Source: an uncultured Clostridia bacterium (lineage in GTDB: Bacteria > Bacillota > Clostridia > Christensenellales > UBA1242). Taken from it: a stretch of 38,637 nt of DNA. The DNA lies in the NCBI GenBank assembly GCA_944377455.1, contig CALWEZ010000041.1, positions 1-38,637 on the forward strand, in the 5' to 3' direction. A program made the position numbers and the translations under genes. Below are positions 1-38,637 of this stretch, one piece after another (position 1 is the first letter of the stretch; each line of letters begins with the position of its first letter). The notes under the pieces were generated by a model. It searched no databases and was not told where the DNA came from. It saw only the letters and a list, made by a program, of their open reading frames with translations.

Positions 1-489
1 AAATTAAAAGAAGCGGTTGCAAGTTATAACAAAATTCCTGTTTCTCAAATAAATTTGTCGCTTAAAGGAAGTGCTGAATTATTTTTTGACCCAGATTTTA
101 AAAATTACAGAGAAATCGTTTATTCCCTAAAGAGATATCCTAGAAGATTTGTTAAAGTTATGGCTTCTCTTACATCTCAAGAAAACAACTTAAAAATATC
201 AATTTCTCCATATGATATTTGTGACTTTTTAATGGATAATGAAAACCTTTTTTCAACAGATGGCAGTTTAAATAATAATTTACAAATTGAAAATGGTTTT
301 GGTGAGAGTGGGGGAAAATGTGTGTTACGCACCAAAATTTCCTTTGCTCCCGAATGTATAGAAAATGTGTCCATCAACTTTCATCCTGATCAACTTGCTT
401 ATTTTGATTATGAAGATAAGGAAAGTTATGAAGTTTTAAGGCCTGCTCTTATTGACTATTTAGAAAAGCAATCAAAAGAAAAAGAATAA
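1..489 (+). CDS. Hypothetical protein, 5'-truncated by the window edge
   Basis: The frame of ORF 55..489 is open back to position 1 (KLKEAVASYNKIPVSQINL...). No recognisable motif. Followed by a terminator hairpin. Confidence 0.65.
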   Translation, partial: KLKEAVASYNKIPVSQINLSLKGSAELFFDPDFKNYREIVYSLKRYPRRFVKVMASLTSQENNLKISISPYDICDFLMDNENLFSTDGSLNNNLQIENGFGESGGKCVLRTKISFAPECIENVSINFHPDQLAYFDYEDKESYEVLRPALIDYLEKQSKEKE

Positions 490-530
490 TAAAATGACAT
501 ATGTTAGCCTGTAATTTTTCAAACTAATTA

Positions 531-570
531 AAAAAGGAGTTTTGCTAATGAAAGGCATAGCTCCTTTTTT
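531..570. terminator. Probable bidirectional Rho-independent terminator
   Basis: AAAAAGGAG...CTCCTTTTT inverted repeat between convergent genes. Confidence 0.7.
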
Positions 571-626
571 TGTTAATTCTGCTAATTTCAGATTTTACTA
601 ACCCTGCTCTTTTTTTGCTTTATAAT

Positions 627-1793
627 TTAATTCTTTTCTTTTTCAATATCAAAATTTTTGTTGATGTAGTCAATGGCAACGGTCAAGGTTTTGTCGGTTT
701 TGTTTTCAATATCTTTTGCTGTCAATGGCACCTCAATGTCAGGCTTAATCGCGCCCGGAGTTTTGAACACATCACTGAAATCGAAAAACTTTTCAGTGTA
801 ACTGACAATTAGATCATCACTTAGTTCAATCTTGCCAGAACTTTGCCCGAAACGAATATTCCCCTGCCCAAGCGGTTGACCGATGAGCGTTGTGTTTAGA
901 ATTGTTTTTGCGTAGCGCACCGCCCAAGTCCCCGAAGAAAAAACTCTGTTGTCTGTCAGTGTCACGCCGGTAATGTTGTTCTCGTTTAGATATCTTAACA
1001 GCGGTTTAATTATCTCCGAATCGCCACCCGGATTTCCGCGCACATCAAAGATATAGTGTTTTATGTTTTTCGTTTCGATTGTATTTTCGACTTCTTCAAA
1101 AAAATTTTCAATTTCACTTTTAAAATTCGCATCGCAAGTTAGATAGTTTATCTTTATGAAATTTGGCCCAATAACCGAATAACTATATGGTTTCTCATTT
1201 GGCAAGTCATATGGTGGAAAACATTTCTTAAAGTCAAACCATTCTTGCGTGATGTCGACCTTTAATTTTTGCCCATTTTTTAGTTCGATTGAAGAATAGT
1301 CGATGCCTAAAATATCATAAAGTGTGGTCCTGTTCAAGTAATTACATAGTTGCACCGAAAGCCACTCGCTTGTTTCATAACAAATATACTCGCTCATAGC
1401 CTTACATACTTCATTGACAGGCTTACCACCAATTTTTACCACTTCCAAAAGTTTTCCATCACAGATGGCATAAACTTTGTTATTGATATGCAAAAGGTGC
1501 TGACTTAAATATTTTCTTTTTTCACTTTCGCCTTTGTATCTCACACTTAGGTGCGCATTATGAAACATGGCGCACATCTTCACTAGATACCCATAAAACT
1601 TTTCCGTGGGAACATTGTCAATATTGCCTAAACCCGCAACATACTCATCAACACACTTGTTGATTTCGATTTGTTTATCAATAAATTCTTCGCCCATGTT
1701 TCTGCTCTGCAAAAGCGAAAGCGATTTCTCTTTAATGATGTTTGCACTTTGAACCAACTGTTCAGTCTGCGTTAAACCCCTTAAATCTTCCAT
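627..1793 (-). CDS. Peptidase family S41 protein
   Basis: IFDVRGNPGG motif, VFSSG catalytic-serine region, TLIGQP and the C-terminal IKPDIEVP, all typical of S41 peptidases. Confidence 0.8.
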   Translation of the reverse strand: MEDLRGLTQTEQLVQSANIIKEKSLSLLQSRNMGEEFIDKQIEINKCVDEYVAGLGNIDNVPTEKFYGYLVKMCAMFHNAHLSVRYKGESEKRKYLSQHLLHINNKVYAICDGKLLEVVKIGGKPVNEVCKAMSEYICYETSEWLSVQLCNYLNRTTLYDILGIDYSSIELKNGQKLKVDITQEWFDFKKCFPPYDLPNEKPYSYSVIGPNFIKINYLTCDANFKSEIENFFEEVENTIETKNIKHYIFDVRGNPGGDSEIIKPLLRYLNENNITGVTLTDNRVFSSGTWAVRYAKTILNTTLIGQPLGQGNIRFGQSSGKIELSDDLIVSYTEKFFDFSDVFKTPGAIKPDIEVPLTAKDIENKTDKTLTVAIDYINKNFDIEKEKN

Positions 1794-1799
1794 AAATTT

Positions 1800-1828
1800 A
1801 TTATATCACAATACATTTTGTATGTCAA
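1800..1828 (-). promoter_or_regulatory. Sigma-A promoter of the S41 peptidase gene (predicted leaderless transcript)
   Basis: TTGACA-17-TATAAT with an extended TG, ending 6 nt before the ATG. No Shine-Dalgarno. Confidence 0.8.
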
Positions 1829-1882
1829 ATTACAAAATTCTTTCGATTTTTTCGCCTAATACACTTTTTCGCATACAAAAGT

Positions 1883-1906
1883 AAAAAAATCACGGCTTGG
1901 CCGTGA
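1883..1906 (-). terminator. Terminator of rpmF
   Basis: TCACGGC/GCCGTGA stem followed by a U-tract on the minus strand. Confidence 0.75.
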
Positions 1907-1910
1907 AATT

Positions 1911-2102
1911 TTATTTTTTCTTTTTCTTATCTTCAACAACAGTTTCGTTTTTATAAGTTCCACAATTTTTGCAAACCTTGTGTGGTGCTTTAAGTTCGTG
2001 ACATTTTGGGCACTCAACAAGTGTAACTGCTTCTGCCTTAAAATTTGCAGAGTTTCTTGTGTTTCTTCTCTGTTTTGAAACCTTACCCTTTGGAACAGCC
2101 AT
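1911..2102 (-). CDS. rpmF: 50S ribosomal protein L32 (Zn-ribbon form)
   Basis: MAVPKGKVSKQRRNTR...CPKC...PHKVCKNCGTY. AGGAG RBS. Own TTGACA-17-TAAAAT promoter at 2145-2173. Confidence 0.97.
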   Translation of the reverse strand: MAVPKGKVSKQRRNTRNSANFKAEAVTLVECPKCHELKAPHKVCKNCGTYKNETVVEDKKKKK

Positions 2103-2176
2103 TTTTCTTCTCCTTTTAGTAAATTTCTAAGTTTTTGCTTTAATATTTTATACCATAAAACTCAATTTGTCAAGTT

Positions 2177-3388
2177 TTATTTAGACTTTTTTAATTTTTT
2201 TACAATTTCCTTGGTGTCGCGTGCCATCATAAGTTCTTCATCGGTTGGAATGACATAGACTTTAATCTTGGAATTCTTCGCCGAAATAAGTTCAATTTGT
2301 CCGCGTTTGAAGTTGTTGTTCTTCTCTTTGTCAAGCACAATACCGAGAGTTTCCATATTCTCTAGTATCTGCTCGCGCGCTTCCTTGCTATTTTCACCGA
2401 TACCGCCTGTGAACACAATGGCATCCGTGCCGTTTAAAACAGCAAGATATGAGCCGATATATTTTTTAACGGAATATGCAAGAAGGCCAAGTGCAAGTTG
2501 CGCCCTTTTATTTCCACCTTCTGCTGCTTTAGTGGTTTCTCTATGGTCACTTGAAACGCCAGAAACACCCAAAAGTCCACACTCCTTATTGAGATAATTT
2601 AAAACCTCGTCAACGGTTTGTTTTTTGTGTGAGCATAAAAATTGCACAACAGTTGGGTCGATATCGCCCGAGCGCGTTCCCATAACAACGCCTTGAAGTG
2701 GAGTGAGCCCCATGGAAGTGTCCACACTTTTGCCGTTTTTGATTGCAGTGATTGATGAACCATTGCCGATATGGCAAGTGATGGCATTGACATCTTTAAC
2801 ATCTTTCTTTAACACTTTTGCAAGTTCTTGCACAACATATCTATGACTTGTGCCGTGAGCGCCATATCTTCTTACATGATATTTCTCATAATCTTCATAC
2901 TTAATCGCATACATGAACGCTTTTTCAGGCATGGTTGTGTGGAAAGCGGTGTCAAATACAGCGACCTCTGGAACTTTTGGCATAACCTTTTTGCAAGCGC
3001 GCATGCAAAGAACGTGAGCAGGATTGTGAAGTGGAGCCATTTCAGAAAGTTTGTCGATTTGGTCGATAACCTTATCGTCGATTAAAGTGCTTTCTTTAAA
3101 AATCCAACCGCCCATAACTACGCGGTGACCGATAGCGTTAATCTCATCAAAACTCTTAATCACGCCGTTCTTCTTGTCCACCAAAATGTCAAGCACCTTT
3201 TTGATGGCTTCTTCGTGGTTTTTAGCGCCTTTATAAATCTCTTCTTTTCCGTCATGCTTATAGGAAATAAATGGGTCACTTAGTCCTATCTTTTCGCAAT
3301 TTCCTTTTGCAATAACCTTTTCTTTGTCCATATCAAGAAGTTGATATTTTAATGACGAACTTCCTGCGTTTACAATCAATATATTCAT
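2177..3388 (-). CDS. ackA: Acetate kinase
   Basis: VNAGSSSLKY, GHRVV, APLHNP, FDTAFH, RRYGAHGTSH, GTRSGD, FTGGIGEN and PTDEE motifs. Confidence 0.97.
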   Translation of the reverse strand: MNILIVNAGSSSLKYQLLDMDKEKVIAKGNCEKIGLSDPFISYKHDGKEEIYKGAKNHEEAIKKVLDILVDKKNGVIKSFDEINAIGHRVVMGGWIFKESTLIDDKVIDQIDKLSEMAPLHNPAHVLCMRACKKVMPKVPEVAVFDTAFHTTMPEKAFMYAIKYEDYEKYHVRRYGAHGTSHRYVVQELAKVLKKDVKDVNAITCHIGNGSSITAIKNGKSVDTSMGLTPLQGVVMGTRSGDIDPTVVQFLCSHKKQTVDEVLNYLNKECGLLGVSGVSSDHRETTKAAEGGNKRAQLALGLLAYSVKKYIGSYLAVLNGTDAIVFTGGIGENSKEAREQILENMETLGIVLDKEKNNNFKRGQIELISAKNSKIKVYVIPTDEELMMARDTKEIVKKLKKSK

Positions 3389-3399
3389 CTTTTTCTCCT

Positions 3400-4389
3400 T
3401 TATTTTTTCTCATCGTCGCACTGCAGTGCTGTTATCACGCTGAGCATCACAATATCGTTAACATTGCATCCGCGCGATAAGTCGTTCACTGGCTTTTTAA
3501 GGTTTTGTAATATCGGACCAATCGCGTTAAGTCCGCCGATATATTGCGTAACCTTATAGCAAATATTCCCCGCGTTGATGTCTGGGAAGATAAGCACATT
3601 CGCATCGCCCTTAATCTCGCTGTTCGGCGCTTTATGCTCGGAAACGCTCTTCACCATGGCAGCATCAAACTGAATTTCGCCGTCGGCAAGCACATCCTTA
3701 TTCTTTTTCTTAAAGATTTCATACGCCTCGCGCACTTTGGTCACATCCTCGCTCTTTGCACTGCCCTTTGTGGAGTAGGAAAGAAACGCCACCTTCGGCT
3801 CTCCAATTTTAAACGCCTTCGCACTCTCCACACTTGCTTCAGCAATCGCCGACAAGGTTTCCGCATCAGGTTTTTCAATAACTCCGCAGTCGGACAGGAT
3901 GAGCGCCTTACCATTTAAAAACTTGTTGTCGCCATACACCAAAAAGCAGGACGAAACAGGATTTTTGTTCTTCGCCTTGATGATTTGAAGTGCTGGTCTC
4001 ACAGTGTTGCCTGTTGGCGCTTCCGCACCTGCCACCATGCCGTCAGCATATCCGCATTCAACTAAGAGCGTTGCAAAGTAGTATGGGTCCTTTTCAAGTT
4101 CATCCGCCTCTTCTATCGTCATGCCCTTTTTCTTGCGCTTTTCATAGAGAGTTTTGACCAATTTCTTTCTGTCTGGGAAGGTCACAGGGTTGACAATGTC
4201 AAACTTTTCCATGCTCTTATCTCTTAAAATAAGCGCGCTTGCATCGCCCACAAGAAGCACCTTACAAATTTTCTTTTTCTGCAAAATCTTAACCGCTTCA
4301 AGCGTTCTATCTGAAAAACTTACCTCTGGAAAGACGATTGTTTTTTGCCTACGCTTTGCCTCTTTTATTAAATCTTTAACCTTAAACAT
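3400..4389 (-). CDS. pta: Phosphate acetyltransferase
   Basis: IVFPE, RPALQII, LSYSTKGS, DGEIQFDAA, FPDINAGNI and PVNDLSRG motifs. Directly upstream of ackA. Confidence 0.95.
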   Translation of the reverse strand: MFKVKDLIKEAKRRQKTIVFPEVSFSDRTLEAVKILQKKKICKVLLVGDASALILRDKSMEKFDIVNPVTFPDRKKLVKTLYEKRKKKGMTIEEADELEKDPYYFATLLVECGYADGMVAGAEAPTGNTVRPALQIIKAKNKNPVSSCFLVYGDNKFLNGKALILSDCGVIEKPDAETLSAIAEASVESAKAFKIGEPKVAFLSYSTKGSAKSEDVTKVREAYEIFKKKNKDVLADGEIQFDAAMVKSVSEHKAPNSEIKGDANVLIFPDINAGNICYKVTQYIGGLNAIGPILQNLKKPVNDLSRGCNVNDIVMLSVITALQCDDEKK

Positions 4390-4451
4390 ATTTTCTCCGC
4401 TTCTTTTTTTCTTAAATTAAAAATAAAATATATTTGTTAGATATATTTTTC

Positions 4452-4480
4452 ATTATAAGAGTTGATTAGAAAATTGTCAA
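4452..4480 (-). promoter_or_regulatory. Consensus sigma-A promoter for pta-ackA
   Basis: Perfect TTGACA-17-TATAAT on the minus strand. Confidence 0.8.
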
Positions 4481-4497
4481 ATAAAAAAGGAGTTATT

Positions 4498-5646
4498 TTG
4501 AAAAATCTTTATTTAAAACTAAAAAACGACAACCTTTCAAAGATGATTTTGTCGGCACTTATCATCTTTTTCATTTTGAATATGATAGTAAGCCCAGCAA
4601 AATTTATCGCACAAGGATTAAATGGCATAAGCGCATGGGCATTCAATGTGCTTCCAAGCGTGCTTCCCTTTATGTTCTTCACAAAAGCGCTTTCTTCGCT
4701 CGGACAAATGGAAAAACTAACTCGCCCTTTTCAGCGAGTCACAAAAACGCTCTTTAACACCCCGCCGATTTCCTTCTACACCTTCTTCATGGCGATACTC
4801 TCTGGCTATCCTGTCGGCTCAAAGATGATTGCGGACCTATACATGCAAGGCAAAATCACCAAAGATGAAGCCTTCAGGATGTCCGCCTTTTGCTCGACAT
4901 CAGGGCCGATGTTTATAATCGGAGCGGTTGGCGTCTCGATGTTTAAAAGTTCCATTATCGGCTACATTCTCTTCATCTCACATGTTCTTTCCGCCTTTTT
5001 AAACGGACTTATCTACCGAAAACTTGGCTGTAAAGATAAAAAAGATAGACAAAACAAAAAGGATAAATCGCATATAGAAAAAATCGCAAATCAAAACGAA
5101 AATGATAACATAAGCATTAAATCATGCTCCACCAAACAAAATAATGACAATTTTCAAGTTGAAAATGTTGTTGATAAACAAGGCGAAAATGACAACATAA
5201 GCACTGAAATAGACACACAAAATGAAAATATGAAATTTCAAACTAATAAAGAAAACAAAACTACAAAAGCTCCTGATATCAGCGAAATAGTCCTTTCTTC
5301 GACGCTCGCCATACTGTCAGTCGGTTGCATAATCACAATATTTTTTATCATTATCGAATGCCTATCACCTATCTTCAATCTCTTCCCAGAAAATATCTCC
5401 GTCTTTCTTGAAGGCGCTATAGAAATAACAAAGGGCTGTTTGAGTTTATCGGTGTTACCAAATGTCAAACTCGCCGTGGTTCTAGCAAGTTTCGTGATAA
5501 GTTTTGGCGGAATATCCACCCTTCTTCAATCTTTAACCATGCTTCAACAGGTGAAAATGCCAGTCAAACTTTTCGCCATTCAAAAATTCACACACGCTCT
5601 ACTCTCCGCGCTCATCTCAACAATTTTAGTGCTGATTTTTATGTAA
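4498..5646 (+). CDS. ylbJ: Sporulation integral membrane protein, YlbJ family
   Basis: VLPSVLPF, SGYPVG, SGPMFIIGAVG, EITKG and FGGIS motifs. Likely start is TTG at 4498 after AAAGGAG. Usual position near pta/ackA/rpmF. Confidence 0.85.
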   Translation: MKNLYLKLKNDNLSKMILSALIIFFILNMIVSPAKFIAQGLNGISAWAFNVLPSVLPFMFFTKALSSLGQMEKLTRPFQRVTKTLFNTPPISFYTFFMAILSGYPVGSKMIADLYMQGKITKDEAFRMSAFCSTSGPMFIIGAVGVSMFKSSIIGYILFISHVLSAFLNGLIYRKLGCKDKKDRQNKKDKSHIEKIANQNENDNISIKSCSTKQNNDNFQVENVVDKQGENDNISTEIDTQNENMKFQTNKENKTTKAPDISEIVLSSTLAILSVGCIITIFFIIIECLSPIFNLFPENISVFLEGAIEITKGCLSLSVLPNVKLAVVLASFVISFGGISTLLQSLTMLQQVKMPVKLFAIQKFTHALLSALISTILVLIFM

Positions 5647-5774
5647 AAAAGGACGATGTCAACTGGCACCGCCCTATTTTTATCAAAATAGTTATAACTT
5701 AGTAATTTAAATTCATATTGTTATATTAATATAACAATCCTTTTTCCAAAAACTTACGCAAAAATGCTTTCAAA

Positions 5775-6653
5775 CTAATCTTTCTTATAGAAATGGTATC
5801 CGCCGACTGCAAGCACTCTTGGTCCTGTGTGCGTGGCGATCGAAAGTGACAATGGGTCAACATAGGTGAAAGGAATATTTGGAAATTCTTTGATTAACTC
5901 TTGCTTGAAGATTTCAGCGTTTTCATCGTTAGTGGTGTGAGCAACTGCAATCGCAAATTCGCCCGCCTGAACGTATTTTGCGAAGTGCGTTTCAATGTCC
6001 TTTTTAAGTGCAGAAATCATCTTCTTTTTTGCCGCCTTGATGTTGGTCACCATAGCAAACTTATCAAGTTTTCCGCCTTGGATGGTCAAAATTGGCTTAA
6101 TATTCAAAACCGTTCCTATTGCTGCTGCAGCCGGTGTCACCCTACCGCCCTGTTTAAGATATTTAAGCGTGTCAACAACAAGGTAGATTGTGGAATTTAA
6201 ACCATCATTTTCAAGGTATTCCTTAATCTCTTTTGCGTCAAGTCCGTCATTTATCATTTTCATAGCGTCAAAAATGGAGGCTTTTGATGTGATAGAAATA
6301 CGCTTGTTGTCAACCACAAACACTTTGTCTGGAAATTGCTCTTCCGCAAACTTTTGCGCGGTTTCACAAGACTGACTCAGCGCACTTGACATTGGAAAGT
6401 GCAGAACTTGGTCGTTCGTCTTTAAGAGTTCGCTCCAAAGGTCTACGATTTCATTGATATTAGGTTGAGAAGTTGTAATTCTCACGCCCTCTCGTTGCAA
6501 GCGATAAAATTCCTCTTGCTTTAAATCCACTTCTTCATATAAAACATCCTCGCCAATAATGAATGGCATAGGCACAACGCTTATTCCAAGATGTTTGCCT
6601 TCCTTTGGCGTGATACCACTGTTACTGTCAACAACGACTGCAATTTTTTTCAT
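5775..6653 (-). CDS. DegV family fatty-acid-binding protein
   Basis: VVDSNS, TTSQP, SSALSQS, YLKQGGR, NIKPIL and HTGP motifs. Confidence 0.93.
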   Translation of the reverse strand: MKKIAVVVDSNSGITPKEGKHLGISVVPMPFIIGEDVLYEEVDLKQEEFYRLQREGVRITTSQPNINEIVDLWSELLKTNDQVLHFPMSSALSQSCETAQKFAEEQFPDKVFVVDNKRISITSKASIFDAMKMINDGLDAKEIKEYLENDGLNSTIYLVVDTLKYLKQGGRVTPAAAAIGTVLNIKPILTIQGGKLDKFAMVTNIKAAKKKMISALKKDIETHFAKYVQAGEFAIAVAHTTNDENAEIFKQELIKEFPNIPFTYVDPLSLSIATHTGPRVLAVGGYHFYKKD

Positions 6654-6767
6654 ATTTATCTCCTTTTATATTTATCCCATGAAGCATTATACATCATATC
6701 AAATTATATTCCAAACAATTTACAAAAATAATTAAAGAAATATAAAGTTAAAAAATTTTAACTAACC

Positions 6768-8255
6768 TCATCCTAAAGGATGTTTTGGAAGCCCTGGCAT
6801 CAAGTTGATTTTTCCGCATAACGCCACCACAAAACCTGCGCCGTTTTTAAGTTGTAAATCTTGCACTTTAAGTGTTTTGCTAGTCTTATCTTTCTCGTCA
6901 ATAAGCGCATACTGACTTTTCGCAATAATCACTTCATAGTTTTTGGCGTATTTTTTGTATTTTTGAAGTTTCTCGCTTGCGACACTTGAAAATTCCACAT
7001 TTTCTGCGCCATAAACATTCTTTGCGACACACTCAATCTTCTCTTTAATTGTTGCGTTAAGCGGATAAGCGAATTTAAGTTTGGTCTTTTTGATATTTTC
7101 AAGTAACACCTTTGCAAATTCCTCACATCCCGCTCCGCCCTTTTCAAAAGGATAGCATATAAAGCATGGCGTAGGGCAATCATTTTTAAACCTTTCAATC
7201 TCCTTCTCATCATCGCCTGCGAAATGATTGATGGCGACTACGCAAGGCTTATTGAACACCTTTTCTATGGTATCGATATGTTTGAGTAAGTTCTCTCTTC
7301 CATGCTCCTTTAACGCTTTCATGGTGACCACTAAAACAACTGCCGTCACATCAAGTTTCGCCTTTCGGCATTTCAAATCAAAAAACTTTTCCGCGCCCAA
7401 ATCTGCGCCAAAACCTGCTTCTGTGATGACATAGTCCGAGTGCGAAAGAGCGGTCTTTGTGGCAATAACGCTGTTTGTGCCTTGCGCGATATTCGCAAAA
7501 GGTCCACCATGCACAAAACACGGAGTGCCTTCCGCCGTCTGCACTAAATTTGGATAGATGGCATCCTTCAAAATCTTCATAAGTGAACCGACCACATTTA
7601 ATTCTCTCGCGTAAACAAATTCGCCCTTGCTATTTTCGCCGATTATGATGTTTCCAAGCCGTTTTTCAAGTTCCTTTTCGCTTTCCGATAGGCACAAAAT
7701 CGCCATAATTTCGCTCGCTGGCGTAATCACAAAATTTTCCTTTCGCGGATGATTATTTTTCAACTTTTCTTCATTAATCGTGATTTCTCGAAGTGCCCTA
7801 TCGTTGATGTCCATACATCGCGGAAAAACCACCTTTTGAATGTCAAGTTCGTTGCTGTGGTATATATGGTTGTCGATATTCGCGCAGAGTAGATTGTTCG
7901 CCGCGGTAACTCTATGCATGTCGCCAGTGAAGTGTAAGTTGATGTCATCTGACGGCACAATAACCGCCTTGCCACCACCAGTTGCTCCACCCTTCATGCC
8001 AAAGGTCGGTCCAAGTGAAGGTTCGCGTAAAGCAAGCGAGACACTTTCGTCTAAACGACTCAGTGCGTCGGCAAGCCCGATTGAAACTGTCGTTTTCCCT
8101 TCCCCGCTCTTAGTCGGCGTCATGGCAGTCACTAAAATCAATTTGCCCTTTGGAGCAAATTTTAAATTTCGAATTTTCGCCTTATATCTTCCATAGCACT
8201 CCAAATCTTCGCCACGTATGCCAAGTGTTTTTGCAATTTCAACAATATCTTTCAT
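6768..8255 (-). CDS. fhs: Formate--tetrahydrofolate ligase (compact form)
   Basis: TPTKSGEGKTT, LREPSLGP, INLHFTGD, HGGPFANIA, TEAGFGADLGAEKF and MPGLP motifs. Confidence 0.95.
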   Translation of the reverse strand: MKDIVEIAKTLGIRGEDLECYGRYKAKIRNLKFAPKGKLILVTAMTPTKSGEGKTTVSIGLADALSRLDESVSLALREPSLGPTFGMKGGATGGGKAVIVPSDDINLHFTGDMHRVTAANNLLCANIDNHIYHSNELDIQKVVFPRCMDINDRALREITINEEKLKNNHPRKENFVITPASEIMAILCLSESEKELEKRLGNIIIGENSKGEFVYARELNVVGSLMKILKDAIYPNLVQTAEGTPCFVHGGPFANIAQGTNSVIATKTALSHSDYVITEAGFGADLGAEKFFDLKCRKAKLDVTAVVLVVTMKALKEHGRENLLKHIDTIEKVFNKPCVVAINHFAGDDEKEIERFKNDCPTPCFICYPFEKGGAGCEEFAKVLLENIKKTKLKFAYPLNATIKEKIECVAKNVYGAENVEFSSVASEKLQKYKKYAKNYEVIIAKSQYALIDEKDKTSKTLKVQDLQLKNGAGFVVALCGKINLMPGLPKHPLG

Positions 8256-8391
8256 TTACCCTCCCTAAATATTAAAGTGTATTTTCGTTAAAAAGTTACG
8301 CCTACATTAAGTTGTTACATCTAGATTTTTCTAATTTAATTTGCATCTTTCAACATAAGATGTAAGCCACAAACATATACCACAAATCGTC

Positions 8392-10116
8392 TTAAATATT
8401 TCGCGACGAGTGGCAAGTTAGTAGTATTATTTGATATTTTTGCGATAAACTTTTCAAAATCTGCCTTGCAATAAGTAAATTTTTGTCGTCTAAGTTCACA
8501 AAAGGGTCGTCTAAAATTATGAAAGGTTTTTCTTTATCAAACACCAAATCGATGAGTGCAAATCGCTTGCAAATCTCTGTTAGGTCTTGCACGCCAGCAC
8601 TCAAATATCCTTCTTCCAGCATATTTTGTTTTAAGTGGACATCCAAATTTCCGTCCACAACAAGTTCGTCACTTGTTATAAATTTTTTATAAAACTCGTC
8701 AAACTTTTGCTGAACAGGCTGAACATATCTCGACGATAAATTCTCAGAAGAGGTCAAAAGAAAGTTTTGCGTCGTCTCTAAAAGTTTAATTTTATTGTTT
8801 AACTCTTCGCTCTTTTCTGTGTCCGCTTGCAGTTTGTCATCGCACTCAGTTATCGGCAAACTGTCTAATTCGTTTTGATAATGTTTTAGGTCGTTCTCTC
8901 TTTCAACAACACCTCTTTGAGCGTCATTGATTTTGCTGACAACTTCTTCATAGTAGTTGACAAAACTCCGCGGTGAACCACCAAAAAGCAAATTAATTTG
9001 ATTATCAATCTTCTTAATTTCTTCTTCTTTTTGCTTTATTTTTTCAGTTTTTTCCGCATTTTTATCAAAAAATTCACTTTTTTTCAATTTATTTTCATTT
9101 TTTAAGCGAATTTTTTGCTTTTTTTGTTTTAAGAAGATAACGAGCATTACAATTCCTAAAACAAATAACACTGGACAAGTCACCACGAAAGCGATAAAAT
9201 CAAGCGCAAAAAATAGCCCTATCGACGCCACTGACAACACAAAGAAAAGGATAGAAAAAACTAATGCCGTCTTTTTAACCTTAGGCGTTTCTTCTTTTTC
9301 TTCCACTTGCGGTTCAGCATCTTCGACTTCTTTTAAAGTTTCATTAAGATACATCATGGTCGCGCTTTTTTCAGCCGACAGTTTTTCATATTCCTTTTGT
9401 TTAGCATCCAACTCTTCTTTAATATGTTGATAAGATTTTAATTTCTCCTCATATTCAGCAAGATTATTTTTTGCGATGCTAATTTTATTTGTTAGCGCAT
9501 TTTCTTTTAATTGCAACTCTCTGAATCTCGCTTTGTCACTTTCAAGGTTCAAAGTTTTAAGTTCGCTTTTCAGTTCTCTTATCTTTTGCTTAATTTTCTC
9601 AACAGCCTTAGATAGCGCATCAACATCATCGCCATAAAGTTTGCCTGTTGAGAGCGACGCCTTTATGTCGTCATTGATTTCGCTTGGCAGTTCCTTTTGC
9701 CCAAAGAATATTGTCGCGTCAAACGTTTCCTTTCCAACGCCGAAAAGTTCGCGCCCAATGTTTGAAGAATATGCGTCGCTCTTCAAGTTGTTTTCAGCGT
9801 TATATAGATAAAACTCATCAAGCGTGGTGGTTCGATTGAAAACACGCCTAATCTTAAACACACCCTTTTCTGAAACAAACACAAGCTCTCCACCAAACTT
9901 TCCGCCCTCAAAAGGCTGATATTTGGTGCGGTCGGTGAGTTTACTATTTTTTCTCGCATTTGCGCCAAGTCCATAAAACATCGCTTTGATAAAAGAGGCA
10001 AGCGTGGTTTTCCCATAGCCATTTTTCTCGCAAATTGAGGTTATATTTTCCTTAAAGGACACATCAACATTTTTTAATTTTCCAAACGCGTCTATGTGGC
10101 AAGATATCAATTTCAT
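8392..10116 (-). CDS. YhaN-like SMC/Rad50-type AAA ATPase with coiled coils and a central hydrophobic pair
   Basis: FGKL, Walker A NGYGKTT, signature LSAG, Walker B ILDDPFVNLD, C-terminal LTCH. Overlaps the upstream nuclease gene by 4 nt. Confidence 0.88.
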   Translation of the reverse strand: MKLISCHIDAFGKLKNVDVSFKENITSICEKNGYGKTTLASFIKAMFYGLGANARKNSKLTDRTKYQPFEGGKFGGELVFVSEKGVFKIRRVFNRTTTLDEFYLYNAENNLKSDAYSSNIGRELFGVGKETFDATIFFGQKELPSEINDDIKASLSTGKLYGDDVDALSKAVEKIKQKIRELKSELKTLNLESDKARFRELQLKENALTNKISIAKNNLAEYEEKLKSYQHIKEELDAKQKEYEKLSAEKSATMMYLNETLKEVEDAEPQVEEKEETPKVKKTALVFSILFFVLSVASIGLFFALDFIAFVVTCPVLFVLGIVMLVIFLKQKKQKIRLKNENKLKKSEFFDKNAEKTEKIKQKEEEIKKIDNQINLLFGGSPRSFVNYYEEVVSKINDAQRGVVERENDLKHYQNELDSLPITECDDKLQADTEKSEELNNKIKLLETTQNFLLTSSENLSSRYVQPVQQKFDEFYKKFITSDELVVDGNLDVHLKQNMLEEGYLSAGVQDLTEICKRFALIDLVFDKEKPFIILDDPFVNLDDKNLLIARQILKSLSQKYQIILLTCHSSRNI

Positions 10117-11207
10117 AGCAGTATATCCTCCCCTTTAAGCGCCGATAGGCCAATGTTCGCCACCTTCTCTTTTTCTAAATCGGAGAGATTGCTGTCGAAC
10201 ACTTCCTTCAAAAACTCGCTTTTTAAAGAAAGTTTGTCGTCTTTGTAACTCTCAAAATCATAAAGCGTGGTTGTTTCGTCAACTATGTCTAAATAGAAAA
10301 ACTTGCCATATAGGTTTTGCTTAATTAATTCCACTTGCACAGGGTTATCTTCGGTATGTTTGCCCTTTAATATAATCTTCACAAGGTCAGTTTTAGAAAG
10401 TTTTGAAGCAATTTCTTCCACCTTCTGCATAACTTGAAAATGATTGACATCTGGCGTGATTGTAAGTTCAATCTTCCTATAATCATACTTGCTGAAAGGG
10501 ATAAACTCGCGTTTAAATTTTTGTCCGTCTATATCTAAAAGATAAAAGCCCTTTTTCTCTCCGATTTTCACAGCATCGTTAAAACTTTTGCCTTCCAAAC
10601 ATCCGCTATACTGCCAAATTCCACGATTGTCAATCTTGCCATCCTGCCTTAAATGGATGTGCCCAAGTGCTAGATAGTCAATATTTCTCCCTTGCAAATT
10701 GTTTGTGTAGACGCCGTTAAAATATTCGTCAGTCGCGTTGATAGGTTGATGAAGCATCAAAATATTGAACCTATTTTTATCAAAATCAATGGAAGTATAG
10801 AAAAGATTATGCACATATCTAGATAGCGACGCACCACCTACCACAACATTTTCGCCTATATCGACCTTAGAAAAATTCTCTTTAAAAAGGATAAAATTTT
10901 TTGGCATTTCGTCGTCTGCAAAAGGGCAAAAGTTGGCGTCATGATTACCCCAAATATAGAAAAATTTGATGTTAGGATGACTTAACACCGCCTTTTTAAA
11001 CAAATTTACAGAATTTTTACTCGGCGAAGGCACATCAAAGGTATCTCCACATAGAAGAATTGCACTCACGCCGTTTGTTTCAGCATACTGCACCAAATCA
11101 AAAAAGTTTTGAAGAAGTTGATTTCTCTTCAATTTTCTCTCATCCGCGCCCAGCCCTTTCAATTCTTTAATATCAATATGAATATCCGCACAATGAATTA
11201 TTTTCAT
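10113..11207 (-). CDS. YhaO/SbcD-like metallophosphoesterase (DNA repair exonuclease)
   Basis: ADIH, GDTFD, GNHD, YLALGHIH and YSGCLEG motifs. Confidence 0.9.
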   Translation of the reverse strand: MKIIHCADIHIDIKELKGLGADERKLKRNQLLQNFFDLVQYAETNGVSAILLCGDTFDVPSPSKNSVNLFKKAVLSHPNIKFFYIWGNHDANFCPFADDEMPKNFILFKENFSKVDIGENVVVGGASLSRYVHNLFYTSIDFDKNRFNILMLHQPINATDEYFNGVYTNNLQGRNIDYLALGHIHLRQDGKIDNRGIWQYSGCLEGKSFNDAVKIGEKKGFYLLDIDGQKFKREFIPFSKYDYRKIELTITPDVNHFQVMQKVEEIASKLSKTDLVKIILKGKHTEDNPVQVELIKQNLYGKFFYLDIVDETTTLYDFESYKDDKLSLKSEFLKEVFDSNLSDLEKEKVANIGLSALKGEDILL

Positions 11208-11270
11208 AGAATATATTATATCAAAAACAAAACTAAAAGCAAAACGATATGATAACTATGTCGTTAAAAT

Positions 11271-11876
11271 TTAAAAATCATTTTCCAAAACATTTGGAAA
11301 TAACTTGTAAAGATTGTAGCCGAGTTTTTCGTCAAAATATTTCTTTAATTTTTGCGCTTCCTTAATATGATAAACTGTGTTTGAAAAAACACCATATCGC
11401 GTTATCAGGTTGACAAGCCTTTGTTCCATAAACATAACCTTTTGCGTGCACATCAAATCGCAAAGGTTGATAAGTTTTTCATATTCGTTATACTCATGAT
11501 TTTTCACAAAATCTCTCACAAACTTATATGTAGGGCGTTTTTTATTTGGCAGTCCGCCCGCCACACAGTTTATATCATTGTTAAGATAGGAATGCGTCAA
11601 GCAAACATCGGCGTATTCCTCACCATATCCCAAACTTAAAATATACTTGTAGCCACCATACCCATGCGGAATTACACCTGGCCCATATCCATTCCGCTTG
11701 CCGATGTCGTGAATGTAGCCGAGTGTTTTTGCCATATCTTCATCCATACCAAGTGCCTTTGCAATGACGCCCGCCGTGTTACCAACACATATGGAATGTT
11801 CAATCCAATAATCATCCTTTGCCATTCCGCGCGAGTTATTTAAAAGTTCCAACGCCTTTTCACTTGTAAGTTGCAT
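11271..11876 (-). CDS. HD-domain phosphohydrolase
   Basis: HS...HDIGK...H...THS...LCD pattern. AGGAG RBS. Confidence 0.85.
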   Translation of the reverse strand: MQLTSEKALELLNNSRGMAKDDYWIEHSICVGNTAGVIAKALGMDEDMAKTLGYIHDIGKRNGYGPGVIPHGYGGYKYILSLGYGEEYADVCLTHSYLNNDINCVAGGLPNKKRPTYKFVRDFVKNHEYNEYEKLINLCDLMCTQKVMFMEQRLVNLITRYGVFSNTVYHIKEAQKLKKYFDEKLGYNLYKLFPNVLENDF

Positions 11877-11892
11877 AGTTTTCTCCTTTTAG

Positions 11893-12768
11893 TTACAGCC
11901 CCATTTTCATAAAAAAATCTTTAAACACCGCTTGCCTGTCAACAAAATTCGCAAAAGTGACTTTATGCCTGCCTTTTGTTTGTTTATACGACAAATCTTC
12001 CAATATCTCTGGACAACTTATTTCCTTATAACCAAACCAACTTTGATTTAAGCAAAACGCCACCGCACTCATATCCCATAACACCTTGCTTTCGCCGATT
12101 TTGTCGCTTTCGTTCTTATGTCGATGTTTTTTGCAGTTCTTAAATATTTCGCACAAATATCTTCCAATTTCGCCACTATCTTTTAAATAATACTCAAGTT
12201 CAAAAATTGTTGTTTGAAGATAACTTGCCACATTTTTGCATGGAATAACAGTGAGAGAGACTTCTGAATTAAACACAAACCTAACCGCATCAACATCCTG
12301 CCTAAAGTTGTATTCGTCATTTTTGTCTTGCAAAAAACTGTGTCCGCCAAGCCAAACAACATCAATTTTAGTTGCAATATCCGGCGCGTGATAGAGAGCA
12401 AGTGCCACATTTGTTATCGCACCAATGGCGATGACTGTGATATGCTCAAACCTTCTTGCAAGTTCGATTATCTTTTTCGAGGCAGGATTGGGTTCTCGGC
12501 TCTCAAAAAAGTAGTGCTTTGCGCCTTTTAAAACCTTCTTTTTATATTTTTCCAAACCAAGCATATCCAAAATCTTTATCGCGGTGTTAAACGAAAGGTC
12601 TGTGCCTTCACCTATTGTTTCCACTGGCATAAACGAACTTTTTTTGAAAGGTGCGATTGTGATTGCCTGCACATCCACTTCGCTCAGCGATTTCATAAGA
12701 TAGACAAGCGCAAACTGGTCATCGATTTCATTTGATATGTCGGTGTCTAAAACAACAATTTTCTTCAT
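11893..12768 (-). CDS. Inosine/uridine-preferring nucleoside hydrolase family protein
   Basis: N-terminal DTDISNEIDD, GAITNVA, WLGG, EYN...D and LWD motifs. Confidence 0.88.
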   Translation of the reverse strand: MKKIVVLDTDISNEIDDQFALVYLMKSLSEVDVQAITIAPFKKSSFMPVETIGEGTDLSFNTAIKILDMLGLEKYKKKVLKGAKHYFFESREPNPASKKIIELARRFEHITVIAIGAITNVALALYHAPDIATKIDVVWLGGHSFLQDKNDEYNFRQDVDAVRFVFNSEVSLTVIPCKNVASYLQTTIFELEYYLKDSGEIGRYLCEIFKNCKKHRHKNESDKIGESKVLWDMSAVAFCLNQSWFGYKEISCPEILEDLSYKQTKGRHKVTFANFVDRQAVFKDFFMKMGL

Positions 12769-12851
12769 AAAAACTCCATAACTAAAAACAATATGTATCT
12801 TTTAAAAAATTGGAAAATTAGAAAGTTGAAAATAATAAATAATAAGTCAAA

Positions 12852-13433
12852 TTAACTATTCTTTGCGTATTTCGAAACAACTTCATAAATATTTTTCCAA
12901 CTTGTAACATAAGGAAGATTGCCTTTCAATCTCCAGTTATATCTGGTAATCACAAGGTAGCAGTTTATGCCATTCTCTCGCATAATTTTGCATTTTACTA
13001 CTCTATCGTCAAACATCAAATCGACCTTATAATTTTTGCACTCTTCCACTTTTTCTGGCGTTTTTGACAAGACAAGTTTTGTGTAGTTGATGTTTTTACT
13101 TTTCAGCCAGTCCGTGGTTGTTTTAAATGGCTCAACATAGTGCGGATATGCTCTATGGCTTATTAAGATTAGTCGATGTCCATCTTCAAGCATCTTGTCC
13201 ATACATTTTTTGCAATTTCTTCTTACCTTCAAGTTCTTTGCAATGCGTTCCATGTTGTTATTATAAAACTCGTCAATTTCTTCCCTCGACCAATCAAACA
13301 TTTCAGGCACGCCGTCCGCATCTTTATTGACAATTCCCCTATTTCTTTTCTTCTTGTCTTCCAAAAAACATTCTTTTAAAACACCTTCGTCAAAGTCACT
13401 AATCACCTTATCAATATCAATTCCTATAACCAT
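12852..13433 (-). CDS. HAD-superfamily 5'(3')-nucleotidase-like protein (NT5C type)
   Basis: IGIDIDKVI motif I, ISHR, TTDWL, K, and MFDD motif IV. Start moved to ATG 13433 after AGGAG. Confidence 0.8.
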   Translation of the reverse strand: MVIGIDIDKVISDFDEGVLKECFLEDKKKRNRGIVNKDADGVPEMFDWSREEIDEFYNNNMERIAKNLKVRRNCKKCMDKMLEDGHRLILISHRAYPHYVEPFKTTTDWLKSKNINYTKLVLSKTPEKVEECKNYKVDLMFDDRVVKCKIMRENGINCYLVITRYNWRLKGNLPYVTSWKNIYEVVSKYAKNS

Positions 13434-13579
13434 TGCCACTCCTAAACTGTTATTTGCAACTTTTTAACCCAACAAGTTTACAAATACACTTGAAAATTAT
13501 TATATCATAAGCAAAAAATAAAGTCACTTAAAATGGCATAAAAAAATTTATAAGCCGAAACTTATAAATTTCTCGTTCA

Positions 13580-14065
13580 TTATTTTTTAGATTTTTTTGT
13601 TTTTTTAGTGTCTTTAGTTTCTGCGTCTTCAACCACTTCTGCCTCGGCAGTTTCTTCCTTTGAAGGAGTTTCAATAGCAACCTTTTCTTCTTTATTTTTC
13701 TCTTTTTTAGCCTCTTTCTTTTCAAGTTTAGCCTTTTCCTCTTCCTCTTTCTTTAAAGCTTCGGCTTTAAGTTCTTCTTCGCTCTTGAAAACGGTGTAGA
13801 TAGCATAGGCGTCAACTGCTAAATAACTCTTTTCTTTTCCGCCTGTTTCGATAACAACAAGTTTTTGAGTTTCGTCAAATTTAAGTTCAGTAATTGTTCC
13901 ATACACACCGCTTGTTGTCAGCACCTTATCGCCCACTTTAAGCGAATTAGTCTGCTCCTGAATTTTTTGTGTTTCCTTTTTGTTTTTGCTGTTCATCATG
14001 ATAGGAAGAGCAATCAACATCAAAACAACAATACCTATTAAAACATAGTTTACGATATTTTCCAT
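13580..14065 (-). CDS. yajC: Preprotein translocase subunit YajC with a long charged C-terminal tail
   Basis: N-terminal TM helix followed by SLKVGDKVLTTSGVYGTI. AAGGAG RBS. Confidence 0.9.
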   Translation of the reverse strand: MENIVNYVLIGIVVLMLIALPIMMNSKNKKETQKIQEQTNSLKVGDKVLTTSGVYGTITELKFDETQKLVVIETGGKEKSYLAVDAYAIYTVFKSEEELKAEALKKEEEEKAKLEKKEAKKEKNKEEKVAIETPSKEETAEAEVVEDAETKDTKKTKKSKK

Positions 14066-14076
14066 TTTATTCTCCT

Positions 14077-14151
14077 TTATTTAAAATAGAACCCCATTAA
14101 AAGGATTAAGAAAATCACACAAAGCGGAATGGCTAGTTCGTTGATGCCCAT
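14077..14151 (-). CDS. Unannotated 24-aa single-TM small protein MGINELAIPLCVIFLILLMGFYFK
   Basis: ATG with AAAGGAG 8 nt upstream. Its TAA runs into the yajC RBS. TTGACA-17-TAAAAT promoter with extended TG at 14271-14299. Confidence 0.7.
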   Translation of the reverse strand: MGINELAIPLCVIFLILLMGFYFK

Positions 14152-14464
14152 GAAATTTTCTCCTTTTAATAGTAACATAGTTTACTAAAATTTTCCAAAC
14201 GAAATTAAGCGAAAAATGAAATTTTTAAAAATAATTTGACAATTCGCCTTTGCTAACTCTTTCAAAGAAAATTTTACCACAAAACTTTACCCCTGTCAAG
14301 AGTGAAAATTTAGACAATTTTTTTACTTATTTTATGTTTTTAAAGAGAATAATTAATAGTTAATCAAAGTTTCTAAATTTTGAAACTAAGAAAAACATAT
14401 TTTTATTTTAAAAACCAAAATACTTATTTGAAATTTCAAGGTGAAAAAATAAATTTATAACGCC

Positions 14465-16426
14465 TTAATCCACAACTTCATCATAGGTAAAGCCATTTTT
14501 ACATAAAAAGGTATGCATCTTTAATTTCTTTGCTGGCAATATATCTGTTTTGTAACTGTTGCCTATAACCATAACCTCGTCAGGCTCTAATTTGTTTTTC
14601 TCTAAAATCTCTCTATAAAGATGTTCTTTGGTTATGTCATTCTCAGGAAAATCATTTGTCAAAATATCTTCAAAAAAGGTGTGGTCAATTTTGTAATATT
14701 CCATGAATGCTCTAATGTCGGATTTGGTGGAGTTGGACACGATATACATTTTTCCTCCAAGCCTTTGACATTGTTTACGAAACTTTTTAAGTTCGCTTTT
14801 TGGTATTGCCTCACCCTTTTTCCCTTCTTCATTCAAAACAATGCGCTTTCCGTATCTCCACTCATTATACGCTTTTGAACTACCTTCCGTCTTTAAAAAA
14901 AGTTTTACAATATCTTGCCCAGAGTCAATACGCTTCGTACCTAATACATTTTGCAATAATTCCGTAAATTCTTTGTCGCTATAATCACTAAAATGATTTC
15001 TTACCCACTCATTTCTCTCTTTGTTCCACTGCTTCCAACTGACATTATAGTAAAGTGTGTCATCAAAGTCGAAGATAAAGCACTTAATCTTGTTTGAAAA
15101 TAAATTCGGATCCTTTTGAATGTTACTAAGCCATTTCCCGTGCTTGTAAATTATTAGATAAAGTACTGTAAATATGATATCAGGAAGCGCAATCATAAAA
15201 TAGACAAAATAGGTATTATCTGGAAGATAGTTTGTAATAAAACACAACATCACACACCAAATCGTATAAAACACACTGCAACATATCATCACCAAATTTT
15301 CCTTTCCGCCAAGCCTTAAAAGATAGGATGACATAGTCCACGAAAAGAAGCGGAAGAGATGAATAAGCACATAGCATGGTAAAACATAAAACATAGCTAA
15401 AAAATATTCATCATTCACACCAATTGCGATTGGGTAGATAAGTGCAAGCGAAAGAATAGCATAGAAAATATAAAGAACAAGCACTCCTAAAAGCAAGTTT
15501 TTGGCGTGATATTTTGCTTTTTCAAAATCATCTTTCCCAAGCGCTCTTGTAATTTCAATGGCACAGATAACTCTATAAGCCATAAAGAAACAATTTAAAA
15601 TATCAAGCACGCTTTCGAGATAAGAATAGGTGTTGAAAAGCATATCGCTTGTGCGAAGAAGATATATGCTTGTGGCAAAATACCCCACCTCCCAAACCAC
15701 TTCGGCAAAAAAGTTTGAAAAAAGGATTGTCCACTGCTTTTTGGTGAATGAGATAGGCACAAATTTAAAAACATTAATATTAAAGCCACTGCGTTTTAAA
15801 AGCACAACATAGTAAAGAACAAAAAGTAGCACCCCGCTTAAAACATAAACTATGGCGATATAATTAAGCATGAATGAGCCGATAAAATACAGAAGCAAAA
15901 AGCCGATAATGACAAAGATATAACTTAGCGATGTGGAGAGAAAAGATAATTTAAAAATATTCAACTGGTCTAAAGTGTCTTCTAAATATCCTGACAGGCA
16001 CGAGAAGAAGAAGTAGGCACACATGATGTAATAGAAGGTATAGTCAGTCGGCACGAAACTTGTTATCGTTTCCATAAAAAATCTAGGAAAAATCGCAAGT
16101 ATCGCCGTCATAACACTTGCCAAAATCAAAATCAACTCAAAGCCCATTTTTACAGATTTTTCCACTCTGCTTTTTATGGAGATGTTTTGATTAACCATGA
16201 TGTTTGTGCCTTGACTGACACCAAAAGCAATCATTGAAGCAAAGTAGTTGAGCGACAAAAAGGCGTTGAGATAGGTTAGTTCGTAAACTCCAAGCAAATT
16301 AGAAATAATTGAGATAATAGCGGACAAAATTGCCACCATAATACCCTTGATAAGCAAAAACTTACCCTTTTTAAGAGTGCCGAAAAAATATTTAAAAAAT
16401 CCCTTTGTTTTTGCGACCGCTGTCAT
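14465..16426 (-). CDS. MATE-like multi-pass transporter fused to a C-terminal HAD hydrolase
   Basis: About 430 aa of repeated hydrophobic helices with MATE-like segments (RALGKDDFEKAK, LLRLGGK), then FDFDDTLY, IVSNS, K and GNSYKTD HAD motifs. Confidence 0.75.
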   Translation of the reverse strand: MTAVAKTKGFFKYFFGTLKKGKFLLIKGIMVAILSAIISIISNLLGVYELTYLNAFLSLNYFASMIAFGVSQGTNIMVNQNISIKSRVEKSVKMGFELILILASVMTAILAIFPRFFMETITSFVPTDYTFYYIMCAYFFFSCLSGYLEDTLDQLNIFKLSFLSTSLSYIFVIIGFLLLYFIGSFMLNYIAIVYVLSGVLLFVLYYVVLLKRSGFNINVFKFVPISFTKKQWTILFSNFFAEVVWEVGYFATSIYLLRTSDMLFNTYSYLESVLDILNCFFMAYRVICAIEITRALGKDDFEKAKYHAKNLLLGVLVLYIFYAILSLALIYPIAIGVNDEYFLAMFYVLPCYVLIHLFRFFSWTMSSYLLRLGGKENLVMICCSVFYTIWCVMLCFITNYLPDNTYFVYFMIALPDIIFTVLYLIIYKHGKWLSNIQKDPNLFSNKIKCFIFDFDDTLYYNVSWKQWNKERNEWVRNHFSDYSDKEFTELLQNVLGTKRIDSGQDIVKLFLKTEGSSKAYNEWRYGKRIVLNEEGKKGEAIPKSELKKFRKQCQRLGGKMYIVSNSTKSDIRAFMEYYKIDHTFFEDILTNDFPENDITKEHLYREILEKNKLEPDEVMVIGNSYKTDILPAKKLKMHTFLCKNGFTYDEVVD

Positions 16427-16502
16427 TTTTTTATCTTAACATAACAAAAATTTTAAGTCAAATATTTTGGATATATAAAGAAAAAAGAAGAGATAATCTT
16501 CT

Positions 16503-18239
16503 TTAAATCTTCTTTGTTTTTATCTCTTCTTTAAGGCGAGCGATAAAGTCGTTTAGGTTAAGCCCACTCTTATTTTCATATCCGCGTCCACGAATGGAAA
16601 TTGTCTTATTTTTCTCTTCTTCATCGCCAACGATGATAAGGTATGGAACTTTTTCGTTAAGCGCCTCACGAATTTTGTAGCCTATCTTCTCGTTTCGGTT
16701 ATCACTCTCCGCTCTTAAACCATTTTCACGAAGCGTGGCAGTAATCTCGTCAGCATAGTCGCAATTTCTTTCAGTGAGCGATAGCACCCTAACCTGATCA
16801 GGCGAAAGCCAAAGTGGAAACGCTCCTGCAAAGTTCTCGATGAGCAAGCCGATAAAGCGGTCGATTGAGCCATAGATAACTCTGTGTATCATGATAGGAC
16901 GATGTTTTTCGCCGTCCTCGCCAACATATTCAAGTTCAAAGCGCTGTGGGAGTTGGAAATCAAGTTGAATTGTTCCACATTGCCAGGTTCTGCCAATGGT
17001 GTCTTTTAGGTGGAAATCAATCTTAGGTCCATAGAATGCTCCATCGCCTTCGTTTATGATATAGTCAAGTTTTAACTCATCAAGCGCACCTTTTAAAGCA
17101 TTTGTCGCAAGTTCCCAATCTTCATCACTGCCCATGCTATTTTCTGGACGCGTGGAAAGTTCAACATGATAGGTAAAATTGAAAACCTTGTAGACTTCAT
17201 CAATTAGAGCCACAACATTTTTAATTTCATCCTTAATCTGTGACGGTGTCATAAAGATGTGAGCATCATCCTGCGTGAAACTTCTAACTCTTAATAGTCC
17301 CCCTAACTCGCCCGACTTTTCATATCTATGCACAATACCAAGTTCGCCAAGCCTTAGTGGTAGTTCCTTATATGAGTGCGGTTCGCTTTTATATACAAGC
17401 ACTCCACCTGGACAGTTCATAGGCTTAATGGCATATGTTTCATCGTCGATGGTCGAGAGATACATGTTGTCTTTATAGTGGTCCCAGTGTCCTGATGTTT
17501 CCCAAAGATGACGATTGAGCATGATTGGAGTCATAATTTCCTTATATCCTGCCTTGGTGTGAATTTGACGCCAATAGTCGATAAGTTCATTTCTAATGAT
17601 CATGCCCTTTGGAAGATAGAAAGGAAAGCCTGGTCCTTCTGGCGAAATCATAAATAGTTTAAGTTCCTTACCCAACTTTCTATGGTCGCGCTTTTTCGCC
17701 TCTTCAATCATGTTGATATGCTCAGCAAGTTGCTTTTTATCTGGATACGCATAGACATAGACGCGTTGAAGCATCTTATTCTTCTCACTACCTCTCCAAT
17801 ATGCGCCATTCACCGCGTGGATTTTGAAGGCATAATTTTGAAGTTTCTTCGCGTTCTCCACATGAGGTCCTCGGCAAAGGTCGAAAAAGTCATCGCCTGT
17901 GTAATATAAAGACACCTCTTCATTTTCTGGAAGTTCGTTGATAATCTCAGTCTTATACTCATTCCCTTTAAAAAGTTTAAGCGCCTCTTCTTTTGAAACA
18001 ACCTTGCGCGTGAAATCTTCGCCTTTATTAATTATTTCCTTCATCTTTTTTTCAATCTCAGGAAAATGGTCAGGCGTAAGATTGATGTCAAGGTCGATGT
18101 CATAATAAAAGCCATCGTCAATGCTTGGCCCTATGGTAAGTTTGGTCTTTGGATAAAGGGTTGTCAGTGCCTTTGCTAAAATGTGAGCAAGCGAGTGCCT
18201 TGCCTTTTGAATTTCTTCTTGTTTCTTATCTTTTTCCAT
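16503..18239 (-). CDS. thrS: Threonine--tRNA ligase
   Basis: RHSLAH, DLCRGPH, KRDHRKLG, KPMNCP, FYGPKIDF and IHR motifs. The real start is likely ATG 18239 after AAGGAG. Confidence 0.97.
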   Translation of the reverse strand: MEKDKKQEEIQKARHSLAHILAKALTTLYPKTKLTIGPSIDDGFYYDIDLDINLTPDHFPEIEKKMKEIINKGEDFTRKVVSKEEALKLFKGNEYKTEIINELPENEEVSLYYTGDDFFDLCRGPHVENAKKLQNYAFKIHAVNGAYWRGSEKNKMLQRVYVYAYPDKKQLAEHINMIEEAKKRDHRKLGKELKLFMISPEGPGFPFYLPKGMIIRNELIDYWRQIHTKAGYKEIMTPIMLNRHLWETSGHWDHYKDNMYLSTIDDETYAIKPMNCPGGVLVYKSEPHSYKELPLRLGELGIVHRYEKSGELGGLLRVRSFTQDDAHIFMTPSQIKDEIKNVVALIDEVYKVFNFTYHVELSTRPENSMGSDEDWELATNALKGALDELKLDYIINEGDGAFYGPKIDFHLKDTIGRTWQCGTIQLDFQLPQRFELEYVGEDGEKHRPIMIHRVIYGSIDRFIGLLIENFAGAFPLWLSPDQVRVLSLTERNCDYADEITATLRENGLRAESDNRNEKIGYKIREALNEKVPYLIIVGDEEEKNKTISIRGRGYENKSGLNLNDFIARLKEEIKTKKI

Positions 18240-18269
18240 ATTTATCTCCTTTTCTCGCTTTAAGAGCAA

Positions 18270-18474
18270 CAAAAAACGCCCTTAAAACAAAATTGTTTTT
18301 AAGGACGATTAAATAACCGTGGTTCCACCTTAATTGCACGAAATTCGTGCCACTCTTTTAAAAGCATCTTCAAGCGCAAAAGTGGTTTCATTCTTAAGTC
18401 TCATCAAAGTTTTTCACCAAACAACTCTTCTCTAGGCATGACAACTTAAAACTACTTGTCTTTCACTAAATGCA
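18270..18474 (-). ncRNA. T-box riboswitch leader (Thr specifier ACC)
   Basis: Minus strand shows AGAGA and GGTG stem I motifs, the GAA-ACC specifier (18384-18386), the T-box AAGGTGGAACCACGG (18317-18331) and a terminator with U-tract (18270-18307). Perfect TTGACA-17-TATAAT at 18480-18508. Confidence 0.93.
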
Positions 18475-18514
18475 CTTTTATTATATGCTACTTATAAAAT
18501 ATTGTCAAGTATTT

Positions 18515-19255
18515 TTAAGAAAATATTTTTTCCATACTCTTATTATAACTCACATTTATGCGTTCAGAAAAAATCTTGGTCAAAAACGAGACAGTGGAGT
18601 TCTCTTTGTCACAATAAAAGTTGATTTTCTTAGGAGAAAGCTCGATTAAGGTCGATACAAGCGCTTCGTTATTTAAACTTTCAAAACACTCATCCGCCAT
18701 AATGCTGTAACCATTCTCCTTTTCAAACACCGAAATCTCGTTTTCTTTAATCTCCAAGTTGTCCACCAAAAATTTAAGCAAGTCATAGAACGCATCATCG
18801 CCTATGAGATAGTCACTGTTCTCATTGGCAAGTAGCACTAATTCACCCCATTTATCGCGAAGGGCTTTCAGTTTGAAGTCGTAGAAAGAGTCTAAATTTA
18901 ATGTGCTTTTAAGTTCCAAATTCTTACTGATGATATACAAATCGGTCTCTCTATCGAAATTCATAAGCGCCTTTTTAAACGCCATTAAACTTATCTTTTC
19001 ATGGCTTGGCAAACACAAATTTTCCTTTAAAAACCCTTCTTTATAGTAGGAACAGATGACTTTGATTATGTTTTTCTCTAAGATGTTTGTAAGGCGAGTT
19101 TGCTCTTCCATAGGGCAGGCAAACATGATGTTAAATGAGCCATATCGCTCATAGCAAGTAAGCACAGTTTGATAGCTACAAAGTTCCTCTTTCATAGACT
19201 GAAAGATAAACCGCGCCACGTCAAGTTTACATGTTGTCAAGCAAAATTCCCACAT
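18515..19255 (-). CDS. ytxC: Sporulation protein YtxC family
   Basis: LNLDSFYDFKL, FYDLLKFLV, LVSTLIELSPKKI and IFSERI resemble YtxC. Conserved position upstream of thrS. Confidence 0.75.
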   Translation of the reverse strand: MWEFCLTTCKLDVARFIFQSMKEELCSYQTVLTCYERYGSFNIMFACPMEEQTRLTNILEKNIIKVICSYYKEGFLKENLCLPSHEKISLMAFKKALMNFDRETDLYIISKNLELKSTLNLDSFYDFKLKALRDKWGELVLLANENSDYLIGDDAFYDLLKFLVDNLEIKENEISVFEKENGYSIMADECFESLNNEALVSTLIELSPKKINFYCDKENSTVSFLTKIFSERINVSYNKSMEKIFS

Positions 19256-19487
19256 AAAATCTCCTTACAAAATTAAAAAACACCCAAATCTCATCTTATG
19301 CCAGCAAAAACCATATTGCCAGTTTGATAACATATACTATTTTATGCAAGGAAATCAAAAATACTCTTAATTTTTTTAAATTATCGCAATTATTTGACTT
19401 TAAATATTTTTTTGCGTTATTATATATTTAGAATATTACATAACTTATTCACACATTGCTACACAAAATAATTAAAAGGAGCGAAAA

Positions 19488-20333
19488 ATGAAAGTATTAT
19501 CTAAAAAAAGCCTTTTATTACTAATAGTTATTCTTATCGCTCCTATCTTTCTTTTAGTTGGATGCGGAGAGGTGCAGTCTTACAACATAACCGCCACCAC
19601 CAACTGCCAAAATGGCAATGTCACAGGCATGGGAAGTTTTAACGACGGAAGCCGAGTGACCTTGACCGCGCGCGGAGTGAACAAACATAGGTTCATCGCG
19701 TGGGTATATCAAAACAAAACCATTTTGGTAAGTAATAACACCTACAACATTGAAACCTCAAGCGATAGTTTAACAAGCACATTAACTTTCAACGCTTCCT
19801 CCTACACCGCCGACAACTACACCGCAATTTTTGAGGACTCAAGGCAGATGTATTACACACTTTCATCCTATCGCGTTGTTGAGCACGCTGAAGGCGAAGA
19901 GATACCTGAAGAGAATTTGGAAAATCAAAATGTAACTTGCGTTGGAAACTTGTCAATAAGCATCGGCGAAAACGTTTTGAACTATCGCACTCCTGTAAAT
20001 CTCACAAACCAAAGTTTCTTAAACACCACCACAAATTTCACTGATATGAGAGATGTGTTTAGGCTCACAAGTCAACCATATTATGTTCGCTTTACATTCT
20101 CTTCTAATGAATTCACTTCAAGCAAAACCATTGCATTAACATACGGAAATTCTAGCGAGCAAGATGAAGATGGTGTTGAGGTTGATTTTCAAACTAATGG
20201 CGATATAGTTTTAACATACTCCTTTGATATGACAAAGGAAGAAACAACTGACGGTGAAGAAGGCACTAATGATGGTGAAGCTAAAATGTTAACCTCTCTT
20301 ATACTCACTCTTTGTCCTTTAAGAGCTTCTTAA
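19488..20333 (+). CDS. Lipoprotein with one InlB-B/Flg_new-like repeat domain
   Basis: Lipobox LLVGC. G..TG.G.F..G..VTLTA...RFIAW...YTAIF repeat pattern. AAGGAG RBS. Confidence 0.75.
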   Translation: MKVLSKKSLLLLIVILIAPIFLLVGCGEVQSYNITATTNCQNGNVTGMGSFNDGSRVTLTARGVNKHRFIAWVYQNKTILVSNNTYNIETSSDSLTSTLTFNASSYTADNYTAIFEDSRQMYYTLSSYRVVEHAEGEEIPEENLENQNVTCVGNLSISIGENVLNYRTPVNLTNQSFLNTTTNFTDMRDVFRLTSQPYYVRFTFSSNEFTSSKTIALTYGNSSEQDEDGVEVDFQTNGDIVLTYSFDMTKEETTDGEEGTNDGEAKMLTSLILTLCPLRAS

Positions 20334-20369
20334 AATAGAGAATAATTTGTTTATACAGACTTAAAAATC

Positions 20370-20411
20370 ATTGCATATCACACAATATATTGTGTAGTAT
20401 GCAATTTTTTT
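20370..20411. terminator. Hairpin with U-tract between convergent genes; its core is the perfect palindrome ACACAATATATTGTGT
   Basis: ATTGCATA...TATGCAAT arms, palindrome at 20380-20395, followed by a T-run. Confidence 0.6.
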
Positions 20412-20506
20412 AATAAGCTTTTAGATATTTATAAAAGCTAAAAAATGAAAAATTAAAATTTTTATCAAGACAATTAAAATTATTAATATAATATTTATTG
20501 CAAAAA

Positions 20507-21928
20507 TTATATTTGACCATTTAATCTCAACCTTTTCATAAGGCGCTCCTTGTCCTTTTGTATCTCCGTCTTTTTGACCTTTGGAACATTTTTTGGCTTT
20601 GTCATCAAATAATAGCGGAGTTCGTCCAGCGCGTGGTCGTCCTTCTTAATAGGATTGTCGCCGTCACCCCACCAATATGATTTAAACTCACGAATAAGAT
20701 TTACGCAGTTTTTAAAAATATAAAGTCTTACTCGCCCGTCGGCAGTTCTAAGATAACTCTTCACTGTGGCAATACCTGAAAACATATCCTTGTTGACCTT
20801 TGTGTTAACGTTTATCCCATTTTCGCTGAAAAGTTCCACCACCGTCTTTTCGCTCGACAGTGTCCTTTGGCTTGCCGCTGGGTCGATGAGGGCGGATAGT
20901 TTCCCCGAGCTATTCCGCTTCCAATTCATTCTATCTGCAATTTTTTTGATGCAATTTGCATGATATGAGACATCTTTTTCGCTCTCAAAGTGCTCAGCAA
21001 CAACATAGACATTGCCGTCAAAGTCGACTGCATAAAAGTGTGCCGAAAGTGGATTGTGAAGCCCTGGGTCGATGGAGATATTATCCTGCCATTCCGCTGG
21101 CACGTCAAAAGGTTCAATCACATGCACATTTTCGTCAAACTCGCTGTAAACAAGTCCACTTGTGGCGATAAACTTGCCATACCGCCTTGCCTCCACCTCT
21201 TCTGCCGACATCGACTTTGTCATACTCTCAATTTCATCACTCGAGAGAAATGGATTGTCCGCCCACTCAATCTGCTCATACCAAACTTCTTTGTCGTCAT
21301 TTTCATTTAGATAGATTGTATTATACACCCATGTGAGCCCTTTTAGCGGTGTCATTGTGCCGAAGATTTCTCCGCGCCTATCAAGCACCCTCATGCGACA
21401 TTCTTGATATATGTCATAAGGTGGCTCTTCATCAAACCAGACATAGTCTAAACTTGCGCCCTGAAACTTTTCTCGCCCTTGGTCACACGATTTAAAACCA
21501 ATTTTGCTGAGTCCGCCACATTCACTTCGCACTAAAATAAAATCGATAACTCCGCTGTCCAAACTCCCCTGCGCGCCTGTCACCATAACCACCTTTTCAA
21601 TCGACGACGGCGGAAGATAGTGAAGTATCTTTTGTTGCGCCACATCGCGTTGCACCTGCCGTGAAAGAGAAACCACCCACCCTTCCGTCACTTTGTTTTT
21701 CCTATATGGATGGATGCCCAGTGCCAGATATACCACTTCCACCGCCCCGCACTCAGTTTTGCCAGAACGATTGCCACCAAAAACCCATCGATTCCTTTTT
21801 TCGCATTTATGAAAAAGCAGTTGTTTTTTATGCACCTTTTTGCCCTTGTTGTATCTATATATAGGTAGATGTTTTCTCTTTTTTATCTCATTTTCAATCT
21901 TTAAGATGTTAAAAATTGTTTCTTCCAT
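20507..21928 (-). CDS. Phage terminase large subunit (ATPase plus RNase H-like nuclease), intact and orphan
   Basis: KQ adenine motif, Walker A GGNRSGKT, Walker B VWFDEE, coupling motif TMTP, nuclease SIDPG and DDHALDELRY. Start probably ATG 21928 after GGAG. Confidence 0.9.
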   Translation of the reverse strand: MEETIFNILKIENEIKKRKHLPIYRYNKGKKVHKKQLLFHKCEKRNRWVFGGNRSGKTECGAVEVVYLALGIHPYRKNKVTEGWVVSLSRQVQRDVAQQKILHYLPPSSIEKVVMVTGAQGSLDSGVIDFILVRSECGGLSKIGFKSCDQGREKFQGASLDYVWFDEEPPYDIYQECRMRVLDRRGEIFGTMTPLKGLTWVYNTIYLNENDDKEVWYEQIEWADNPFLSSDEIESMTKSMSAEEVEARRYGKFIATSGLVYSEFDENVHVIEPFDVPAEWQDNISIDPGLHNPLSAHFYAVDFDGNVYVVAEHFESEKDVSYHANCIKKIADRMNWKRNSSGKLSALIDPAASQRTLSSEKTVVELFSENGINVNTKVNKDMFSGIATVKSYLRTADGRVRLYIFKNCVNLIREFKSYWWGDGDNPIKKDDHALDELRYYLMTKPKNVPKVKKTEIQKDKERLMKRLRLNGQI

Positions 21929-22020
21929 TTCTTCTCCAAAAAACAAAAATATTCGCTTTTATATATATTTAGACAAATTTCTTCTAAACCTCTTAAAAGC
22001 GAAAGATTTATAATTTAAGC

Positions 22021-22788
22021 ATGAAAAAAATTATCTTTCTTCTAATATTATCTCTCATATTCCCAATCAGCCCAAACTTTGCAAGCGCCGAAGTGGATGG
22101 CGATTTCTATGGCAAAATAGCGTCCGAAAATGTCCAATTTCTCTCATCGCCAAACTCAAATTCCGCATTGTTTACTCTGCCCTATTCCTACTTTGTCAAG
22201 ATAAACGACGTCTTAGACGATTTTTATGAAGTGGTGTATAAGGATTTAACTGGCTATGTTGCCAAAAGCGACATTAGGCTTATGGAAGGAGTGCCAAACA
22301 CGCCATATCTAAACCTAAACTTTTCCATTTTCACACCTTACTATCTCTATGAACTGCCAAACACCAACTCGAGCGCCTACTGCGAACTTGATGACACGCA
22401 ATCATTCTCGTATTACGGCACGCTCTCTGGCGAAGAGGTCAGTGACAGAAGCGATGTTTGGTATTACGCCTCAGTCACCATTTCAGGAACGACCTATCAC
22501 GGCTATATCTACTCTGAAATAACCAACACCTTGCCTGAAATCACGATAAACAGCGAAGTTTTCACAGAGGTCGACGAAGGCGCGCTTTTTAACTCCACAC
22601 CTGAATTTAACTCGCTATCCACAGGCACAAAGGTCTTGCTTATTGTGGCAATCACCGTGCCGAGCGTGTTCATTCTCTACTTTTTAATCAAGCCAAACAA
22701 ACTTACTAAAAGCAAGGCAAAACCTGAGAAGAAAGTCAGAAAAATTCATCATGGCGACTATTTCGAGTTCGACGACAGCGACTTATAA
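22021..22788 (+). CDS. Secreted, membrane-anchored protein with SH3-like domains
   Basis: Signal peptide ending ASA, FYEVVYKDLTGYV and VWYYASV...GYIY SH3b-like segments, C-terminal TM helix and basic tail. Confidence 0.7.
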   Translation: MKKIIFLLILSLIFPISPNFASAEVDGDFYGKIASENVQFLSSPNSNSALFTLPYSYFVKINDVLDDFYEVVYKDLTGYVAKSDIRLMEGVPNTPYLNLNFSIFTPYYLYELPNTNSSAYCELDDTQSFSYYGTLSGEEVSDRSDVWYYASVTISGTTYHGYIYSEITNTLPEITINSEVFTEVDEGALFNSTPEFNSLSTGTKVLLIVAITVPSVFILYFLIKPNKLTKSKAKPEKKVRKIHHGDYFEFDDSDL

Positions 22789-22865
22789 GTTTAGAATTTT
22801 AATATCTTTTAGCAAATTATATTGAGTTTCATTTATAACTATAAAGTCGCATTAGCCTTCACTTG

Positions 22866-23363
22866 TTATAGCGCAATCTTTTTTATCTCCACCTCGTCAG
22901 TTTTAGAGGATTGAATGTCGTAGTAATAATTTAAAATCCACTTTTCACTTTTAAGTTTGTTTTGAAGGCTAAGGCTGTTATAACCCATATTCAACAACTT
23001 TTTTGTGAAAGATGTTTCCGCCTTGTCCAATCTTCTAAACACCGTTCTCAAACCCAATCCCTTTTCAAAAGCAATATCTTTAAATTTCATGCCTTCAATA
23101 TAACGGCAGATAAGGATGTCCGCCTCATTTTGCCCAATCTTTGTAAGGATGTCCTCAACGAGCAATTTCAAATTGATAAGCGTCACCTTTCTCTCGCCTA
23201 GTTCAATCAATTTGTTCGAGGTCGATAAAACATCATTCCCTTCCAACGAAAAATGATAGGAATTTAAAGCGGTCTTAAGCACAATTCTGTCGATTGCGTC
23301 CGAAACTGTCTCCAAATGCCTATAAACTCCAAGCAATGTTTTAGCCCAAATATTTTCTTTCAT
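22866..23363 (-). CDS. RinA/ArpU-like phage-type transcriptional activator (sigma region 4-like HTH)
   Basis: ILICRYIEGMKFKDIAFEKGLGLRTVFRRLDKA after a helical region. Start ATG 23363 after AAAGGAG. TTGACT-18-TATAAT at 23390-23419. Confidence 0.7.
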   Translation of the reverse strand: MKENIWAKTLLGVYRHLETVSDAIDRIVLKTALNSYHFSLEGNDVLSTSNKLIELGERKVTLINLKLLVEDILTKIGQNEADILICRYIEGMKFKDIAFEKGLGLRTVFRRLDKAETSFTKKLLNMGYNSLSLQNKLKSEKWILNYYYDIQSSKTDEVEIKKIAL

Positions 23364-23548
23364 AACACTCTCCTTTGTAACCATGAAAAATTATAAATAA
23401 TAAAAAATGGCAAAGTCAAAATTTATGCCATTTATTTTTTAACTATTTTTACAATATTTTACAATTACCAAAAATATGGCGTCATTTTGACGGCACTTTT
23501 GCCAGTTTTTGCCGAAAAACCCATATTAATAGAGATATGTATCGAAAA

Positions 23549-23647
23549 TTATTGAGATTTGTCTTTTAAAAACATCTTGAGAAAGGGAACCATCCAGCGT
23601 GGTGCTTTTATGCAAATTATCCTAATATTCTTCTTTTCTTTTTCCAT
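23549..23647 (-). CDS. spoVM: Unannotated SpoVM-like amphipathic peptide MEKEKKNIRIICIKAPRWMVPFLKMFLKDKSQ
   Basis: The pattern hydrophobic-IKxP-(K/R)(F/W)-amphipathic helix-basic tail matches SpoVM (B. subtilis MKFYTIKLPKFLGGIVRAML...). Preceded by GCACA-16-CATAGAA, a mother-cell sigma-like promoter. Confidence 0.7.
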   Translation of the reverse strand: MEKEKKNIRIICIKAPRWMVPFLKMFLKDKSQ

Positions 23648-23800
23648 AATATTTTCTATGCGAAAGACTCACGAAATGTGCTAGTGTTTTCCTTTTTCAT
23701 TTTTAAAATAAAAGTCATGATATTGTAAGTATTTTAAAATTTTAATGAAAACACCTCTTTTTTATTGTTATTTACATAAAAAATTTGTTATAATATATAT

Positions 23801-24583
23801 ATGAATAAAAGTGGAAAGCAAATAAGTAAAACAAGACTCGCATTTTTTATAATTTTCAGCATTCTCATTTTGGCATGCGCTGTCTTTTCTTTAATCTTGC
23901 CAGAACTTGCCATTGACACATCAGCATGGGCATGGCTAAGCGAAAGTTTGATTAAAATGGTGGCAATAGGGCTTGTCTTTCTCATGAGCCTATGTCTATT
24001 AAAAATCAATAAAAAAAGCATATTCTTAACAATTTCCCTAATCGCTTATTGCGTTGCCGCCTACTTTTTGTTCAGTTTAAGTGACGCCGAAAACCTAGAC
24101 CAAATCACATTGGCGCAAGACATCATGCTCTACTCCATGCTCGCCCACCAACTTGTGCTTGCCGTCTACTCTGTTGTCATCTCAAAAGGCGCGGGACTAA
24201 AGGTGTTAAACATCGCCGTTCGCGTTGGACTAAGTTTAATCGCCTACTTTTTGCTGACAGAGTATTTGCCAGAATATTTCGACCTAAGAAATTCGCTTTT
24301 CATAATTTATCTCATCAATTCTTTGGTCACACTTATTTCCTTTAGTTGTTGTTTCAAAAAATATTTCTTAATGATTTTTGGTGTTCTTCTCTCAACCGTT
24401 GGCGCGGTGTTCTACGCCTTCTCGTTTGGCTGGCTCACCCTATTTAACATCACTGGAAACTTTGCCGAATTTGTGACCTCTTTCGATTTTGGTTTCCTAC
24501 TTTCCATAATCGGCATATACCTAATAGGATGCGAAGCGGTTTTCTCAGGCATCTACAAAAACAGCCACCTAACAACGCTGTAA
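23801..24583 (+). CDS. Multi-pass membrane protein of unknown function
   Basis: About 8 hydrophobic helices. Extended TATAAT 6 nt before the ATG. Terminator at 24691-24715. Confidence 0.75.
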   Translation: MNKSGKQISKTRLAFFIIFSILILACAVFSLILPELAIDTSAWAWLSESLIKMVAIGLVFLMSLCLLKINKKSIFLTISLIAYCVAAYFLFSLSDAENLDQITLAQDIMLYSMLAHQLVLAVYSVVISKGAGLKVLNIAVRVGLSLIAYFLLTEYLPEYFDLRNSLFIIYLINSLVTLISFSCCFKKYFLMIFGVLLSTVGAVFYAFSFGWLTLFNITGNFAEFVTSFDFGFLLSIIGIYLIGCEAVFSGIYKNSHLTTL

Positions 24584-24851
24584 AAATTAAATTTTTCTAT
24601 AATTCGCACTCAATTTTCACATAGAATATTTAACTTAAAAACACAATAATTCTCCACGCAAAATTAAAAACTTAACTCGTTTTTAAAATCAAAGATGTTT
24701 AAAACATCTTTTTTTATGTGATTAATATGAAAATTATAAATATAAAAAAAATCCAAACCTAAAATAATTGAAACGCTGTTCAAATTAACCACGCAACTAG
24801 ATAAAAAGCAAAATAATTGCAAATAAAAAACAAGCGAAACGCTTGCTTAAA

Positions 24852-25187
24852 TCAGATAGACTGTAAGCCGAGTTCTGTATCAAACGGTCATCTTTCTAGT
24901 TTTGCTGTCGCCAGCAAAATCAAGCGGTATTTTTGTTGGGCATGAAAGAACACATATGCGCCCAAACTTAACCTTGCATCGGGTGGGGTTTACAGAGCAA
25001 AAAGTGTTACCACTTTCCCGGTAGGCTCTTACCCTACCTTTCCACCATCACCAAAAGGCAGTCTATTTCTGTTGCACTATCCTTAGAGTCGCCTCCACCA
25101 GCCGTTAACTGGCACCCTGTTCTTTAGATGCTCGGACTTTCCTCGCTTTATCGTTAGTCGATAAACCGCGACCGTCTGTCTATCTGA
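24852..25187 (-). ncRNA. rnpB: RNase P RNA (bacterial type A-like)
   Basis: Minus strand has GAGGAAAGTCC, AGTGCAACAGAAA, GTAAACCCC and ACAGAACTCGGCTTA. Terminal P1 TCAGATAGAC/GTCTATCTGA. TTGACA-18-TATAAT promoter at 25194-25223. Confidence 0.96.
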
Positions 25188-25306
25188 CGCCTAATTATAC
25201 CAAACTCCCCACCCTTTTGTCAAGTCGCGGATAAAATTTGTTCAAACCTAAGTATTGACAAGAATTAAATTTTATGTTAGAATACAACTAACAAAAAGGA
25301 GAGAAT

Positions 25307-25756
25307 ATGAATATAGACAGAAAATTTGACCGCGATGGAAATCGAATATCAATTTCTAAAGATGAATTTAAAAAACTTTCGGACAAGTCAAAACTCACTC
25401 TTATTCTTTCAACCGCACACGGAAGAAACTTATTTAGAAAAAGCATTAAAAATTTGTTTGATTTTGATATGCCACTAGAGCCAGAGCCTTATTTTCCAAC
25501 AATGTATAGTATTAAAAATAACTTTGTTTTTGTAGCAAGCGAAAAAGAACAGACTAACAAATTAACTCCATCGTCCGATGAATTGGATTATGCAGTTGCG
25601 CCTCTTGAACTTGAAGAAGATTTTCACGAAATTATAGAAGAAATTATTGCAAAGAAAGAAAACAAGCCAATAATTGTAGATGCAATAAAAGAACTTAACA
25701 CTCAGCCTATAGTCAAAAAGAATGCAGAAAATGCTAAAATGGAAATGGAACGATAA
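25307..25756 (+). CDS. Hypothetical protein
   Basis: AAAGGAG RBS, TTGACA-17-TAGAAT promoter (25255-25283) and a bidirectional terminator at 25781-25810. No motif recognised. Confidence 0.7.
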   Translation: MNIDRKFDRDGNRISISKDEFKKLSDKSKLTLILSTAHGRNLFRKSIKNLFDFDMPLEPEPYFPTMYSIKNNFVFVASEKEQTNKLTPSSDELDYAVAPLELEEDFHEIIEEIIAKKENKPIIVDAIKELNTQPIVKKNAENAKMEMER

Positions 25757-25853
25757 AATCTTTTATAAATAACACATCAAAAAAACTTTATCTAAATTGA
25801 TAAAGTTTTTATTTTATGATAAAATCTAATAAATTTTATTTTATATACAACTT

Positions 25854-27209
25854 CTATCCAACATTAAAAATTTGTTTAACTTTTCCATGCTTATCGGCAC
25901 TGAAGCCTTGCATGATACCGTCTTGCGAAACCTTGATGCCCACGCCGTAGCGCGCCATGCTTTTGGTCGCTGCCAGCCTTCCGCCACCGAGACTTCCTGC
26001 CTCAATTTTAAGAATTGCGCCAACTGCAATAATTGTTCCGTCAAAGTCCACAACCGTTGCACCATCAATACCAACAAGATTTTCAAGAAGTCGCCTATCG
26101 AGTTCATAAAGTTTTTTGCCTGCAATGATATTTCTTATCGCCTTTGCCTTCACGCAGTTAAATTTTGTCAAATACTCTTCATAAGTTATATTCTCATCAT
26201 ACGGAAGTGGGTTTGAAACGTTGTATAGTTTTGCGCTTTCTGCAAGTTCCATTTGCTTTTTCGCCTCAAAGTGAGTTTCCGAGATAATGTCGGCAATATT
26301 GATAAGTTTAAGCGCATCGTTCGTCTTATCCTTATTGAGATAGCAAATGCACGCGCCCATATATCCAAACGAGCAGTCAAGTGCAGTGTTGTAAATCGCC
26401 CGCCTAATCTGCTTTGCTGTGTAGGAAACATTGTTGTATAGAAGTCTTATTATTTCATCATGCGAATAAACGCACCACTTGCCGTTACGCTTTGCAAACA
26501 TAAGTTGGCGAGCATAGAAAATTAGAATGTCGCCCTTTGTTGTCAGCACAATACCCACTCTCTTATCGTTACAACTTCGCGCCACCCTATCAAATATATA
26601 CGGCGAAACGGTCGGCGCTTTCTTAGGATTTTTTAAATTAGTGTAGCCAATCAAACTGCCCTTTCTGTCAAACTCCACAAACGAAGAAACGCCATCGGTG
26701 ATTCGAACAAAAAACTCGCGGTTCATAATTTCGCTGTAATTGACCTGCTTGGTGTCATCCACCACATTAGAGAGATTGACAAAAACTCCCATGGAAACGT
26801 TTGTGCCCTCATAGGTTCTCGTCGACCAGCGCTCTAACGAGGATATTATTCCAATGATAGTCTCCGACGCAACATCAGAGGTTATGCTGTCGATAAGCGC
26901 CTTTTCAATAATGGTATTTTGCAACTTTTGCAAATATACCGTGTTTTCAAGACCTGCTTCCGTCAAAGTAGAAATCTCTTCAAGGATTGTTTTAATTAGG
27001 CTGACCTCAAATGATTTAAATGGCTGACCTCTTTTCAAAATCACTCTATATTCATCAATCTTACTCGGTTTAAGCAAAACAGAATTAGCCTTGCCAAGTG
27101 CCACCTCCAAATCTCTTGAAGATGACTCTGTTTCTCCCGCAACAAAAGACCCCGTAAAAAGCGGGATTATCATTTTGTTGACAAATTCATAAAAATGCGA
27201 CTTATCCAT
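25854..27209 (-). CDS. DAC (DisA_N)-domain protein with a large N-terminal domain and a non-canonical active-site motif
   Basis: C-terminal LVGIDGATVV...GAIL...GGGRLAAT...IKVSQDG matches the DGA / G.RHR.A / SEE-type DAC layout. Confidence 0.75.
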   Translation of the reverse strand: MDKSHFYEFVNKMIIPLFTGSFVAGETESSSRDLEVALGKANSVLLKPSKIDEYRVILKRGQPFKSFEVSLIKTILEEISTLTEAGLENTVYLQKLQNTIIEKALIDSITSDVASETIIGIISSLERWSTRTYEGTNVSMGVFVNLSNVVDDTKQVNYSEIMNREFFVRITDGVSSFVEFDRKGSLIGYTNLKNPKKAPTVSPYIFDRVARSCNDKRVGIVLTTKGDILIFYARQLMFAKRNGKWCVYSHDEIIRLLYNNVSYTAKQIRRAIYNTALDCSFGYMGACICYLNKDKTNDALKLINIADIISETHFEAKKQMELAESAKLYNVSNPLPYDENITYEEYLTKFNCVKAKAIRNIIAGKKLYELDRRLLENLVGIDGATVVDFDGTIIAVGAILKIEAGSLGGGRLAATKSMARYGVGIKVSQDGIMQGFSADKHGKVKQIFNVG

Positions 27210-27551
27210 GCTTAACCCTTATCTCATATATATTTATAATAAAATTAAAAAAACACCCTGTCAAGCAATTTGAATTGATTTTTGGAAAAAATTTTCAAAA
27301 AATATGCATTTTTTCAAAAAATAATCAATTTTTATGCCATTTTTTGAAGATTTTTGGTTTTTATGGTTTTTATATAAATTTAAAATATACAAAATTCAAT
27401 ATTAAATTAATAAATATTTATCCTATTAATTATTTTATATTTATAAAAATTTAGAAAAATATTCATAATTATATTTTTAATTAATATTTATTTTTATTAT
27501 TATATCAAAAAAATGCGCTAATTTTTATAGCGCAAATTTTTTAAGTATTTT

Positions 27552-28127
27552 TCAAACTTTCTTTCTGGATACACTGAGTCCGTCGCCAAAATCATAGACC
27601 GTGGTGTCAAAGTCATCATCGCAACTTATCGCCTCAAGAAATTTGCGAAGATTGACAACAAGTGTTCGAAGTTTGTGTTTAACAAAACCGCCATTTTTGA
27701 CTAAGCCATGAAAGTAAACATTGTCGGCAACAAGCAGTCCATTTTTATTTAACATCCTTTTAAGATATGGAAGATAGTTTATATATTGCCCTTTCGGACC
27801 ATCCAAAAATATCAAATCAAACTTGCCTATATCTTCTCTTTCAATATATTCGCCAGCGTCGCACTCGACAACTTTAACTCTATCTTTGAATGGTTCTAAA
27901 TTTTTTCGCGCAAGTTCCGCGTTCTCTTTAACCTTTTCCAAAGTCACAACTAAAGCCTCGCATGACGAGAGCATAACCGAAGCGGAATAGCCGATATAGG
28001 TGCCTATCTCAAGTATCCTTTTAGGCTTGTTCTCGGCACAAAGTTTAGATAAAAAAGACATGCTCTCATCTTTCATGATGGGAACATATTCGTCTTTATT
28101 GAAACCCTCAAATTCTCTCTTTTCCAT
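27552..28127 (-). CDS. O-methyltransferase, YrrM/TrmR-like
   Basis: ILEIGTYIGYS, FDLIFLDGPKGQY, VADNV and GDGL motifs. Directly downstream of rnj. Confidence 0.88.
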   Translation of the reverse strand: MEKREFEGFNKDEYVPIMKDESMSFLSKLCAENKPKRILEIGTYIGYSASVMLSSCEALVVTLEKVKENAELARKNLEPFKDRVKVVECDAGEYIEREDIGKFDLIFLDGPKGQYINYLPYLKRMLNKNGLLVADNVYFHGLVKNGGFVKHKLRTLVVNLRKFLEAISCDDDFDTTVYDFGDGLSVSRKKV

Positions 28128-28129
28128 AG

Positions 28130-29785
28130 TTAATTCAAGAACACAATCGCAATAACCATAGGACGTCGCTTTGTGCGTTTAAAGATGAAGTTACTTAGAT
28201 TTCTTCTTATGGTGTTTCTAATCACTGTAGGTTCAGCGCCTCTCAAATCTTGCTCTTTTAGCGATGCGATAATCATATTTTTAGCGTCCTGCACAAAACT
28301 TTCCGCCTCATCTTGATAAACCACTCCGCGCGTGATAATGAATGGATCGCCTGTGACATTGCCCGAAACATTGTTGATGTTCACAACCACCACGCAGAAG
28401 CCGTCCTCTGAAAGTTGTTTTCTTTCGCGAAGCACATTGCTGTCCATATCGCCGATGCCAGAGCCGTCGACAAGGCGTTGACCTGCTGTCACAACACCCG
28501 ACTTTTTCAAACTGTTTGGCGAAAGTTCCACTTGAAGTCCGATTGTTGGCAGAAGAATATTTCTCTCTTCCATACCAAGCGCCATGGCAAGTTGTTTGTG
28601 CATCCTTAAATGTCTATATTCGCCGTGAATTGGAATGAAGAATTTTGGTTTACAAAGTGAGTGCATAATTTTGATTTCTTCTTGGCAAGCGTGACCTGAT
28701 GCATGCACATCGGTGAGTTCGTCATAGATGACATCCGCACCCTTTTGATAGAGCGCGTTGATAACATTGTATACGCCCTTTTCGTTACCCGGAATAGGCG
28801 AAGATGAGAAAACGATAAGGTCGTTCTCGCCGATTTTTATCCCCTTAAAATCATCCGCCGCCATTCTTGTGAGCGCGCTCATAGGCTCGCCCTGACTTCC
28901 TGTTGTCACAATGAGAAGTTCGCTATCAGCATATTTATTTATCTTATCAATATCAATCAAATTCTTCTTATCAAAGGAAATTTCGCCAAGTTTCAAGCCA
29001 ACTTCCGAGATGTTGACCATGCTCCTGCCAGTAAACGCCACCTTTCTGCCGAACTTTTCGGCTAAGTTCAAAATTTGTTGAAGCCTGTGGATATTTGAAG
29101 CGAAAGTTGCCACAAAAATGCGGTTCTTTGGATGCTTTTCGAAAATCTCTTCAAGCGCTCTACCCACACTCTTTTCGCTCATCGAATAACCTTTACGGCA
29201 AACGTTTGTGCTTTCGCAAAGTAGAAGATTGACGCCTTTTTTGCCTAGTTCGCCAAAGCGTTGAAGGTCGGTCATCACTCCGTCGATAGGCTCAAAGTCG
29301 ATTTTAAAGTCGCCGGTGTGGATGACGTTGCCCGCTGGCGTGGAAATGCAAAGCGCCATTGAGCCTGCGATTGAGTGTGAAACCTTGATAAATTCAATCG
29401 CAAAAGGGCCAATTTTAAGCACGTTTTTAGGTTTAACAGAAATCGCCTTATACTGTACTTTTGGATATTCTTTCATCTTGTTTTCGATAAGCGCAAGCGT
29501 CAGTCTGCTTCCGTAAATCGGCGCGTTAATCTTGTCAAGCACGAAAGGTAGCCCACCGATGTGGTCCTCGTGTCCGTGTGTTAAAATGATGGCACGAATT
29601 TTGTCTTTATTTGCAATCAAGTATGAAATATCTGGAACGACCACATCAATTCCAGGTAAGTCATCGTCTGGAAAAGTCAGTCCAGCGTCGACAACAACCA
29701 TATCGTCGCCATACTCAAACACCGTCATATTCTTGCCGATTTCGCCAACTCCTCCCAAAAATGTTATTTTAAGTTTGTTGTTCAT
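28130..29785 (-). CDS. rnj: Ribonuclease J
   Basis: GGVGEIGKN, THGHEDHIG, HTGDFK, ESTN, GSQGEP, HASGH and HGEYRH motifs. Confidence 0.96.
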   Translation of the reverse strand: MNNKLKITFLGGVGEIGKNMTVFEYGDDMVVVDAGLTFPDDDLPGIDVVVPDISYLIANKDKIRAIILTHGHEDHIGGLPFVLDKINAPIYGSRLTLALIENKMKEYPKVQYKAISVKPKNVLKIGPFAIEFIKVSHSIAGSMALCISTPAGNVIHTGDFKIDFEPIDGVMTDLQRFGELGKKGVNLLLCESTNVCRKGYSMSEKSVGRALEEIFEKHPKNRIFVATFASNIHRLQQILNLAEKFGRKVAFTGRSMVNISEVGLKLGEISFDKKNLIDIDKINKYADSELLIVTTGSQGEPMSALTRMAADDFKGIKIGENDLIVFSSSPIPGNEKGVYNVINALYQKGADVIYDELTDVHASGHACQEEIKIMHSLCKPKFFIPIHGEYRHLRMHKQLAMALGMEERNILLPTIGLQVELSPNSLKKSGVVTAGQRLVDGSGIGDMDSNVLRERKQLSEDGFCVVVVNINNVSGNVTGDPFIITRGVVYQDEAESFVQDAKNMIIASLKEQDLRGAEPTVIRNTIRRNLSNFIFKRTKRRPMVIAIVFLN

Positions 29786-29979
29786 ATTGTCTCCTTTTAA
29801 CTATTTGTATTTAAATCATAAAAAACTTTTCAACATGCAAAAAGTTCTTCATGTATATGAAAATTTTTTATAACTATTTAACTTTAACTTTTGTGAATTT
29901 GCGCACAAAATTGTATTTTTATTTAATAAATTTTAGTTTTTTTCGCCTAAATTATGCTAATTTTATAATTTTGCATAAG

Positions 29980-30903
29980 TTAGATGATGTATTTCGCCTT
30001 TTTGAAACTGTCGACCTCTTCAAGTTTTTTAGGCGTCATAATGATTTTGCTGTTGATGTAATAGCGCATGCCTTGGCAGGTGAAAAAGGTTATCATATCA
30101 AAGGTGCATAGAAGAGCCGTGATAAGTGGAATGGTCAAAAGTAGACTGTAAACGCCAGCAATGTATGTGAATAGGAAGAAAACTAGATCGGATATGAGAT
30201 TCACAAATAGCGTCTTAAAGAAACGCCTTGAAATAGTCTTCACTCCTCTTCTATACCCCTTACCAACCGAAACTCCAAAGATGATAATCGCAGGTGCCCA
30301 GCCAGTTGTGGAAATTTTGTTGAGCGTGAAGAGCACCACCAAAATCAAAAATTCGCAAAGCGGAAGAAAATATGTTTGAAAGTTGACACTTTCCACCAAC
30401 CCCACAGCAAAAACGCTGACCAAAATAACCGCCATAAAAAGGATGTCATAGCATGTCTTTGCAAGCGCGTAAAGAACGGACTTATTGAGCGTTTTGAAAA
30501 GCGCGCTGAAGAACCCCACTTTGCTCTTGTTCGCCATATAGCCATAGAGCATTTCGCAAACAACATACTTACCTATATTAAATAGGAAAGGTAGGAATAG
30601 GCAAACAACAATCCCAGCATAGATAACAAGTCCAACATTCGAATTAAACGCATCTCGCACGATGTTGACAATAAGGCTCATAACGCCGTGTAGATACACG
30701 CCAAACGACGAATGAAACATGGTAAGATAGTTTGTTGTGACAGCGGAGTTTTGAAGGTTGTCCCTAATAATTTCATCAAAAGCGAAAAAGACAGGAAGAA
30801 GCAGTAACGCAGTCACGCAAATGACAAAAAGATAGTAAAGGAAAAGTTTTAAAACCTTATCCCAGTTAGAGCAAAAAAGTTTAATCGAATTAATAAATGT
30901 CAT
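29980..30903 (-). CDS. Multi-pass membrane protein of unknown function
   Basis: 307-aa ORF with 5-6 hydrophobic helices and an AAAGGT RBS. Confidence 0.7.
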   Translation of the reverse strand: MTFINSIKLFCSNWDKVLKLFLYYLFVICVTALLLLPVFFAFDEIIRDNLQNSAVTTNYLTMFHSSFGVYLHGVMSLIVNIVRDAFNSNVGLVIYAGIVVCLFLPFLFNIGKYVVCEMLYGYMANKSKVGFFSALFKTLNKSVLYALAKTCYDILFMAVILVSVFAVGLVESVNFQTYFLPLCEFLILVVLFTLNKISTTGWAPAIIIFGVSVGKGYRRGVKTISRRFFKTLFVNLISDLVFFLFTYIAGVYSLLLTIPLITALLCTFDMITFFTCQGMRYYINSKIIMTPKKLEEVDSFKKAKYII

Positions 30904-31119
30904 ACCTAACCTTTAATTTTTAATAAAATTTAAAACCGCTAAACTTATCGATGGAAAATTTGTGATGTTAAAATTTTACTTACAATTTCGCAAATTTCAA
31001 GCCATCACAATTCGTATTTCATTCAAGTGCGATATTATCTCTTAACTCGCCTTGCGATAAAACTATAAATATATATTAGCATGTTGAAAGAAAAAAATCA
31101 AAGGATTTTGCATAAATAA

Positions 31120-31590
31120 TTATATCTTAATGTCAACAATTTTGAAATGAGAAACACCGCCTGGCGTGTGAACTGCCACGGTCTCTCCTTTTTTATGCCC
31201 AATTATTGCCTTCGCAACCGGCGAAACATTGCTGATAACGCCGTTTTTCGGGTCACTTTCGGACGAACCAGAGATGCGATATTCAAGTTCCTCGTCGAAA
31301 TCTTCGTCATATAGTTTAACTTTTGTGCCGATGTTGACAACGGTGGAGTCGATGTTCTTCTTGTCGATAATCTCAGCGTTCAAAAGGATGTTTTCCATTT
31401 CGCTGATTTCCGCTTCAATCTTCGCCTGCTCATCCTTTGCTGCATCGTATTCGCTATTTTCAGATAAATCGCCAAATTCTCTCGCAATGCCAATTCTCTT
31501 CACAACATTTGGACGTAAAACTGTTTTATAATGAGTCAACTTTTCCTCAAGTTGTTTTTTACCTTCTGGTGTTAAATAATGTTTTTCCAT
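31120..31590 (-). CDS. greA: Transcription elongation factor GreA
   Basis: LTPEG, GDLSENSEYDAAK and ISNVSPVAKAI motifs. TTGACT-17-TATAAT promoter at 31634-31662. Confidence 0.97.
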   Translation of the reverse strand: MEKHYLTPEGKKQLEEKLTHYKTVLRPNVVKRIGIAREFGDLSENSEYDAAKDEQAKIEAEISEMENILLNAEIIDKKNIDSTVVNIGTKVKLYDEDFDEELEYRISGSSESDPKNGVISNVSPVAKAIIGHKKGETVAVHTPGGVSHFKIVDIKI

Positions 31591-31875
31591 AAATGCCCTC
31601 CTCTAAGATAGCCTATAATTTTTCAACTTAAATATTATAATCAAAAGCGAAGCAAAAGTCAACTAAATTTCACTTTTTCCTATTAAATATTCAAAATAGA
31701 CCAAAAATGTGACCTTCCAGCCACATTCTCTAATTTTATGCAAATTTGAAAGAAATCATACATAAAACAATTCAAATTAATGTCTTTTTGTAAAAATTTG
31801 TATCGCTCCAATCTTTACACAAAGAGTTTTTAAAATTATTTAAACATGAAAAAAAATGACAATAAAGTTAAATAT

Positions 31876-32541
31876 TTAAACTCTTTCAATCACAATCTCG
31901 GAAACGCACAAGTTGTCGTTGGTGATGTTCTCAAAAATTACCTTTGCAACATCCTTCGCCTTCATCCATTTGGAAGACTTTTCGGCAGGAACATAGTCTC
32001 TATTTTCGTTCCAAAAATCGGTGTCCATTCCGCCAGGACAAACCGAAATTACCTTTATGTTCGAGTTTTTAAAAGTTGCCTTCAAACTTTCGGTGTAACC
32101 TCTTGCACCCCACTTTGCCGCGCAATATAAACTTTCATTCACATTACCTTTCAAAGCCGCTGTTGAGAGGATATTAACGATTTTACCACCTTTTTCTTTA
32201 ATAAGTGGCAAAGCGTATGCGGTGTTAAGCATTAGCCCCACCAAACTTCCATCTAAAGCCTTTTGAATTTTTTGATAATCGTTGTCTTCAGGTGCGCCAA
32301 AACACCCAACCGCTGCATTATTGATTAAAAACTTCACATTGAAATTTTTGGAATATTTTGCATAAACTTCTTTCAAAAAGTTTTCATCCGAAACACTGCC
32401 GTATTCATAAAAAACATCCTTGAATTCCGTTCGTTTGGTTCGCGCAATCACCAAAACTTTATGCGCCTTTTTAAACAACTTCACAAGTTCCAAACCAAGT
32501 CCACTATTTCCGCCTGTTATAACCACCAAACTTCCTTTCAT
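31876..32541 (-). CDS. Short-chain dehydrogenase/reductase
   Basis: TGGNSGLG, NNAA, YCAAK and PGGMDT motifs. Start likely ATG 32541 after AGGAG. Confidence 0.9.
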   Translation of the reverse strand: MKGSLVVITGGNSGLGLELVKLFKKAHKVLVIARTKRTEFKDVFYEYGSVSDENFLKEVYAKYSKNFNVKFLINNAAVGCFGAPEDNDYQKIQKALDGSLVGLMLNTAYALPLIKEKGGKIVNILSTAALKGNVNESLYCAAKWGARGYTESLKATFKNSNIKVISVCPGGMDTDFWNENRDYVPAEKSSKWMKAKDVAKVIFENITNDNLCVSEIVIERV

Positions 32542-32788
32542 ACATTTTCTCCTAAAAATTACCTTTGGTAAAATCAATTTAGTTTACACCTATATGATAA
32601 CATAAAACTTATCAAAAAGCATACTTTTTTATAAAAATTTTAATTTTTGATTGTTTTTTCTAAAATTTTATGCTATAATACGAAATGTCTTTAATGGCAA
32701 ACATAATCGCCCATTGACCTAAACCACTCGAAAAGTTTGGTTAGGTCATAAATAAAACTTAATAACAAAACTTCTTAAACCTTATTAT

Positions 32789-32878
32789 GCAGAGATGTCC
32801 GAGTGGTTTAAGGTGCAGCCCTGGAAAGGCTGTGTGCGAGAAATCGCACCGAGGGTTCGAATCCCTCTTTCTGCGCCA
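32789..32878 (+). tRNA. tRNA-Ser (anticodon GGA)
   Basis: Acceptor GCAGAGA/TTTCTGC, anticodon arm CAGCC-CTGGAAA-GGCTG, long variable arm, GGTTCGAATCC, G discriminator and encoded CCA. Confidence 0.96.
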
Positions 32879-32885
32879 AATGAAG

Positions 32886-32918
32886 AAAGTTGTCTTAATT
32901 TTAAGGCAACTTTTTTTT
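32886..32918. terminator. Bidirectional terminator between tRNA-Ser and mnmA
   Basis: AAAGTTGTCTTAA/TTAAGGCAACTTT stem followed by a T-run. Confidence 0.8.
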
Positions 32919-32919
32919 G

Positions 32920-34472
<1,553 letters not shown>

Positions 34473-34803
34473 AATGATATTTTAAAATAATTCACGCAAA
34501 ATGTCAAGAAAAATAATCATCACATACGCAAGAGAACAAAATATAGCCAATATATATTTACAAAAAATAAATTTTTAACATTTAATTTTATAGGAACTTT
34601 TAAAAGCGCAAAATTTACCTAACAAACTTGACAAAAAATCTAATTCAAAAATTTGTTAAATTTAAATCAACACATAAAACCAATTAAAATTTAAAATAAT
34701 CAAAAAAACATTAAAAATGGTGTTATTTTTGATAAAAAACAAGAAAAAAGTGCAAAAAACTTAATTTTTACACCTAAATTCAAAAATTTTATATATTTAT
34801 AGG

Positions 34804-36192
34804 CTACGCCACTTCGCTCAATTTTTCGTTGCATTTATTAAAATACACAAAGGAAGCACTATCATCCGGCACCTTTTTCAAGACCTTTTCAAACATATCT
34901 TTCGCCTCGCTGTAGCGCTTTTCATTATAGAACCGCACGCCATTTTCAAACTCGTTTTTAAATTTCTTAAGTTTTTCTCTGACCTTTTTCGAGTAACAAT
35001 CCAAACTTTCGTAAAGTGAAATGACGCTTTTTTCGTATTCCAAATCGCCGATATAACGATATTCAAAATTAAACTTGTTCGACAGATTATCGAGCGTCAT
35101 CTTTGAAAAGAGGAGTTTACCACCCATAAACTCATTTATCTCTTCCATTTTCGACAGCATGTTAATTATAGGCGAAACAACAGTCGGCGTCTTTTCTTCT
35201 TCGCTCAGCGAAATGGTCAAGTTGCCCGTGTGAATGCTGATGCGAGACGCAATGTTAAGCGACTTTTTTTGGTTTTTATTTCTAGCGTCCACCGCCTTTA
35301 AAACTGCATGAGCGCACTCGATGGCATTTTGAGATTTAGAAAACACGGCAATCAAGCCATCACCGAGATACTTGTCAACAAAGCCGTCATATCTTTTAAT
35401 TAACGGCGCAACAACTTTGAGATAAGAGTTGATGTAGTTAAAATTTTCCTCCAAACTCAGCGTTTTGTTCGGTTTCAAATCACAATAAAGAATAGTTCCT
35501 TCTTTGGTTATGCTTTTCCCTAGTTCCAACTCTTCAATTCCATTTTTACCTAAAAAATTCAACAGTTGCTTTGGCAGATATTTTTGAGTGGCAAGGCTGG
35601 CAATTTTAAGTTTATTGTCCTTTTCCTTATAGATATAGTTGATTTTATTCAAACTATGTTCAATTTCCTGAAACTGCTTGCTTCCGCCAATCTTATAGTC
35701 CTCCATTTTAACTCTGCCGTCGCCTAGTTTCTGTGTCACTTTCTCCACATTTCGAAGTGGCCTACACGCAATCATGATTAAAGCAAATAATAGAACTAGA
35801 TAGACAACCGTGGCTAGAATTATCCATAAATTTTCCACGCCCTGCGTAGTTAAATTAAGAGTGGCTTTCACTGACGCCGAAGTGATGTCATCAAAATCTC
35901 CAATCTTAGCGACATAGACCACAAACACGCCATAAATTAAAGTCAAAGGAAGAGTGGAGAAGAATAGCAGGTTCGATAGTCTCATATTTTTTAAAAACAC
36001 AACATAAAGCGCGATAAAGGAAATTAAGAAAAGAACAAGCACCGCAAACGCCACCCATGAAAGCGCAGAAAAGTCAAACACAAACCCACTTTCAGTCGGC
36101 ACAATGCCTGCCACCAAATATCTTATCAAAAAGACATTGGCAATCAAAAGCGCAATATTGACTATCAACAAAATTTTAGTAGAAGTTTTCAT
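34804..36192 (-). CDS. Membrane-bound class III adenylate/guanylate cyclase (4 TM, HAMP, cyclase, TPR)
   Basis: RPLRNV...EI..SLN (HAMP), ILYCDL, VDKYLGDG, ISIHTG, IINMLSKME and a C-terminal TPR-like helix pair. Confidence 0.85.
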   Translation of the reverse strand: MKTSTKILLIVNIALLIANVFLIRYLVAGIVPTESGFVFDFSALSWVAFAVLVLFLISFIALYVVFLKNMRLSNLLFFSTLPLTLIYGVFVVYVAKIGDFDDITSASVKATLNLTTQGVENLWIILATVVYLVLLFALIMIACRPLRNVEKVTQKLGDGRVKMEDYKIGGSKQFQEIEHSLNKINYIYKEKDNKLKIASLATQKYLPKQLLNFLGKNGIEELELGKSITKEGTILYCDLKPNKTLSLEENFNYINSYLKVVAPLIKRYDGFVDKYLGDGLIAVFSKSQNAIECAHAVLKAVDARNKNQKKSLNIASRISIHTGNLTISLSEEEKTPTVVSPIINMLSKMEEINEFMGGKLLFSKMTLDNLSNKFNFEYRYIGDLEYEKSVISLYESLDCYSKKVREKLKKFKNEFENGVRFYNEKRYSEAKDMFEKVLKKVPDDSASFVYFNKCNEKLSEVA

Positions 36193-36197
36193 GTTTT

Positions 36198-36267
36198 TAT
36201 TGTGAGAAGAAAAATTATTTTAATGCAGAACTTAAATTGCATATATTGTCGAAATTTGGAAACAATA
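36198..36267. promoter_or_regulatory. Divergent forespore-type (sigma-G/sigma-F-like) promoters with a Spo0A box
   Basis: Minus: GCATT-17-CACAATA (36198-36226). Plus: GCATA-14-GGAAACAATA (36239-36267). TGTCGAA at 36247-36253. Confidence 0.5.
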
Positions 36268-36337
36268 TCAACATAAAACAAAAAACATCAAAAAAGTGGC
36301 TGTTTTTTGCAAAAAAATTAAAAAAAGAGGTGCAAAA

Positions 36338-36784
36338 ATGGAAGAAAAGGAAAAATTAACCAAATATTTAAACGCTATTTATCAAAATATACGCACGGCA
36401 ATTCAGTCGATTGAGGACATCACTCCAAAAACTGACAACAAAGAATTGATCAGCGAACTTAGCAAAGAGCAGGATGAATACAACTGCCTCGCTAAAGAAT
36501 GCGAAGCGTTTGCAAAGGCGGAAAAAATCGAAGGGATAAAGGATAACAACTTTATCGAAAAAGCAAAACTTTGGGCAAGCGTCAACATGTCAACAATGAT
36601 GGACGACTCTACACGCAAGATAGCTGAACTTATGCTTATCGGCACTTTTATGGGCATCATCACCTGCATGAAAGATAAGAGCGACCACAATGGCGTTTCA
36701 AAGGAACTTGACGAACTTCTTGACAAACTCTACACCTTCGAACGCAAAAACATCGACCGACTTTTACCATTCTTAGAAGAATAA
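36338..36784 (+). CDS. Four-helix, ferritin-like hypothetical protein, possibly spore-associated
   Basis: Start ATG 36338 after GAGGTG. All-helical, with IYQN...SI...E...Y and IAELMLIGTFMG...E..N...L segments. The fold is inferred. Confidence 0.65.
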   Translation: MEEKEKLTKYLNAIYQNIRTAIQSIEDITPKTDNKELISELSKEQDEYNCLAKECEAFAKAEKIEGIKDNNFIEKAKLWASVNMSTMMDDSTRKIAELMLIGTFMGIITCMKDKSDHNGVSKELDELLDKLYTFERKNIDRLLPFLEE

Positions 36785-36837
36785 TGATAATTTAGGAAAT
36801 TTATTAGAAATATATAACACTTTCAATTCAATTTAAT

Positions 36838-36876
36838 AAATATGGTGTAGTATTCAATGCATACTACACCATATTT
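36838..36876. repeat. Perfect 16-bp inverted repeat
   Basis: AAATATGGTGTAGTAT-(7 nt)-ATACTACACCATATTT. Confidence 0.85.
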
Positions 36877-37068
36877 CATATTAATTTAAATAATGAGGAA
36901 TGAATCAATTTTTGATTTTGCGAAGCGTAGAACTGCGCTCGGCAAGCATAAATCGAAAATCACACTCAGGGAAGAGGAAATGAAACGAAGAACGAAAAAT
37001 GAAAAACGAAGAGTTGTTGATAATATTAATTTTAGTTTATTTGAGATATAATCAAAACCACTTTAAGT

Positions 37069-37255
37069 AGCGACGGCGTCACAAACTGCACTTTATTTCG
37101 TCTTTTGCCTCGCACCAAAAGTCTTACCATTCGTTTGTTTGCTCCTTTTCCCTAAAAAAGACAAGAGTTTTTAGGGTTCCCTTTGAACGAACATGAGTGC
37201 GATTACGTTTGGTCGCTGGTAGGCGAAAACGAGCAAAAGCGCAGTTTTCGCCTAC
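37069..37255. repeat. Multi-stem structured intergenic element plus a 12-bp hairpin covering a stop codon
   Basis: Nested pairs AGCGAC/GTCGCT, GCACT/AGTGC, CTTTTG/CAAAAG, TTCGTT/AACGAA and CCCTAAAAA/TTTTTAGGG, then GTAGGCGAAAAC/GTTTTCGCCTAC. Confidence 0.6.
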
Positions 37256-38637
37256 ACACACGCATATTCCGTCACCTTAATCGTGAACTGCACGCCGAGT
37301 TGGTTGACGGTTAGGTTTGGTTTACGCTGTGTTCGGTCGCCATTTCCGTTGAGGCAGATAATGTTGTTGTAGTTCGCGCCCAAGTTGCGTGTGTAGTATA
37401 GAAGGTCATTCCCTGTTCTCTTTAAAAAATCACTGACAAGGTCTGAGAATTTAACCGCTCCACTCCCTGCCACTTGCTCTATCTCTTCAATAGATGAAAC
37501 AAAGATTCGTGCTGTCACGCTTGTCGGCGTGCCGTTTAGCGATGTTGTTCCAAAGGTTGGCATAGACTGCGTCCAACTGACTAGGTAAGTATTATTTACC
37601 CTATTATCATCAAAAATATCTACAGCCGCCGACGAATATCCAGAACCAGCATTTATTGCGCCAGTTGAATATCTACCTACATACACAATAGTATCCATAA
37701 CCGCCAGTGTGTCAGTGGTGGTGCTATAGCCAGACCTTTGACTACTGCTATAATCCAATCTCCACCTTATCGGCTCAACTAGGTAATATTCGTTGTTATA
37801 CTTGCAATATTCACTTCCGTTATATACCTTTGATGTCAGTCCTGAAATTGCTCCCATGGAATATGTATTGCCATTTGCAAGCGAACTCCACTGACTTTCC
37901 AAAGTGGTATGTAGCGAACTTGAAACACGGCTTTGTGGCATATATCCGTTTTCAATATACCAGTAGTCGCCATCTTCTTCATAATAGGCTGGATTGCTAG
38001 CCTGCCAAACTGCATACAGCGTCACACTTGCCGATGCATTGTATGCATTTGAGAAAGAATAGGTATCACCTGAGTCATAACTAGCACTTGTTGCAGTTGA
38101 ACCTGTCGCCCAACCTAAAAATGTATAGCCAGTCCGCGTAGGCTCGGTGCTTGTCACCGTTAAACTTACAGTGGTTCGTGTCGTTCCATACTGATTCCAT
38201 CGTTGCGTGCCGGTGGTCGACGATGGTGCAGAACTGCCACCATTTGCATCGTATGTGATTGAAACTGTTCTTTGTGAAATAGCATACCAGCTGAGATTTG
38301 AGGTGCTGTTCGTGTAAGTTGTTGATGTGACCGAGGTGTTTGCCGCATAAGTTCTTGTTGTGCTTGTGGAACTATCATATGCCCAACCATATAAACTCCA
38401 ACCATTTGACGTGTAATACGAATAATATGAGGACGAACGCGTGGTAAAACTTTGTCCATATGTTCTTGTTTGAGTTCCATATGTCGTATCTCCACTCGAA
38501 TTCCTATATCGATAATAGTTGGTGTAAGTAGCTCTTTCCCAAACAGCATAAAGTGTCACACTTGCTGATGCGTTATATGCATTCGAGAATGAATAGGTAT
38601 CACCTGGGTCATAACTAGCACTTGTCGCGCTTGAACT
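37252..38637 (-). CDS. Large surface protein with InlB B-type repeats and a C-terminal DUF6273-like domain, 5'-truncated by the window
   Basis: The frame is open to the window end. ITYDANGG...PTRTGYTFLGW...VTLYAVW repeats. C-terminal GYMPQS...YLVEPIRWRL...YTR...GVQF pattern. Confidence 0.8.
   Translation of the reverse strand, partial: SSSATSASYDPGDTYSFSNAYNASASVTLYAVWERATYTNYYRYRNSSGDTTYGTQTRTYGQSFTTRSSSYYSYYTSNGWSLYGWAYDSSTSTTRTYAANTSVTSTTYTNSTSNLSWYAISQRTVSITYDANGGSSAPSSTTGTQRWNQYGTTRTTVSLTVTSTEPTRTGYTFLGWATGSTATSASYDSGDTYSFSNAYNASASVTLYAVWQASNPAYYEEDGDYWYIENGYMPQSRVSSSLHTTLESQWSSLANGNTYSMGAISGLTSKVYNGSEYCKYNNEYYLVEPIRWRLDYSSSQRSGYSTTTDTLAVMDTIVYVGRYSTGAINAGSGYSSAAVDIFDDNRVNNTYLVSWTQSMPTFGTTSLNGTPTSVTARIFVSSIEEIEQVAGSGAVKFSDLVSDFLKRTGNDLLYYTRNLGANYNNIICLNGNGDRTQRKPNLTVNQLGVQFTIKVTEYACV
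38005..38637. repeat. Intragenic direct repeat with a 534-nt (178-aa) period
   Basis: 38005-38103 is highly similar to 38539-38637 (ATSASYD.GDTYSFSNAYNASASVTLYAVW in both), differing mostly at synonymous positions. Confidence 0.85.

Follow-up and report, generated by a model that had tools for sequence, protein, structure and literature searches.

We propose that terL, a large terminase gene in a 38,637-nucleotide stretch of Clostridia DNA (the window), probably encodes the motor of a domesticated podovirus-like, gene transfer agent (GTA)-like particle system that is inherited vertically in small-genome gut Clostridia, probably Christensenellales. In the genus of the source organism, the system is laid out in two loci: locus A, in the window, with a regulator, an SH3 protein and terL, and locus B, with a TerS core, head proteins, a nozzle and holins. 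Its total coding length is ~10.5 kb. We regard it as a strong candidate gene transfer agent, one that would produce particles and package DNA at random. An earlier reading of the window (the original prediction) had proposed either that the motor and its activator were retained by the host with structural genes elsewhere, or that TerL had been repurposed as a host translocase or nuclease. The first proposal was supported by structural genes that the source genome carries on a different contig (C52), clade-wide spread, matching trees, low dN/dS and the distance of known phages.

The terL locus

Locus A comprises the following features, in coordinates of the window:

20507..21928, minus strand: terL, intact gene for the large terminase (473 aa if translation starts at the ATG at 21928), which combines an ATPase domain with an RNase H-like nuclease domain
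21929..22020, no strand: spacer separating the divergently transcribed terL and SH3 genes, with a TTTGTCT footprint and a second T5G box
22021..22788, plus strand: SH3_255, SH3/membrane protein gene; signal peptide, extracytoplasmic SH3-like region and one C-terminal transmembrane helix
22866..23363, minus strand: sig172, candidate regulator with a sigma-70 region 4-like HTH; 165 aa, the ORF reaching 23384
23390..23419, minus strand: sigma-70-type promoter-like site, TTGACT, 18 nt, TATAAT; 11/12 matches in a consensus scan, a pattern match only

The terL ORF extends from 20507 to 21946 on the minus strand and encodes 479 aa when read from the TTG at 21946. The true start is likely the ATG at 21928, which is preceded by GGAG at 21934-21937; homologues are mostly 471-476 aa long. 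As originally predicted, TerL is full-length with ATPase and nuclease motifs: it is encoded by a single ORF with no internal stop codon or frameshift, and both its N-terminal ATPase domain (PF03237 Terminase_6N, 2.4e-16; score 60.5 bits, cut-off 22) and its C-terminal nuclease domain (PF17289 Terminase_6C, 5.4e-5; score 23.6 bits, cut-off 22.6) match Pfam profiles above cut-off. In PHROGs, the protein corresponds to phrog_2, TerL (6.6e-31). Across nine TerLs from six families of the order, the columns G-x-x-G-K-T, D-E and T-M-T-P and the nuclease acidic columns are invariant; we assign these columns to the Walker A and Walker B motifs, the coupling motif and the acidic residues of the nuclease. 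The source genome has one copy of TerL.

Upstream of terL, TTTGTCT lies at 21971-21977 on the minus strand, ~43-50 nt ahead of the ATG, and the T5G box lies closer to the RBS. The TGTC core that follows the T run is kept in 18/18 orthologous terL upstream regions, and the footprint may be a regulator site. A consensus scan of 21929..22020 detected no sigma-70-type promoter for terL.

The gene we call sig172 shares the strand of terL, and its end is 920 bp upstream of the terL ORF. Its start is likely at 23363, with the promoter-like site directly upstream. The protein matches Sigma70_r4_2 and sigma70-ECF, all single-sequence matches falling under the curated cut-offs. We then compared 20 members of the sig172 family with phage profiles: phrog_36 was matched by 19 and phrog_248 ('transcriptional activator') by 16, and matches to TIGR01636 phage_rinA (9/20, best 4.1e-5) and TIGR01637 phage_arpU (3/20, best 1.2e-3) were sub-threshold. 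A predicted model (pLDDT 85) has a long two-helix N-terminal hairpin. In a Foldseek search with this model, every top match was an ECF sigma factor domain that binds the -35 element (rmsd ~1.0-1.3 A over ~60 residues, E>=0.08); as the search returned nothing at E<=0.001, the fold reading depends on how consistently sigma region 4 domains rank at the top, not on a significant E value.

Like the RinA/ArpU/Ltr late-gene activators of Gram-positive phages, sig172 is small, has a sigma region 4-like HTH and lies upstream of packaging genes. Unlike RinA/ArpU, sig172 itself matches neither TIGR01636 nor TIGR01637 at E<=0.1, carries the N-terminal hairpin and is followed by an opposite-strand gene before terL. 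Hence, of the co-oriented RinA/ArpU-like HTH gene that had been claimed upstream of terL, the orientation, the position and the sigma-70 region 4-like HTH stand, while the resemblance to RinA/ArpU holds at superfamily level only, not as membership. We also considered sig172 as a TerS, and rejected this (E 0.46 against the full TerS of another family; no TerS among the fold matches). We regard sig172 as a candidate activator or sigma-like factor for the particle genes.

The opposite-strand gene between sig172 and terL is SH3_255, whose product has a 32-aa cytoplasmic tail that ends in a conserved HGDYFEFDxxDL in the alignment, and whose match to Pfam SH3_3 (2e-5) is under cut-off. An SH3 gene lies between the regulator and terL in 8/8 genus loci examined, and in further loci. 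SH3_255 is homologous to a 257-aa gene at the equivalent place in another family (28% identity, 7e-9), and its dN/dS is 0.078. The SH3 gene is a conserved part of a regulator-SH3-TerL module.

The neighbours of this module in the window are thrS with a T-box, ytxC, a lipoprotein-like gene and class A rnpB, which confirms the setting originally described, and profile searches of the window agreed with the earlier report of no integrase, portal, capsid or lysis gene. An assembly artefact had been named as grounds for refutation, and is not borne out by the data. Gene order from greA to thrS and a HAD gene is identical on two independent MAG contigs, one of them 230 kb long, and contigs from four other studies bridge TerL, SH3 and regulator genes. 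Since independent MAG contigs show the same gene order, the arrangement in the window is not an assembly artefact.

Structural genes at a second locus

A search of the source genome for dispersed structural genes, which the original prediction had called for, found portal, capsid, scaffold, TerS-like, nozzle and holin genes on contig C52, between polA/ruvX and an ABC transporter. The full set at locus B consists of a TerS core (p92), a 4-Cys small protein, the portal, a scaffold, the major capsid protein (MCP), two small head/adaptor proteins, the nozzle and two holins. The portal matches PF16510 P22_portal (2e-20) and also PF23899 SU10_portal, and the capsid protein is SU10_MCP-like. The product p501 is a beta-propeller tail nozzle, of which a predicted model (pLDDT 85) matches podovirus tail nozzle/hub proteins, with the Pa223 tail at 4e-19 and TM 0.70, and with VP1, P22 gp10 complexes, SU10 and T7 as further structural matches.

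The match of p92 to the TerS family phrog_309 starts only at profile position ~196, both in the source genome's own copy and in 6/8 homologues. p92 aligns with residues 63-120 of a 150-aa full TerS from another family (2e-7), and that full TerS carries an N-terminal HTH (phrog_309, 5e-32). By these alignments, p92 is a TerS core that lacks the DNA-binding HTH. We recognised no endolysin, tail fibre or receptor-binding protein in the source genome, which is 78% complete, and no endolysin next to the holins in five genus loci or on C52. Likewise, a DUF7934 gene, which follows the nozzle in other families, gave nothing above cut-off in the same 78%-complete genome.

Two candidate regulatory elements found no support. 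A TGGCAC box upstream of locus B was judged by eye not to be a sigma-54 site, its spacing to TTG being one base too long and the -12 GC missing. Nor did a promoter motif common to loci A and B emerge: the footprints of the two loci differ, and resemble each other only loosely, through a T5G(N)C core.

Distribution, inheritance and selection

Among 24 genomes of the genus, we found TerL in 22 and the portal in all 24; 22 have both, two have the portal only and none has TerL only. The two genomes without TerL and the regulator (94% and 89% complete) retain locus B, and this absence fits incompleteness but could also be a real loss. Where a single contig in the genus carries both TerL and portal, host genes intervene and the distance ranges from 6.4 to 150 kb. 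Locus B has an identical gene order in 20/20 loci as far as the contigs extend, and an ABC transporter adjoins it in 18/20. Across the order (probably Christensenellales), an ortholog of TerL is present in 142/301 genomes, in near-all or none of each family; two single-contig genomes, G033 and G286, carry the cluster. The distribution is therefore clade-wide rather than the strain-specific patchiness that had been named as a refuting outcome. Outside the order, close relatives of TerL were found in only 11 genomes when 399 genomes of the class were drawn, nine of them in one family, with genomes of 1.3-2.1 Mb.

We asked how the system has been inherited by comparing trees of TerL, portal and PolA. 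All three contain the same three clades and place the source genome identically, so that with PolA as the marker the proposed tree comparison gave agreement. ThrS was rejected as a rate marker; in the genus it falls into two or three divergent types (75-84%, 50-60% and 42% identity), and PolA was used for rates for this reason. TerL identity is 66-76% within the genus and 57-65% between families, against 54-65% and 41-48%, respectively, for PolA. The dN/dS of TerL was 0.035 (dS 0.50) and 0.018 (dS saturated), compared with 0.019 for RNase J, 0.025 for ThrS and 0.012 for GreA; relaxed selection, another proposed ground for refutation, was not seen. TerL evolves more slowly than PolA and is constrained like housekeeping genes. 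The head and packaging genes are chromosome-resident, vertically inherited and under purifying selection, as expected of a GTA.

These data bear on the second proposal, in which TerL acts as a host DNA translocase or nuclease independently of any capsid. The position of terL apart from capsid genes and among housekeeping genes, and its high conservation, would be expected of such a protein. However, TerL and portal share clades and have similar relative divergence, TerL never occurs without the portal in the 24 genomes, and in five other families (G027, G031, G033, G034 and G040) TerL and portal are adjacent; outside the genus, TerL is found inside the capsid operon. The proposal gained nothing from the analysis, because TerL has evolved together with a full set of head and short-tail genes, and we consider it very improbable.

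The idea of a functionless prophage remnant in decay would account for the missing integrase and replication genes and for the split between terL and the structural genes. It is already contradicted: reading frames are intact in nearly all genomes, dN/dS is 0.02-0.04, and the genes are conserved at the level of the order and evolve more slowly than PolA. We give it almost no credence.

We also considered that the genes belong to a mobile satellite or small prophage lineage, for example a capsid-forming PICI-like island, that is common in the order and only seemingly fixed. IMG/VR contains 346 stretches encoding relatives, mostly contigs of 4-15 kb labelled viral; one genome (G033) carries two copies; a full TerS with HTH persists in one clade; and close TerL relatives (55-59% identity) were seen in a single family belonging to another order. 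On the other hand, the genus genes are split by host genes, locus B occupies one chromosomal position in all loci examined, and the trees match that of PolA. Order-wide, every ortholog-carrying genome but one has a single match. No integrase was found beside locus A, flanked by thrS, ytxC and rnpB, or locus B, flanked by polA, ruvX and the ABC transporter; the genome has one tyrosine recombinase over cut-off, on another contig. Among 50,697 phage records, the nearest have 31% identity for TerL and 26% for the MCP, and no related complete phage was detected. We consider a mobile lineage improbable as an account of the genus system, although some relatives may still behave as phages, given the two copies in G033 and the clade with a full TerS.

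No integration, replication or repressor module was noticed beside the structural genes either. With 6-150 kb between the two loci, and neither an integrase nor a replication module noticed at either of them, the system probably cannot move itself and would behave as a GTA rather than as a prophage.

A domesticated and functional system could have been selected for something other than gene transfer. Its particles or holin-driven lysis might release DNA or nutrients altruistically, kill competitors, or protect against related phages by capsid or terminase interference. The conservation data apply equally to these roles, being silent on the purpose of a particle, and such roles would suit the conservation of two holins at the end of locus B and the lack of a recognised receptor-binding protein. 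Nevertheless, strong purifying selection acts on a complete packaging set, made up of TerL and its nuclease, the portal and the TerS core, and a tail nozzle for DNA exit is retained. We favour DNA packaging and delivery because the retention of the packaging set and nozzle is otherwise hard to explain, and we view a non-transfer role as unlikely.

Relation to known systems and proposed function

A GTA has been described from Faecalibacterium prausnitzii, a gut Bacillota host (FpGTA). Its ~10-kb cluster is described as occurring in every genome of that genus and as encoding TerL, portal, scaffold, major capsid protein, podovirus-like short-tail proteins and a TerS in which no DNA-binding domain is obvious; a second locus ~125 kb away includes a holin (PMC12946183). 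Compared by gene content, as given in the text of that paper, the system described here, which is known from its genes, has the same gene set, an HTH-less TerS, a podovirus nozzle and a two-locus layout. It differs in host order and in where it is split: here terL and the regulator are separated from the head genes, whereas in FpGTA the tail and lysis genes are separated from the remainder. By the same comparison, the TerS core here comes after terL rather than before it, and a sigma-like regulator and an SH3 membrane protein form part of the module.

The RcGTA-type elements of Alphaproteobacteria consist of phage-derived head and packaging genes, scattered over several loci, that pass vertically through a large clade and experience purifying selection. 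RcGTA is siphovirus-like, with an HK97-type head-tail cluster, a TerS without sequence-specific DNA binding and a dedicated activator, GafA, with a sigma-like or HTH domain. The system described here resembles it in being vertical, dispersed and under purifying selection, and in having a TerS predicted to lack specific DNA binding and a dedicated sigma-like/HTH candidate activator. Unlike RcGTA, it derives from an unrelated lineage, with a P22/SU10-like portal and capsid, a podovirus nozzle, a Gram-positive host and a regulator of another family. Portal, capsid and nozzle fold are shared with the SU10/P22-like podoviruses, from which the system differs in its low identity to phage records (TerL <=31%, MCP <=26%) and in that we recognised no ejection-protein, fibre, replication or lysogeny genes.

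We suggest that the regulator would switch on both loci in a subpopulation of cells, where procapsids would form on the portal. TerL and the HTH-less TerS would then package host DNA by a headful mechanism with no sequence preference, and the holins would free the particles. Whole Christensenellaceae MAGs have been found packaged in a GTA-like manner in a light VLP fraction, in a report that does not name the genes (PMC12946183). A fuller account, which we put forward tentatively, is that an ancient podovirus-derived GTA belongs to the core genome of a large Christensenellales clade (about half of the sampled species in the order) and has been kept even at a genome size of ~0.9 Mb, that its motor gene has been separated from the capsid operon and come under the control of a dedicated sigma-like factor, alongside a membrane SH3 protein that may gate induction, and that it could be the machinery behind the DNA packaging of Christensenellaceae in human gut VLPs.

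Few GTAs are known to us, almost all of them in Alphaproteobacteria, and FpGTA, described only in 2026, is to our knowledge the first from gut Bacillota. Our analysis provides a concrete, testable gene set for packaging of the Christensenellaceae type: two loci, ~13 genes, a candidate regulator and an HTH-less TerS. Conservation at a housekeeping level in genomes of <1 Mb argues for a real benefit to the host. Moreover, since IMG/VR lists many short contigs of the cluster as viral, surveys of the gut virome may be counting a host-encoded system as phages.

The terL module and its chromosomal setting

The original prediction described a full-length large terminase gene with a co-oriented gene about 0.94 kb upstream, both in a housekeeping setting. 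The genome is a draft of 817 kb in 53 contigs, 78% complete, and the window is one whole contig of 38.6 kb (C41). Profile searches bear out the terminase: TerL matches Pfam Terminase_6N (2.4e-16) and Terminase_6C (5.4e-5), each over the Pfam cut-off, as well as phrog_2 'terminase large subunit' (6.6e-31), and has a sub-threshold match to a PBSX-type TerL model. Most homologues are 471-476 aa long, and translation probably begins at the ATG at 21928, which has a GGAG ahead of it. The co-oriented gene, which we call the regulator, does lie 0.9 kb upstream, and a third gene stands between the two on the opposite strand.

Genes of the terL module (locus A) in the window
20507..21946, minus strand: terL, large terminase, full-length open reading frame
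22021..22788, plus strand: SH3 gene, between regulator and terL; 255 aa, signal peptide, C-terminal TM helix, sub-threshold SH3_3 match
22866..23363/23384, minus strand: regulator, co-oriented with terL; 165/172 aa

The surrounding genes are housekeeping genes, namely thrS with its T-box, ytxC, class A rnpB, RNase J, greA, mnmA, ackA, pta and fhs; as predicted, the 38.6-kb window yielded no gene for a portal, capsid, integrase or lysis protein. An assembly artefact is excluded for this arrangement, since the order from greA to thrS/HAD is repeated on two independent public MAG contigs (TerL 97% and 93% identical; one contig of 230 kb). Contigs from four other studies bridge TerL, the SH3 gene and the regulator, and the window sequence is present in chicken-gut, manure and other metagenome runs from 10 studies.

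Two neighbours deserve separate mention. ThrS (window 16503-18272; fetched locus L036:7025-8809) is 67-68% identical in the closest relative, as against 99% for YtxC and 97% for TerL; across the genus its identities fall into classes of 75-84%, 50-60% and 42%, with two copies in three genomes (G019, G022 and G038), a sequence pattern that suggests allele replacement or paralogue exchange. A 451-aa protein (25854-27209, minus strand) recurs 4-6 kb upstream of the regulator in seven further genus loci, at 65-90% conservation. It matched no Pfam or PHROG family, and its only NCBIfam score, 17.5 bits, was negligible beside the cut-off of 630; its C-terminal part may resemble a diadenylate-cyclase-like motif.

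Head and short-tail genes at a second locus

Genes for a ~620-aa portal, a ~200-aa protein, a ~385-aa capsid protein and more directly follow the TerL ortholog (57-65% identical) in other families of the order. When these other-family proteins were searched against this genome with tblastn, all were placed on a single contig, C52 (16.5 kb), distinct from C41. This supports the dispersed, domesticated packaging system that had been proposed, with its structural genes elsewhere.

Genes of locus B (C52, all on the minus strand)
p92: weak TerS match (phrog_309)
p77 (L035:12618-12851): small protein with 4-5 conserved cysteines, C-x5-C-x4-C ... C-x2-C
Portal, 637 aa: PF16510 P22_portal, 2e-20; SU10_portal
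Putative scaffold, 219 aa
Major capsid protein, 407 aa: phrog_14242, 2e-46; SU10_MCP-like by protein atlas
Protein of ~105 aa
Protein of 192 aa
p501: tail nozzle/hub-like protein, by model fold match
BhlA-type holin
Second holin

Locus B has polA/ruvX as neighbours at one end and an ABC transporter at the other. The AlphaFold model of p501 (pLDDT 85, pTM 0.87) has its best fold match to the Pa223 tail (E 4e-19, TM 0.70), among podovirus tail nozzle/hub proteins, with further matches to VP1, GP4, P22 gp10 complexes, SU10 and T7 gp12; its profile also matches a chain of SU10 tail entries (3e-4). With this nozzle fold, the parts list of locus B amounts to a complete minimal head and short tail, encoded away from the motor gene. 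Just past the holins, three genus genomes of ~0.8-0.9 Mb carry a germination protease (Peptidase_A25, GPR; L127:1689-2528, L132:10502-11305, L123:1998-2753), a spore-germination gene that is unexpected in genomes so reduced.

Loss of sequence specificity by TerS is well known from RcGTA, the alphaproteobacterial gene transfer agent (GTA). In the clade of genome G027, from elsewhere in the order, a 150-aa TerS with an N-terminal HTH is encoded directly upstream of terL (L030:9399-9851) and matches phrog_309 at 5e-32 over profile positions 137-246. By comparison, in p92 of this genome and 6 of the 8 homologues tested, the phrog_309 match starts only at profile position ~196, and BLASTP aligns p92 residues 3-56 with residues 63-120 of the full TerS, past the HTH (31% identity, 2e-7). 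We conclude that p92 is the TerS core minus its HTH; it is placed behind terL, whereas the full TerS is ahead of it. The adjacent p77, between the TerS core and the portal, is kept in 20/20 genus loci and in another family; family searches returned no match for it, and it may partner the HTH-less TerS as a zinc-ribbon DNA-binding protein.

Inheritance and distribution

Rather than a patchy, strain-specific distribution, we found TerL with intact frames in 22 of 24 other genus genomes (66-76% identity) and the portal in all 24. In the two genomes lacking TerL (94% and 89% complete) the regulator was also not found, while a control genome has it; two is about the number that incompleteness predicts, and real loss may also be involved. 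Synteny is likewise preserved. The module of regulator, opposite-strand SH3 gene and TerL recurs in 8/8 genus loci examined, with flanks that vary by species, and the gene order of locus B is identical in 20/20 fetched loci as far as the contigs extend. The ABC transporter is upstream of locus B in 18 of these 20, the remaining two ending at contig ends, and polA is downstream in six. Where TerL and portal share a contig they are 6.4, 32, 45, 54, 55 and 150 kb apart. In three species TerL is only 3-5 kb past the ABC transporter. Insertion of host genes between terL and p92 was probably the first step of the split, with rearrangements later.

The same three genus clades appear in maximum-likelihood trees (quick IQ-TREE, LG+G4, SH-aLRT 98-100) built from 26 TerL, 27 portal and 25 PolA rows, and all three trees give this genome the same sister group. 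Compared with its two closest relatives, TerL has a dN/dS of 0.035 (dS 0.50) and 0.018 (dS ~2.5, saturated), within the housekeeping range (RNase J 0.019, ThrS 0.025, GreA 0.012, YtxC 0.033-0.037); the regulator (0.073) and SH3 protein (0.078) are constrained, yet faster than TerL. At every depth compared TerL is more conserved than PolA, with identities of 66-76% versus 54-65% within the genus and 57-65% versus 41-48% between families.

We then surveyed the order, probably Christensenellales, with an even draw of 301 genomes (260 high-quality), taking as orthologs matches with E<=1e-60 and 55-82% identity. TerL orthologs were present in 142 of the 301 and 122 of the 260, following family lines: 13/13, 13/14, 12/14, 10/14, 9/11, 6/6 and 6/7 in some families, and 0/14 (four families) or 0/12 in others. 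Every matching genome has a single TerL match except G033, a single-contig genome of another family with two cluster copies (G033:C1:992338-993756 and 2218529-2219935) and TerL open frames of 533 and 647 aa, which exceed the 473-aa query. A related clade, that of G027, retains the full TerS with HTH and has no regulator/SH3 module; domestication may have gone less far in these relatives. A draw from the class gave 11 genomes outside the order with a TerL relative (E<=1e-40), nine of them in one family. Seven genomes from one genus of f96, a family of another order (G416, G444, G522, G547, G572, G597 and G690), have TerL at 55-57% identity, which points to an older origin or to transfer between orders.

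The GTDB species genomes contain at least 585 stretches that encode a relative. Among 50,697 phage records, the best match was 31% identical for TerL, led by podoviruses of Rhizobium, EBPR podovirus 1, Arthrobacter phages and a Pelagibacter podovirus, and 26% for the capsid. One tyrosine recombinase in the genome exceeded the cut-off, on a third contig. Judged by these phage records and this recombinase screen, the system does not look like a current phage. IMG/VR holds 346 stretches with TerL relatives, mostly contigs of 4-15 kb at 54-67% identity (L175-L238 among them), and these may be host-chromosome fragments carrying the domesticated cluster, catalogued as viral, rather than phage genomes. 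Parts list, intact parts, co-inheritance and division into two loci are direct observations, and TerL is very probably part of a split particle system of phage origin that is passed on vertically.

The candidate regulator and comparison with gene transfer agents

The regulator had been called RinA/ArpU-like. In single-sequence searches, its only matches were phrog_36 'transcriptional regulator' and, below threshold, models for region 4 of sigma-70 and for ECF sigmas. The family spans families of the order, with 22-29% identity to same-position genes in three other families (alignment A2).

Profile matches among 20 regulator family members
sigma70-ECF: 15/20, best E 3e-8
TIGR01636 phage_rinA: 9/20, best E 4e-5
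TIGR01637 phage_arpU: 3/20, best E 1.2e-3
phrog_36 'transcriptional regulator': 19/20
phrog_248 'transcriptional activator': 16/20

In the regulator model (pLDDT 85), two long helices at the N-terminus are joined by a compact helical domain and further helices at the C-terminus. Foldseek gave no match at E<=0.001; above that threshold, the top ranks are nearly all -35-binding region 4 of ECF or other sigmas, superposing at rmsd 1.0-1.3 A over ~60 residues with target-normalised TM ~0.8. The regulator of the window itself matches neither RinA nor ArpU at E<=0.1, and we therefore assign it to the broad class of sigma-region-4-type factors that includes RinA/ArpU; the earlier designation stands at the level of that broad class only.

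A promoter scan found a strong sigma-70-like match for the regulator gene (23419-23390) and none upstream of terL. There, a T-run plus TGTC (21971-21977) is kept in 18/18 orthologous regions, along with a second T5G box. Of 22 regions preceding p92, read by eye, 20 carry a T-run plus TG(G/A/T)CA, followed 6 nt later by a TTGAAA-like -35 and, after a 17-nt spacer, by a TATAAT-like -10. The two footprints are only loosely alike; the regulator may control both loci. The SH3 protein has a homologue encoded at the corresponding position in another family, and its cytoplasmic C-terminal tail has a near-invariant HGDYFEFDxxDL across the genus.

The closest described system, compared by gene content as described, is the Faecalibacterium GTA (FpGTA): a 10.5-kb operon of TerS likewise without its DNA-binding HTH, TerL, portal, scaffold, capsid and short-tail proteins, with a second locus 125 kb away (PMC12946183). 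FpGTA is described as making ~40-nm capsids with 8.4-8.9 kb DNA. The same account attributes GTA-like packaging to Christensenellaceae genera (3/25 events, from whole-MAG enrichment in the light VLP fraction), and the GTA genes it identifies are those of Faecalibacterium alone (PMC12946183). Full-text searches on Christensenellales and on GTA-like podovirus systems of Bacillota found no account of this gene set. What sets the system apart from FpGTA and RcGTA is that motor and regulator sit away from the head operon, that the TerS core has shifted to behind terL, that the module contains an SH3 membrane gene, and that genomes of 0.7-1.3 Mb have kept it.

With its genes dispersed and no integrase beside either locus, the system would be unable to propagate itself, which would match the definition of a GTA. 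That it works as one is a well-founded and somewhat favoured inference. The regulator would turn on loci A and B, capsids would assemble, and TerL with the HTH-less TerS would load host DNA by headful with no pac preference; the holins would then let out short-tailed particles, which would inject the packaged DNA into related cells.
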